Shown here: one piece after another, positions 1 to 64,000 of the stretch | Numbering within the stretch: position 1 is the first letter of the stretch | Layout of the letters: each line of letters begins with the position of its first letter | Translations under genes and position numbers: made by a program | From: Nibricoccus sp. | GTDB taxonomy: Bacteria > Verrucomicrobiota > Verrucomicrobiia > Opitutales > Opitutaceae | DNA length: 64,000 nucleotides | Direction: 5' to 3' | NCBI GenBank assembly: GCA_047602425.1 | Contig: JASGHG010000001.1 | Span: 3,072,001 to 3,136,000 of the forward strand | The notes under the pieces: model-generated | The model's input: only the letters and a program-made list of their open reading frames with translations | The model's database searches: none | What the model was told of the DNA's origin: nothing

Positions 1-594
1 ACACTCACGGTCCTTGGGCGGAGCAGGGAAGGGATTCCGCATCTCCAGCGTGCGCTCGCACTCAAGCCTCAATATATCCAAGCCTATAATAACCTCGGTC
101 ACGCTTATGTCATGACCGGTGATTTGGACGCTGCGATAAAAACCTTTCGCGAGGCCCTGCGACGTGAGCCGAAGGAGGCCGGCACTTATTTCAACCTCGG
201 GCTCGCGCTTGCACAGAGCGATAGAACCTGCGAAGCAATCCCAGAATTCGAGCGCGCGGTGAAACTCAGGCCCGACTATGCAGATGCGGAACTCAACTGG
301 GGTATTGGACTAATGCTCACCGGTTCTTTCCCCGCAGCGGTCCCTCACTTCGAACGGGCAATCGAACTCGACCCTGATTCCGCACGCTATCATGCGCTTT
401 ATGCGCGGGCACTCGCCGGGGCATCGCGTTGGCGCGATGCGGAATATCATTATAGTCAATCGCTGGAAATCGATCCCGCCCAAGCCGACGTTCATCTCGG
501 CCTTGCGGGTGTATTGCGGCAGCTTGGCCGCTCTGAAGAGGCGGCACTTCATTACCAAGAGGCCGGGCGCCTTCAGCAAGCTACGATACGCTAA
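1..594 (+). CDS. TPR-repeat protein, C-terminal part (5' end lies outside the window)
   Basis: Frame is open from base 1. Repeated TPR consensus (AYNNLG, YFNLGLAL, AELNWG, VHLGLAGVL). Confidence 0.85.
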   Translation, partial: TLTVLGRSREGIPHLQRALALKPQYIQAYNNLGHAYVMTGDLDAAIKTFREALRREPKEAGTYFNLGLALAQSDRTCEAIPEFERAVKLRPDYADAELNWGIGLMLTGSFPAAVPHFERAIELDPDSARYHALYARALAGASRWRDAEYHYSQSLEIDPAQADVHLGLAGVLRQLGRSEEAALHYQEAGRLQQATIR

Positions 595-863
595 ACTCGC
601 CACGGGGAAGTTGGAGGCTCAAAGGGATTGCTCAACGATATGAGCATCGTGACGGTTGAAACTATCCGGAGAAAGTTTTCCTCTTATTGGGACAACCAAC
701 TCATATCTGCCATTCTCGCGCGTACTTTTTGAGTGCCCGGGTTTGTCAGTTCCCCAGACACCCTAACCCAGCAGGTCAGTGTTGAGCAGCCGCATTGTTA
801 CCGGGCTCGCCTTCATTGATTCAACATAAGCCGGTTCCCCAGCGCCGTGCCTATAGATTAACT

Positions 864-3800
864 ATGAAAAAATACTCCCATCTCAGGCGGATCATTTTAT
901 TATTGGCCGCCTCGACAGTGACGTTGCCGTTGATTCCGTCATCTTTCGGTCAAACGGCTTCTGAATCGGCAGCCGCAACTCCGGCACCGGCCACGCCGGC
1001 TGCAAAACCTGAGCGTGAAAAGAAAATTCCCGTCGAAACCGTCAAAGCTGAGGACAAAGCAGAGGCTGTCGCTGATGACGAAACGATCGTGATGTCACCT
1101 TTCGAAGTGACGGCAAGCACGCGAGGATATTTTGCGTCGAACAGCATGTCGGGCACCCGTTTCAACTCGAAAGTTGAAGATCTGGCCTCGTCGTTGACGA
1201 TCATGACGAAGGAGCAAATGGATGATTTCGGTATGCTGGATATCAACGACGTCCTGCATTTCACCGCCGGCGCCGAAGGCACTTCGACCTATACAGATTT
1301 TAATATAGATCGTAACGGCCAGTTGAACGACAACGTTCAGCTAGATCCAAAAAACGCGAATCGCATTCGTGGTATCCTTGCTGCCAATCAGTCTTATGGC
1401 AATTTCGAGGTCAGCCGTCTTCAGGTGGATCGCATCATGACGGATGGCATCGAGATTGGCCGCGGTCCCAACGCCAACGTCTTCGGCCTTGGTTTCGCCG
1501 CCGGTACGGTCAACCAGGTTCCTGCCGCCGCAAACCTTATGCGCAACAAGACGCGCATCGATTTTCGTGTGGATAGCTATGACGGCTATCGTTCGTCATT
1601 TGATGTCAACCAAGTGCTCAAGCGAGGCGTATTGGCGCTCCGTGTGAACGGCGCTTTCCAACACGAGGGATTCGTACGCAAGCCATCCGGCATGGATACG
1701 ACGCGTTTCAATATGTATGTGAAATACCAGCCGTTCAAAAATACGACGATTAGCGCTTCGCAATTGAGATTTCGTACAAACGGCACTCGCCCGAATTTCA
1801 CCCCGCCCCGTGATTATATTACCGACTGGGTAAACGCGGGCAAACCGACGTGGGATCCCGTTGCAATGGTAGTGCACCGCAATGGTGAAACGATTGACCG
1901 CTTTGGAGTGGTTAGCCCCAGTAGGACGCAACCGCTCAGTCCAATCACGGCCGACACTCAATTCCCCACCGATGTACCTTTCGCTCGCGCCAACAATTCT
2001 CGCAACAACGTTACTGTCGACCGGCAGGGAATTACCTATTGGACGATGCCCGGCGCCAGCAATCCGCTTCCGGCCTCAGCCAATCAGTTTATTCCCTCAC
2101 CGCTGTTTGCCGGACAAAACGTCCGCACGATGCAGACCAATTTCTTGGGCGGCACAAACGGCAGGTTTGGCAACCAGCCTCTCTTTTCGTCGGCTCCATC
2201 GGTGGGTGACCACAGTTACTACGATTGGGGTTCCATAAATCTTTCGGCCACTAACAGTGAGTGGGAAAATACCGATGCTTATTTGGTCCAGCTCGATCAG
2301 ATTGTATTGAACACACCTCGGCAGACTCTCTTTGTGCAAGGTTCGTTCTTCCGTGAGAACTCCATGCAATACAAGCGCCAGCCACTGGGTAACTCCGGCG
2401 TTTCTGGTGTCACGGGCCAGCTCTTTGTCGACATCAACGAGAAGCGTCTCGATGGTTCACCCAATCCGAATCTCGGTCGCCCCTATATTGCGGCCGGTGA
2501 ATTCACCACCCGCTATAGTCCCTTGGATTGGGACACTTTCCGCGCGCAATTCGCATACAAGCTGGATCTCCGAAACGAGAAAGGCTGGCTCAAGTGGCTG
2601 GGTATGCATCAGTTCACTGGTTATGACGAATATAAATACCGCATCAACCGCCAGTGGGCCTATCGCGAGACGATCACCTCGGATCATTCGTGGACCGGTG
2701 CGCAGACGATGCTCGCCCAAAATGGTATCGCCCGCGCCAATCAAAGCGGTGTGCCAGGTGGCGCTTCCGCCGGCCCGAATCTCATTCGCAGTTACTATAT
2801 GCACTATATTGGTGATGCCGGCGACCAGCAAATTGACTATGCGCCTACTCCAATCGCCCATGGGCAATATCCATTGGTTTGGGGCGGTTACCGCACTGTC
2901 TATACTGCGACGAGTATTCCCGGTAATCCGAATATGGCGGGCGCCGTGGATCCCACCACCGGTACATTCTTCACCGATATGGCCACCCTCGGTTTCTTGC
3001 CGACCACCGATCAGACGGGCGGTACTAACAACCTGAAGCAGATCATTAAAACACCAGGCTTTGTTGTTCAGAGTCATTTTCTTGACAGCAAAATCGTGAC
3101 AACTTTTGGCATGCGTCAGGATCGCGTCTATTCGAAGAACGGCCCCAGCAAAGCGACGCCGCAAACTCCAATCGGCGGTGCGAATCTTCTGAATGACTAC
3201 ACTGTCCACGATTGGACTTACAACAACCACTGGGAGTACGGCGACTACCGCTACAATATCGGCAAAACCAAGACCGCCGGTCTAGTGGTTCGGCCGTTCC
3301 GCGATCTGGGTTTTGTTAACAGGAGTGCAAACGCCCGCGGTATGTTTAGTTGGATCGCCGACGGTTTGCGTGGTCTTTCGCTCACCTATAATGTTTCTGA
3401 CAATTTTTATCCTCAAGCCCCTGCAGTCGACTTGTTTCGCCGTCAGTTGCCGAACGTTACAGGCGAAGGCAAGGATTATGGCTTCTGGATGACTTTTGCG
3501 GACAACAAACTCGTTGTACGCTTCAACCACTATATCACGAAGCAGCTCAATATTCGTAACGGTGAAGCCAATACCATCGCGCAACGCGTCCTGCGTCTGG
3601 ACCTCGACGTTTCTGGTGACGCTTTTCAACTCACAGATCGGGCTTTGGCGTGGCACAGGACTAATTTCCTGTTGGCCAATCCCACCCGGACACTTGCATC
3701 GATCACCCCAGCGGAGAACGCACAATTCTTCGCCGCAGCCCTAGCGCAGATGCAAATGCCATTGGATGAGTATGTAACTCTCGACACTGCATTTAGAGGT

Positions 3801-4574
3801 TCAGGCACACTCGCGGCGACCAACGATTTTATCTCCCGGGGTAACGAACTGGAAATTAATTATAACCCGACGCGTAACTGGCGTTTGTCGGCTTCAGTAA
3901 CAGAGACGAAATCATTTACAACCAACGTATCCAATACGATTCAGGAATGGATCGACAAACGTCTGCCGGTGTGGACTTCGATCGTGGATCTCAACCAGAC
4001 TTCGAATACGATCAATACAGGTGCTGATGCATATTGGGCGCCTGACGCTGCCAATCCAAATCACCTTTGGTGGTTGCATAAGTACAACAACGGACAATCG
4101 CCATTTGAGAATTACACCTCGAACGTGGCGGCGCCGTACAAAGTCATCAAGCAACAGGAAGGTAAGTCCAAGCCGAGTGTACGCCGCTACAACGTGAAAA
4201 TGGCCACCAGTCTCGATCTGGCTGCTTTCTCTGATAACCGTGTCATCAAAAAAATCCGCGTTGGTATGTCTGGAAACTGGATGGATAAGGGCGCCATCGG
4301 TTACTATGGCAAACAACAGTTGCCGGCAATCGTCACCGAGTTGGATGCGGACAGACCGATCTACGACAAGACGCGGCTCTACATTGGTGCGTTCGTGGCC
4401 TACAAAACCAAACTCTACCGGGATAAAGTTGCAGCGAACTTCCAGTTCAACGTCGAGAATCTCGGCGAGAATGGACGGTTGCAGCCCATCGGCGCCTTCC
4501 CCGACGGAACGCCCAACGCCTATCGCATCGTCGATCCGCAGAAGTTTATTTTGAGCATGTCGTTTGAATTATAA
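864..4574 (+). CDS. TonB-dependent outer membrane receptor
   Basis: Signal peptide from ATG 864, TonB-box-like DETIVMSPFEV, plug motifs (GTRFNSKV, RIRG, IEIGRGPNANVFGLG), C-terminal beta strand LSMSFEL. Confidence 0.88.
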   Translation: MKKYSHLRRIILLLAASTVTLPLIPSSFGQTASESAAATPAPATPAAKPEREKKIPVETVKAEDKAEAVADDETIVMSPFEVTASTRGYFASNSMSGTRFNSKVEDLASSLTIMTKEQMDDFGMLDINDVLHFTAGAEGTSTYTDFNIDRNGQLNDNVQLDPKNANRIRGILAANQSYGNFEVSRLQVDRIMTDGIEIGRGPNANVFGLGFAAGTVNQVPAAANLMRNKTRIDFRVDSYDGYRSSFDVNQVLKRGVLALRVNGAFQHEGFVRKPSGMDTTRFNMYVKYQPFKNTTISASQLRFRTNGTRPNFTPPRDYITDWVNAGKPTWDPVAMVVHRNGETIDRFGVVSPSRTQPLSPITADTQFPTDVPFARANNSRNNVTVDRQGITYWTMPGASNPLPASANQFIPSPLFAGQNVRTMQTNFLGGTNGRFGNQPLFSSAPSVGDHSYYDWGSINLSATNSEWENTDAYLVQLDQIVLNTPRQTLFVQGSFFRENSMQYKRQPLGNSGVSGVTGQLFVDINEKRLDGSPNPNLGRPYIAAGEFTTRYSPLDWDTFRAQFAYKLDLRNEKGWLKWLGMHQFTGYDEYKYRINRQWAYRETITSDHSWTGAQTMLAQNGIARANQSGVPGGASAGPNLIRSYYMHYIGDAGDQQIDYAPTPIAHGQYPLVWGGYRTVYTATSIPGNPNMAGAVDPTTGTFFTDMATLGFLPTTDQTGGTNNLKQIIKTPGFVVQSHFLDSKIVTTFGMRQDRVYSKNGPSKATPQTPIGGANLLNDYTVHDWTYNNHWEYGDYRYNIGKTKTAGLVVRPFRDLGFVNRSANARGMFSWIADGLRGLSLTYNVSDNFYPQAPAVDLFRRQLPNVTGEGKDYGFWMTFADNKLVVRFNHYITKQLNIRNGEANTIAQRVLRLDLDVSGDAFQLTDRALAWHRTNFLLANPTRTLASITPAENAQFFAAALAQMQMPLDEYVTLDTAFRGSGTLAATNDFISRGNELEINYNPTRNWRLSASVTETKSFTTNVSNTIQEWIDKRLPVWTSIVDLNQTSNTINTGADAYWAPDAANPNHLWWLHKYNNGQSPFENYTSNVAAPYKVIKQQEGKSKPSVRRYNVKMATSLDLAAFSDNRVIKKIRVGMSGNWMDKGAIGYYGKQQLPAIVTELDADRPIYDKTRLYIGAFVAYKTKLYRDKVAANFQFNVENLGENGRLQPIGAFPDGTPNAYRIVDPQKFILSMSFEL

Positions 4575-4609
4575 CGCAGCGCGCACGACTTATCACTCGT
4601 TTCTCATCG

Positions 4610-4635
4610 GGCGGCCCTTTCAGGGCCGCCTTTTT
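4610..4635 (+). terminator. Rho-independent terminator after the TonB-dependent receptor
   Basis: GGCGGCCCT-ttc-AGGGCCGCC followed by TTTTT. Confidence 0.85.
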
Positions 4636-4722
4636 CTTGCTGCGCCCTCGGTCGAAGGCGTAGCCACAACGCTGCACTTGCGATTTGACAAAATCCTGCA
4701 ACCGGAGGCCATTGGCGCACGC

Positions 4723-6795
4723 ATGTCGTTGAATCCTTTTCTCGATCCCGCTTTTGAAATTCGTTGGTCGCAGCTCACGCCCGACAAAATCGTACCTGCG
4801 ATCGAACAGGCTCTCGCCAGCGCCCAAGCCGCAATAGATGCGATCGCCGCACAGGAGCTGGCGACGGTTTCCTACGAGAAAACCTTTCTTGCGCTTGAAC
4901 GGGCGACCGAGCAACTCGGTCTCGCTTGGGGCAAGGTCACGCACCTCCAGTCTGTGGCCGATTCGCCGGCTTTGCGCGAAGCCCACAACGCGCTTCTGCC
5001 CAAAGTCTCCGCCTTCTATGCGGCCATCCCGCTCAACGGACCGCTTTGGACACGGTTGAAAGCTTTCGCAACCACTCCGGACGCCCAAAAACTGACGGGT
5101 GTCCACAAACGTTTCTTCGAGGAGACGATGCTCGATTTTCGCCAATCGGGCGCCGATTTGTCCGAGGAAAAGCAGGCGCGTCTGCAGGCGTTGCAGAGTG
5201 AACTTGCTCAAGTCACCGATAAATATTCGGAGCACGTTCTCGATGCGACGAACGCGTGGCAGCTTCTTGTTGAGGATGAAGCGCGTCTCGCCGGCCTGCC
5301 TGAGCATGCGAAAGCCGCCGCACGTCGCAGCGCGGAATCGAAGCAACTTGGCTCGCCCGAAAACCCCGTCTGGCGTTTCACCCTGCACATGCCGTCGCAG
5401 GAACCCTTCATGACGTATCTCGACGACGAGGCGTTGCGGCGGGAAATGTGGCAGGCCGCGATTTCGGTCGGTGCGAAAGCCCCGCATGACAACACGCCGC
5501 TCGTTCCGCGCATTCTTGCCTTGCGCGCGGAAAAAGCCGCGCTGCTCGGACGTCCGCATTTTGCGGATCTCACGTTGGAGCGCCGCATGGCCAAATCGGG
5601 TGCGCGGGCGACGGAGTTTCTCGACGACTTGCAAAAACGCGCGGCGAAGGCCTTCGCCAAAGAGTGCCGCGAACTGGAGGAGTTCAAAGCGCAGCAAACC
5701 GGAAAGCCGGTCGCGCCGCTTGCGCCGTGGGAGCTCGGCTATTGGTCGGAAAAACTTCGCAAGGCACGCTACGATTTCGACGAGGAGCAACTGCGTCCGT
5801 ATTTCCCGATGAACCGCGTTATTGGCGGTTTATTTGAGTTGGCGAAACGCGTTTTCGGATTGGAGATAGTGGCTCGTTCGCCGGGCGCGGTCGAAGTCTG
5901 GCATCCCGAGGTGAAATTTTACGACCTGTACGACCAGAACCGCCGGCATCTCGGTTCTTTTTACTCCGACTGGCATCCGCGCGAGTCCAAACGCGGTGGC
6001 GCCTGGATGAACTATCTCATCACGGGCGGCCCGCAGCCGGACGGTTCGCGCAAGCCGCATCTGGGTCTTATCTGCGGCAACATGACGCCGCCCGCCGGGG
6101 AGAAACCGGCTTTGCTAACCCATCGCGAGGTGGAAACGATTTTCCACGAGTTCGGTCATTTGTTGCACCACCTGCTGGGCGAAGTGGAAATCAAATCGCT
6201 GAACGGCGTGAACGTCGCATGGGATTTTGTCGAACTGCCTTCCCAGATCATGGAAAATTGGTGTTGGGAGCGCGAGAGCCTGGATCTCTTCGCACGTCAC
6301 AGCGAAAACGATACGCTGATTTCCGAGGAGATTTTCAAAAAAATGATCGCGGCGAAAAACTTTCGTTCAGCCTGTGCGACGATGCGGCAGCTAGCGTTTG
6401 CGAAGATGGATCTCGCGTTGCATATGCGTACGGCGGAGTTTTCCGGCGAGGCCGATGTGGAACAAAAAGTTCGGGCTCTCATCGCCGATTGCCTCGTACC
6501 GACCCAGCCGCCGTCGCCAACAATCGTCAAGCGTTTCAACCATATCTTTTCGGATCCCGTCGGCTATGCGGCGGGATATTATTCTTACAAATGGGCGGAA
6601 GTGCTCGATGCGGATGCTTTCACGCGATTTAAACGCGAAGGCATTTTCAACGCGAAAACGGGGGCAGAATTTGTCATCCAGATTCTGAGCCGCGGTAATT
6701 CGGCCGATCCGGCCGACCTTTATCGCGCATTCATGGGCCGCGAGCCGGACCTCAACGCGCTGCTTGAGCGGAGTGGCCTTGCGACGGGAAGTTAG
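4723..6795 (+). CDS. prlC: M3 family metallopeptidase (oligopeptidase A)
   Basis: HEFGH zinc motif, KRGGAWM, WDFVELPSQIMENW, YAAGYYSYKWAEVL. Start placed at ATG 4723 (MSLNPFL), downstream of the terminator. Confidence 0.9.
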   Translation: MSLNPFLDPAFEIRWSQLTPDKIVPAIEQALASAQAAIDAIAAQELATVSYEKTFLALERATEQLGLAWGKVTHLQSVADSPALREAHNALLPKVSAFYAAIPLNGPLWTRLKAFATTPDAQKLTGVHKRFFEETMLDFRQSGADLSEEKQARLQALQSELAQVTDKYSEHVLDATNAWQLLVEDEARLAGLPEHAKAAARRSAESKQLGSPENPVWRFTLHMPSQEPFMTYLDDEALRREMWQAAISVGAKAPHDNTPLVPRILALRAEKAALLGRPHFADLTLERRMAKSGARATEFLDDLQKRAAKAFAKECRELEEFKAQQTGKPVAPLAPWELGYWSEKLRKARYDFDEEQLRPYFPMNRVIGGLFELAKRVFGLEIVARSPGAVEVWHPEVKFYDLYDQNRRHLGSFYSDWHPRESKRGGAWMNYLITGGPQPDGSRKPHLGLICGNMTPPAGEKPALLTHREVETIFHEFGHLLHHLLGEVEIKSLNGVNVAWDFVELPSQIMENWCWERESLDLFARHSENDTLISEEIFKKMIAAKNFRSACATMRQLAFAKMDLALHMRTAEFSGEADVEQKVRALIADCLVPTQPPSPTIVKRFNHIFSDPVGYAAGYYSYKWAEVLDADAFTRFKREGIFNAKTGAEFVIQILSRGNSADPADLYRAFMGREPDLNALLERSGLATGS

Positions 6796-6846
6796 GCGAT
6801 ATCGGCGGGCCACCGGGGCGAGATTTTGCTGTCAAAGTATTCTCTC

Positions 6847-9800
6847 ATGCGCCGGCTGCTTAAAATTCTAGGGTGGGTGATCGCGGGCCTTCTTCTGTTG
6901 GCCGTGACGCTGCCCTTTTGGCTGGGCGGTTTGCTGACAATTGCGCGAGGACCGCTGGGATTATCTTACGGGCGCTATGAACGAATCGATTACTCGCGGT
7001 TTGTCCTCCGTGATGTTCGTTATCAAAAAGATAATGTGAGCGTGACTGCGGACCGCATCGAAGTGGCGACGCCGCTGTTGTATCTTTGGCGACACTACCG
7101 CGGCGGGCAGTCGTCTGTGATCGTGAACGATTGGCGAGTTGCGGTGGAAAGTTCGTCGTCGCCGCAAGAACCGTCCGATCCGGACGCGGGCTGGATGGAT
7201 CTGCGAAAGCTGTTGCTGAAGATCATGGACGCTGTGCATCGCTGGTTGCCTGAAGCGCAGTTCAAAAACGGGGAAGTTACCTTTCCCGGCGGACGCATCG
7301 GCGTGGGGACCGGCGATTGGCGTGTGCACGTACTCCAAGTGGATGACCTTGTCTGGCGCGGACTTTCCTGCCGCGGGACCGCTGGATTTTTTTCCGCTGA
7401 TGGGTTGATTCGCTTGCAACTTGCGGATGCAAAAAACGCTCTGCAAGTGGACCTCGAAAGTCGCGGATCGAATGTGACTGGAGTTGCCCATTGGGCGGAG
7501 CAGAAGGTTAGTATTTCGTCGCGCTTTGCCGAACGCGGATGGTTGCCGCAAGAAGCCCGGGCGGTGGCTGAAAACTGGACGGTCGACGGGGCAAAATTGG
7601 GCCTCGGTACGGTCTACACGGCGGTCCGCGGCGGCGGCCGGATCGAGTGGCGCAAAGAGCATTTTTCGGTCGATTTGACCGCCAAAGCCGAACCGCTGGT
7701 CGGAGATAAGATTCCGCCCCTGGAGCTTACCGCGCGCGGTGAAGGAAATTTGGATACGCTGACGCTTGAGGCCTTGCACGCGTCCATTCCCGGATTTCAG
7801 GCCGACTTGAGCGAGCCCGTGCGGGTGAGCCGTGACGGGGAACTGCTTTCCGGACCTTCTCGTTTCAACTTGGAGGCCGATTTGGGTCAGCAGCCCTGGC
7901 TTGCCGCTGCAGGGCGGATAAAGGGCGAAGCCAAGATTGAAGCCGGTCGCGAGTTCAAGCCGCGAGTTGCCATGCAATTTTCCGCCAAGGACCTCAAAAT
8001 CAGCCAATGGGCTGTGCCCCAGTTGGAGATAGGAGGAGTTTTGGAATGGCCACTGTTCAAAATCGACAAGGCGAGCATCAATCTCGGAGGCGACCAAACC
8101 ATTCAATTGAGCGGGGGCACGAATCTGGAGACCCGCGAACTGACCGAATCCATCCTCGAAGCGCGCGTGAACGGAACAACCGTGGCGACGTGGTGGCCAC
8201 GCGTGCCCATTTTTTCCGATGCAAAGGTGAAAGCAAAATTCAAAGGGCCGTGGTTGCGACTCGGGCACGAGGGCAGTGCGCAAATTGTCGGCCTCAATCA
8301 ACCGCCATTGAGGCCCTTGGCAATGAAGCTTGATTGGAAAGGCGCGGGCGATGCGATCGATCGACTTGAAATTGTGGCGGCGGGCGGCGAAGCGACTTTT
8401 TCGCTGAGCGGAGCCGTTGACCGGACTGGCGCCAGGATCGAAGAACTGCGTATTCAGAAAACGGAGACGACGTGGCTGGCCTTGGAAAAGCCGGCTCGCT
8501 TCGAGTGGCTGCCGGTGTTGCGTTGCGAGCCCCTGATTTTGGCCGGCGACGCAGGGCGGGTCGAACTGGCTGCGCGGGTTGGCGTCGAAGGCGAAGGAAA
8601 ACTGCGGGTGGATGATTTTTCCACAAAATGGTTGCGCGACTGGCTCGTCTGGCACGGCCCTGATTGGCGGGTTCCTTTGGTTGATTTTGTCGGTCGTTGG
8701 AATAACGGGCCGATGGAATTTTCCCTGTCGGCAAGAGCCGACACCGATCTGGCGGGGCAAAAGCCCGTCGAACTTCAGCTGAAAGCCCTTGGCGACCGGA
8801 ACGGCGTAAAAATCGAGACATTGCACGCCTTCGAGGGAAAACAAGAAGCGATTGTTGCGAGCGGAGCGGTGCCGTTGATCGTGACGCCCGCTTCCTCGTC
8901 GCTCTGGAACTTCGATCCAAATGCGCCATTGAATTTTATCGCGGCGACGCAGCCCGATGCGACGTTCTGGACTTATCTGGCGGCGACCACGGGACTCGTG
9001 ATCGAGCGTCCGCTGCTCAACCTTGAACTATCGGGAAACTGGAAATCGCCCCGCGGGAAGATTTTTTTGCGTTTGCCTCGGCTTGAGGCGAACGAAGAGA
9101 GGTTTAAGAGGAAATTGCCAGTCGCGGAAGAGATCGACGGCGTGGCCGAGCTTGATCGCGGGGAAATAGCGCTGAGCAATTTTTCCGCCTTGATTGCCGG
9201 GCAGCAGGTCCGTGTGGAAGGCCGTTTGGCGCTTCCGAAGGGCGGCCTGAGTGCGCTGGTGAATGCTCCATGGAAAAATCTGGTCCGCACCGCGACCGGT
9301 CGCGTGCAAATGAAAGGTGCAGATTTGGCGGCGTTCGCGCCCTACACCTCGGACGTGCTGGCGCCCAAGGGTCGGCTGGATGTCGATATCGCATTGGCCG
9401 GCGGAAAAGCGGACGGATTTATCCGGGTGGAAAACGCGGGCACGCGGCCTCTCGGTCCGCTCGGAGTGCTTCAAGACCTCAATGCGGATATGGCTTTCGT
9501 GGATCGTCGCATGGAAATCCGTTCGTTCCGCGTCAGAATGGCAAACCAGCTGGTGGAGCTAAAAGGTTCGGCGGAACTGGGCGGGGACGGCGTGCCGCGC
9601 TACGACTTTTCGCTCAAGGGCGAGCACCTGCCGTTTGTGCGGCAGGTGGGCTTGTTGTTGCGTGGAGACCTGGACTTGAAATTGACGTCGCTGGACGGCG
9701 GTGTTGGCAAAGTCACAGGCCAGGTGACGATGCGCGAAAGCCTGTTTTCGACCGATGTCCGCGACCTTATGCCGAGAGGTGGAGGCGCCGGAGCCGCGGC

Positions 9801-10509
9801 GCGACCGCCCTTTTTCTCCATCGAAAAGCCGCCCTTCAATGCCTGGCAACTGGATGTCAATTTGAACGGCGATCGGTTTTTACGGTTGCGGACGCCGGTG
9901 TTTAATGGCGTCGCTTCGATGCATTTCCATCTGGGAAACAGTCTGGGGGAACCACGTGCCACCGGCCAGGCCACGATCGACCAGGGCCAGGTTTTGCTTC
10001 CCTTTGCCACTTTTGCCATCCAGCAGGGATCGGTCCAGTTGACGGAGGCGAATCCCTACGAGCCCAAGCTGTTCGTGACGGGAGCGTCGCGACGTTATGG
10101 ATACGATTTGCGCATGGAACTTTCCGGCACGGCATCCACCCCGATCTTGAAGTTTTCCTCAAGCCCGCCGCTCAATTCGGAGCAGGTTTTATTGCTGGTC
10201 ATGGCGGGCGAGACGCCGAATAGCGAGATAACCTACTCCAGCAACCAGAGAGCTGTTCGATTTGGAGCATTTCTCGGCAAGAGTCTTTTCAGCAGCATGA
10301 CCACGGATTCGAACGGCATGGACCGGCTCACCATCAGCGCCGGGGAAAAAATTTCCAGACAGGGTCGGGAGACTTACGAGGTGGAATACTGGCTGGGTGA
10401 ACGCTGGTCGCTGGTCGGGGAGTATGACGAATTCGACGACTATAACGCGGGCCTGAAATGGCGCGCTCTCAGGGACAAGCCGAAGGAGAAAAACGCCGAT
10501 GCCAAATAG
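6847..10509 (+). CDS. tamB: Translocation/assembly module TamB (AsmA-like, DUF490 C-terminus)
   Basis: N-terminal TM anchor, long beta-rich body, C-terminal LSGTASTPILKFSSSPPLNSEQVLLLV typical of DUF490. Overlaps the Omp85 gene. Confidence 0.8.
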   Translation: MRRLLKILGWVIAGLLLLAVTLPFWLGGLLTIARGPLGLSYGRYERIDYSRFVLRDVRYQKDNVSVTADRIEVATPLLYLWRHYRGGQSSVIVNDWRVAVESSSSPQEPSDPDAGWMDLRKLLLKIMDAVHRWLPEAQFKNGEVTFPGGRIGVGTGDWRVHVLQVDDLVWRGLSCRGTAGFFSADGLIRLQLADAKNALQVDLESRGSNVTGVAHWAEQKVSISSRFAERGWLPQEARAVAENWTVDGAKLGLGTVYTAVRGGGRIEWRKEHFSVDLTAKAEPLVGDKIPPLELTARGEGNLDTLTLEALHASIPGFQADLSEPVRVSRDGELLSGPSRFNLEADLGQQPWLAAAGRIKGEAKIEAGREFKPRVAMQFSAKDLKISQWAVPQLEIGGVLEWPLFKIDKASINLGGDQTIQLSGGTNLETRELTESILEARVNGTTVATWWPRVPIFSDAKVKAKFKGPWLRLGHEGSAQIVGLNQPPLRPLAMKLDWKGAGDAIDRLEIVAAGGEATFSLSGAVDRTGARIEELRIQKTETTWLALEKPARFEWLPVLRCEPLILAGDAGRVELAARVGVEGEGKLRVDDFSTKWLRDWLVWHGPDWRVPLVDFVGRWNNGPMEFSLSARADTDLAGQKPVELQLKALGDRNGVKIETLHAFEGKQEAIVASGAVPLIVTPASSSLWNFDPNAPLNFIAATQPDATFWTYLAATTGLVIERPLLNLELSGNWKSPRGKIFLRLPRLEANEERFKRKLPVAEEIDGVAELDRGEIALSNFSALIAGQQVRVEGRLALPKGGLSALVNAPWKNLVRTATGRVQMKGADLAAFAPYTSDVLAPKGRLDVDIALAGGKADGFIRVENAGTRPLGPLGVLQDLNADMAFVDRRMEIRSFRVRMANQLVELKGSAELGGDGVPRYDFSLKGEHLPFVRQVGLLLRGDLDLKLTSLDGGVGKVTGQVTMRESLFSTDVRDLMPRGGGAGAAARPPFFSIEKPPFNAWQLDVNLNGDRFLRLRTPVFNGVASMHFHLGNSLGEPRATGQATIDQGQVLLPFATFAIQQGSVQLTEANPYEPKLFVTGASRRYGYDLRMELSGTASTPILKFSSSPPLNSEQVLLLVMAGETPNSEITYSSNQRAVRFGAFLGKSLFSSMTTDSNGMDRLTISAGEKISRQGRETYEVEYWLGERWSLVGEYDEFDDYNAGLKWRALRDKPKEKNADAK

Positions 10510-12610
10510 CCATCTAAGATACCTGGCAATGGTTGCGCTTGTGCTCCTGGCCTTGCTTTTTCCCACGGCGACGTCGAAAGCCGAACAGGATAAAACAGCT
10601 AAGATTCGGATCGCGGGCCTGGGTCTTTGGCGTGACCGGGAGATGAGGGTTGCGCTGGAGCGAATGTTGGGCAGCGACCGTGGCTCCGTCCTCGGCGCCA
10701 ACGCACTCGAAGACACCGCGTTTTTGCTATTTTCCGTGCTGAACGACGAAGGCTACCAAACGCCCGTGATTAAAATCCGGGTCGAAGTCGCCGGCGGAAA
10801 AACAGAGACCTATCTGCTCGATGAAAATCTTGATGTGAATCTGCCTCCAAAGATTGAGACCCGCGCGGTGCGATTCGAGGTGAAAACCGGGCCTCGTTCC
10901 TACGTGGAAAGGGTCAAAATCGAAGGGCTGAAAGCGCTGGATGCGAAAGCGGGTGAATCTTTTTTCAAACCGGCGAATACGCTGATCACGACAAAAGTCT
11001 CCAAGGCCTATTCCCCCTCTCGCACACGACGCTCGGCGGAAAAACTCCGCGAAGAACTGCGTTTGCAAGGCTACGCGCAGGCCCGGGTCGAAGCGGCGCC
11101 GGTGAATATCGACAAAGCGAAAGGTGGCCCCGTCACGCTACACGTGAAAGTCGATGAAGGGCCACGGTGGTTGGTTTCCGATTTTCGTTACGAAAAAGCC
11201 GATCCCGCGGAAATCGGTTTCGTGCCCACGATACGGGCAGGGCAACCCTGGTCCGCCACGTTGCAACAGAATATGACGGAAGAATTGCGGCGGGCGTATT
11301 TTAAAAAAGGATACGCCGACGTTGCCATCCGCGTCCTGCCGGAGGCGGCTCCGGCGTCGGGGGGACACCGCCTCGTGGTCGCCGCGGCCCAGATCGAGCC
11401 GGGTCCGCTGGTGAAGGTGGGCGAGGTGCATTTCGAGGGGAACAAACATACCAGCACCACGATCCTGCGACGCCGCGTGCGGATTAAAACCGGCGCTCCT
11501 TTCGATCCAGTCATCCTCGAAAATTCCCGATACCGCCTTTCACGGCTCGGAGTTTTTGAAGCGGTCGATTTGCATTCGAAACCCGAGGACGGGGAAGTGC
11601 GCGATCCGATTTTCACGTTGAGGGAAGGGCCTCGCTACGAGACAAATTTGCTGGCTGGTTACGGAAGCTATGAACAGTTGCGTGGCGGCGTGGAGTTTAG
11701 GCAGATGAATTTGTTCGGTCGGGCTCATCAAAGTCGTTTTGAGTTGGTGCAATCGATGAAGGGCACGCGCGGTGAGTATGCTTACACCGTGCCCGAACTG
11801 TTCGGGGAAACCATTGACGGCACCTCCCGGGTATTCGGACTGCAACGCGAGGAACTTTCGTTCCTGCGGCAGGAGTTCGGCGTCAATGTGACCTTGAAGC
11901 GGCAGCTTCCCTGGCTCCGCGCGGAAGGTACTGCCGGTTACACGCTGCAAACTTTGAAAAATCTCGACAACGAACTCACCACCCGCACGGCCGACGACAA
12001 GAATGTCAATGTAGGTAGCATCGAGTTGGGCATCACGCGGGACAAGCGCGACAGCCCGTTGCGACCGCGGCGCGGTTACCGTTGGTTCGGTCATGTGGAA
12101 GCGGCGAACCAGGCTTTTGGTGGCGAAGTGAACTACGAACGCTCCGAATTGGGCGGCGCCTACCATTTCAGCATAGGGCAATGGCAGTTCATGCACGTGG
12201 CGCTGACACATGGCGTGCTCACCACTTACGGGAAAAGCGACGAGACCATACCGGTGAACAAACGTTTTTTCCCGGGCGGCGACAGTTCCATCCGTGGCTA
12301 TCAGGAAGGCGAGGCGGCGCCGCGGGGAGACGACGGACGTTTCATCGGAGCGAAAACCTACACGTTGTTGAATCTTGAATACGAACAGGTGCTGACCGAA
12401 GACTGGTCCGCCGTGCTTTTTTTCGACGGTCTTGGTTCTGCGGCGAGGTTAGCTGACTATCCATTCGACGAACGGCTTTATTCCATCGGCATCGGCATTC
12501 GTTACCAGACTTTGGTCGGACCGATCCGGCTCGAATATGGGAGAAATGTGAAACCTCGCACTGGCGATCCCAGCGGCACGATTCATCTTTCAATCGGATT
12601 TCCCTTTTAA
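10499..12610 (+). CDS. BamA/TamA family (Omp85) outer membrane protein with POTRA domains
   Basis: POTRA-like segments (FEGNKHTS..ILRR), RFFPGGDSSIRGY lid motif, GPIRLEYG, C-terminal SIGFPF. Confidence 0.88.
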   Translation: MPNSHLRYLAMVALVLLALLFPTATSKAEQDKTAKIRIAGLGLWRDREMRVALERMLGSDRGSVLGANALEDTAFLLFSVLNDEGYQTPVIKIRVEVAGGKTETYLLDENLDVNLPPKIETRAVRFEVKTGPRSYVERVKIEGLKALDAKAGESFFKPANTLITTKVSKAYSPSRTRRSAEKLREELRLQGYAQARVEAAPVNIDKAKGGPVTLHVKVDEGPRWLVSDFRYEKADPAEIGFVPTIRAGQPWSATLQQNMTEELRRAYFKKGYADVAIRVLPEAAPASGGHRLVVAAAQIEPGPLVKVGEVHFEGNKHTSTTILRRRVRIKTGAPFDPVILENSRYRLSRLGVFEAVDLHSKPEDGEVRDPIFTLREGPRYETNLLAGYGSYEQLRGGVEFRQMNLFGRAHQSRFELVQSMKGTRGEYAYTVPELFGETIDGTSRVFGLQREELSFLRQEFGVNVTLKRQLPWLRAEGTAGYTLQTLKNLDNELTTRTADDKNVNVGSIELGITRDKRDSPLRPRRGYRWFGHVEAANQAFGGEVNYERSELGGAYHFSIGQWQFMHVALTHGVLTTYGKSDETIPVNKRFFPGGDSSIRGYQEGEAAPRGDDGRFIGAKTYTLLNLEYEQVLTEDWSAVLFFDGLGSAARLADYPFDERLYSIGIGIRYQTLVGPIRLEYGRNVKPRTGDPSGTIHLSIGFPF

Positions 12611-12823
12611 CCTCCGAGACGCTTTGGCGCATCGAAGTGATGGAACGCGCGATTGTGGCGCGGATAGAAATTTCGACATTGTTTCCACGAAGATCATTCC
12701 GGTTTGCAACACATTCTCTTACATTGCGTTGGACTGTTCTGGCATTTTCTCATCCCCTCTTGCCGAAATGGGCCGCCTTTTGCTAATTAGGCGTGTCCAA
12801 AAAATTCAACCACACTCCTAACC

Positions 12824-13519
12824 ATGATGATGTATTGGCTCCTTCTGTTAATCGTTCCCGTTCTTCTGGGCGTTTATGCGCAGATGAAAGTTTCGAGTGC
12901 GTACCACAAAAATCTTCAAATTCCATCGCGCGGTCGCATCAGCGGTGCGGAAGCCGCCCAAGCTGTGATGGACAGCGCGGGCATCAACGACGTCGAGATC
13001 GTCGAAGTCCAAGGCCAGCTCTCGGACCATTACGATCCGATGAACAAAAAGCTCGCGCTTTCCTCGGACAACTACCGTGGCACCAGCCTCGCCGCACTTG
13101 GCGTCGCTGCCCACGAGGCAGGCCATGCGATTCAGCACAAGCAGGGCTATGCCATGATGCAAGTTCGCCAAAACATGGTGCCGGTGATGCAATTCGCCGC
13201 ACCAGTCGCATACTTCTTCACCGGCTTCGGCTTCTATCTGCTCGGTTACATGGGTTCGACCATGATGATGATCGGCATCGCGGCGCTCGCGGTGCTGACG
13301 CTCTTCCAACTCGTCACTCTGCCCGTCGAATTCGACGCGAGCCGCCGCGCGAAATTGCAACTCGTCAACCTCGGCATCCTTGGCCGCGACGAAATGCCCG
13401 GCGTGAATGAAACGCTCAACGCCGCCGCACTGACCTATGTCGCCGCGTTCGTGAGCTCGCTCGGCCAGCTTTTGCACCTCGTGCTAATGCTGACCGGCGG
13501 TGGCCGCCGCGACGATTGA
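12824..13519 (+). CDS. Membrane zinc metallopeptidase (YugP / Zn_peptidase_2 family)
   Basis: LSDHYDP, VAAHEAGHAIQ, TLPVEFDASRRA, AAALTYVAA. Confidence 0.9.
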   Translation: MMMYWLLLLIVPVLLGVYAQMKVSSAYHKNLQIPSRGRISGAEAAQAVMDSAGINDVEIVEVQGQLSDHYDPMNKKLALSSDNYRGTSLAALGVAAHEAGHAIQHKQGYAMMQVRQNMVPVMQFAAPVAYFFTGFGFYLLGYMGSTMMMIGIAALAVLTLFQLVTLPVEFDASRRAKLQLVNLGILGRDEMPGVNETLNAAALTYVAAFVSSLGQLLHLVLMLTGGGRRDD

Positions 13520-13557
13520 GCGAGGCCGAGCCGAAAAACGGTTCCCATGGAAATTTC

Positions 13558-13592
13558 AAAGCCGCGTCCGAAAGACGCGGCTTTTTGTTTTT
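13558..13592. terminator. Probable bidirectional terminator between the convergent peptidase gene and tyrS
   Basis: AAAGCCGCGTC-cgaaa-GACGCGGCTTT followed by T-rich sequence. Confidence 0.8.
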
Positions 13593-13620
13593 CAGAAATC
13601 GCCAATCGCGGAGGGCAGAG

Positions 13621-14898
<1,278 letters not shown>

Positions 14899-15236
14899 GG
14901 AACGGGCAGAAAAACGCACCGGCGGCGGGAGGGCAAGGGGAAGGTGAGGGGGCGTTTGGCGGGAATCTCAAGAAAGGAAGTGGGTGGATCGCGAGATCAG
15001 GCTGCGATTTGAGCGGACGAAATGGTTTTCCTAATCTTCCCACCTGCCCCGCGTTGAAGGCCTGCTCTATGGGTCAACCTGTTCGCAGAAATGCTAATGG
15101 CGAAGGCCTTGCCTCTAGAATGGGGGCTTCTTTTGGGAAAAACGATTTGTCTAGGCCCCGCGGGAGTTGCTAGCGTGCGATTCCTTTTCCGGCGCACGTC
15201 GCGTTGGAGAATATTCAACCATCAACGTTGATCATC

Positions 15237-15710
15237 ATGCCTATCGCAGTTGGTTCCAAAGCCCCTGATTTCACCCTCAAATCGAAGGCCGCTGACGGCC
15301 TTAAAGACATCAAGCTCAGCGACAATTTCGGCAAGAAGCAGACTGTGCTGCTCTTCTTCCCCCTCGCTTTTACCAGCGTGTGCACACAGGAAATGTGTGA
15401 CACGAGCGGCGGTCTCTCCGACTACGAAAAACTTGGCGCGGACGTCATCGCGATCAGCGTCGACAGTCCCTTTGCGCAGGAAGCGTGGGCTCAAAAGAAT
15501 GGCATCAAGCTCACGATCGTTTCCGACTTGAACAAGGAAACAACCAAAGCCTATGGCGTGCTTTTCCCGGGTCTTGCCGGTATCGGCGACACCGCGGCTC
15601 GCGCGGCTTTCGTCATCGGCAAGGACGGTGTCGTGAAATACGCCGAACAAACCGCCACGCCTAAGGACCTTCCGAATTTCGCGGCGGTGAAAGCGGCGCT
15701 GGGCAAGTAA
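15237..15710 (+). CDS. Peroxiredoxin (AhpC/TSA family, BCP/AhpE-like)
   Basis: APDFTL, FFPLAFTSVCTQEMC (PxxxTxxC), ISVDS, RAAFVIGKDG. Confidence 0.9.
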   Translation: MPIAVGSKAPDFTLKSKAADGLKDIKLSDNFGKKQTVLLFFPLAFTSVCTQEMCDTSGGLSDYEKLGADVIAISVDSPFAQEAWAQKNGIKLTIVSDLNKETTKAYGVLFPGLAGIGDTAARAAFVIGKDGVVKYAEQTATPKDLPNFAAVKAALGK

Positions 15711-15720
15711 CGGTTTTTTA

Positions 15721-15770
15721 GTAGGAGCGGATTTATCCCGCGATCCGTCGCGACGTAAAGCCGCTCCTAC
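15721..15770. repeat. GTAG-type REP doublet (inverted pair)
   Basis: GTAGGAGCGGATTTATCCCGCGA-tccg-TCGCGACGTAAAGCCGCTCCTAC. The arms match at 19/23 positions. Confidence 0.75.
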
Positions 15771-15800
15771 AATCTGCAATTTGAAACAACGGACATCACC

Positions 15801-18641
15801 ATGAGCCTCCCCAATCCCTTCAACACACTTCAGTCCTTCTCGGCAGCTGGCGGCACGAACAAGTTCTATTCGCTGCCCGCTTTGGAGAAAGCCGGTCTCG
15901 GCAAAATCTCGCGTCTGCCCGTTTCGATCCGGCTCGTGCTTGAATCGTTGCTGCGCAATTGCGACGGCAAGCGCGTATCCGAGTTGGCCATACGCGAGTT
16001 GGCGGGATGGGGTGCAAAGGCTCCGCGCACCGAGGAAATTCCATTCGTTGTCGCACGCATTGTGTTGCAGGACTTCACCGGCGTGCCGCTTCTGGTTGAC
16101 CTCGCGGCCATGCGCTCGGCCGTGACCAAACTCGGCAAAAACCCGAAGATCATCGAGCCGCTTGTGCCGGTTGACCTCGTGGTTGATCACTCCGTGCAAG
16201 TCGATTTTGCGGGCAGCCCGGAGGCATTGCAGAAAAATCTCGAACTGGAATTTTCCCGCAACCGCGAGCGTTATCAATTCCTGAAGTGGGGCATGCAGGC
16301 CTTTGACACCTTTAAGGTGGTTCCCCCGGGAATCGGCATCGTGCACCAGGTCAACCTTGAGTACCTCGCGAAGGGCGTCCTCAGTGACAGCAACGGCGTC
16401 TACTATCCGGATACGCTCGTCGGCACCGATTCGCACACGACGATGATCAATGGCATCGGCATCGTCGGCTGGGGCGTGGGCGGCATCGAAGCCGAGGCCG
16501 GCATGCTTGGCCAACCCGTGTACTTCCTTACACCTGATGTTGTCGGTGTCCATTTGATCGGCTCGCTGAAGGAAGGCGTCACCGCGACCGACCTTGCGCT
16601 CACCGTTACGCAGCTCATGCGCAAGACGAAGGTCGTCGGCAAGTTCGTCGAATTTTTTGGACCCGGAGCCGCCGCGCTTCCGGTCGTCGACCGGGCCACC
16701 ATTGCCAACATGGCGCCCGAATACGGCGCGACGATGGGTTTCTTCCCGATCGACGCCGAGTGTTCGAACTACCTTCGCGCCACCGGCCGCGACGAGAAAC
16801 TCGTCGAGACCTACGAGGCCTACTACAAGGCTCAAGGCCTTTGGGGCATCCCGCAACAGGGCCAGATCGACTACTCGCAAGTCGTGGAGTTGGATCTTGG
16901 TTCGGTTGTTCCAAGCGTGGCTGGTCCGAAGCGTCCGCAGGACCGCATCGTTCTCAATAATCTCAAGAACGAATTCACTTCTTCCTTCTCGAAACCGGTT
17001 GCGGAAAACGGTTTTGGCAAAAAGGCGGAGGATTTTTCCCGGCGTTTCAACGTGGGCGGCGAGCCCACGATTCTCGCCTCGGGCGGCGGCAGCCAGGAGC
17101 CTGTCTCCCTGCATGAAGCCAAGGCTCGCAACACGAATCCCACCACCGAATTGGAAATGGCGAATAATCGTCCAACTCCCGACACGGTCCTTGAGGTGAA
17201 AGCGGCCACGCCTTCCGGTTCGCTGGCACATGGTTCGGTCTTGATTGCGGCGATCACGAGTTGCACGAACACTTCGAACCCTTCGGTGATGCTTGCGGCC
17301 GGCTTGGTTGCAAAGAAGGCCGTTGAAAAGGGTCTGAAGCTCAATCCGCTCGTCAAATCCTCGCTCGCCCCGGGCTCCCGGGTCGTGACCGATTATCTCA
17401 CGAAAACCGGTCTCCAGCCTTATCTCGATCAGCTCGGTTTCCAGACCGTCGGTTACGGTTGCACCACCTGTATCGGCAATTCCGGCCCGCTGGCCGCTCC
17501 GATCGAGGAAGCCGTCGTGAAGAACGACGTCGTGGCGGCATCCGTTCTGTCCGGCAATCGCAACTTCGAGGCCCGCGTTCACCAGAATATCAAGGCCAAT
17601 TTCCTCATGTCGCCGCCGCTTGTTGTCGCCTTTGCGCTCGCCGGCCGGGTCGACATCGATCTCACAGCCGAACCTATCGGAACCGGTAAATCCGGCCCGG
17701 TTTTCCTGAAAGACATCTGGCCTTCGATCCAGGAAGTCCGCGACCAGATGCAGGCCGCGCTCAAGCCCGAGGTTTTCCGCAAGCTCTACGCCGACTTCGC
17801 CGCGCAGAATCCGAAATGGAACGAAATCCCCTCCAGCGTGGGCAATGTTTACGCCTTCGACGCCAGTTCGACCTACATTCAGGAACCGCCGTTTTTCGCG
17901 AATTTCAGCCTGCAGCCGGGCACGATCGCCGAAATCAAGGGCGCCCGGGCGCTCGGCATTTTTGGCGACTCCGTTACGACCGACCACATCTCGCCCGCCG
18001 GCGCGATCAAGAAGTCGTCGCCCGCCGGGAAATTCCTTCTGGAGAATGGTGTGGCTTTTGAGGATTTCAATTCCTACGGCTCGCGCCGCGGCAACGACCG
18101 CATCATGACGCGCGGCACCTTTGCCAATGTCCGCATCAAAAACCTGATGCTCGGTGGCGAGGAGGGTGGCAACACCTTCGGGCCCGATGGCGCCAAGACC
18201 TCAATCTACGACGCTTCCATCGCGTATCAGAAACTCAATACACCGCTGATCATCATCGCCGGACAGGAATACGGCACCGGTTCGTCGCGCGACTGGGCGG
18301 CCAAAGGCACCAATCAACTCGGTATCAAAGTGGTTGTTGCGCAAAGCTTCGAACGCATCCATCGCTCGAACCTCGTCGGCATGGGCGTGCTGCCTCTTCA
18401 GTTCAAGGAAGGCACGACCGCGCAAACATTGAAGCTCGACGGTACAGAAACGTTCGACGTCGTGGGCCTCAGCTCGGCGGTGAAACCGCAACAGGATTTG
18501 ACGCTGCGAATCACCCGTAAAAATGGTGAGCGGCTGGACGTTGTTGTCCGCTGCCGCATCGATACGCCGATCGAAATCGACTACTACCAACATGGAGGCA
18601 TTTTGCCCTACGTTTTGCGCCAGATCGTGTCGAAGAATTGA
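15801..18641 (+). CDS. acnA: Aconitate hydratase A
   Basis: [56 protein letters not shown]. Confidence 0.97.
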
Positions 18642-18734
18642 GTCGACGCAGGGGGACGAGAACAAAGCTGCAAAAAAGGATGTCTCGCCACGTCCATTTT
18701 GGTAGTTTTTGATCTTGTTCTCCTTTCGACTGAC

Positions 18735-19244
18735 ATGCCCGACAACGCCAAGCCATCCTTCCTCGTTGATGCCTATTCCGATCCCGTGCTTGTGAGGATC
18801 GAAGGACGCGCTTCCTTTCAAAACAGCGGCTGTCTGCACGACTTTTTCGTTGAAATGATGAAGCAGGGGAAGGTGCGCTTCGTGCTCGATTTCCAGAACT
18901 GCACGAGCATGGACAGCACGTTCCTCGGCGTCATGGCCGGCCTCGCCCTTGAACTGCGCAAAAAAACGCCGCCCGGCAGCCTCGTGATTGTCCGGGCCAG
19001 CCAGCGCAACCTGGAGCTGATCCGTAATCTCGGGTTGCACCGCCTCGTGACCGTCGACGCCGGTAGTTTTCAGATGAACTTTGGTTCCGGTGCGACCGCG
19101 CTGCAATGCGGCAGTCGCGACGAACTTGAACACGCCCGCCTCGTTTTGCAGGCCCATGAAAATCTCGTGGCAACCGACGAAAGCAATCGGGCCAAGTTTC
19201 AGGATGTGCTCAGTTTCCTCAAAAACCGCGTCGAGCAAAAGTAA
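18735..19244 (+). CDS. STAS domain protein (anti-sigma factor antagonist type) with C-terminal extension
   Basis: LDFQNCTSMDSTFLG with the conserved phosphorylatable Ser. C-terminal AHENL..N..KF.DV. Confidence 0.85.
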   Translation: MPDNAKPSFLVDAYSDPVLVRIEGRASFQNSGCLHDFFVEMMKQGKVRFVLDFQNCTSMDSTFLGVMAGLALELRKKTPPGSLVIVRASQRNLELIRNLGLHRLVTVDAGSFQMNFGSGATALQCGSRDELEHARLVLQAHENLVATDESNRAKFQDVLSFLKNRVEQK

Positions 19245-19286
19245 GATAAAAATTCCGCGGTTACTTTCAGAGCTGCAAAGACTGAT

Positions 19287-19511
19287 ATGAAAAGCTCCGC
19301 TCAAATTATCGCGCCAAACTTTAAGCGACACCGCGAACGCGAGGCGGAAAAAGCAGTCTTGAAATCCAAGATCGGGAAGCGGTTTCAGGAGCAACTTGCT
19401 GCGGCGAGCTTATGGGAAAGATTCAAAATTTGGATACAGATTACCCGGGAAGTGGAGACCGAGCTTGATGAAAAATTTCCGCCTTCTGCGATGTACTGGA
19501 TCGCACGATAG
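19287..19511 (+). CDS. Hypothetical small protein (74 aa)
   Basis: ATG-started ORF filling the gap between co-oriented genes. No recognisable motif. Confidence 0.5.
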   Translation: MKSSAQIIAPNFKRHREREAEKAVLKSKIGKRFQEQLAAASLWERFKIWIQITREVETELDEKFPPSAMYWIAR

Positions 19512-19577
19512 CCACACAAAAACTTGGTGTTGTCGGTTGTGAAACCGCCTTGATCGTCTTCGTCCTGTTAGATCGCC

Positions 19578-20138
19578 ATGCACGCAATCGAACGCCTTTT
19601 CGTAAGCCTGAATCTGCCGTCGGCGGGCAAGGATGCGCTGGCGAAGTTACAAGAGGAACAGCCAGGCGTGGTGTGGGGAATCCCGGAGCAGTTTCACCTC
19701 ACGATGCGTTTCCTCGGCGACGTGGAAACGGCTCTCGCGGCGAGAATCGAGGACGAATTCGCAAAGATCCAAGTTGAACCTTTTTTGCTGCCGTTGGGCG
19801 GTATCGGCCGGTTTCCGCCGCGTGGTCCCGTTCGAGTATTATGGGCCGGCATGGGAAGCGGACACACGCGGTTGCATCAATTGCGCAAGAAAATCGACGA
19901 CGCGACACTCACCGCGGGCTGGCGGGGTGAACTTCGGAATTTTGAGCCGCACATCACGCTGGGTCGCGTGTGCGAGGATGCCGAACCAGCGCCAGTCGAC
20001 CAATGGCTGAAAAATCATCGCGATTTCGAAGGACTGGTGTTTCGCGTGACGACCTACGATCTGATGTCGAGCAAACTGCGGCCCGGCGGTGCTGAACACA
20101 CATTGAAGCGGCGATTTTCTTTGGTCGACGCGAAGTGA
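19578..20138 (+). CDS. thpR: RNA 2',3'-cyclic phosphodiesterase (2H family)
   Basis: Two HxT motifs: FHLTMRFLG and FEPHITLGR. Confidence 0.9.
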   Translation: MHAIERLFVSLNLPSAGKDALAKLQEEQPGVVWGIPEQFHLTMRFLGDVETALAARIEDEFAKIQVEPFLLPLGGIGRFPPRGPVRVLWAGMGSGHTRLHQLRKKIDDATLTAGWRGELRNFEPHITLGRVCEDAEPAPVDQWLKNHRDFEGLVFRVTTYDLMSSKLRPGGAEHTLKRRFSLVDAK

Positions 20139-20199
20139 ACTGACGGCGTGCAGGCAGTGTTGTCCCGGTTGCTGCGGCCGACTTCGGCTTCGGGGCTTT

Positions 20200-21195
20200 T
20201 CAGGGATCGACGATCACCGGTAGACCGACGTAGGCCATTCCGAGCAGCATTTGCGCATCCCAATTGGCGAGACGGAAACAGCCATGCGATTCGGTACGGC
20301 CGACTTGTTCGGGATTCGGCGTGCCATGAATGCCATAGCCGGGGAGGTCGAGACCGATCCAGGCGACACCGACAGGATTGTTGGGGCCGGGCGGAATCAT
20401 GAGTTTGCGTCCAATTTCCCGCGCTTCGGCTGACTCGGGGAAAACCTCCGGATCGAAAGTATAATCGGGGTTGGGCACGACGACCGTGACGTGAAGTTCC
20501 CCCTCGGGACGTTTTTCGGCGCGTTTGGCAATGCTGACCGGGCAGTGCGCAAGGATATTGCCGGCCTCGTCCCTGGCTTGGAGCGTTTTGTCGCTGAGGG
20601 AAATATGGAGGTTGGCTGGGCGAGGCAGCGGGACTTCACGCTCGATCGCAGGGACAACGATTTTGGTATTGGGGGTGATCCTGGCCCAATCGAGATCGGG
20701 ATTTAGCTGTTTGAGAAGTTTTGGATGCGCATGGGTGCGCTCGGCGGCGAGTTCGAGTGCGGTCTCGCAGGCGAGGGCGGTTTGTTCGGCTTTGCCGAGC
20801 CAGGTTTTGCTGAGCGGTTGAAGTCCGGCGAGGTCCTCGGCGCTGAGGGAGATTTGCTGGTAGATATGACTGTTGAGGACAAGGCGCTCGCGGGTGGCGG
20901 TGTCGAGGCGTCCGGTGGGGTCCAATCCGGCGCGCTCCTGAAAAGCACGAAGGCCCGCTGCCGATTGATAGCCGCCTACGCCGTCGATCGAACCGCAGGA
21001 AATAGCCTGACGGGCGAGCGCGATTTGGACGTCGAGCCAGTTTTCAACGGACCGCGGATATTTGTAGATGCGAGGCAGTGTAACCTGAGCCGGCGCGTCC
21101 GGCTGCGACTTGCCCGGCGTGGATGGTTTCTTTGGTTCGGCTCCCCGGCACGGCAGTCCGCAACAAAGTACGAGAAGGGCGGTGGCGCATCGCAT
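20200..21195 (-). CDS. L,D-transpeptidase (YkuD) with peptidoglycan-binding domain
   Basis: PPGPNNPVG, YGIHGT, SHGCFRL. IDGVGG..AFQ..GLDPTGRLD PG-binding segment. Start at ATG 21195. Confidence 0.9.
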   Translation of the reverse strand: MRCATALLVLCCGLPCRGAEPKKPSTPGKSQPDAPAQVTLPRIYKYPRSVENWLDVQIALARQAISCGSIDGVGGYQSAAGLRAFQERAGLDPTGRLDTATRERLVLNSHIYQQISLSAEDLAGLQPLSKTWLGKAEQTALACETALELAAERTHAHPKLLKQLNPDLDWARITPNTKIVVPAIEREVPLPRPANLHISLSDKTLQARDEAGNILAHCPVSIAKRAEKRPEGELHVTVVVPNPDYTFDPEVFPESAEAREIGRKLMIPPGPNNPVGVAWIGLDLPGYGIHGTPNPEQVGRTESHGCFRLANWDAQMLLGMAYVGLPVIVDP

Positions 21196-21369
21196 GGGTG
21201 GGGAACATGGCGAAAAAAACGAAGGCGTTGAAGCAAGAAATCCGGCGGACATTTGCTTCCTGCGGTCGGTTGGCGGAATGGGGTCTATCGAAAGGATGCG
21301 GACAAAACTGAACAAACTCCCCGAAACTTTGGTACTTGGCTCCAGCGATGAGCTTCTCGTCCAAATTGC

Positions 21370-21927
21370 CTAGTCAAACGCCGCGTCGATGAGATCGCAG
21401 AAATGATGGATCAAAAACAGATGCGCTTCTTGCGCGGTGCGACCGGAATCGCCCGGGATAATCAAATCGACCGTTGCGACTCCCTTGGCTTTTCCACCTC
21501 CGCGGCCGAGGAAGGAGACGCTATTCAGTCCGAGTTTTTTGGCGGTTTGCAGGGCGGCGAGGACGTTGCCGGAATTGCCGCTGGATGTGAGGACGACAAC
21601 GAGATCGCCTGGTTGGGCGAGGCCTTCGATCTGGCGCGAGAAGGCGCTATCGAAACCATAGTCGTTGCCGATGCATGAAACGAGCGAGCCATCGGCGTTG
21701 AGCGCCATCGCGGGCAGGGAGCGGCGGTTTTTGAAATAACGACCGACGAGCTCGGTGGAAAAATGTTGGGCTTCCGCAGCGCTACCGCCGTTGCCGCAGA
21801 TGAGTAGTTTTTTCCCATTGCGCAGCGTTTCAAGGATGAGCGTGCCGGCGCGTTCGATCTGGCCGCGGATATCTTTGAGGGAATCGAGCGTTTTAATGGT
21901 GGCGGCAAGAGAGGAGTCGAGGCTCAT
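21370..21927 (-). CDS. gmhA: Phosphoheptose isomerase (SIS domain)
   Basis: CGNGGSAAEAQHF, GNDYGFD, SSGNS, QEAH. Confidence 0.88.
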   Translation of the reverse strand: MSLDSSLAATIKTLDSLKDIRGQIERAGTLILETLRNGKKLLICGNGGSAAEAQHFSTELVGRYFKNRRSLPAMALNADGSLVSCIGNDYGFDSAFSRQIEGLAQPGDLVVVLTSSGNSGNVLAALQTAKKLGLNSVSFLGRGGGKAKGVATVDLIIPGDSGRTAQEAHLFLIHHFCDLIDAAFD

Positions 21928-22046
21928 TGCCTTCGTTTTTTGGGGAGAAGCCCGTAAAGGTCACGACGTAAATGTTGTATCAAGAGCCCGAGGCATCAGC
22001 CAACTGCGACGCACTTGAAGAGAGGCGCAAAATCGCCTCAACCCGT

Positions 22047-22124
22047 TTGTCATCTATTAAATGACAAGAGGTTCAGATTGAGCGCTGCGTTGAGATGATT
22101 TGCTTGTCATTTAATAGATGACAA
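22047..22124. repeat. Perfect 22-bp inverted repeat pair, each arm itself palindromic
   Basis: TTGTCATCTATTAAATGACAAG (22047-22068) and its exact reverse complement (22103-22124), 34 bp apart. Confidence 0.9.
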
Positions 22125-22248
22125 GTGGGCCGAACGCGAGGGATCAGGACTGGCCGGAGACGGGTTGAGAGAACGGGCGGCGTGGGGGCAGGGCATTTAA
22201 ATTTTGCGGCTTGGCGCGGGGTGGGTTCGGAAGCTGAATAGCGGTTGC

Positions 22249-23397
22249 ATGCCGTATTTCGATCACAACGCCACGACGCCGCTGTCGCCTGCCGCACGCG
22301 AGGCTTGGTTGCAGGCGTCGACCGAGCTGTGGCAGAATCCGGCGAGCCCTTACCGCGATGCCGCGCGGGCCAAAATCCGTCTTGATGGCGTCCGCGGACG
22401 TTTGGCGGAGTTTGTTGGTTGCGGATCGGATGAATTGATTTTCACCTCGGGCGCGACCGAGGGAGCCAATGCCATTCTGGCCAACTGGGCGCACGCGCTG
22501 CCAGCCGAAGCACGTGTAGCGGTCAATCCGACCGAGCATCCGTGCGTGTTGGAATCGGCGAAATATTATTTTGGCGACAGGATCGTCTGGCTTGAAGTGA
22601 CGTGCGATGGCGTGGTGCCGTTGGAGGCGTTGAAGGATTTACTCGCGAAGAAAGCGGTTGCCGGCGTGGTCGTGATGGCGGCCAACAACGAGACTGGCGT
22701 GCTCCAGCCGTGGGCGGAGATTGCAGGGCTGTGCAAGGCGGCAGGCGTGGAATTTCTCTGCGACGCCTCGCAATGGCTGGGGAAACTTCCCGCGGCCGGC
22801 CTCGGCCGCGCGGGTTGGTTAATTGGTTCTGCACATAAGTTCGGTGGACCGAAGGGCGTGGGATTTTTACGCCGGCCCGCGGGATCCGAGGGCTTTCGCG
22901 CGCAACTCGGGGGTGCGCAGCAACGCGGACATCGCGGCGGCACGGAGGATCTGCCGGGCGCGGCGGCCCTCGTGGCGGCGCTGGCCGAGGCGGAGCAAAA
23001 GAAGGTTTTTCTTGAGACGGAGCGGCTCGGTTGGCGGCAACGTTTCGAACTACAAATCAGCACAGCTTCCGCAGGCATTTCGGTGGTCGCGGCGCGTGCG
23101 GAACGGCTTTGGAATACGGTATCGTTGTTCATGCCGCATATGGAGAACACCCGGTGGGTCACGCGGCTCGATAAACTCGGTTTTCAGGTGTCAACTGGTT
23201 CGGCTTGTGCCACGGGCAAGTCCGGGCCCTCGCATGTGCTCGCGGCGATGGGTTTTGACGCGGCGCAGGCGCGTCGGGTGATCCGCATCAGTGCAAGTTG
23301 GGAGACGACCGAGGCCGACTGGAATGCGCTGGTGCTCGCACTCGCCGCTCTTGATACTGAATTTCGTGCCGATAAAACCAACGTGATCCAACTCTGA
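22249..23397 (+). CDS. Cysteine desulfurase (IscS/NifS type, class V aminotransferase)
   Basis: YFDHNATTP, FTSGATE, ANNETG, SAHKFGGPKG (PLP Lys), STGSAC (catalytic Cys). Confidence 0.9.
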   Translation: MPYFDHNATTPLSPAAREAWLQASTELWQNPASPYRDAARAKIRLDGVRGRLAEFVGCGSDELIFTSGATEGANAILANWAHALPAEARVAVNPTEHPCVLESAKYYFGDRIVWLEVTCDGVVPLEALKDLLAKKAVAGVVVMAANNETGVLQPWAEIAGLCKAAGVEFLCDASQWLGKLPAAGLGRAGWLIGSAHKFGGPKGVGFLRRPAGSEGFRAQLGGAQQRGHRGGTEDLPGAAALVAALAEAEQKKVFLETERLGWRQRFELQISTASAGISVVAARAERLWNTVSLFMPHMENTRWVTRLDKLGFQVSTGSACATGKSGPSHVLAAMGFDAAQARRVIRISASWETTEADWNALVLALAALDTEFRADKTNVIQL

Positions 23398-24470
23398 TGC
23401 GTCTTAGCCGAATCACCCTCGAAAATTTTCGCAACATCCCATTGGCCGAACTCACGTTCGAGGGGCGGCAGCATTTTTTGCTCGGACAGAATGGCCAGGG
23501 CAAAACCAACCTGCTTGAAGCCGTGGGATATCTGACGGCGTTGCGTTCGTTTCGAACGAGCGACCAGCGCCTGCTCATTTCGCACGGCAAAGATGCCGCG
23601 GGCGTTGCCTGCGAAATTCAGCACGAGTTGCTCGACGAGACGGGCGTGATGATCAAGCTCCGGCCCGACGGCAAGGAAGTCACCTGCGACGGCGAATGGG
23701 TCACGAAGTTTGGCGATTATCTCGGGCGCTTTCCGACGGTGGTTTTTTCGTCGAACGATCAACAGCTGGTGCGCGGCGGCCCGGCCTTCCGGCGCCGCTG
23801 GCTCGACCTCACGATTGCGGCGATGGACACGGGCTACCTTCATCTCGTGCAGCAGTATTATCGCGCGGTTGTCGATCGCAACCGGTTGTTGAAACAAGGA
23901 GCGTCGCCGCTGGAGTTCGCGGCCTTCGAACTGCCTTTGGCCAACGCCGCATCGCAAATCGTGCAAAAACGCGCGGCCAACATAAAGGTGCTCAGCGGCT
24001 ATGTAGCTGAGGCCTACACCGCAATCGCCGGGGAAAAAGATCAGGCGACGATGCGTTACGAGCCGGATTTCGACAAAACTGACGTGCATGCCTGGACGCA
24101 GCAGCTGCAGAAAAACCGTCCGCGCGATATTCAGCTCAAGAGCACCAACCTCGGCCCGCATCGCGACGATTGCGGATTGCTCCTCGGTAGTCGCGCGGCT
24201 CGTGACTACGGCTCGGAAGGCCAGCAACGCAGTCTCGCACTCGCACTGCGACTCGCCCAAGTGAATTATTTTCACGAACGCTCCGGTGTGCAACCTGTCG
24301 TGCTGGCCGACGACGTGTTGGGTGAACTCGATCCCGTGCGCCGCCGCCAATTCTGGCATGCGATTGGCGCGGATTGCCAGGTGTTCGCCACCGGCACGAG
24401 TTTGCCCGAGGCCGAACTCGGTCGCTGGCAGGTTTTCAAAGTCGAAGCCGGCCGTTTCATTGAAGACTAA
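23397..24470 (+). CDS. recF: DNA replication/repair protein RecF
   Basis: NFRN, GQNGQGKTNLLEA, GPHRDD, GSEGQQR, LADDVLGELD. Confidence 0.95.
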   Translation: MRLSRITLENFRNIPLAELTFEGRQHFLLGQNGQGKTNLLEAVGYLTALRSFRTSDQRLLISHGKDAAGVACEIQHELLDETGVMIKLRPDGKEVTCDGEWVTKFGDYLGRFPTVVFSSNDQQLVRGGPAFRRRWLDLTIAAMDTGYLHLVQQYYRAVVDRNRLLKQGASPLEFAAFELPLANAASQIVQKRAANIKVLSGYVAEAYTAIAGEKDQATMRYEPDFDKTDVHAWTQQLQKNRPRDIQLKSTNLGPHRDDCGLLLGSRAARDYGSEGQQRSLALALRLAQVNYFHERSGVQPVVLADDVLGELDPVRRRQFWHAIGADCQVFATGTSLPEAELGRWQVFKVEAGRFIED

Positions 24471-24484
24471 ACCGAGGTCAAGCT

Positions 24485-25234
24485 GTGCAATTTGAAACCT
24501 GGCAATGGATCGTGGCAGTGCTCGCGGCGTTGATCGTTGGCATCGCGAAAGGCGGCATCAACGGCCTTGGCTTTTTGCCCGTCATCATTTTCGCGCAGGT
24601 GCTGCCGAGCACAAAACAGTCGAGCGGTTTCGTGCTGCCCTTGCTCATTTTTGGCGATGCGGTCGCTGTATTGAGTTACCGGAGACACACGCAGTGGAGT
24701 TACCTCTGGAAATTGTTTCCGTGGACCGCGGCCGGCGTGCTTACCGGCTATTTTGCCATGGACCGGATTAATGACAAACAGGCTGCCCATTTGATCGGCT
24801 TGATCGTCATGGCACTTGTGCTTCTGCACCTTTGGCGCCGCCGCCAGGCGAAACTCGCCGGTGCCGACGCTGTCGTGGAGCATGGCTGGTGGTTCGCTCC
24901 GCTGATCGGCGTGCTCGCCGGGTTCACCACGCTCGTGGCCAACGCCGCCGGCCCGCTCATGGCGCTTTACCTGCTCGCGATGGGCCTGCCAAAAATGGAA
25001 TACGTTGGCACCGGCGCGGTCTTTTTCCTTCTTTTGAATTGGTTTAAGGTTCCCTTCATGGTGAACCTCGGCCTGATCACCGCGAACAGTTTTAAATTCA
25101 ATCTCTTTCTCGCCCCCGCCGTGCTGGCCGGAACTTTTGCCGGCCGCTGGCTGCTCACGCGCATTAATCAAAAACTTTTTGAAAACCTCGCCCTAGGCCT
25201 AAGTGCCGTCGGAGCGGTGAAACTTTTAATGTGA
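24485..25234 (+). CDS. Sulfite exporter TauE/SafE family membrane protein
   Basis: Multiple TM segments. GIAKGGING, LPLLIFGD, GFTTLVANAAGP. Confidence 0.85.
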   Translation: MQFETWQWIVAVLAALIVGIAKGGINGLGFLPVIIFAQVLPSTKQSSGFVLPLLIFGDAVAVLSYRRHTQWSYLWKLFPWTAAGVLTGYFAMDRINDKQAAHLIGLIVMALVLLHLWRRRQAKLAGADAVVEHGWWFAPLIGVLAGFTTLVANAAGPLMALYLLAMGLPKMEYVGTGAVFFLLLNWFKVPFMVNLGLITANSFKFNLFLAPAVLAGTFAGRWLLTRINQKLFENLALGLSAVGAVKLLM

Positions 25235-25295
25235 GTTGGCTTATGGGCGAAGGAATCCGTTCCTCGCGTATCATCAAGCGTCTTGAAGGTCCCAG

Positions 25296-25425
25296 CTAGA
25301 GCATTTTTAAAAATGTCATAGCCGCACAACTCCGGGTGTAGGGGCGCAGCAAGACTGCGCCACTACGAAGACAGCTCGGTTTGTAATACCGATTTATGGC
25401 TATAGTTTTATCGTATGTGCTCTAG
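25296..25425. mobile_element. MITE-like element with CTAG ends and an internal GTAG-REP hairpin
   Basis: Ends CTAGAGCA...TGCTCTAG, with ATAGCC also in register on both arms. Internal GTAGGGGCGCAG-caaga-CTGCGCCACTAC (25338-25366). Confidence 0.55.
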
Positions 25426-26210
25426 AAGTTGGTGGGAATTTTTTTGGCAAGCGGGCCGATAACCTGTTCGATCTCTTCTCTGCTTTGCGCGGTCGTCACG
25501 ACGATCGTGGATCCTTCACCGGGGGAATTGCGCTCGTCTTTGATTTCGTACGTCTTTCTACCGTTCGCGTCGATGACTGGAGTGACGGCGATCGTGCGTA
25601 TGGCGTTGCCGAAATATCCCAAGTTGCTTTCCAGAGTGCGATCTCCCGAAAGGGTGGTGAACGCCGCATAACGTTCATCGCCCATTACGCGCTTCATCTG
25701 GGCCATGGCTTCGTCATAGATGGCGCTTCCTTGCGATATGGAAGGTTCCACGGTGATGATCGCGGTTCCCTGGTCATTTTTGGTTATGGAGGTTTTTGAA
25801 GGTTCAAGTGCCTCCAGCTTTTTGCGCATTGCCGTCAATTGTGCCTCTATTTCATTTTGTTCGGAAGAATTGAGGGCAAATAATTTCACAAAACCAGGAT
25901 CCAATTGATCGTTTTCCCAGACGAGATTTGTGCTCACGGTCAGGCAGCTCAATTCGCCCAACAAAGACACCGAACGCCAGGGTTGTCGCGAAAGTTGCGG
26001 CTCCCGGTCAGGCTGGCCAGTGGCGTTCCGACTGAGAAATGCAGTCTGATCCTTGGAGGTATTATGGATGGTTGATTGGTTGTGGGTCGGCAACTGCATC
26101 GATCCAGCCACAGGGGCATTCGCGATCTTGGTTTCACTCCTCCTCCCCAAAAAGAAGCCCGCGGCAAAAATGGCGGCACAAATTCCCAAAACGATGAACG
26201 TCTTCATCAA
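25422..26210 (-). CDS. Hypothetical protein with N-terminal signal/anchor (262 aa)
   Basis: Long ORF starting MMKTFIVLGICAAIFAAGFFLG. No recognisable domain. Confidence 0.7.
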   Translation of the reverse strand: MMKTFIVLGICAAIFAAGFFLGRRSETKIANAPVAGSMQLPTHNQSTIHNTSKDQTAFLSRNATGQPDREPQLSRQPWRSVSLLGELSCLTVSTNLVWENDQLDPGFVKLFALNSSEQNEIEAQLTAMRKKLEALEPSKTSITKNDQGTAIITVEPSISQGSAIYDEAMAQMKRVMGDERYAAFTTLSGDRTLESNLGYFGNAIRTIAVTPVIDANGRKTYEIKDERNSPGEGSTIVVTTAQSREEIEQVIGPLAKKIPTNF

Positions 26211-26263
26211 TGACAGGTGTTGCGAAAGAAGCGTTTTTGGAGATGCGCTTTAATGGCTGCAAA

Positions 26264-26340
26264 TGGCGCGGTGGAGGTGACTCGAACACCCGACCCGCGG
26301 TTTAGAAAACCGCTGCTCTATCCAGCTGAGCTACCACCGC
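26264..26340 (-). tRNA. tRNA-Arg(TCT)
   Basis: Minus strand folds as a cloverleaf: acceptor GCGGTGG/CCACCGC+GCCA, anticodon arm GCGGT-TTTCTAA-ACCGC, T-loop TTCGAGT. Confidence 0.95.
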
Positions 26341-26436
26341 GTGTGGTATGGCGCAGACAGACAAAAAGACTTTGTTCGCCCACATCAACGCCGATTTCGC
26401 CCGTCGTGCTCGTGTCGCCGGTTGGTTTGACGCTTT

Positions 26437-26685
26437 TCATTCATGCTTGCTGCTGGCCGTGTCGTTTTTCTTCAAGCCACGGAAATTGAGCGCGGCCAGC
26501 GCGATCTGCAACGCGACCAGAGCCCAGGCTTGCCTCGGCCATGCCCAGCCGATCCAGAGGACATTGCTGGCCAGAAACCACCAGAACCCATGTTTGCGCC
26601 GCCGTTGGGACCGACCCCCAACCAGCCAAGCCGCGACAACGCTGGCGATCATCGCGGGCCATTGAAGCAGGTTTAGATCGTTCAT
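26437..26685 (-). CDS. Small hypothetical membrane protein (3 TM)
   Basis: LLQWPAM..AAWLVG..RR..GFWWFLASNVLWIGWAW..ALVALQ, hydrophobic pattern. Confidence 0.7.
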   Translation of the reverse strand: MNDLNLLQWPAMIASVVAAWLVGGRSQRRRKHGFWWFLASNVLWIGWAWPRQAWALVALQIALAALNFRGLKKNDTASSKHE

Positions 26686-26956
26686 TCAGAGAATTACCAC
26701 CTACTTTAACCATACTCGACCGAGATTAAGGAAGCGGGGGCGTTTAATTTAGTCCACAACCTACGCTCACAAGGTGAACGAGGAAATGGGGCGGACAGCG
26801 ACGTATCTTGTCCGACAAATCCCCATGAGCCCGCCGTGATTGAATCTTCAGGGCAAATTTGATCCCTTCAGCGGCGCCGAGAACAAAATGGTTAATGTTC
26901 GCTGTAAACAACGAACTAATTACTACCGCTACTGCGGGATTGTCACGTGACCCCGA

Positions 26957-27421
26957 TTATTCGTGACCCTCGGGAGGAAGATTTTTCGTTTGCTGATTTT
27001 TGCGGCGGGCGACGGCGTCGGAGTAACGTTTGTGCAATTGGCTGAATTCCGCGCAATATTGGTCCAATTCCGCCTCAGAAAGATTTTCGAGGTCGATCAG
27101 TTCATTGCGCGCTCCGTGGATGGCGCGCAGCAATTCGTCGAGTTTCACGTGCAACGCTTTTGTATCCCGCATCTGCGCATTTTGGAGGAGAAATACCATG
27201 AGGAAGGTCAGAATTGTCGTGGAGGTATTGATCCAAAGTTGCCAGATTTCACTGTAATGGCTGGCCGGTCCGCACGCCGCCCAAAATATCACGGCCAGTA
27301 CGGCGCAGGCGAAGGTAGCCGGATGCGCGGTCAGGCCCGATATATAGCGGGCGAAGCGTGAGAAAATTTCAAAACGCGAATGGGCGGGGATTGCCTGTGC
27401 TCCGGCGCCGCTGACTTTCAT
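26957..27421 (-). CDS. Low-affinity iron permease family protein (Fet4-like Iron_permease domain)
   Basis: WQLWINTSTTILTFLMVFLLQNAQMRDTKALHVKLDELLRA signature. Start codon uncertain. Confidence 0.85.
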   Translation of the reverse strand: MKVSGAGAQAIPAHSRFEIFSRFARYISGLTAHPATFACAVLAVIFWAACGPASHYSEIWQLWINTSTTILTFLMVFLLQNAQMRDTKALHVKLDELLRAIHGARNELIDLENLSEAELDQYCAEFSQLHKRYSDAVARRKNQQTKNLPPEGHE

Positions 27422-27598
27422 CTGAGTCACATTAGTGGGAACCATAGATATTCCTAGACCATCGAAATTCTTCATTGGTTCGAAACGAGGTGCTGCCACC
27501 GCAGTAAAACTCCCGCGTCAGCGGTCGATAGCTGAATTACCGGGTCAAGATTCCAGCCCGAAAAATCGTTCGCGGGTGGCGGATTTGTTCCGAAGCCG

Positions 27599-28846
27599 CT
27601 ATGCGTTGTCGTTGGGAAGCGTAAAGTAAAAGGTCGCCCCTTCGCCTGGCGCGGCGGTGGCCCAAAGGCGTCCGCCATGTTTTTCGATGATGCGGCGCGC
27701 GCTCACCAAGCCCACACCGGTTCCGGGAAAATCGCTGCGTGAATGCAGGCGGTGGAAGGGTATGAAAAGTTTTTCCGCCTGCTGCGGTTCAAAGCCGACG
27801 CCATTGTCGCGCACGAAAAAGGTTTTCGCATGCGGCTCCGTCGCGATCTCGCCAAGTTCGATCAGGGCTTGGGCGCGTTTTGACGAATACTTCCAGGCGT
27901 TGGAGAGGAGATTGTCGAATACGGCGCGAAGAAGGCTGGGGTCTCCGCACGCATTTAAATTGTGGGCGCAACGAAACTCCACTTCGCGGGCCGGCGCTGT
28001 CGCTTTGAGTTGGTTAAAGGCATCATGGGCCAGTTTGCAAAGATCGACGGAGGTTTTTTTCAGTTCGGCTCGGTCCAGCGCCGCCATTTTCAGCAAGTCT
28101 GCAATGAAGGTTTCCATCCGGAGACATTCTCTTTGGATGGTGGCGAGGTTTTCACGCAGCTCGGCGGGGGTATCCGGCTTCAGGTCCATTTCGGCGAGGG
28201 AAGCGCAGCCTTTGATCGCCGTCAGCGGGCTGCGCAGATCGTGGGACACGGAGTAGGAGAACGCTTCGAGCGACTCGTTGGCCGCACGGAGGGCGCTGGT
28301 GCGATCTGCGACGCGGCGTTCCAATTCTTCGTAGACTTGAATATTTTCCAACGCCACGGCCGTGGTGTGCGCGAGGTTTTGCAGGAGTTCCACTTCGTAG
28401 GGAGCGGCGCGATAGGGACGGCTCCAGTAGGTGCCAATGGCGCCAATCGGCTGGCGCAGGCGAATGGGCACCATCACCAAGCTTTTCACGAAGGTGGGCC
28501 GATACGCGTCAATGGGCACGCGCGGGTCGTCGAAAATATCCGGAATCACGGCCGAGCGAGCATTGAGCATGGCCCAACCACTGACACAGGCGGTCATGGG
28601 AAACCGCTGACCTTTCCACAACGGCCCGATCGCATCCTCATCGACGTAGTGACATTGATCGCCGTCGCGCAAAATGAAGGTGGCGCCATCTGCGCCGGTG
28701 AGTTCGCGGGCCACTGTGCGGACAATTCCAGTTACCGCGGCCAAGTTGCGCGCGAGCGAAAGTTCCTGAATGGCCACCAGCAATCGCGACATGGCTCGCC
28801 GGTGGCGTTCCTGTTCGTTTACATCTTGGGTCTCTGCGCGATGCAT
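27599..28846 (-). CDS. Cytoplasmic GAF-domain sensor histidine kinase (no adjacent response regulator)
   Basis: GAF region, H-box SYSVSHDLRSPL, NLLSNAWKY, DNGVGF, GTGVGL. Confidence 0.92.
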   Translation of the reverse strand: MHRAETQDVNEQERHRRAMSRLLVAIQELSLARNLAAVTGIVRTVARELTGADGATFILRDGDQCHYVDEDAIGPLWKGQRFPMTACVSGWAMLNARSAVIPDIFDDPRVPIDAYRPTFVKSLVMVPIRLRQPIGAIGTYWSRPYRAAPYEVELLQNLAHTTAVALENIQVYEELERRVADRTSALRAANESLEAFSYSVSHDLRSPLTAIKGCASLAEMDLKPDTPAELRENLATIQRECLRMETFIADLLKMAALDRAELKKTSVDLCKLAHDAFNQLKATAPAREVEFRCAHNLNACGDPSLLRAVFDNLLSNAWKYSSKRAQALIELGEIATEPHAKTFFVRDNGVGFEPQQAEKLFIPFHRLHSRSDFPGTGVGLVSARRIIEKHGGRLWATAAPGEGATFYFTLPNDNA

Positions 28847-29309
28847 AGTTTATCTGGATAAAAATATCGATGTACCTCTCGCCTATTTCGGCGATGCTTG
28901 GCATCATGCAATCGTTTGTCATCTTTGCAAGCGGTCGAAGAAAGGAAAGGGCTAGGGTGTATCTCGGGGTGGGGCCCGGGTGGCGCTGATCGGGCATTCG
29001 CAGACAATATGGCTCTTTAAGGTGGTTCGTCACGGGGGACGATACGGAATTTTCCGAGGGGTGCTGGGAGTTGCATAGGTGACTCAAGGACAGGCGCCAC
29101 CAGAATAATCGCCGCCCCGCAGATGAGATTGGTCGGATGCCAGGTCGACTTTTTACCATTTCCCTAAAACCGCGTTTTTTGCCGATTTTTGCGCATGTTT
29201 GGCAGTAGCGATCAAAACCCTTGCCAAACCCGTGTACCGAGGTTTTCTCTCACACTTCCCGCGTCTTCGCGCGGCAGTTCATTTCTTAATCAGCACATAA
29301 ACATAGTAG

Positions 29310-30371
<1,062 letters not shown>

Positions 30372-30410
30372 CTAGCTCTGACGCAGCCCTCACTGGGCTG
30401 AAAAGATTTC

Positions 30411-30455
30411 AAGGGGCTGAAGGCCGATTCATTTCGCCTTCAGCCCTTTTTTATT
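30411..30455 (+). terminator. Terminator-like hairpin between gap and pgk
   Basis: GGGCTGAAGGC...GCCTTCAGCCC followed by TTTTTT. Confidence 0.75.
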
Positions 30456-30509
30456 CTGCGCTGGACCTCTCATTTTCGTCCTCTACTATCGCAGGCTTTT
30501 TCCATTCCC

Positions 30510-31778
30510 ATGGCCAAATTCAAATCCATCCGCGATCTCAATCTCGCCGGCAAACGCGTGTTCATCCGCGTTGACTTCAACGTCCCACAGGACAAGGCCA
30601 CCGGCGCCATAACCAATAATGCCCGCATCGTGGCCGCTCTGCCCACGGTCCAATACGCTCTCGAAAAAGGTGCTTCCGTCGTTCTCGCCAGCCACCTCGG
30701 CCGTCCGGACGGCAAGGCCAGCGAAAAGTTCTCGCTGAAGCCGGTCGCGGTCGAAGTCGAAAAGCTTCTCGGCAAGCCCGTGAAGTTCCTCAACGACTGC
30801 GTCGGCGCCGAAGTTGAAAAAACCTGCGCTGCGCTCAAGCCCGGCGAAGTGGTTCTCCTCGAAAACCTTCGTTTCCACATCGAGGAAGAAGGCAAGATCA
30901 AGGAAAAGCAGGCCGACGGCACGGAGAAATCCATCAAGGCCGACCCGAAGAATATCGACGCCTTCCGCGCCTCGCTCTCGAAGCTGGCTGACGTCTACAT
31001 CAACGACGCCTTTGGCACCGCGCACCGCGCCCACAGCTCGATGGTCGGCGTTTCCCTCAAGGAAAAAGCCGCCGGTTTCCTCATGGAAGCCGAACTCAAT
31101 GCTTTCGCCAAAGTCCTCGATCATCCGCACCGTCCGCTCCTCGCCATCCTCGGTGGCGCCAAGATCGCCGACAAGATTCCGCTCATCAAAAACCTCCTCG
31201 ACACCGCCGACACCATCATCATCGGCGGCGGCATGAGCTACACCTTCAAGAAGGTGCTGCTCGACATGCACATTGGCGACAGCCTCTTCGACGCCGAAGG
31301 CGCCAAGCTCGTTCCCGAACTGATGGCCAAGGCCAAATCCCGCGGCGTGAAGATTCTCCTCCCAATCGACCACGTATGCGGCAACGCCTTTCCGAAAACG
31401 CCCGACACCAAAGTCGAAATCGAGCTCGATAACGACACCCCGGGCATTCCCGACGGCTGGATGGGCCTCGACGTCGGCCCGCAGACGCGCGCGATGTACC
31501 GCGACGCGATCATGAGCTCCAAGACCATCATCTGGAACGGACCTCCGGGCGTGTTCGAAGACGAACGCTTTGCCGCCGGCACCAAGGCTATGGCGGACGC
31601 CATTGCGCTCGCGACGGTTAACGGCGCGGTCACCGTCGTCGGCGGTGGCGACACCGCTACGGCCGCGAAGAAATTCAAGGTCGCCAAAGTCGTGACCCAC
31701 TGCTCCACCGGCGGCGGCGCCAGCCTCGAGCTCCTCGAAGGCAAGGTCCTCCCTGGCGTGGCATTCCTGGAGTCCTGA
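30510..31778 (+). CDS. pgk: Phosphoglycerate kinase
   Basis: [42 protein letters not shown]. Confidence 0.98.
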
Positions 31779-31789
31779 CGGACTCTGCT

Positions 31790-31874
31790 GGTCATGGGTG
31801 ATAGGTTATGGGTCATGGGTAAAAACCACGGACCTCAACTGTCACCCATCACCAATCAACCGTAACCCATCACC
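31790..31874. repeat. Inverted blocks of degenerate heptamer tandem repeats
   Basis: GGTCATG GGTGATA GGTTATG GGTCATG GGT, then TCACCCA TCACCAA TCAACCG TAACCCA TCACC. Confidence 0.8.
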
Positions 31875-31882
31875 TTCTTCCT

Positions 31883-32650
31883 ATGATTCGCAAAAAGCTC
31901 ATCGCTGGTAACTGGAAAATGAACAAGACCTCGGCCGAGGCTCTCTCCCTTTCGAAGGAGATCGTCGCCGAAGTCGGCAAAGTCATCGACGTCGACATCG
32001 TCGTTTGCCCGCCGTTTACCTCGTTGGAAACGGTTAGCAAAGTGGTCGACGGTTCCTCCGTGAAACTCGGTGCGCAGAACGTGCACCCTGAAGCCAGCGG
32101 CGCCTACACGGGCGAAGTTTCGGCTCCGATGCTGCGCGCGCTCTTCGCCACGCACGTCATTCTCGGCCACAGCGAACGTCGCGCCTACTTCGGCGAGACC
32201 GATGCCTTCATCAACAAGAAGGTGCTCGCTGCGATCAAAAACCAGCTCAAGCCCATCCTTTGCGTGGGCGAAACCCTCGCCGAGCGCGAAGGCGGCACGA
32301 CCTTGAAGGTCGTCGAAACCCAGCTGGTCGGCGGTCTCGCCGGCGTGAGCAAGGACGATGCGGCCAGCGTCGTCATCGCCTACGAACCCGTTTGGGCCAT
32401 CGGCACTGGCAAAGTCGCTACGACCGCGCAGGCGCAAGAAGTGCACGCTTTCATCCGTTCGCTGCTCGTCAAACTCTTTGGTGATCAGATCGCGCAGAAA
32501 GTTCGCATTCTCTACGGCGGTTCGATGAAACCGCAAAACGCTCCCGAACTGCTCGCCCAAAAGGATATCGATGGCGGCTTGATCGGTGGCGCGGCTCTTG
32601 AAACTCGCAGCTTCGTCGACCTCGTGAAGGCGGCGATCGCGGCCAAGTAA
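31883..32650 (+). CDS. tpiA: Triosephosphate isomerase
   Basis: AGNWKMN, GHSERR, AYEPVWAIGTG, LYGGS. Confidence 0.98.
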   Translation: MIRKKLIAGNWKMNKTSAEALSLSKEIVAEVGKVIDVDIVVCPPFTSLETVSKVVDGSSVKLGAQNVHPEASGAYTGEVSAPMLRALFATHVILGHSERRAYFGETDAFINKKVLAAIKNQLKPILCVGETLAEREGGTTLKVVETQLVGGLAGVSKDDAASVVIAYEPVWAIGTGKVATTAQAQEVHAFIRSLLVKLFGDQIAQKVRILYGGSMKPQNAPELLAQKDIDGGLIGGAALETRSFVDLVKAAIAAK

Positions 32651-32675
32651 ACCCGGCGAAAACGTTTTCAATCCC

Positions 32676-32710
32676 AGCGCGGACCGGCCCATGTCGGTCC
32701 GCGCTTTTTT
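32676..32710 (+). terminator. Rho-independent terminator after tpiA
   Basis: AGCGCGGACCGGC-ccat-GTCGGTCCGCGCT followed by a T run. Confidence 0.88.
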
Positions 32711-32981
32711 GTGCCTGAAGACAAAACCCTCAAACGGCGGAAATTTTGGCCACAAAAGTCGCAAAATTTATTTTGGCTCCGTCAATATCTCCATTGCGCC
32801 TATAGGCGCGCAGTCGCGTGACGGCGAAGTCAGCGGCCAATTTTGTGCTTTTTGTGCCTAACCTTCCGATGGCCTCGTTCCCATATCATCGCGCCGTCGC
32901 TTTGTGAAACGCGTTTGAAATCAGTTTCCGCCACGCTTCTTTCTTTATTTCGTTGGTCAATGGAACTTTCCTGAACGGCGC

Positions 32982-34883
32982 ATGGCCAAGGCCCGCCCCA
33001 AATTCATGTTGTCCGCCGCCATTGGCGAATGGCTTGTGGCGATCCTGCTCGCCGCGAATCTGGCTTGGACGACGTTGTGTCTCGGTGGCTATCGGCCGGA
33101 AACCATGGCGCTCAGCTGGCCCCTGACGGCGATGGCTTTGGCGGTACAACTTGGTTTTTCCGCGTGGCAGGGACGGCGTCCGCACATTGCGGGCTTATGC
33201 CTGCTGCCCTTTCTCGGCTACGCGGCGTTCAACGTTGCCGCTGTATCGCCCGTGCCCTGGCTGGGGTGGCGCGATTGGTTGGGCTGGGCGCAAATGATCG
33301 CCGTTTTTTGGATGGTGATCAACGGACTCACGCGGCTCGGCCCGCGGCGCTTGGTTCTCTCGACACTGATCGGATTGGGCGCGATTTCCGTGCTGATGGC
33401 GGCGTATCAGCGTTTCGTCGCACCCGACTGGCTCATGCTCGGTCGCACGCAGGCGGAGCAATTTTTCGGTCGGGCGAGCGGACCTTTTGGTATTCCTAAT
33501 TCATTAGCTGCATTTCTGCTGCTACTGATTCCGCCGATGTTGTCGCTCGCTTGGCAGCGCGGCTTGACGACGGTGGAACGTGTTTTTTGGGGCTACCTCG
33601 CCGCGGTTTTTCTGTTGGGCCTGGGGTTAACGATCAGTCGAGGCGCGTGGCTTTCACTCGTGCTCGCGGTGATCGCGTGGCCTTTTTTTTCGCGAAGCTT
33701 GAATTTGCAGAGCCGTTTCATCTTGGCGGCCACGGCTTTTGCCGGTGCCTTATTGGTTGGCTTGGTGCTGTACAATTCGGTTCCGCAGGTGAAACGCCGC
33801 CTCGACGCGATGGTGGCCGATGCTGGCGAACGAAGCCGTCCGATCCTCTGGCAGGCCAGCGTGGATCTTTTCGTGGATGCTCCGGTTCTCGGCACCGGCG
33901 GCGGGAGTTACAATACACTGTTCGAACGACACCGTCCCTTGGGTTTTCGAGATGAGCCCCAATGGGCGCATAACGACTATTTGAATACGCTCAGCGACTA
34001 CGGGGCGGTTGGCTTCGTGCTGTTTTTTGGAGCCGTAGGTGTGGTTGCGGTGCTCGCCTTGCGGGAACGCGGTCGCCGCTCGGCGGTCGAAACGCGATCG
34101 CTGACGGGCTTGGAGGCGGACAGCATGACGACGGCACTGGCGGTGGGGTTGCTGGGTTTTGCGTTGTCGTTGTTTGTCGATTTCCATTTCAAAATCCCCG
34201 GACTCGCCATGGCGGTGGCTTTTGTGGCTGGCGAACTGGTTTTGCGAATTTGGCCCGCGTCACCACAACCAATTGCCAGCATTCAATTGCGCGTGGGCCA
34301 ACTCGCGGGGTCCTTGGGAGTGGTTTTGTTCGCATTGGGAATTGTCCTGCCCATCTACAGGGCGGAGGCGGCGCGTTATGCGGGGCGGCAGTCAATCGAT
34401 CGAATCGCCCAGAATCTGAACCCTGTGTTAAACGAGTATCGCGAGACGTTGAACGCGGCGACCGTGGCATTTTCCGACGCCACGCGGCTGGCTCCGAGCA
34501 ACGCCCAAGCTTGGGCTGACCGTGCGTATGTCACTGAGCTGTGGAGTCATGTGGCACCAGCGCGTATGAACGAATTGGGAAAAGAGGCAGAGGGTTACGC
34601 GCGGGAAGCCTTGGAGCGGTCCTTGGACGTGGCTGAATTTTGGATACGACGGGGTGTTGCACTTGATATGCAAGGGCGCTCGGCGGAGGCGGGAGAGGCC
34701 TTCCAAAAAGCCGTGAATTTAGGACGTTTTAATGCAATAAATTGGTATTATCTTGCTTATCATCAAAGTCTTATCGCTATACCTAAAGAAGAGGTAATAA
34801 TTAGTATTGAAAATTGTTTGCGTCTTGACCCTGCCCACCGTGCGGCCATAGCTTTAGCCCAACGAATAAAAGCCGATAAATAA
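32982..34883 (+). CDS. O-antigen ligase (Wzy_C) family protein with C-terminal TPR region
   Basis: Many TM segments. RASGPFGIPN, LTISRGAW, LGTGGGSY, WAHNDYL. TPR-like C-terminus. Confidence 0.85.
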   Translation: MAKARPKFMLSAAIGEWLVAILLAANLAWTTLCLGGYRPETMALSWPLTAMALAVQLGFSAWQGRRPHIAGLCLLPFLGYAAFNVAAVSPVPWLGWRDWLGWAQMIAVFWMVINGLTRLGPRRLVLSTLIGLGAISVLMAAYQRFVAPDWLMLGRTQAEQFFGRASGPFGIPNSLAAFLLLLIPPMLSLAWQRGLTTVERVFWGYLAAVFLLGLGLTISRGAWLSLVLAVIAWPFFSRSLNLQSRFILAATAFAGALLVGLVLYNSVPQVKRRLDAMVADAGERSRPILWQASVDLFVDAPVLGTGGGSYNTLFERHRPLGFRDEPQWAHNDYLNTLSDYGAVGFVLFFGAVGVVAVLALRERGRRSAVETRSLTGLEADSMTTALAVGLLGFALSLFVDFHFKIPGLAMAVAFVAGELVLRIWPASPQPIASIQLRVGQLAGSLGVVLFALGIVLPIYRAEAARYAGRQSIDRIAQNLNPVLNEYRETLNAATVAFSDATRLAPSNAQAWADRAYVTELWSHVAPARMNELGKEAEGYAREALERSLDVAEFWIRRGVALDMQGRSAEAGEAFQKAVNLGRFNAINWYYLAYHQSLIAIPKEEVIISIENCLRLDPAHRAAIALAQRIKADK

Positions 34884-34894
34884 AACCTCACGTC

Positions 34895-35845
34895 ATGTCC
34901 CGAATTTTACAGCCCCGTCTTTGGATTGCCGCCCTGCTGTTCATCGTGCCCTTCATGATGAGCGCGCAGCAAGCCACCAAAGTCGTCGGCCGGATCATTG
35001 CGGTGAAAGTCATGGGAACTGTGACGGTCACCGATGTTCGTGATCCGATGCGTCCGCACAAATTGGTGGAACGCGGCGAAGTGACCGAAAACCAGATTGT
35101 GAACACGGGCGACGACTCGCGCGTTTTGCTGGTTTTCTCCAACGGTGCGACGGTCAGCCTTGGGCCGAAGTCCCGGCTTTCGATCGAAGAATTTTTGCAG
35201 GACCCGTTTACCCAGCCAGTGAAAGTGAGCGAACTTATTGATGAGCCGACTACTTCGAGCACGAAACTAAACCTGATCCGTGGTGAGTTGATTTCGAACG
35301 TCAAACATCTGCGTCGCGACAAGGGTTCGTCCTTTAGCGTCGAAACGCCGGTGGGCGCCGCAGGTATTCGTGGCACGACTTTCCAGATTGTCTATCGTCC
35401 GACCGGCAACACGGCTTCTTACGCACTGCGCATGGTCGAAGGCAAAATCGCTTTGGACTTTGGTGGCCGCGCTCGCGGCGTCGACGTCGTGAAAGACCAA
35501 CAGGTCGTGCTCGACGGCGTACAGCTTGACGCGTCGGGCCGTGTAGTTTCCCTGCCGGCCAATATCAAGACCACGGACATTCCCGAATCTCTCAAGGCCT
35601 CGTTGGGCGCCGCCGCCCAGTCGCTCATGGACGCCGCTTCCACGATTAATTTCCAAGCCATGAAACCGGCCGAGAACCCGCAGCAGGCTTATCCGCAGTC
35701 GGGTGGTTCGGGTACGGAAGGTGGAGCCAGCCCGGATTCCACCACGCCCAACGGCACGAATTCCAGTTACTATTCGCCGCTTTCCCCCGTGCCCCCGGCC
35801 ATGCCGCCGGCTCCGCGCACGACGCCGGGCGATGGCCGCATTTGA
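34895..35845 (+). CDS. Secreted FecR-domain protein with S/T/P/G-rich tail
   Basis: Signal peptide. VNTGDDSRVLLVFSNG, VETPVGAAGIRGTTF. Confidence 0.85.
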   Translation: MSRILQPRLWIAALLFIVPFMMSAQQATKVVGRIIAVKVMGTVTVTDVRDPMRPHKLVERGEVTENQIVNTGDDSRVLLVFSNGATVSLGPKSRLSIEEFLQDPFTQPVKVSELIDEPTTSSTKLNLIRGELISNVKHLRRDKGSSFSVETPVGAAGIRGTTFQIVYRPTGNTASYALRMVEGKIALDFGGRARGVDVVKDQQVVLDGVQLDASGRVVSLPANIKTTDIPESLKASLGAAAQSLMDAASTINFQAMKPAENPQQAYPQSGGSGTEGGASPDSTTPNGTNSSYYSPLSPVPPAMPPAPRTTPGDGRI

Positions 35846-35937
35846 GCGTTGTCTGCGTCGCTGCTCATTCGCTGTTAAAGCCGCATTTGCCAACTCCGGG
35901 CTGGAAGTGTAACCACTGGTCCCCTACATAATCGGGC

Positions 35938-38175
35938 GTGGCGAAACCCACCAAGAAGCCCCTCGTTGTCCGCTTGATCCGCTGGTTGTTCTGGCTGCCG
36001 ATCCCCGTGCTCTGGTGCCTCGCCGGACATCTTGGCTGGCTGGATTTTTTCGAACACAAGACGATCGATTGGCGGTTCCGTTCGCGCGGCGAACTCGATG
36101 CGCCGGTCAAAATCGTGTACGTCGACATCGATACCGAGGCGATCCAGCAATATCGCTGGCCGTGGAACAACGCGCGGTTTGGCCAGTTGCTCGATGCGCT
36201 CTTCGACGAAGGCAAGGTGAAGGCAGTCGGCATCGATCTGGTCTTTTCGCAAAACAGCCTGCCGGAATTTGGGCGTGAGGAATTGGTTCAGGGGCGGCTG
36301 GAATTCGGCAAAGCCGTCCGTCGGCATCGCAACGTCGTATTGGCGGCGAACTATGTGCCCGGGCCGGGTTTGATGCAGGAGCGGCGGCAGTTTCCGTTTG
36401 TCTTCGACGGTTTTACCGACCCGCAAAAAAACGACGTGCCCGAATTGCCCGCGTTTCCGATTATCGGCGCCGACAAGAATGGCACCTGGGGGATGCCGGG
36501 CATCATCGACACCTATCTTGGCGAAACGCGTTCCGCGCCATTTTTCGCCGACACGCCGGTGGGAACTTTTTATCCCTTTGCCCTGCGATTGGCGCTTATC
36601 CACTGGGGATTGGGTGAGGAGGCAATCAAGCGTTTCCCCGATCGCATGGAAGTGTGGCGCCCGGACGGCAATCATGTCACGACCATCCCGCTCCTCCGCG
36701 GTCAGCTGGCCGAGGTGAATTGGTTTTCGCAGTGGATTTCGCCAAAAAATCCGCGCTGCAGCGTCGCGAGCATCGGCGATTACCTCACGCAAATCCACAG
36801 CGACGATCCGGCAAAACAACAGCGCGGACGGGAGTTTTTTGCGCAGTTCAACGACGCCATTGTGCTCGTGGGGCCGGTCGACGTGTTGTTACAGGATTTG
36901 AACAAGACCTCGTTTGACGAGGTACCCGTGCCGCAGGTCGGTTTTCATGGCAACATGCTCAAGACGCTCGTCACCAGTCGCTACCTCACGCACTTGAGTC
37001 CGCGAACGGAGGATGGAGTCACGATCCTGCTGGCCGTGGTGATCTGTCTTTTGGCGACGGCAGGTGGTTCGAGCAGTGCGCGTTACAAGATCTTCGCGGT
37101 GCTGCTCATGGCAGTTTTTGTGGTGACGGCGTTTTTTCTCTTTTCGCACTATCACCTGGTTCTGCCGATCACCGCGCCGCTGGGCGGGGCGTTTACCATG
37201 AGTTTTGCCGCCATCGCGTGGCAGCTGACCTACGAGGAAAAACAAAAAAGCCGCATCAAAGGCATGTTCGGTGCGTACGTTTCCCCGGAACTCGTCAATC
37301 GTATGGTTGAATCGGGCGACGACCCCAAGCTGGGCGGCGCGGAAATGGAAATCACGTCGTTTTTCAGCGACATCCAGGATTTCTCGGCCTTTGCCGAACT
37401 ACTTACGCCGCCTAAACTCGTCGAACTGATGAACGAGTATCTCACGGTTTGCACCGACACGATCACCGAGCAGGGCGGCACGCTGGATAAATATATCGGG
37501 GACGCCGTTGTCGCGATGTTTGGCGCGCCCCTGGCTTTGCCCGATCACGCTTATCGCGCCTGCGTGGCATCGCAACTGATCCAACTGCGCCTTGCCGAAT
37601 TGCGCGGCAAATGGTCGGAGGAAGGCGATAAATGGCCGCAACTCGTCACGCAGATGCACACGCGCATCGGCATGAACAGCGGCATGTGCGTGGTGGGCAA
37701 CATGGGTTCGCTGACGCGTTTCAACTACACGATGATGGGCGACAACGTGAATCTCGCCGCGCGTCTCGAAGGCGCCGCAAAAAATTATGGTGTGGGCACA
37801 TTGGTTACGGAAATGACGAAGCAGGCGGCCGAGAAACATGGCGACCGTTGCGTGTTTCGCTTTCTCGACAAGATTCTGGTCAAGGGACGATCGCGGCCGG
37901 TAGCGATTTTCGAATTGGTCGGTCTCAAGGACAAGCTGCCGAAGGCGACGCTCGATTGCGTCAATATTTTCAACGCCGGAATCGAACATTACCTCAAACA
38001 GGAATGGACAATTGCGGCGAACCACTTTGCCAAATCGGCGACGCTCGAACCGGCGCGCCCTTCGGTTGTCACGGGCAACGAAGCATCCACGGTTTTTCTC
38101 AAGCGCTGCGCTGCCATGATGCAGAATCCGCCCGGAAAAGATTGGGATGGCGTCTTCGTGTTGAAGACGAAATGA
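35938..38175 (+). CDS. CHASE2-domain class III adenylate cyclase
   Basis: VYVDID..WPW..GIDLVF (CHASE2), 3 TM, FFSDIQDFS, DKYIGDA, GDNVNLAARLEG. Confidence 0.9.
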   Translation: MAKPTKKPLVVRLIRWLFWLPIPVLWCLAGHLGWLDFFEHKTIDWRFRSRGELDAPVKIVYVDIDTEAIQQYRWPWNNARFGQLLDALFDEGKVKAVGIDLVFSQNSLPEFGREELVQGRLEFGKAVRRHRNVVLAANYVPGPGLMQERRQFPFVFDGFTDPQKNDVPELPAFPIIGADKNGTWGMPGIIDTYLGETRSAPFFADTPVGTFYPFALRLALIHWGLGEEAIKRFPDRMEVWRPDGNHVTTIPLLRGQLAEVNWFSQWISPKNPRCSVASIGDYLTQIHSDDPAKQQRGREFFAQFNDAIVLVGPVDVLLQDLNKTSFDEVPVPQVGFHGNMLKTLVTSRYLTHLSPRTEDGVTILLAVVICLLATAGGSSSARYKIFAVLLMAVFVVTAFFLFSHYHLVLPITAPLGGAFTMSFAAIAWQLTYEEKQKSRIKGMFGAYVSPELVNRMVESGDDPKLGGAEMEITSFFSDIQDFSAFAELLTPPKLVELMNEYLTVCTDTITEQGGTLDKYIGDAVVAMFGAPLALPDHAYRACVASQLIQLRLAELRGKWSEEGDKWPQLVTQMHTRIGMNSGMCVVGNMGSLTRFNYTMMGDNVNLAARLEGAAKNYGVGTLVTEMTKQAAEKHGDRCVFRFLDKILVKGRSRPVAIFELVGLKDKLPKATLDCVNIFNAGIEHYLKQEWTIAANHFAKSATLEPARPSVVTGNEASTVFLKRCAAMMQNPPGKDWDGVFVLKTK

Positions 38176-38191
38176 CCGCGCGCGAGAATTT

Positions 38192-39025
38192 TTAGCGGAT
38201 TAGATTTTCGTCGGACGGAACGACGCAGCGGTAGCCCTCATGATCGAACCGGGCAAGCAGCTTGGAAATGAATTCGTTTTGCTGGTCCAGCTTGTTAGGC
38301 GTCTCGTGCACCAAAACGATGGCGCCGGGTTTGAGCCGGCTGACGATATGAGCGAGCGATTTTTCCGAACTGCTGCAAATCGTATCAAAACCACGGGCGC
38401 TCCAAAGAACGAGGTCGAACCCCCGGCGGCCGAGCTCTGGGTGGAGGAAGTGGTTTTTTAAACCAACGGGCGGACGAAAATATTTTGTGGTGACGCCAAC
38501 CTCGCGCAGCGCGGCGGTACAAGCGTCGATTTCGATGGAGTTTTTCCTGCGGCCAGCGAACCAGAAGGTATTTTGCGGATGTGTTTGCGTGTGGTTGCCA
38601 ATCGTATGGCCGCGTCGCAGAATTTCGGATACAAGTTCCGGGTGCTCCTGAACTTGTCGGCCAACGAGGAAAAAAGTTGCGCGGGCTTGATGCGAGTCGA
38701 GCAGCGCAAGCATGGCGGGGGTCGTCGCCGGATGGGGGCCATCATCGATGGTGAGCCATACTTCCTTTTGTTCAGTCCGAAAATGTGTGATGGCTGGGCC
38801 AAGCCCGCGGGCAGCTGGACGAAGGATTTGCCAGGCATACCACGGGGCGGGCAGGAAAAAGACCGCAAGAGCCCACAGAACGTGGCCCATGGCAAACAGG
38901 ATGACAGCGGCCAGATTGGCGGCGAAAAACAGAATCAGCCAGGCGTGATAACCTTCGATACGGCGCACCCGATCGGAAAACGGGGGCGCAACGGGGGACG
39001 ATTCCGGGCTGGAAAAAGACGGCAT
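38192..39025 (-). CDS. Polysaccharide deacetylase (NodB/CE4) with N-terminal TM segments
   Basis: LTIDDGP, ATFFLVG, GNHTQTH, FRPPVG, VLVHE. Confidence 0.9.
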   Translation of the reverse strand: MPSFSSPESSPVAPPFSDRVRRIEGYHAWLILFFAANLAAVILFAMGHVLWALAVFFLPAPWYAWQILRPAARGLGPAITHFRTEQKEVWLTIDDGPHPATTPAMLALLDSHQARATFFLVGRQVQEHPELVSEILRRGHTIGNHTQTHPQNTFWFAGRRKNSIEIDACTAALREVGVTTKYFRPPVGLKNHFLHPELGRRGFDLVLWSARGFDTICSSSEKSLAHIVSRLKPGAIVLVHETPNKLDQQNEFISKLLARFDHEGYRCVVPSDENLIR

Positions 39026-39080
39026 TGCAGAAAAAGCGGATTGAAAAGATAGGAAACTGTTCGTTACCGCAAGCGTGCGG

Positions 39081-39851
39081 TTAGAACTTAAGATGTTTCA
39101 CGGTGAGCCCCTTGTTGATGAGCTGCTTTAGGGAGTCGATGCCGATTTTTAGGTGGGAATTGACGAAGTGCTCATCGACTTGCTGGTCGCTTTCGGCGGT
39201 CTTGATGCCTTCGGGAAGCATCGGTTGATCACTGACGAGAAGAAGGGCGCCGGTGGGAGTTTCGTTAAAAAACCCAGTCATGAAGATGGTTGCGGTTTCC
39301 ATGTCGATCGCGAGTGCCCGGATTTTTTTGAGATACTTTTTGAACTGATTGTCATGTTCCCACACCCGGCGGTTAGTCGTGTAAACGGTGCCGGTCCAAT
39401 AATCGCGTGCGTGGTCGCGAATCGTGGTGGAAATGGCTTTTTGCAGCGCGAACGACGGCAGAGCGGGAACCTCGGGTGGAAAATAGTCGTTGCTCGTGCC
39501 CTCGCCGCGGATGGCTGCGATCGGAAGAATGAGATCGCCGAGTTCGGCACGATGCTTGATGCCGCCGCATTTTCCGAGAAAGAGCACCGCTTTGGGGTGA
39601 ATGGCGCTGAGCAAATCCATGACGGTCGCAGCGGTAGCGCTGCCCATGCCGAAGTTAATGATCGTGATGCGACCCGCAGTGGCGCTCATCATCGGACGGT
39701 CTTTGCCTGCGACCGGCACGCGGTGCCAATGGGCAAAAAGTTTCACGTAGCGGGAGAAGTTGGTTAGCAATATATGATCCCCAAACTTTTTCAGCGGCAC
39801 ACCCGTGTAGCGCGGCAGCCAGTTTGTGACGATCTCTTGACGGGTTTTCAC
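39081..39851 (-). CDS. amn: AMP nucleosidase (short type, PNP/UDP family)
   Basis: NWLPRYTG, NFGMGS, LGKCGG, AIRGEGTS, IDMETAT. GTG start. Confidence 0.88.
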   Translation of the reverse strand: MKTRQEIVTNWLPRYTGVPLKKFGDHILLTNFSRYVKLFAHWHRVPVAGKDRPMMSATAGRITIINFGMGSATAATVMDLLSAIHPKAVLFLGKCGGIKHRAELGDLILPIAAIRGEGTSNDYFPPEVPALPSFALQKAISTTIRDHARDYWTGTVYTTNRRVWEHDNQFKKYLKKIRALAIDMETATIFMTGFFNETPTGALLLVSDQPMLPEGIKTAESDQQVDEHFVNSHLKIGIDSLKQLINKGLTVKHLKF

Positions 39852-40043
39852 GGGGAAAGGATCGTCTTATTGGCGAAAAAATTCAATGTTTTGCGTTCAG
39901 TGGGTATTGAGGAAGGGTTAGAATTTAAGCGGCTTTCTGAATTAGTCTCTGGTGATTGGTTTTAACTCGACTTAATCGGTGTGGGCACAGCACACTCTAG
40001 TGTGGTCTGTTTTTTTAAAAAGCCCCGGTTAGGTGCAGTTATT

Positions 40044-40754
40044 ATGATTAAATACCTGTTGCCCCTCGTTATTCTTTTATTCTGTGGAGTCGCCTCTGCG
40101 CAGGACGAGATGATCGTCCTTTCTCCGTTTACGGTTTCGTCCGACAAGGCCAGCACAAAGCCGCCGGTTGTGCTCAGGAAGCGTGCGGACTTTCTTTTGC
40201 TTGAGATTACGTTGGCGAACGACACACGGGAGGAGGAAAGGCGCCGGGATGAGGTTTATGCCACTCTGCATGGGATGGTTACGAGCATCCCTGCAAACTC
40301 GAAGATCGAGCTATTCACGCAGGAGTTTGCCCTTACATCTTCCAATTTTCAGATTCCACTGGTGGATGTGGAAAGCAAACGGGATGCGAGCAATGCTACG
40401 CTCTATGCGAAGGTTCCGCTTGCGGATGGTGATGATGCCGGAATGCTCTCGGAAAAACTGCGGACATTTGTTCGTTCGGTGAAAGTACAAGGGCGCACGG
40501 AAATTTTTACGGGTGATATTGGACTCAGTATAAAAAATCCCGAGAAATACCGATATGAAGTGATTCAAGCTATTGCGGCCGACGTCAGAAAATTACGTGA
40601 GGCTTTTGGCGATACTTTTGAGATTACGGTTAAAGGTCTCGACGCTCGTCTACAGTGGCAGCGCACAAGTATTTCGGATGTCGAGCTGTATCTACCCTTC
40701 AAGTATGAATTGTATCCGGTGCGGTTGCCGAAAGTTCAGCCGATCGAGAAGTGA
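40044..40754 (+). CDS. Secreted hypothetical protein with N-terminal TonB-box-like motif
   Basis: Signal peptide ending ASA-Q, then DEMIVLSPFTV. 236 aa with no beta-barrel. Confidence 0.75.
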   Translation: MIKYLLPLVILLFCGVASAQDEMIVLSPFTVSSDKASTKPPVVLRKRADFLLLEITLANDTREEERRRDEVYATLHGMVTSIPANSKIELFTQEFALTSSNFQIPLVDVESKRDASNATLYAKVPLADGDDAGMLSEKLRTFVRSVKVQGRTEIFTGDIGLSIKNPEKYRYEVIQAIAADVRKLREAFGDTFEITVKGLDARLQWQRTSISDVELYLPFKYELYPVRLPKVQPIEK

Positions 40755-40827
40755 GAAGCTAGGTTCTCAGAGCGACTTTATAGTCTGCACATTCTGCGGT
40801 GCAAATCCGCCACGAATACAAGAGTAC

Positions 40828-41727
40828 TCAAACGCCTGAGAGGGCGTTCTGTGTATTCAGGTGTTCGACGCCGGTGTACTTCTTCGACTGCTCGTCGGCG
40901 TGGTAGCTGGAGCGGACGAGGGCGCCGCTTTCGATCACGCCAATGCCGAGGCCCAGGCCGAACTCTTTCCAATGAACAAATTCCTCCGGTGTGGCCCAGC
41001 GCGCGACTGGCAGGTGTTTGGCGGTGGGCTGGAGATACTGGCCGATGGTGACGATGTCGGTCTTGTCGGCGGCGATATCGCGCAGGGTTTGCTCGATTTC
41101 GTGTTTCTCCTCCCCTAGGCCGAGCATGATGCCGGTCTTGGTGGTGAAACCGCGGCTTTTGGCGTGGCGGAGGACGCTGCGACTGCGGTCGTAACGGGCC
41201 TGGACGCGCACAGGTTTTTGGAGGCGTTCGACTGTCTCTAGATTGTGGTTAAAAATGTCGGGCTTGGCGTCGAGCACGATGTCGACGTGGGCGGTGTTCC
41301 CCTTGAAGTCAGGCGTGAGCACTTCGATCGCGGTGTGCGGATTGCGGTAGCGAATGGCGCGGATCGTCGCAGCCCAGACACTAGCGCCGCCGTCGGTGAG
41401 TTCGTCGCGAGCGACGCTGGTGACGACGCAGTGGCGGAGATTCATTTGCGCAATCGATTCGGCTACGCGGGCTGGTTCGCCAAGATCGAGTTCGGTTGGG
41501 CGTCCGGTGGCGATGGCACAAAAATTACAGGAGCGCGTGCAGATATTGCCCAGAATCATCACGGTGGCGGTGCCGCGGGACCAGCATTCGCCGAGGTTGG
41601 GACATTGCGCGCTTTGGCAGACGGTGTGGAGGTGCTTATTATCCACAAGTTGCCGAACGGCGGCGTAGCCGGAACCGGAGGGCAGTTTGGCACGGAGCCA
41701 GGAAGGTTTGCGCGCGGTGGTTTCCAT
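40828..41727 (-). CDS. lipA: Lipoyl synthase
   Basis: CQSAQCPNLGECW and CTRSCNFC cluster motifs, VRSSYHA. Confidence 0.96.
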   Translation of the reverse strand: METTARKPSWLRAKLPSGSGYAAVRQLVDNKHLHTVCQSAQCPNLGECWSRGTATVMILGNICTRSCNFCAIATGRPTELDLGEPARVAESIAQMNLRHCVVTSVARDELTDGGASVWAATIRAIRYRNPHTAIEVLTPDFKGNTAHVDIVLDAKPDIFNHNLETVERLQKPVRVQARYDRSRSVLRHAKSRGFTTKTGIMLGLGEEKHEIEQTLRDIAADKTDIVTIGQYLQPTAKHLPVARWATPEEFVHWKEFGLGLGIGVIESGALVRSSYHADEQSKKYTGVEHLNTQNALSGV

Positions 41728-41846
41728 CGGAAGGACAGGAAATGAGATTTTGACGGCAATGCACACCCTTTTTCACGGATTAAGCGTGGCTGAAGTTGGG
41801 CGTCGCTCCCATTAGCATCGCGCCAATCGAGGCGTGCACTGACTAT

Positions 41847-43793
41847 TTATGGTGAGGATCTTAAATAAGCCCGAGCTTGTTCGAGAATCTCACGGGCGCC
41901 TGCGTGATCGGGGCGTACCCGGAGGGCGGCTTCATAATGCGGAATGGCTTCGGCGACGCGGTTTTGTTGGGCGAAAGCGTTGGCGAGATTGAGATGGGCG
42001 TCGAAATCGGCAGGGTTGAGCCGGAGCGCTTCGGTGAGTTCCTTTTCGGCCTCGGCAAACTGTCCCTGCGACGCGAGTACGGTGCCGAGCCCGGAATGAG
42101 CTTCGACGAGCTTGGGTGCCGAACGAAGCAGTTCCCGAAATTCGTTGATCGCCGCAGCGGGTTCACGGGCGCGGAAGAGCGCCTGCGCAAGCTTAAGGCG
42201 ATAGTCGATGGCAGTTGGTTGTAGACGGATGGCTTCGCGGTAGTGCGGAATTCCTTCAGCGACGCGGCCAGTTGAGGCGAGGGCAAAGCCGAGTCCAAAA
42301 TGCGCCTCGGGATTGGCGGGTTCAACGGCGAGGGCGGTGGCGAAATTATTCGCGGCGACAGCGGGTTGGCCGGATTGCAATTGGGCCCGGCCGAGGTTGA
42401 CGAGCGCGCTGGCGTAGCGCGGATCGAGTTGGACGGCATGCTGAAAGGTGGCGATGGCTTCGTCATTGCAGCCGGCAATAAAAAGGGCGGTGCCAAGATT
42501 GTTATATGCGCGTTTGGAAGACGGTAGCTTGGTGACAGTGTCCTCCCACAAAGTGACAGCGTCGCGGTAGTCGACATTGCGTCGGAATGTCAGGAGACCG
42601 AACAATACGGCTGCGCCAATAAACACCGGGATGCTGCGCCGTCCCAGGTAGCGAACCGAAATGACGACGGGAATTACAATAACCGCCGCGAGGGGAAGGT
42701 ACATGCGGTGTTCGGCCATCGTCTGTGTGACGATAGGAGCGAAGCTGGAACTGGGAGCAAGGACGGCGAAAAACCATGCGCCTGCGAGGCCAAGTGGAGA
42801 ATTTTTGCAGACGGCGTAAGAGGTCGCGCCAGCCAGCGTGAGGAGAAGTGCGGCTTGCGGCCAGATGTGAACCATCGAATCGATCGCGGCGGTGCCGTAG
42901 TCAAAAACGAGCGGAGCGGGCCAGATAGACAATCGCAGGTAGTGGGCGACTGCTTGGCATTGGGTGAGCGCGTAGGTCCAGGGGGTGATGTTTTCGGAGC
43001 TACCCACCGAGCCGCCGCGTCCATGTGTACTGACAATCAACGTGGCAAGGACGAACCAAGTGCTGGCAAGTGCTAGGTAATACCCCCGACGTTGGCGCCA
43101 AGCAGTCGCAATGGAACCACTCACGAGCGTGCGATCGTATAAAAAAACGAACAAGGGAGCAGAGATAATAATTTCCTTGCTGGCCATGCCGAGGAGACAA
43201 CTCGCCACCGACAGGCTTTGCCAGCGCAGCGGTTTTGACGAATCGATCGCTCGTAGAAAACAGTAGAGCGTGAGCAAATAGAAAAGCGACGCGAGCACCT
43301 CGGCGCGTTGGACGATATAGGTAACCGCGGCCGTTTGCAGAGGGTGCAATAGCCAGAGCGCACCGCAGGTGAAGGCGACGATATCGGCTGCGAAGCCCAA
43401 GCGTGGGCGGAAAGCTTCGCGGCGAAATGTCCGTCGCACCACGCCAAAGAGCGACAGTGCGGTGGCGAGGTGAAGGGCGAGGTTGAAAACATGGTAACCT
43501 CGGACATTAAAACCGCCGAGCGCATGATTGAGCGCGAGGGAAAGGTTGACCAGCGGACGTCCGCTGGCCGTCGTGCCGCCGGGAGGTCCGGCAAGCGTTT
43601 CCCATGACAGGAGTTTTAGGAGCGAGGGATTGTTTAGGATTGTACCTACGTCGTCGAAAACGAATGGTCCATTGAAGCTGTTGGACCAAGCAGCTATTCC
43701 CGCCGCAGCGAGCAACGCGGCAAACAGCCAGGTTCGTTTTCCGTTTTCGTCAACGGGATCGGCTCCGTGCGTGGTTGTCGTCGTAGGTTTCAC
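41847..43793 (-). CDS. TMTC-like GT-C membrane glycosyltransferase with C-terminal TPR repeats
   Basis: FVFDD, GRPL, HPLQTAAVTYIVQRAE, SKE, AEHRMYLP, followed by TPR repeats. Confidence 0.75.
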   Translation of the reverse strand: MKPTTTTTHGADPVDENGKRTWLFAALLAAAGIAAWSNSFNGPFVFDDVGTILNNPSLLKLLSWETLAGPPGGTTASGRPLVNLSLALNHALGGFNVRGYHVFNLALHLATALSLFGVVRRTFRREAFRPRLGFAADIVAFTCGALWLLHPLQTAAVTYIVQRAEVLASLFYLLTLYCFLRAIDSSKPLRWQSLSVASCLLGMASKEIIISAPLFVFLYDRTLVSGSIATAWRQRRGYYLALASTWFVLATLIVSTHGRGGSVGSSENITPWTYALTQCQAVAHYLRLSIWPAPLVFDYGTAAIDSMVHIWPQAALLLTLAGATSYAVCKNSPLGLAGAWFFAVLAPSSSFAPIVTQTMAEHRMYLPLAAVIVIPVVISVRYLGRRSIPVFIGAAVLFGLLTFRRNVDYRDAVTLWEDTVTKLPSSKRAYNNLGTALFIAGCNDEAIATFQHAVQLDPRYASALVNLGRAQLQSGQPAVAANNFATALAVEPANPEAHFGLGFALASTGRVAEGIPHYREAIRLQPTAIDYRLKLAQALFRAREPAAAINEFRELLRSAPKLVEAHSGLGTVLASQGQFAEAEKELTEALRLNPADFDAHLNLANAFAQQNRVAEAIPHYEAALRVRPDHAGAREILEQARAYLRSSP

Positions 43794-44467
43794 CAGCGTC
43801 CCGCTAGAAACTCAGGTAGAAGCGTCCAGAATTCGCGATCGAGTACGGCTTTCACCTCTTCGAGATCGCACGTTTTACCGACCTCGGCCTGCAACGACGT
43901 GACGGTGCCTTCCTGCGCGCCAATGCCACACGGAATGATACCGCTAAAATGCGCGAGGTTTGAATTCACATTCAGCGCAAAACCATGATACGTGACCCAG
44001 CGTTTCACGGCGACGCCGATGGCCGCGACTTTGCGTTTGCCGAGCCAGATGCCGGTTTTACCTTCGCGGCGCGTCGCGGCGAGACCGATGCAGCCGACGG
44101 CATTGATCATGACCTGCTCCAAAAAACGCAGGTATGCATGCAAGTCCTGACGCGGCGCTAGACTGATGATCGGGTAGCCGACGATTTGACCGGGACCGTG
44201 ATAAGTGATGTCGCCACCGCGATTCGTTTTCACAACTTCGACGCCTTCGGTCGCGAGTTGTTCGTCATTCCAGACGAGGTTGGATTCCGAACCACTCCGC
44301 ATCCCTATCGTGAAGACAGCTTCGTGTTCGGTGAAAACCAGCGTGTCGCCGATCGTGCCGGCAATGCGCTGTGCGACTAATTCTTCCTGTTTGCGCCATG
44401 CGGCTTCGTAGCGGGTGCGACCCCAATCGACAGTGGTGCGAGTGGGCGTGGGTGCCGGAAAGGACAT
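43790..44467 (-). CDS. lipB: Lipoyl(octanoyl) transferase
   Basis: EHEAVFTIG, RGGDITYHGPGQIVGYPI, KVAAIG, HGFALN, IIPCG. Confidence 0.95.
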   Translation of the reverse strand: MSFPAPTPTRTTVDWGRTRYEAAWRKQEELVAQRIAGTIGDTLVFTEHEAVFTIGMRSGSESNLVWNDEQLATEGVEVVKTNRGGDITYHGPGQIVGYPIISLAPRQDLHAYLRFLEQVMINAVGCIGLAATRREGKTGIWLGKRKVAAIGVAVKRWVTYHGFALNVNSNLAHFSGIIPCGIGAQEGTVTSLQAEVGKTCDLEEVKAVLDREFWTLLPEFLAGRW

Positions 44468-44528
44468 AGTTCGTAGAGGAAATCGAGACGCCCGCGGGGT
44501 CAAGCCGTCGAACAGTCCGCGCGTCGGA

Positions 44529-45785
44529 TCAGAAGAGAATAAACAACGACGCTACGCCCGCGACGACGGTCAGGCCGAGCATAATGCCGATGCGACGGCG
44601 AAGTTGCGGCGAGCCGAGGCTAATGGCGAAGCACGCTTTCATGATCGAGTTGGCGACCGCTCCCACGATCACGCATTTTGCGGCCATGTCGATTGGAACA
44701 GTGCCATCGCGAAGACTGTTGGCCATGAGAAGCGCGATCGCGTCCATATCGGTGAGACCGGAAAGAAAACTGAGTGGCAACAGGCTCGCGGTAAACTGGA
44801 GCGAAGTCGCGCCTTTGATGAGAAAAGCCACCACGGCGTAGAGCAGGCCGAACTTGATCGCGATGCCGAGACCGAGCGGATTGTGAATGTTTGGAGGCGT
44901 TACGCACGGTTTGTCTCCGTTGGGCTTGAGCCATTGCCAAAGTGCAAAACAAACGCCGGGCAACGCCATGGCGGCGAAGGGCAGTGCGAGCCGTTGCATT
45001 AGTTCGGGATTGAGCGCGGCAATCATCACCAAGACGCGCCCCAGCATCACCGTGCATGCCAGGATCACGGCTAGCGAATGACTGGAGCTAAGTTCTGGTT
45101 CGTCTTTGCTGCGCCGGCTGAACGCGAGTGTGGTCGCCGTGCTTGACGCCAGCCCTCCGACTAATCCCGTGACGGTTATTCCCGCCTGGGTGCCGAGCAA
45201 CCGCATCAAAATATAACCGGCAAAACCGAGGCCCGAGATCAGCACGACCATCAGCCATGTCGAATAGGGATTGAACGCGGCGAACGGGCCCATGGCGCGG
45301 TCGGGCACCAGCGGAAGAATTACACCGGTGATGGCGACAAACTGAAGCGCGGAAAAAATGTCTTCGTTGGTAAAATGGCGCGTCCAAGAATGCAGCGGCT
45401 GCTTGCTGCCAAGCGTCACCATGGTGAGCGCGGCGACAAGCACCGCCATTTGCTGGTGCCCCCAATTAACCAGCGCGCCGACGAAGCAAGTGAGGAGCGC
45501 CGCGACAAACGTGGTGCTGCCGGGATGGCCGTCCTTCCCATCGCGCCAATGCAGCATCGTCAAATGCCCTCCGACCAAGATGAGCGCCACGGGAAGAATT
45601 GCGGCCGAGTAGTGTTCCGACAAATACGCCGCCAGACAGCCGAGCAACGACCACAGAGTGGAAGTCCGCACGCCGACAAAGTTCATATCGCCGGGCTTGC
45701 CGCGTTGCTCGCTCCATTGACGGATCAAACCAATGAGGGCGCCGAAACAGGCGCTGACGACGATCATGCCGAGTTGAGTGCTCAC
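44529..45785 (-). CDS. MgtC/SapB family protein with DUF4010
   Basis: GALIGLIR, GVRT, WLMVVLISG, GGLASSTATT, SGLTDMDAI. Confidence 0.85.
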   Translation of the reverse strand: MSTQLGMIVVSACFGALIGLIRQWSEQRGKPGDMNFVGVRTSTLWSLLGCLAAYLSEHYSAAILPVALILVGGHLTMLHWRDGKDGHPGSTTFVAALLTCFVGALVNWGHQQMAVLVAALTMVTLGSKQPLHSWTRHFTNEDIFSALQFVAITGVILPLVPDRAMGPFAAFNPYSTWLMVVLISGLGFAGYILMRLLGTQAGITVTGLVGGLASSTATTLAFSRRSKDEPELSSSHSLAVILACTVMLGRVLVMIAALNPELMQRLALPFAAMALPGVCFALWQWLKPNGDKPCVTPPNIHNPLGLGIAIKFGLLYAVVAFLIKGATSLQFTASLLPLSFLSGLTDMDAIALLMANSLRDGTVPIDMAAKCVIVGAVANSIMKACFAISLGSPQLRRRIGIMLGLTVVAGVASLFILF

Positions 45786-45896
45786 AACCTCCTATTATCG
45801 GCACAAAATGCCTCCGGCAAGATGCGAAAATGGGCCGCGGCATTCACCGTCGGTTGAACTGGCCAAGAGACAACGCGAAGCTCTACAGTTTTTCGC

Positions 45897-46865
45897 CTGA
45901 AAACCTCACGCCAGAAAACGAGCCATCACACCACAGGGGAACTGCACCCCCGTAATCCTCATCGTGAGGCATATGATTTTTTGCGTCTGATCCAGGCATG
46001 CCCGGAGCTGAAGCCATTTTTGCGCGCGCATCCACTGGGTGGTGAGGCGGTTGATTTCGCCGATCCAGAGGCGGTCAAAACGCTCAACAGAGCTTTGTTA
46101 AAGGCACATTACGGCGTTGAGCATTGGGATATTCCGGCCGGCTATTTGTGTCCGCCAGTTCCCAGTCGCGCCGATTATCTGCACCACGTGGCGGAACTTC
46201 TGGCGGTTGACGCTGGCTCGGTGCCATTGGGACCCGGTGTGCGCGCCATCGACATCGGGATGGGGGCCAATTGCATTTATCCGATTCTTGGCACGCGAAT
46301 ATTTGGTTGGAGCTTTGTCGGCTCGGACGTGGATCCCACCGCCATCAAATGGGCAAAACAACTGCTATCGGCAAATTCCATGCTCACGGGAAAAATCGAA
46401 TGCCGGCTTCAGCCCGATGCGCGGGCCATCTTTCGGCTGGTGACGCGAGCGAACGAGAGATTTGCGCTCTCGCTCTGCAACCCGCCTTTCCATTCGTCCT
46501 CCGCGGAGGCGGCGGCAGGGAGTTTGCGCAAACTCCGGAATCTGGGCGGCGGGATAAAACCCAGCCAGCCCGTTCTCAATTTCGGCGGTCGGCCCAACGA
46601 ACTTTGGTGCGACGGTGGTGAAGTGCGTTTCATTCGACAAATGATCAAAGAAAGCTCCGAAAATCCTGAGCTATGTGTTTGGTTCACGACTCTGGTTTCA
46701 AAAAAAGGCAGCGTGGCACTGATTGAACGGGAACTGCGACGGGTAAGGCCGGTCGACGTACGCACATTGACGTTATTTGCCGGGCAGAAACAGAGTCGCG
46801 TGTTGGCGTGGACTTTTCTGACAGCACTGGAGCGACGAAACCGGCTGAGATCGGTCAAAAGTTGA
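45897..46865 (+). CDS. rlmF: 23S rRNA m6A1618 methyltransferase (probable non-canonical CTG start)
   Basis: LHPRN (45942), LCPPVPSRADY, DIGMGANCIYP, CNPPF, NFGG..ELWCDGGE. No ATG/GTG/TTG lies between the in-frame stop at 45855 and LHPRN. Confidence 0.9.
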   Translation: MKTSRQKTSHHTTGELHPRNPHREAYDFLRLIQACPELKPFLRAHPLGGEAVDFADPEAVKTLNRALLKAHYGVEHWDIPAGYLCPPVPSRADYLHHVAELLAVDAGSVPLGPGVRAIDIGMGANCIYPILGTRIFGWSFVGSDVDPTAIKWAKQLLSANSMLTGKIECRLQPDARAIFRLVTRANERFALSLCNPPFHSSSAEAAAGSLRKLRNLGGGIKPSQPVLNFGGRPNELWCDGGEVRFIRQMIKESSENPELCVWFTTLVSKKGSVALIERELRRVRPVDVRTLTLFAGQKQSRVLAWTFLTALERRNRLRSVKS

Positions 46866-46897
46866 TAAGTAAAATAAAAGATTGACGTATCAAATAA
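46858..46897. promoter_or_regulatory. Tandem TTGA-N4-T(C/A)AA operator upstream of the amidohydrolase operon
   Basis: AGTTGA-TAAG-TAAAAT (46860) and GATTGA-CGTA-TCAAAT (46880), 20-bp period. 30/40 identical to 56024-56063. Confidence 0.65.
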
Positions 46898-46916
46898 CGA
46901 CCGCAGATTGAAGCGC

Positions 46917-47897
46917 ATGAAAATTGATCTGCACGTCCACGTCGTCGGTAATGGCTCGGGTGGGACCGGATGCTGGTATCGCCCGCGAGGATGGACGCGA
47001 CTGGGAGAGCCGCTGATGTTGCGAAGCTTCGGATTGCCGTCGTCGGCGCTGGGAGAAGATCTTGACCGCCAGTATGTCGCCCGTTTGCGCACGTTCGTGG
47101 CGAGTTCGTCGCTCGATGCCATTGTGATTTTGGCGCAAGACGAACCCCACAATGCGAATGGTAGAAAACTGGAGGGCGTGGGCTCATTCTACGTGCCGAA
47201 CGACTACGTACTCGGCCTCGCACGGGACAATCCGGAATTTTTAGCGGGCATTTCGATTCATCCCGCGCGGGAAGACGCCTTGCTTGAGCTGGAGCGGTGT
47301 TTGGAGGGAGGCGCCGCGTTGTTAAAATGTCTGCCGAACTGCCAAAATATCGATTGGGCAGATCGGCGTTACACGCGCTTCCTTGAACGCATGGCCGAAG
47401 CGGGGCTGCCGTTGCTCGCGCACACAGGCGGGGAGCATACTTTGCCGGTCGTCGACAAACGGCTGGCGGATCCGCGTGTGCTAACCAGGCCCTTGGAGAT
47501 TGGTGTAACCTGCATCGCGGCGCACTGTGGCACTGCGAGCTTGTTGTTTGAGCCGGACTATTTTCGGGTGTTCACCGAGATGGTTGCGAAGTACCCGAAT
47601 TTTTATGGGGACAACAGCGCGTTTTGTGTGCCGAACGGGCGATTGCGATGGAGGCACCTTGATCGCTGTTTGGAGGAACCGCTGCGCGGTAGAATACTTC
47701 ATGGTAGCGATTCGCCGGTTCCGGTTTGGGGACACGAGGCATTGCTTCGCGGACAAATCAGTCGACGCGCATTCAGGGAAAGCGTCCGTCAGAAAAATCC
47801 TTTGGAGCGTGACTACCAGTTAAAGCGTGCCATGGGTTTTCCCGAAGAAAGCTTTATCCGCGCCGCCGAATTGCTGCGGATGCCCGTGAGTCGCTGA
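46917..47897 (+). CDS. Amidohydrolase family protein (Amidohydro_2 type)
   Basis: DLHVH, SIHP, LAHTG, AAHCG, HGSDSP metal-ligand pattern. Confidence 0.85.
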   Translation: MKIDLHVHVVGNGSGGTGCWYRPRGWTRLGEPLMLRSFGLPSSALGEDLDRQYVARLRTFVASSSLDAIVILAQDEPHNANGRKLEGVGSFYVPNDYVLGLARDNPEFLAGISIHPAREDALLELERCLEGGAALLKCLPNCQNIDWADRRYTRFLERMAEAGLPLLAHTGGEHTLPVVDKRLADPRVLTRPLEIGVTCIAAHCGTASLLFEPDYFRVFTEMVAKYPNFYGDNSAFCVPNGRLRWRHLDRCLEEPLRGRILHGSDSPVPVWGHEALLRGQISRRAFRESVRQKNPLERDYQLKRAMGFPEESFIRAAELLRMPVSR

Positions 47898-47909
47898 ACT
47901 TTTTCCGCC

Positions 47910-49121
47910 ATGCAACCTGTTGTTGTCGCCAAACCCTATAAATTTATTCCGCCGCATCGGGGCAATCTATGGCCGGCGCTGCTGCGCATCCTGCGGCCGA
48001 GGCTCCTGCGCAGCGATGGCGTGGAATCCATCGAATGTCGTGGCGTGGAACGGTTGCGTGCCTCAGTGTCCGCTGGACACGGCATCATGCTGACGCCGAA
48101 CCATTGCCGACCGTGCGATCCATTTGTGGTGGCGTCGCTCGGTTATGAAATGGGACGCCATGTGCACATCATGGCCAGCTCGCATCTTTTCATGCAGGGG
48201 AGGCTGAAAAAGTTTCTGCTGCAGCGTGCGGGAGCTTTCAGTATTTATCGGGAGGGATTGGATCGGGAAGCGCTCAAATGTGCGTCGCAAATCGTGGCGA
48301 AGGCGAAACGCCCGCTGATGATTTTTCCGGAAGGTGTGATTTCGCGCAGCAACGACCGGCTTGGACCATTGATGGAAGGCACGGCGCTGATCGCACGCAG
48401 CGCGGCAAAACAGCGCGCGACGGCTGGCGGTGGCAAAGTGGTCGTGCACCCCGTGGCAGTGCGTTACTGTTTCGAAGGAAATCTTGAGGCGACCGTGACG
48501 CCAATGCTGGAGGCGATCGAGAAACGATTGACATGGAGCGTCCAGCGCGGGCTGCCGTTGGTGGAGCGTGTGGCGAAAATTGGTGGCGGCTTGCTGGCGT
48601 TGAAAGAGATCGAATTTTTCGGCGTGCCTCAGGTCGGCGAATTCGCGGAACGCATTCAGCGACTCATCGATCATCTGCTTTGTCCAATCGAAGCCACGTG
48701 GCTGAAAGGCCGGCGTGAAACAGGTGTGGTCGGCCGTGTGAAAGCGCTGCGCACGGCGCTCGTGCCGGAACTCGTGGCGGGCACTTTGTCGGCCGAGGAT
48801 CAAGAACGGCGCTGGGCGCTGCTCGCGAAACTCTACCTCGCGCAGCAACTCGCGTTTTACCCGGCAGGCTATTTTCGTCCGGAACCGACGCCCGAGCGCA
48901 TTTTGGAAACAGTCGAGCGTTTCGAGGAGGACATGAACGATGCGGTGCGCCGTGTCGGACCGATTCATGTGATTGTGGACGTAGGGGAGGCGATTGAGGT
49001 GAGTCCGGAACGCGTGCGAGGAGGCGAAGGCGATCCGTTGATGAACGCGATCGAACAGAAGATCGAGGCGATGCTGGCCAAATCGCTGACGGAGCGTTAT
49101 CCCGGTGCGATCTTACAATGA
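47910..49121 (+). CDS. PlsC-family lysophospholipid/glycerol acyltransferase
   Basis: NHCRPCD (HX4D), GAFSIYR, IFPEG, PVAVRY. Confidence 0.85.
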   Translation: MQPVVVAKPYKFIPPHRGNLWPALLRILRPRLLRSDGVESIECRGVERLRASVSAGHGIMLTPNHCRPCDPFVVASLGYEMGRHVHIMASSHLFMQGRLKKFLLQRAGAFSIYREGLDREALKCASQIVAKAKRPLMIFPEGVISRSNDRLGPLMEGTALIARSAAKQRATAGGGKVVVHPVAVRYCFEGNLEATVTPMLEAIEKRLTWSVQRGLPLVERVAKIGGGLLALKEIEFFGVPQVGEFAERIQRLIDHLLCPIEATWLKGRRETGVVGRVKALRTALVPELVAGTLSAEDQERRWALLAKLYLAQQLAFYPAGYFRPEPTPERILETVERFEEDMNDAVRRVGPIHVIVDVGEAIEVSPERVRGGEGDPLMNAIEQKIEAMLAKSLTERYPGAILQ

Positions 49122-49765
49122 GCCAGATTTTTCCTTACCTTGTCCGCATTGGTGCCGTGGCTATTGCCCTTGTGCTTTGGTTTTGGACGCAAAAGTTAAT
49201 CGGCTTAAAGGCGATGACGGGCAACAAAATCGGCGACCGAATGCACGACTGGACGGCTCCGTTGCATGGCTGGCTGCTGGCGAATCCACAGATGGCGAAT
49301 GCCACGTTGATTGCGACATCGGCGTTAATCGACGTCTTTGGACTTTTTTTAGTCGGCGCAGCGGTTTTTGGACCGAGCTGCCGCCCATTTGTTGCTTTGC
49401 TATTGGTTTTTGGTCTCCGGCAAATTTGTCAGGCAATTTGTACGCTGCCGTATCCGGACCGCCCGATTTGGAGAGATCCAGGTTTTCCGTCGCTGCTAGT
49501 GACCTACGGAACGAGCAACGATTTCTTTTTCTCCGGACATACCTCGATCGCGCTCATCGGCGCTTTGGAAATCGCACAAGTAGCGCCCACTTGGCTGGCG
49601 GTTTTGGCTGGTTGTGTGGCGGTCCTTGAAGCGGTCACGGTAATCGTGCTGCGCGCCCATTACACCATGGATGTTTTTGCGGCGGTTTTTGCGGCGTGGG
49701 TTTGTGAAATGGTTGCACGCCACGTGGCGCCGACGGTTGATGCCTGGCTCGGATTGCTGGGGTAA
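49118..49765 (+). CDS. PAP2-related membrane phosphotransferase, sphingomyelin/IPC-synthase-like
   Basis: NDFFFSGHT and RAHYTMDV motifs, multiple TM segments. ATGA overlap with the upstream gene. Confidence 0.75.
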   Translation: MSQIFPYLVRIGAVAIALVLWFWTQKLIGLKAMTGNKIGDRMHDWTAPLHGWLLANPQMANATLIATSALIDVFGLFLVGAAVFGPSCRPFVALLLVFGLRQICQAICTLPYPDRPIWRDPGFPSLLVTYGTSNDFFFSGHTSIALIGALEIAQVAPTWLAVLAGCVAVLEAVTVIVLRAHYTMDVFAAVFAAWVCEMVARHVAPTVDAWLGLLG

Positions 49766-49768
49766 AGC

Positions 49769-50521
49769 CTAGGGATTTCGAATCTGCACGGCAGAATCCA
49801 TCGTCCAGTCATTGTGTCCGCCGCTCAATTCGTGGAAGATCGTTTGCGGCTTTGAGGTGGCAAGATTTTTGGCATGGTTGATCGGGATGACGGTGTCCGA
49901 TTTTTCGGCGTAGATTTCGAGCGGCCCACGGTAGTTGGCGAGTGCGGTGAGGTTGTTCCAGTTGTCGCGTAGAATGAGACGAACCGGAAGAAAAGGGTAA
50001 TGGCCGGCGGCGACGCGGGCGAGCTCGTCGTAGGGAACGATCAGGACAAGTTTGTCGGGAGGACGGGAACCAGAAGCGAGAAAGCAGGCAGGGCCGGAGC
50101 CAAGGGATTCGCCTAAGATGCAGATGGGATGACTGGGAAACCTTTTTTGGAGTAGATCATACGCAATGGTTGCGGCCTCATTGATCGATTTCATCGAAGG
50201 TTTGCCGCCGCGCAGTCCATAGCCGGGGTACTCGAGAATGTAGATGGAGTCATCTTGAGCAAAAAAGGGGAGCGCGGACGCACGATGGGCGGCTTGTCCA
50301 CCGTTGCCATGAAGCATGAGCCAAATGTTTTTTGGCGAGGTGACTTCGTGGGCATAGCCGATAATCTGGCCCTCGTGCATCCACGGAGTGAGTCCGGTGG
50401 CAAGGTCAAGATGCGATGGAAAATAGAGGAGCCTGCGTTGAACTGAGGCGCACCCAAAGAGGGAGAGCCCGGCGCCAGCGACAGCAGCCACGGTGAGTAC
50501 GATGCGGACGAAAGGTTTCAC
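49769..50521 (-). CDS. Alpha/beta hydrolase, probable lipoprotein
   Basis: Lipobox-like LFGC, HGNG, EYPGYG, GESLG nucleophile, GHND. GTG start. Confidence 0.85.
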   Translation of the reverse strand: MKPFVRIVLTVAAVAGAGLSLFGCASVQRRLLYFPSHLDLATGLTPWMHEGQIIGYAHEVTSPKNIWLMLHGNGGQAAHRASALPFFAQDDSIYILEYPGYGLRGGKPSMKSINEAATIAYDLLQKRFPSHPICILGESLGSGPACFLASGSRPPDKLVLIVPYDELARVAAGHYPFLPVRLILRDNWNNLTALANYRGPLEIYAEKSDTVIPINHAKNLATSKPQTIFHELSGGHNDWTMDSAVQIRNP

Positions 50522-50526
50522 AATTC

Positions 50527-53500
50527 CTAAGAACCGCTGGCGACCGGTTCGGTTACAATTTGTTGAAGGGCCACAAGATCGGGTTTTCCCGAGCCGAGCA
50601 GTGGGAAGGGAGTTAGGACTTTGATTTGTTTCGGGACGCTGAGGTCAGAGAGACCTTTGGCGCGAATGGATTCGCGGACGGCTTCCATGGTGAGCGCGGA
50701 ATCGGCGGTGCAGACGATCAGTTCCTCGCCCTTGGTCGGATGAGGGCGGCTTACGACGGCGACAATGCCGTTGGCGGCGGTTGCTATCGCTTCCTCGACG
50801 GCGGCAAGGGAAACCATTTCGCCGGCGATTTTGGCGAAGCGTTTGGCGCGGCCGAGGATGGTGACGAAACCCTGTTCATCGAGGGAAACGATGTCACCGG
50901 TGTCGTACCAGTCGTCTGTTTCGGCAAGCTGCCCGGGGCGTTCGGGCAGATAGTAGCCGAGCATACGGTTGGGCCCGCGGAAAAAGAGGCGGCCGCCAGG
51001 GGTGCCGGGCACGGGTTCGAGGCGGTGTTCGATGCCGGGAAGGAAGCGGCCGACGGTTCCGGGTTTATTGGAAAGCGGCGTGTTCATCGCGAGTCCGGGA
51101 GCGGCCTCGGTGGTGCCATAGCCTTCGAAAATGCGAATGCCGAACCTTTCGTTCCACAACTTTTGCGTGGCGGCCTGGAGTTTTTCCGCGCCGGCGAAAA
51201 CGTAGCGGAGCGAATAGAAATCGTAGCTGTGGGCCTTGCGTGCGTAGCCGTTGAGAAAGGAATTTGTGGCGAAGAAGATCGTGGCATTGGTGCTGTAGAT
51301 GAATTCGGGGATCACTCCGTAGTGCAGCGGCGTGGGATAAAGGACGGCGCGAGCACCCGACAGCAACGGCAACAGCATGCCACCAGTAAAGCCGAAGGCG
51401 TGAAAGAGCGGCAAGGCGTTGAAAACACAGTCCGTATGCGAAAAGTCGATACGTGCGCGGAGCTGGGCCACGTTGGCGAGGAGATTGCGATGGGAAAGCA
51501 CGACGGCTTTGGGCAGGCCCGACGAGCCGGACGTGAACATGATCGCGGCGCGCGGATCCATGCCGCGCGAAATCCAGTTGAGCTCGTGGCGCTCGTAGTA
51601 CCCGGTGAGGAAAAACTGCATCCAGGCCGCGCGGAGTTTCCAGAGAAAGGTGGGCTTGAAGTCCTCAAGATAAAGCAAGCGGACGCTCGCTTTGGCGAGA
51701 GCGGCGGCGAGTTCCTCAAGTTTGGCGGTTTCTATGAATTTGCGCGATGTAATGACAGTTCGAATACCGGCGGTGCGAACGGTCGACTCGAAGGCCGTGA
51801 GGCCCATGGTGAAATTGAGCCAGGCAGGAATGCGATGGCCGAATTGCAGACCGAGAAACGCCAATGCGCCTTCCTTGCTGGTTGGCAGCATGAGCCCTAC
51901 GACGTTGCCGGATTCGGTGTACTCGTTGAAACGGGTGCCGAGGTAGGCGGAACGGCTGAGAATTTGCGCGTAGTCGAGATTTATATGATCATGAGACGTC
52001 CACATCGTGCGGCTACCACCGTGGCGGCGGGAGGCAACGACGAGTTCGCGGAAAATCGAGTGATCGGGAATTTGGGCGGCGCTGGCGCTTTCGGTCAGCA
52101 AATTATAGATGAACGGAGTGGCTTCGTCGCGCGCGGCGGATTCGGGAAGCGTTTTGGCCGGGCTAATCGTGAGCGTGATGCGCGGGAACCAGCGTTTGCG
52201 ATATTTCGCGCCGAGACGGGTGAAAAGCGAGAGATGGGCGCCGTCGATATGAACAGGAATGATTTTTGCGCCGGTTTTCTGGGCAATGAAGCCGGCGCCA
52301 TCGTAAATTTTCATCAACCCGCCGGTCGTGCTGAGGCGACCCTCGGGAAAGATAGCGACTGGTTCGTTACGCTCCACGCAGGCGCAAAGCGTTTTGAGCG
52401 CGAGCGGTTCGAGCGGATTGAGAGGGTGGGCGGTCACCCATTTGATAAACGGTTTGACCCAGCGCAAAGTGGCGACTTGCGAGTGAACGGCGAAAACCGG
52501 AGTTTCGGGCAGATAAACGGCGAGCAGCGCCGCATCCAGCCAGGAGGTGTGATTGGCGATGATGAGCCGGCGGCCCTCGGCGGGGAAATTTTCCAGACCA
52601 CGAACTTCAACGCGGAAGATAAGGCGGAGGGCGACGCGCGCGACCGTATGAAGCACCGACTCGGGCACGAGCCAGATCATATAAATGGCGGCGGCGAAAT
52701 TGCCGAGGCCAAGAACCCAAAGCAGCGCCATCGGACGCGGGTCGAGCAGGTTTATGACAATTGCGAGGATCGAAGCCGCCACCATGAAAACGGCGTTCAT
52801 GATATTATTGGCGGAGATGACGCGGCCGCGCTGGTCGGCCGGGCTGCGATGCTGCATGAGCGTATAGAGAGGCACGGCATAAACGCCGCCAGCGATGCCA
52901 ATGCCGGACGTTATCACATACAGGGCGACGTCGAGATGTGCACCCGCGAACCGGTCGGCGGCAATCCACAGCATCACAAATGCGCTCATCGCCAGGCCTG
53001 CGAGCGGAACATACGTGGCGCGGATTTTTCCATGGGTGAGTTTCATTCCGACGAACGAGCCCACGCCCACGCCGATGGCGAAACAGAGCAGAAACTGCGT
53101 AACGCCTTCAGGATCCCGATGGAGAACGTCCTTGATGTAGATGGGAAGAAAATTAAGCAGAACCGCACCAAATCCCCAGAACCAGGAAATGCCGAGCACG
53201 GTGCGCCAGAGCACGGGGATTTGGCGGATGGTGCGTAACGCGTCCGTGGCGGAGCGTGTGAACGCACGCAAACTCCAAGGTGAGTACGCCGGCTGGGTCG
53301 AGGCCGGGGCGGACGGAAGAAAAAAAGCCGAAACGCAGCCGACCACGCCAAGTCCCAGCATGAGCAGAGCGACGAAATTGCGGTCCCCCGCGGAGACGGC
53401 GGCCTGGCCGCCGATATAGGTGCCGGTGACAATGGCGATGAATGAAGCGCCCTCGAACCAGGCATTACCAGCAACAAGTTCCTTTTCTTCGAGATAAAAG

Positions 53501-53883
53501 GGAAGCAATCCATATTTCAGCGGACCGAAGAGCGCCGAAATAACTCCAAGGGAAATGATCACGGCCCACATGCCGTAGAAGCTTTGGAAGTGCAGGGCGG
53601 CGGCGGCTCCAGCCATGACAAACGCCTCGAAAATCTTAAGGCGTCTGACGAAGAGATCGCGTGCCCAAATATCGGATACATACCCGGCCCAGCCAGAGAC
53701 CAGGACAAACGGCAGGATAAACAGGCCCAGGATCAACTGAACGGTGTGGCTTGGATTCCAGCCGTGGGCAGCCGCAAGGCCGAACGTGCTGAGCATGACG
53801 AAAGCGTTTTTAAAAACGTTATCGCAAAAGGCCCCAACAAATTGGGTTACAAAGAGCGGCAGGAAGCGGCGGGAAAAGAGCAT
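50527..53883 (-). CDS. aas: Aas-type fusion: MFS (LplT) - PlsC acyltransferase - acyl-ACP synthetase
   Basis: TQFVGAFCDNVFK (MFS), NHTSWLD and FPEGR, FTSGSSGLPK, EGYGTTE, YDTGD, RFAKIAGEMVSL. Confidence 0.9.
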   Translation of the reverse strand: MLFSRRFLPLFVTQFVGAFCDNVFKNAFVMLSTFGLAAAHGWNPSHTVQLILGLFILPFVLVSGWAGYVSDIWARDLFVRRLKIFEAFVMAGAAAALHFQSFYGMWAVIISLGVISALFGPLKYGLLPFYLEEKELVAGNAWFEGASFIAIVTGTYIGGQAAVSAGDRNFVALLMLGLGVVGCVSAFFLPSAPASTQPAYSPWSLRAFTRSATDALRTIRQIPVLWRTVLGISWFWGFGAVLLNFLPIYIKDVLHRDPEGVTQFLLCFAIGVGVGSFVGMKLTHGKIRATYVPLAGLAMSAFVMLWIAADRFAGAHLDVALYVITSGIGIAGGVYAVPLYTLMQHRSPADQRGRVISANNIMNAVFMVAASILAIVINLLDPRPMALLWVLGLGNFAAAIYMIWLVPESVLHTVARVALRLIFRVEVRGLENFPAEGRRLIIANHTSWLDAALLAVYLPETPVFAVHSQVATLRWVKPFIKWVTAHPLNPLEPLALKTLCACVERNEPVAIFPEGRLSTTGGLMKIYDGAGFIAQKTGAKIIPVHIDGAHLSLFTRLGAKYRKRWFPRITLTISPAKTLPESAARDEATPFIYNLLTESASAAQIPDHSIFRELVVASRRHGGSRTMWTSHDHINLDYAQILSRSAYLGTRFNEYTESGNVVGLMLPTSKEGALAFLGLQFGHRIPAWLNFTMGLTAFESTVRTAGIRTVITSRKFIETAKLEELAAALAKASVRLLYLEDFKPTFLWKLRAAWMQFFLTGYYERHELNWISRGMDPRAAIMFTSGSSGLPKAVVLSHRNLLANVAQLRARIDFSHTDCVFNALPLFHAFGFTGGMLLPLLSGARAVLYPTPLHYGVIPEFIYSTNATIFFATNSFLNGYARKAHSYDFYSLRYVFAGAEKLQAATQKLWNERFGIRIFEGYGTTEAAPGLAMNTPLSNKPGTVGRFLPGIEHRLEPVPGTPGGRLFFRGPNRMLGYYLPERPGQLAETDDWYDTGDIVSLDEQGFVTILGRAKRFAKIAGEMVSLAAVEEAIATAANGIVAVVSRPHPTKGEELIVCTADSALTMEAVRESIRAKGLSDLSVPKQIKVLTPFPLLGSGKPDLVALQQIVTEPVASGS

Positions 53884-53901
53884 GATAGTGGTTGAAGAAA
53901 A

Positions 53902-55230
53902 TTACGCAGCGCTGGAGGTATTGCGCAGTTGCAGCCGGCGTCGGAAATAGGACCGGCGTCGGTGTTCGGTAAATTCCGCGGAATACACCTTGCCGGCGAG
54001 CTCGAAAAATCCGCGGCGCAAAACCTCGGCTGACATGTTTTTCGGCTGAAAAACGATGTCGAACAGCGTGCATTTGTTCCAGACGTGAGGTTCGACCAGA
54101 CGTCCTTCCTGGGAGAGACGGGTATAGAGCGGTGTTCCCGGGAAAGGTGTCATTACCGTGAGTTGCACTTCGTAGAGTTCGCTTTGTTGAATGAATTCCC
54201 AGAGGCGTTCGAAGGAAGCGGGTGTATGCCGATCGAGACCGAGTACGAAGCAACCATTGACGGTGATGCCATGATCTTGAATGCGGCGAATGGCATCGAG
54301 GTAATGCGTGCGCTGACGGGCTTTCCAATTTCCTTTCAGCTCGATTCCTTCGGTGGCGTCGTCGGGGTCTTCGAGTCCAACCAAGATTTGCGCGCAACCC
54401 GCATCGTGCATTTTCTGCAGGAGAGCGTCGTCTTGAGCGACCGAGATGTCGGTTTCAGTAAACCAGCGGATATTTTCAGGAATGAGCGCATCCACCAAGG
54501 CGTGGCCATGACGGCGATCGGCGAAGGTGTTATCGTCGGCAAATTCAATGAATGGCGTTGGCCAGAATTCCTTGATGCGATGAAGTTCGGCAATGACTTT
54601 GGCGATGGGTTTGGTGCGGTAGGAGTGGTTTAGCCGAACGGAAGCTGCGCAAAATTCGCAATTCCAGGGACAGCCGCGGGCGGTCTGGATGGTGAGACGA
54701 TTGTAACGAGAAACGTCGAGAAGGTCGAAACGCGGCATCGGAGCTTCTGCGAGATCGAAAGGTCCGGACGCCCGGTACCGTGGACGGAGCTCGTTATTTT
54801 CGAGATCGCGCAGTAGGGCTGGCCAGACTGGTTCGGCTTCGCCGATAACGATGGCGTCGGCGTGGTGCGCGGCCTCGTCGGGACAGAGTGTGACGTGGAG
54901 TCCGCCGAGAATCACCCGCGTGCCCTGTCGCCGATAGCGTCCGGCGAGGACGTAGGCGTCGTCAATCATCGCTGTAAAACTGGAAATGGCCACGACGTCG
55001 AACGGACCGGGGAGATTTGCCTCGATTTCGGGTGCATGAATATCGGGGACTTCAACATAGGAAATTTCGTGGGACGAAGGCGTCAGGCCTGCAAGGGTGA
55101 GGAGACCGAGACTGGGCAGGGAGGCGATGACTTTGCTGCGCTCGACGAAGCCGGGGAGATTGAGGCCGATGGCAAGGAGTTCGGCATCTGCGGCGCGAAC
55201 TCCGGAAAGAGCAAGGAATCCGATTTTCAT
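53902..55230 (-). CDS. B12-binding-domain radical SAM protein
   Basis: PSLGLLTLAG, GGLHVT, GEAE, ARGCPWNCEFC (CX3CX2C), FADDN, TPFPGTPLY. Start at ATG 55230. Confidence 0.9.
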   Translation of the reverse strand: MKIGFLALSGVRAADAELLAIGLNLPGFVERSKVIASLPSLGLLTLAGLTPSSHEISYVEVPDIHAPEIEANLPGPFDVVAISSFTAMIDDAYVLAGRYRRQGTRVILGGLHVTLCPDEAAHHADAIVIGEAEPVWPALLRDLENNELRPRYRASGPFDLAEAPMPRFDLLDVSRYNRLTIQTARGCPWNCEFCAASVRLNHSYRTKPIAKVIAELHRIKEFWPTPFIEFADDNTFADRRHGHALVDALIPENIRWFTETDISVAQDDALLQKMHDAGCAQILVGLEDPDDATEGIELKGNWKARQRTHYLDAIRRIQDHGITVNGCFVLGLDRHTPASFERLWEFIQQSELYEVQLTVMTPFPGTPLYTRLSQEGRLVEPHVWNKCTLFDIVFQPKNMSAEVLRRGFFELAGKVYSAEFTEHRRRSYFRRRLQLRNTSSAA

Positions 55231-55598
55231 GAGAGATGCACCAAAAGCGTTACGATCCCGGCCAGGGTGCTGCCGGCTGGAATGAAAAACAGATGGCGAA
55301 ACGGCTTCCGCCATGCGGTGAGAAAGCAGTTGAGAGGCATGGCGACCATGGCGACGACGAGGAAACGCGAACCCCAGGTCGTCCATTCGGAGGGTGTAGC
55401 GATACTCAGAGCAAAGAGGATGTTGATCAAACCGATGCCGAAAAAAGCGATATGACCGAGGCGGACCATACGACGGGGGAACGAGTCATAACCGCCAAGC
55501 CAGCCATCACGATGAAAATACAGGCCGATCAACGCGCCGGAGAGAGCGCCGCCGAGAAACCCGGACCAGCCGACGACAAGATTAAGGGAAGAGCTCAT
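55227..55598 (-). CDS. Small 4-TM hypothetical membrane protein
   Basis: Four hydrophobic helices, WLGGYDSFPRRMVRLGHIAFFG. ATGA overlap with the radical SAM gene. Confidence 0.75.
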   Translation of the reverse strand: MSSSLNLVVGWSGFLGGALSGALIGLYFHRDGWLGGYDSFPRRMVRLGHIAFFGIGLINILFALSIATPSEWTTWGSRFLVVAMVAMPLNCFLTAWRKPFRHLFFIPAGSTLAGIVTLLVHLS

Positions 55599-56004
55599 CG
55601 GCTTTGGTGCCGAGGCGAACAAGAACGTCCTCGGTCAATTTTTTTTCGATATCACTGAAAAGACCTTCGAGTTGGTTGAGGCATTTTTCGTAGTCTCTGG
55701 AAGCTTTGCTCCAGAGTGCGCGGCCCTTTGCGGTCAGGGCGACGATGCGCTGTCGTCGGTCCTCTTTGTTTTCGAGATCCACGACCAGACCGTCGCGTGA
55801 CATACGCTTGAGCAGTCCGGTGACGTTGGAAGGATCGACGATGAGACTTGCGGCCAGATCGGAGGCGCGCAGGCCATCTTTTTGATCGGAGAGCAAATTC
55901 ATAACGTTGAATTGCGCGGCGGTCAGGTTGTGCGGAGAAAAGACGCGCTTGGCGGCTTTATCGAGGATCTGAGCGGTTTGGAAAACACGAAGAACGACTT
56001 GCAT
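55582..56004 (-). CDS. MarR family transcriptional regulator
   Basis: LTAAQFNVM, SNVTGLLKRM..DGLV, DRR..VALTAKG. Confidence 0.92.
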   Translation of the reverse strand: MQVVLRVFQTAQILDKAAKRVFSPHNLTAAQFNVMNLLSDQKDGLRASDLAASLIVDPSNVTGLLKRMSRDGLVVDLENKEDRRQRIVALTAKGRALWSKASRDYEKCLNQLEGLFSDIEKKLTEDVLVRLGTKADELFP

Positions 56005-56023
56005 GGCGGAAAATTTGTCAGAG

Positions 56024-56063
56024 AAAGTTGAGTGGTCAAATAAAAAGTTGAATCATCAACTAA
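56024..56063. promoter_or_regulatory. Tandem palindromic operator, probable MarR sites
   Basis: AGTTGA-GTGG-TCAAAT (56026) and AGTTGA-ATCA-TCAACT (56046), 20-bp period, just upstream of marR. Confidence 0.75.
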
Positions 56064-56157
56064 ACATGACATTCACCTGAATGCGCGGTGGTTTCGAAAA
56101 ATATTTTAAGCGGCGACTTGGCGGAAGGCGCGGTTTGCGCATGATCTGGATTTTTCC

Positions 56158-56994
56158 ATGGCCGACGTAACCAGTAGCAATGTAGCTCTTGCAGCGCAGC
56201 CCGAACCGGTGCAGCGGGAAATCACGCGTTTGTGTATCGTAACCGGTTTAACGCTGCTGCAGCACGGCTCGGAAAGCGCCTTGGTGGAATCCCTAACGCG
56301 CCGACTTGGCCTGGCATTGGGGGTGCGCAGCGTGGAGGTGGCGATCATGGCAAACGCGCTGACAGTCACGACCTTAAGTGACGATCATTGCATAACCACG
56401 GTCCGCCGTAATGAGGACCATGGAATCAACATGCATATGGTCACCGAAGTGCAGCGCGCGGTGCTCGATGTGGAGGAGGGGAGGCTCGATGCTACAGGCT
56501 ATCGTGTTCGTTTGGAGGCGATCAGGCCCGAGAAATATCCGCGCTGGTTGGTGGCGTTGATGATTGGTTTTTCGTGCGCTTGTTTTGCGCGATTGGCGCA
56601 AATGAGTTTACCGGCGGTAGAGGACCGGAGTTGGGACTGGAAGGGACTGGGGCTCACGTTCCTAGCGAGCAGCGCGGCCATGTTAACGCGCCAGTTGTTC
56701 GCTGCGCGGCATTTCAATCCGTTGGTGAATTTTTTTGTTTCGGCATTCGTGGCGACTTCGATCGCGGGTCAAGGGGTGATCTATAAGCTCGGACCGCATC
56801 CGAAAATCGCGATGGCGTCTTGTGTATTGTTGCTGGTTCCAGGATTTCCGATGATCAACTCGGTTTCCGATATGGTGAAAGGTTACATCAACACGGGTTT
56901 GTCGCGCGGCATGATGGCGGTGTTGCTGGGTGCGGCGACGTCGGCCGGCATTATTTTGGCGATGACAGTTTGGAATGTATGGGGGTGGCTATGA
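56158..56994 (+). CDS. yjjP: ThrE family exporter subunit (YjjP-like)
   Basis: LLQHGSESALVE, GINMHMVTEVQ, LLLVPGFPMINSVSDMVKG. Confidence 0.85.
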   Translation: MADVTSSNVALAAQPEPVQREITRLCIVTGLTLLQHGSESALVESLTRRLGLALGVRSVEVAIMANALTVTTLSDDHCITTVRRNEDHGINMHMVTEVQRAVLDVEEGRLDATGYRVRLEAIRPEKYPRWLVALMIGFSCACFARLAQMSLPAVEDRSWDWKGLGLTFLASSAAMLTRQLFAARHFNPLVNFFVSAFVATSIAGQGVIYKLGPHPKIAMASCVLLLVPGFPMINSVSDMVKGYINTGLSRGMMAVLLGAATSAGIILAMTVWNVWGWL

Positions 56995-57455
56995 ACACGC
57001 TGATTGAATTTCTGCAAAACATGTTACTCGCCGCGGTGCCGGCAGTGGGCTTTGGACTGGTGTTTAATGTGCCGCGTGGTGCGCTGGTGCTTTGTGCGGC
57101 GGGTGGCGCATTGGGACGAGGACTCCGCTATTTGTTGATCACGGGCGGCCTTCCGATTGAGCCGGCAACATTTGTGGCGGCGTCGGCTGTGAGCCTGCTT
57201 GGCATTTATGTGGCGCAGCGTTTCAGGGCGCATCCCAAAGTTTTTACGGTGGCGGCGATGATTCCGATGATTCCGGGTGTGCCATTTTTTACGGCATTGA
57301 TCGCAGTCGCGGAAATACAACGTCGCGGACTTACGCAGGATTTGTTGAATACCGCGATCAGTTCCGGGCTTCGCACGACGTTTATCGTCGCGGCGCTGGC
57401 GGTGGGGTTGGCTTTGCCGGGGTTACTCTTTTATCGACGAAAACCGGTGGTATGA
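56991..57455 (+). CDS. yjjB: ThrE_2 family exporter subunit (YjjB-like)
   Basis: AVPAVGFGLVFNVP, AHPKVFTVAAMIPMIPG, LFYRRKPVV. ATGA overlap. Confidence 0.85.
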   Translation: MNTLIEFLQNMLLAAVPAVGFGLVFNVPRGALVLCAAGGALGRGLRYLLITGGLPIEPATFVAASAVSLLGIYVAQRFRAHPKVFTVAAMIPMIPGVPFFTALIAVAEIQRRGLTQDLLNTAISSGLRTTFIVAALAVGLALPGLLFYRRKPVV

Positions 57456-57802
57456 AGCTCCTCGCGCGGCGGTAGATGGCCCCCAAGGTGGCCTGTAAGG
57501 CCCTCACGGGGAGTTATCTAGAAAGGAGTTCCTCGGGAGGACCGCTTATCTGTTGACGATAACAAGTCGGTTGCATTAGGTTACAACCAATTGCCTAAGA
57601 TAGACTAAAGAATATTCGTTTACTCGTTTTTTACGGTGTTACCCCTTTTATTACTACCTCAATGGGAGCCCCTTCGCCAGACGCAGAATCGTTTGGCAAC
57701 AGCAGGCATGAAAGCGTGGGGTGAGGTTGTGAATTGTATGAAGCGGCGAATTACGGAGTTGCGGAACAATTGCGTCCTGATCGGGACTGTAGCGGTGATT
57801 CC

Positions 57803-60800
57803 ATGCCAGTGAAAGGATCGCACCCTAACCCCCGTTGGCTTCCGCGTCGCCTGTTGCTGGCGATGTTTTGGCTTCTTGGATGGTTGAGTGCGTACGGTTT
57901 GGATCCAACGCGAAATCCCAGCCAATATCGTTTCGACGAATGGTCGCGCATTGACGGGTTGCCGTATCCGGCGATCCACGAGCTTTATCAAAGTGCCGAT
58001 GGGTTTTTGTGGATAGGAACAAGTTCTGGTGCGGCACGTTTTGACGGCATGAGTTTCAACGTGTTCACGAAGGCGACCGTCCCTGAGATGATCGATGACG
58101 AAGTGCATGCGTTTTGTGAGGACCGCGAAGGGCGGTTGTGGATGGGCACGGGTCGCGGGGTATTGTGGTATCGTGAGGGCAGGTGGTCGCGGCCCTTTAT
58201 GGGCAACGAAATCGACGACCACGCCGTGCATGCTTTCTGGCCCGAGACGGACGGCAGCATTTTAATTGCCCTGAGTGACAAAATCTACCGGTACAGCGAG
58301 GGTCAGGCTGAACAATTGAGACTTTCGGGCGACCCTGTTCTGTCGAAGATCACAGCTTTGTCACGTGGCACCAATGGCGAGCTGCGCATTTTCGGCGAAA
58401 ATTTCGTGCGCGTGCAGGGCGACCAGGCAAAAGTGATTTCCCAGGAAGACGGCTTGGTTTTCAATGAAATCAGGGCAAGCGGCCAGGACGACAACGGAGT
58501 TTTCTGGCTGGGGAGTTCGCGAGGTCTGCAGTCGGTGCAAAAGGACGGGTCGCTGGCACCGTTCGCGCCGCAACGGGGACCTTCGATCAACGCTGTCCGC
58601 AGCCTGTTGGTGGATCACGAACAAAATCTTTGGATCGGCACACCCAATGGACTTTATCGCTATACACGTGGTTCGGTGGAACCGGTGATCGTTCGCGGGG
58701 GCGAACCGCTCAATCATGTGCTCAGTTTGTTTGAGGATCGCGAAGGCAATATTTGGGGCGGCACCGACACCGGCCTGTTCCGCTTGAAGGACGTAAATGT
58801 AACCTCGTTCACGCGGCAGGAAGGACTTCAGTCCAATTCCATTCTCTGCGTGATGCAATCGAGGGACGGTAGCAAATGGGTCGGCACCTGGGGCGGTGGG
58901 CTCACGCATATCACCGATGAAGGCCGCGTAACCTTCAATCGTGCGAATGGCCTGGTCGAAGATGCCATTTCCGGTGTCGTGGAAGACGACCAAGGCGGGC
59001 TTTGGATCTGTTGGTATAGCGAGGGCATCAGCCTTCTGAAGAACGGCAAGTTCACGCATTATCGCAGCCGCGAGGGCTTGAACGAACGTGTTTGCGGAGC
59101 GGGCATGGACGAATCGGGCGCGATGTGGGTGGCGACACTGCATGGCGTCCGCCGGCTGGTGAACGGAGCCTTTGTCGAAGTATCCATTCCAGGAATACAA
59201 ATACCTGGCGCGCTGATGACCGATTCGCGCAAGCGCATCTGGATCGCGGGACGCAGTGGCGTGGGTTACATGGAAAAAGGACGGTGGTCGTTGATCGCCT
59301 CGGAGCCCGATGTCGCGAAACAAAAGATGCCCCGCCAGATTATTGAAGGCGCGGACGGCGATTATTGGATTTTGCGGGATGCCTTGGAGATTCAGCGCAT
59401 TCGCAAGGGTAAGGTTGAAACGTTCACGCTGCCATCCGTGCTCGGCAAGCTCACCTACGGTGGCGTTATCCACAACGGGGAAATCTGGATCACTTATCGC
59501 AACGGCATCTTCCGCGCGGCGCTCAACGAATTTGACGAAGTCGCTGCGGGAGAAAAAGAGCTGATCGAATACGTTTTGTACAACGAAGCCGACGGCATGC
59601 GCAGCCCCGCGCCTAATATTCCTGGGGTGCCCTCCGCCTGCGTCACGCGGGACGGCTCATTGTGGTTTTCCACGAGCAAAGGTATCGCGATCATTCACCC
59701 GGGCCACATCCGCCGGAATACCGTCGCGCCGAACGTGGTGATTCATCAAGTGACGGTCGACAAGGTCGAGCAACCGCTGACGACACTGCGCAATCTTCCT
59801 CCCTGCGACGGCGAACTAGCCTTTTATTTCACGGCGCTGAGCCTCACCGATCCCACGCAAAACCGTTACAAGTATCGGTTGTTTGGATACGACAAACGCT
59901 GGGTCGAAGCTGGAACGCGTCGCGAGGCCCATTACGGCAGCGTGCCGCCCGGCCGTTATCGTTTCCAAGTGATCGCGTGTAACAACGAAGGCGTTTGGAA
60001 TCCGCGCGGCACGGAATGCGAAATCGTGATTGCACCGCATTCCTATCAGACTTGGTGGTTCCGCGCGTTGCTGATTGGTTTGGGACTTTTGCTTTTCTCC
60101 GCCGTGCTTTTCTGGCGCACGCGCACGTTGCGTGGCCGCGAACGAGAATTACGGCGATTGGTTGAGGCTCGCACGCAGGATTTGAAGCAGGCGGTGGCTG
60201 CGGCCGAAGCTGCGAAGGAAGCGGCTGAAGCGGCGAGCCGCGCGAAGAGCGAATTCGTGGCAAACATGAGCCACGAAATCCGCACGCCGATGAATGGTGT
60301 CATTGGCATGACCGAGTTGGCGCTCGGTTTGTCGACTGATCCGGAGCAACGGATGTATCTAAAAACATTGGTTTCCTCGAGCGAAGCGTTGCTGACGGTG
60401 ATTAACGATATTCTGGACTTCTCCAAAATCGAATCAGGTAAACTCACGATCGATCCGATTGCGTTCAATTTTCAGGATTGTGTCGAGGGAGCGGTTGAGG
60501 CGATTGCGGTGCAGGCGGCGCGCAAGAATTTGGAGTTGGTCTGCGATATCGACTCGCAAACGCCCGCGGTGCTTGTGGGCGACGCCGTTCGCATCCGCCA
60601 GGTCGTATTGAATCTTTTGAGCAATGCTCTGAAGTTCACCGAGAGCGGCGAGATCGTCGTGCGTGCGCGGATGGAAAATCAGACCAGCGGTTTCGCCCGC
60701 ATGCATGTTTGCGTTTCCGACACGGGCATTGGCATTCCCGTGGATCGTCAGGAGGCGATTTTCTCCGCCTTTGTGCAGGCCGATAATTCCACGACCCGTC

Positions 60801-61816
60801 GTTACGGCGGCACCGGCCTTGGCCTTACGATCTGCCGCAAATTGATCGAATTGATGGGCGGCCGCATCTGGGTTGAGAGCGAGGTTGGCAAAGGAAGTCG
60901 TTTCCATTTTTCCATTGGACTTGCGCGGCCGGAATCCGCCGTGGCCGATCTTCCTCCGGCCGAAACTGGCGGCGTGGCGGGTTGGTCCATTCTGGTGGTT
61001 GAAACCAACCGTACGGTGGCGGCCGTAATCGCAGACATGGCGCGCCAACGGCAAATGCGGCCGGTCGTCGCACCGAGTGCCGCAGCCGGTTTGGGCTTGG
61101 TGCAGCAAATGCGTTCGGAAGCGGAACCGGCTTTCGATCTCGTAATGGTCGAGGAGCGCATGCCGGAAATGAACGCCTTCGCGATGATGCATGCTTTGCG
61201 TCTTGTGCCTGGTTATGAAAAGACGCCGGTCATTCTCCTTTCCACGCCCGATCATCAAGTCGACCTTCGCCGCTGCCGCGAGTACGGCATCGAGCACTTC
61301 CTGAAAAAACCGGTCCGACGCACGCGTTTCAACGAATGTCTGCGCGCCCTTTGCGAACAGAAGGCGGGCACTCGTTCGCCATTTGTTCCAGAACCGGTCT
61401 CTTCGCACGCCCGTCGTTTGCGCATCCTCGTCGCGGAGGACATGCCGGTGAACCAGACTGTGACCAGCAAGATCCTGGAAAAGCAGGGCCATCGGGTCGA
61501 GGTCGCGCCCGACGGTGTGACCGCGCTGGAAATGTATCAGAAGAACAAATACGACATGATCCTGATGGACGTGCAGATGCCACGCATGGACGGCTACGAG
61601 GCCACCCGCCGCATCCGTTCGATCGAGATCAAGGGCGATCATCATACTTTGATCGTTGCACTCACCGCGCACGCGATGAAGGGCGATGCGGACAAGTGCC
61701 ACATGGCCGGCATGGACGCCTATCTGTGCAAACCGCTGCGGTCGCAGGAGCTTTTTGCCCTGATCGAACAACGCTTTCCTTCGCCGGATACAGACAACTT
61801 CGTGCTGAATTCTTAA
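57803..61816 (+). CDS. Hybrid sensor histidine kinase: beta-propeller (Reg_prop) / Y_Y_Y sensor, HisKA, HATPase, two receiver domains
   Basis: Repeated [46 protein letters not shown]. Confidence 0.93.
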
Positions 61817-61857
61817 GTGGAAAGGCGCCGGGAAAGCCAGTGGGGACGCCGCGTGAT

Positions 61858-62220
61858 TTATACCGGCCAATAAGTCCCGCAGTCGCGTCGGCCCGCAATG
61901 CTCGGAAGGTAGAGGTAACCTTCGACCATTGAGACGTTGTTAGGTGGTTGCAGCCGGATCGGTACGCGTTTGTAGAGGCCTTCGTCGAGGCCTTCCAAGC
62001 GATCAAGTTTGGCGAGACAGTCTGCATCGACGGCCCAAATTTCGCCTTCAATCGGATTTCCGTTCGTTGGGACGTCGACCATGCCGGGATAGGCGCCGAT
62101 TGAGTAGAGCTTATAGAGTGGTTCGGTTTTGGCGATGGCAATAAACTGTTGTCCGGCCATCAGATGATGGTTGCTCCCGCCGTGTTTGAGCGTGCCGTAA
62201 ACGAAAACTTGATGCTTCAT
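61858..62220 (-). CDS. Gamma-glutamylcyclotransferase (AIG2-like/GGACT) family protein
   Basis: VFVYGTLKHG..NH, YPGM, IEGEIW, LDRLEG...YKR. Start at ATG 62220. Confidence 0.88.
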   Translation of the reverse strand: MKHQVFVYGTLKHGGSNHHLMAGQQFIAIAKTEPLYKLYSIGAYPGMVDVPTNGNPIEGEIWAVDADCLAKLDRLEGLDEGLYKRVPIRLQPPNNVSMVEGYLYLPSIAGRRDCGTYWPV

Positions 62221-62267
62221 GAAGAAAAGAACGGAAGCGAAGAGCCAGAGCACGAACCGTGCGAAAA

Positions 62268-63146
62268 TCAGATCGGAGAAGCGGAGGGGAGCGCGAGCAC
62301 TTCGACAATCACGGCCGTGGTATTGTCCCGGCCGGATTCCTGAACCGATTCCTCGACAATTGTGCGGGCGAGATCGTGGATCGAAGTATTGGAGCGCAGG
62401 ATTTCTTCGATCCGCCGATCCCAGAGTCCATCAGTCAGGCCGTCGCTACAGATCAAGAAGCGGTCGCCGGGCTGGGTGCCGACGGCGCCGACGTGGGGGT
62501 CGATGATCTGATTGCCTGCCCCTAGGGCTTGGTTCAGGGAGTTGCGTTGAGGGTGGGCGCGGGCCTCGCGTTCGTTGATCCGGCCCTTGCGCCGCAGCCA
62601 GCCCACATGGGTGTGGTCATGGGTGATTTGGGAAAAGCCGCCGATTTTGGGCAGGTAGTAGATGCGGCTGTCGCCGATGTGCCCGAAATACATCCAGCCG
62701 GGCGTGAACCAACAAAGACTGAGCGTGGCGCCCATGCCGGCGCATTCCTCGTAGCTGCGGTCGAGCTGAATCATCTCCTGGTGAATCGCGGAAAAAACTT
62801 CGGGAAGAATATCGGCGAAGTCGCTGTTGCCGCCCTGCGCTCCCATACGGAAACTGCGCGGAAGGAGGCGCGTGATTTTCTCCACTGCGATCTTGCTCGC
62901 AAATTCGCCGGAATTCGCGCCGCCCATGCCATCGCTCACGGCGAAGACAAAGTCCATGTTGGCCAGGGGAGCTTCGCCGATTTTTCCGAGGTAGTTGACG
63001 TGGTGTCCGTCGAAGGTGAGGGCGAGAAACGAGTCCTCGTTGTTGGCGCGGACACGACCGCGATGGGTCATGCCGGACCAAACGAGTTGACAGGGAAAAG
63101 GAGGCTGGCTGGGTACGGGGGCTTGCATGCTGGAGGAAAGAATCAC
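62268..63146 (-). CDS. PP2C-family Ser/Thr protein phosphatase
   Basis: GRVRANNED, VSDGMGG, GMGATL, HIGDSR, LICSDGL, GRDNTT. Confidence 0.93.
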   Translation of the reverse strand: MILSSSMQAPVPSQPPFPCQLVWSGMTHRGRVRANNEDSFLALTFDGHHVNYLGKIGEAPLANMDFVFAVSDGMGGANSGEFASKIAVEKITRLLPRSFRMGAQGGNSDFADILPEVFSAIHQEMIQLDRSYEECAGMGATLSLCWFTPGWMYFGHIGDSRIYYLPKIGGFSQITHDHTHVGWLRRKGRINEREARAHPQRNSLNQALGAGNQIIDPHVGAVGTQPGDRFLICSDGLTDGLWDRRIEEILRSNTSIHDLARTIVEESVQESGRDNTTAVIVEVLALPSASPI

Positions 63147-63556
63147 TGCGCGGCGGAAGGCTTGAGCGAGGGCTGACCGGGCTCATCGAGGAGCGTGGCG
63201 AATTCGAAATCGATCAGACAGAAACGCCCGTCGGAGATCCGGTAGGTGACGTTGCGCAAAAAAGGGTCTTCGTGACGAACACCGTAGCTTTCGAGTTCGG
63301 TGTAGAGCTCTTTCATGCGTTCCTCGCTGAGGTGATCCACCCGCGTGCCGCAATTGGTGGTAACGATCTTAAGGATTTCGGGGTCGGTGCTGAGGATCTT
63401 TGGAACGAAATCGCAACCGCGGTTTTCAAGGTAGCGCAGAACTCGGATCTCATGCTCAAAACGCTCTTTGGCGAGGTGTCCTTTGAAGATTTTGTGCACC
63501 AAGCCATCGTAGCCAATCCGGACGAGGGCGCGTGGCGTATCTTTGACTTGTTGCAT
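63143..63556 (-). CDS. Minimal protein-kinase-like protein (137 aa)
   Basis: VHK (beta3 Lys), ERFEHE (alphaC Glu), RHEDPFLRNV (HxDx4N), LIDFEFA (DFx). Confidence 0.75.
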   Translation of the reverse strand: MQQVKDTPRALVRIGYDGLVHKIFKGHLAKERFEHEIRVLRYLENRGCDFVPKILSTDPEILKIVTTNCGTRVDHLSEERMKELYTELESYGVRHEDPFLRNVTYRISDGRFCLIDFEFATLLDEPGQPSLKPSAAQ

Positions 63557-63678
63557 GGTAAAAAAGTGAGCGATTTTGAGCGGCAAGCCCAGCGGCAACC
63601 TCACAAGACTGGCCAAAAATTGGCAAGAATGAGCGATTCAGCGCGAAATTTGGTATGAATTATATTTCTAGATCGCGC

Positions 63679-63694
63679 TGGCACATCCCTTGCT
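63679..63694 (+). promoter_or_regulatory. Sigma54 (-24/-12) promoter upstream of glutamine synthetase
   Basis: TGGCAC-ATCCC-TTGCT matches the TGGCAC-N5-TTGCW consensus exactly. Confidence 0.85.
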
Positions 63695-63782
63695 AATGCT
63701 ATGCGCAGTTTTCATGAGAGACCGCTCCGAATAAATATTTCTCGCGGTCACCCACGCAAACCCTCTACTCAACCACCCTCTT

Positions 63783-64000
63783 ATGGCCAAATACAAACTG
63801 GAATACATCTGGCTCGACGGTTACCAACCTGTGGCAAACCTTCGCAGCAAAACTCAGATCAAGGAATTCGCCAGCTTCCCGAAGCTCGAAGACCTCCCCG
63901 CTTGGGGTTTTGACGGAAGCTCGACCCGTCAAGCTGAAGGCAAGAGCTCGGACATCGTTCTGAAGCCTGTCGCCGTCTTCCCGGACAGCACCCGGAAGAA
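63783..64000 (+). CDS. glnII: Glutamine synthetase type II, N-terminal part (runs off the window)
   Basis: Translated by hand (absent from the ORF track): MAKYKLEYIWLDGYQPVANLRSKTQIK...WGFDGSSTRQAEGKSSD. Confidence 0.9.
   Translation, partial: MAKYKLEYIWLDGYQPVANLRSKTQIKEFASFPKLEDLPAWGFDGSSTRQAEGKSSDIVLKPVAVFPDSTRK

Follow-up and report, generated by a model that had tools for sequence, protein, structure and literature searches.

Described systems that resemble the locus

GlnE, which serves glutamine synthetases (GS) of the GSI-beta type, combines a writer and an eraser activity that are tied to a GS, often on a single polypeptide, and operates in a GlnD-PII background. The gene pair described here, which encodes a predicted minimal protein-kinase-like protein (hereafter the mini-kinase) and a PP2C-type phosphatase in the neighborhood of the GSII gene glnII, would work like GlnE and resembles it in these traits, but it differs in its kinase and PP2C folds, in the predicted chemistry (phosphorylation) and in its target, a GSII; the distributions of GlnE and of the pair are nearly complementary. 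Judged by the features tested, the pair is not a member of the GlnE, Hanks, ArkI or Bud32 families. AceK, the isocitrate dehydrogenase kinase/phosphatase, is likewise dedicated to one metabolic enzyme and carries out both reactions in a single active site, while the pair distributes them over two separate folds and concerns nitrogen rather than carbon flux.

A modified enzyme of the same class (GSII) is found in mammals: mouse GS is reported to be inactivated when PKA phosphorylates Thr301, a residue of the glutamate flap (PMC6536897). A threonine is retained at this flap position here, as Thr278; however, a general kinase acts on the mammalian enzyme, whereas the modification predicted here would involve a minimal kinase that is dedicated and gene-linked and comes with a phosphatase of its own. 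Adjacent kinase and PP2C genes are known from the PrkC-PrpC, Stk1-Stp1 and PknB-PstP systems, and the listed targets of PrkC in B. subtilis include GlnA (PMC6213207). In contrast to these Hanks-type kinase/PP2C operons, the present locus encodes a soluble kinase of 137 amino acids without glycine-rich loop, activation segment or sensor domains, and is strictly tied to one metabolic gene. Truncated kinase folds also occur in ArkI/Ark1, Rio and Bud32, and the DFE motif is shared with ArkI, but the mini-kinase possesses HxD instead of HGQ, has no basic C-terminal helix and has a PP2C partner. The rhizobial glnII-GstI arrangement involves the same GSII clade, a sigma54-driven glnII and a regulatory gene upstream of it; however, GstI is a small translation inhibitor, and rhizobia additionally use GSI and GlnE, while GSII is usually the sole GS here.

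Literature searches yielded no description of a kinase-PP2C-GSII system; older papers on the modification of Rhizobium GSII could bear on its novelty. Bacterial GSII is described as devoid of the adenylylation that switches GSI, and the question addressed is how cells that possess only GSII keep an ammonium shock from draining their ATP and glutamate; the locus offers a candidate writer, eraser, substrate and residue, all accessible to testing with three small soluble proteins. If the proposal made below is true, it would assign a function to one of the smallest kinase cores, which belongs to a family with about 7,000 sequence clusters.

Organization of the locus and its promoters

The locus is situated at the end of the window, i.e., the whole stretch of 64,000 nucleotides of Nibricoccus sp. 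DNA that was analyzed (Table 1). The sequence-only reading of this DNA had described a three-gene set (kinase, PP2C, and a gene with a gamma-glutamyl cyclotransferase fold, GGCT) divergent from a sigma54-driven glnII, and this arrangement was confirmed, with all three genes co-oriented on the minus strand. Their co-transcription is inferred from the spacing of the genes.

Table 1. Features of the kinase-PP2C-GGCT/glnII locus (window coordinates).
Feature	Position	Strand	Remarks
Predicted protein-kinase-like gene	63143..63556	-	137 aa; APH 25.6 bits over 33 residues, cut-off 23.2
PP2C/PPM phosphatase gene	62268..63146	-	PP2C_2 63.3 bits, cut-off 24; dedicated subfamily
GGACT/AIG2-like gamma-glutamyl cyclotransferase-fold gene (GGCT)	61858..62220	-	120 aa; GGACT 79.7 bits, cut-off 22.8; accessory
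Divergent intergenic region kinase/glnII	63557..63782	.	226 bp
Predicted sigma54 -24/-12 promoter of glnII	63679..63694	+	motif in 101/105 homologous regions
glnII, 5' part	63783..64000	+	343 aa; runs to 64814, past the window end; rhizobial-type GSII

The GTGA overlap between the kinase and PP2C genes, also reported in that earlier reading, is indeed present in the sequence (63146-63143), but its GTG may not be the real PP2C start, because three relatives of the same genus use an ATG that follows a short gap. The matching ATG here (63128) is the likelier start and would yield a PP2C protein of 286 amino acids, compared with 292 from the GTG at 63146. An NTGA overlap is found in 54 of the 105 paired kinase-PP2C loci, and the two genes are fused in eight more.

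The predicted sigma54 promoter serves glnII only: the motif pointing towards glnII recurs in 101 of 105 distinct homologous spacers, against 0.6 expected by shuffling, while none of the 105 homologous intergenic regions contains such a motif towards the kinase. Of the 105 spacers, 53 possess a CTTGCCA-like element 25-50 nt upstream of the kinase start (3.4 expected), which we infer to be a separate sigma70-type promoter for the kinase.

In the wider surroundings, a gene for a 1360-amino-acid beta-propeller hybrid histidine kinase (57734-61816) converges on the GGCT gene, and a PAS/histidine-kinase gene cluster is located downstream of glnII, beyond the window end (64967-72131); in other genera, neither is a conserved neighbor of the locus. 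The genes for a B12-binding radical SAM protein, a MarR regulator and a ThrE exporter (53902-57455) are ordinary.

The mini-kinase

The mini-kinase, present as a single copy in the source genome, retains K22, E36, H95-x-D97, R101, N102 and D116-F-E, and K22, E36, H95, D97, N102 and D116 are invariant in all 76 aligned sequences. As predicted from the sequence, these positions provide the beta3 lysine, the alphaC glutamate, the catalytic HxD..N and the metal-binding aspartate of the kinase-like superfamily. Its structure model (pLDDT 92.8) has a bilobed kinase fold that superimposes on Rio1, Rio2 and Ark1 with Z scores of about 12 and an rmsd of 2.5-3.3 over 112-123 residues; Rio2, Rio1, ULK4 and Ark1 tie as structural matches (Z 11.6-12.1), and Bud32-like kinases are also among them. 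The best Foldseek match is the RNA kinase Ark1 (E 6e-7, 28% identity), and the only Pfam family above its cut-off is APH. The chain stops about 20 residues past the DFE motif, the glycine-rich loop is absent, and the parts of the C-lobe that bind peptide substrates are missing.

Membership in several established kinase families was considered and rejected. With no GxGxxG motif, no activation segment or APE motif, no subdomains VIII-XI and no match to Pkinase, the protein is not a Hanks-type Ser/Thr kinase. ArkI is characterized in PMC9095486 by an HGQ loop and a YKR helix; the mini-kinase has an H-E/D-D loop with D97 in 76 of 76 sequences, its model is devoid of a basic C-terminal helix with a YKR motif, and its core is slightly acidic (mean net charge of -1.7 across 105 sequences). 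Assignment to the Bud32/KEOPS kinases fails on TIGR03724 (23.9 bits versus a cut-off of 125), although JGI labels many members as Bud32.

A total of 7,063 relatives of similar length were found, and the database labels on family members read Bud32 or 'phosphatase'. The named relatives among the best 80 of 581 matches are almost all from Verrucomicrobiota, chiefly Opitutaceae, with one from Planctomicrobium. A metagenome scan aimed at a divergent clade returned ordinary members (54-84% identity), a cluster look-up of the most distant homologues named one, a Pirellulales protein, and an Atlas search led to the family's own clusters. In one genome (G014:C111:168015-168386, locus L054), a second, divergent copy (46%) has neither PP2C nor glnII adjoining it. 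The catalytic loop reads H-x-D-x-x-x-R-N, with the arginine four positions past the aspartate in 75 of 76 sequences, which we take to be a trait of tyrosine kinases. K5, T7 and R9, as well as Cys48, Cys69 and Cys113, are highly conserved.

The phosphatase partner

The sequence of the partner protein contains the motifs NED, SDGMGG, IGDSR, SDG and GRDN (at 36, 71, 157, 234 and 272), as expected for a putative PP2C/PPM phosphatase with metal-binding aspartates. It is not the Stp1/IreP equivalog, as it scores 190.9 bits with NF033484, for which the cut-off is 230.

From 127 genome loci, removal of three duplicates left 124 distinct ones, 120 of them with enough flanking sequence; in 111 of these 120, and in 68 of 71 metagenome loci, a PP2C gene is located downstream of the kinase gene or fused to it. 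Single-chain kinase-PP2C fusions were found as 11 distinct locus proteins, and 13 of the 27 longer database matches to the kinase that were scanned contain a PP2C domain above the cut-off. One natural fusion was modeled from a 16-row alignment with a pTM of 0.67 and a low-confidence linker. In a panel of 80 genomes picked from the earlier results (49 with and 31 without the kinase), a PP2C orthologue (at least 49% identity) is present in 49 of 49 kinase genomes and in 0 of 31 others; genome G022 has a PP2C paralogue only (39%).

Co-inheritance of the pair with GSII

Among 301 genomes of the phylum, the kinase was found in 56 and GSII in 62, and all 56 kinase carriers fall within these 62, so that the kinase is missing from each of the 239 genomes without GSII. 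The same 27 genomes have both kinase and GSII in a set of 41 relatives that shares a few genomes with the larger sample. A survey of 201 planctomycete genomes recovered the kinase once, in a genome with a GSII of the same clade; 15 of the 16 GSII-containing planctomycetes are without it. No kinase without GSII was found among the 301 + 41 + 201 + 5 genomes searched.

The kinase gene and glnII are arranged head-to-head at 104 of the 120 genome loci and at 52 of 66 metagenome loci, sets that are both biased towards the window's family, with most loci coming from one order. The kinase is located apart from glnII in 11 genomes that nevertheless possess GSII (G008, G044, G118, G252, G276, G281 and G333-G337); G072 was excluded from this group because both of its genes are at contig ends. 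At least three different layouts of kinase, PP2C and glnII exist: glnII is placed head-to-tail ahead of a fused kinase-PP2C gene on two metagenome contigs (L259, L275), PP2C alone faces glnII in G118, and the kinase alone does so in G255. No GS of any type was found in G003 and G162, which are probably assembly gaps rather than co-losses. The genomes are kin, and relatively few gains and losses underlie these co-occurrence counts; we nevertheless regard the functional tie of the kinase-PP2C pair to GSII as strong and hold it with high confidence.

Several loci deviate in their gene content. A duplicate glnII in G004 (L212) is near an amtB-like gene, and the kinase pair is absent there; the pair adjoins amtB-glnK on one metagenome contig (L285:5760-9171), with glnII three genes off on the other side; and at L043:4092-5513 and L174, a GSI gene directly follows kinase-PP2C(-GGCT), with glnII on the opposite side.

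Other glutamine synthetases, GlnE and the PII background

Of the 49 kinase carriers in the 80-genome panel, three have GlnE, and all three also possess a true GSI; among the 31 other genomes, GlnE is present in 12. True GSI was detected in 4 of 49 kinase genomes versus 13 of 31 others, and GSIII in none of the 49 versus 12 of 31; GSII is thus the sole bona fide GS found in 45 of the 49 carriers. Among phylum genomes lacking both GSII and the kinase, 21 of 23 have GSI or GSIII. GSII is also the only bona fide GS found in the source genome, whose other GS-like gene does not reach the GlnA cut-off and belongs to a urea carboxylase/allophanate hydrolase cluster (G000:C1:4399708-4413162) that, by names read from the sequence, also encodes a NikR-like regulator and an ABC transporter.

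All three carriers tested (the source genome G000, G007 and G092) possess GlnD, above its cut-off, and PII. With GlnD and PII in place and GlnE mostly absent, what the classical cascade lacks is GlnE. PII of the source genome possesses Ser49 and Tyr51; comparison of the three carriers with the kinase-less G290, which also has GlnD, revealed no difference in the PII T-loop.

The GSII clade and a candidate phosphorylation site

The GSII encoded at the locus finds its best PDB matches among GSII enzymes and is 72-74% identical to rhizobial GlnII; its NF041605 score of 367.8 is under the cut-off of 500. A quick tree of 66 of the GSII sequences places all kinase-associated ones among them in one clade (SH-aLRT 100), which also contains rhizobial GlnII and the GSII of the planctomycete G478. 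The latter genome, which consists of one contig, has GSI and GlnE, and the kinase was not found in it; nor was the kinase found for rhizobia in a collection of plasmids. For S. meliloti, PMC5127829 describes GSI as adenylylated and GSII as not, and glnII as an NtrC/sigma54 target. In the same quick tree, rhizobial GlnII nests within the verrucomicrobial kinase-associated GSII clade (L227-L233, L208). One genome (G118:C32, L208) has a second, rhizobial-like glnII, faced by a 65-amino-acid gene and with a glutaminase-like gene nearby, which reflects either transfer or contamination.

Thr301 of mouse GS corresponds in alignment coordinates to Thr278, which is present in 121 of 121 kinase-associated GSII proteins and invariant in all 149 GSII sequences compared; since it is universal in GSII, it is a precedent, not a signature of kinase carriers. 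Position 280 is a leucine in 120 of 121 kinase-associated GSII proteins, a lysine in 7 of 7 rhizobial ones and a histidine in G478. More generally, E264, L280 and R332 are nearly invariant in the 121 proteins and changed in all seven rhizobial sequences and G478, with aspartate at 264 and glutamine or valine at 332 in rhizobial GlnII, as relaxed recognition by the kinase would predict, but shared ancestry could explain this pattern as well. No serine or threonine separating the kinase-associated GSII proteins from those of G478 and the rhizobia was found; T70 is present in G478 also.

The cyclotransferase gene

The GGCT protein possesses the GGACT domain, with E76 in an LEG motif at what we take to be the position of the catalytic glutamate. 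Its gene is present in 73 of 117 loci; in the 80-genome panel, 22 of the 49 kinase carriers have it, compared with 2 of the 31 other genomes. Family f18 yielded no match to the window query in any of its 13 genomes, 12 of which carry the kinase. GGCT is an accessory member of the system and not part of its core. Its occurrence beside glnII in two unrelated layouts (see the last section) suggests a GS-related job, and it may serve as an optional helper that clears gamma-glutamyl amines arising as side products.

Proposed function and alternatives

The pair is inherited with GSII, mostly in bacteria devoid of GlnE, so it likely acts as an on/off control of ammonium assimilation through phosphorylation of GSII. 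We give a probability of about 55% to the proposal that it is a reversible phosphorylation switch on GSII standing in for GlnE. In this scheme, GSII would be the direct substrate of the mini-kinase, which would phosphorylate and inactivate it when ammonium rises, whereas the PP2C phosphatase would restore its activity; the pair would be expressed from its own non-sigma54 promoter and be controlled by ligands or PII, with Thr278 in the glutamate flap as the candidate phosphosite. Three elements of this scheme had been put forward in the sequence-only reading and held up in the genome comparisons: the linkage of kinase to glnII, whose conservation was set there as a test, the pairing of a writer with an eraser (now with recurring fusions) and the idea of filling GlnE's place. 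Its other suggestions fared less well, as neither ATP-grasp nor transglutaminase nor alpha-E genes are among the recurring neighbor families within 6-7 kb (families read from sequence), which speaks against a gamma-glutamyl tagging or storage route, and GGCT, a member of the operon as described there, proved to be accessory.

Same-clade GSII enzymes without the kinase (in rhizobia and G478), the 15 planctomycetes with a GSII and no such kinase, the three carriers that keep GlnE, the missing peptide-binding part of the C-lobe and the RNA kinase as best match all count against this proposal. The pair could control GSII via another protein, such as PII at Ser49, the sigma54 activator of glnII or a translation regulator, and would then set the amount of GSII rather than its activity. 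In cyanobacteria, PII is described as phosphorylated at Ser49 and the mark as erased by the phosphatase PphA, with the kinase unidentified (PMC4285133), and Ser49 is present here; rhizobial glnII is preceded by a small gene whose annotation is that of the translation inhibitor GstI (PMC3596328), and a DUF2735 gene (61-69 amino acids) faces glnII in 2 of 4 annotated rhizobial regions. The metagenome locus with the pair beside amtB-glnK fits such a role too. We consider it unlikely, however, as the PII T-loop is the same with or without the kinase, and across genomes the pair tracks GSII, not PII.

Action of the kinase on a small molecule or RNA in an APH-, Kdo- or ArkI-like manner, for example joining GGCT in repairing or detoxifying a metabolite related to GS, would agree with Ark1 as top Foldseek match, with APH as sole Pfam match, with the missing peptide-binding subdomains and with GGCT beside glnII in two unrelated arrangements. 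Yet the kinase is consistently partnered by a PP2C protein phosphatase and not by KptA, the HGQ loop and YKR helix of ArkI are absent from the slightly acidic kinase core, and a Hanks-type protein kinase occupies the same place in six other genomes; we judge this explanation to be more doubtful still. Least probable of all, in our estimation, is that the genes merely travelled together as a block and that the pair serves general signaling. Most loci come from one order and share ancestry, the relatives listed are the best 80 of 581, and GSII enzymes of this clade function in rhizobia and G478 although the kinase is absent there, but no genome in any of the surveys has the kinase without GSII, and the co-occurrence persists where the genes are apart and across at least three layouts. 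Phosphorylation of GSII remains the reading that we prefer.

A Hanks-type kinase beside glnII in other genomes

In all six GSII genomes of the phylum without the mini-kinase, the gene immediately preceding glnII encodes a Hanks-type kinase, and a GGACT gene, whose product is 27% identical to the window GGCT, is just ahead of it in five of the six. No phosphatase gene was recognized beside these loci. Five of the genomes belong to family f45 and one to f60; an orthologue (at least 69%) of the f45 kinase is present in those five only, of 301 genomes, and the arrangement represents one or two events. The Hanks-type kinase at these loci (L325-L330) is a second candidate GSII kinase.

More tentatively, and at somewhat less than even odds, we suggest that GSII-only Verrucomicrobia swapped GlnE for a phosphorylation cycle in which a kinase core of 125 residues docks onto GSII and phosphorylates its glutamate flap, with a cognate PP2C as counterpart; that a second lineage did likewise with a Hanks-type kinase; and that rhizobial GlnII is a branch that lost the switch.

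The order GGCT - Hanks kinase - glnII is conserved at L325-L330 (G194, G083, G313, G074, G275 and G117), which belong to another class of the phylum, and the gene order in G194 is kinase - glnII - amtB - glnK.
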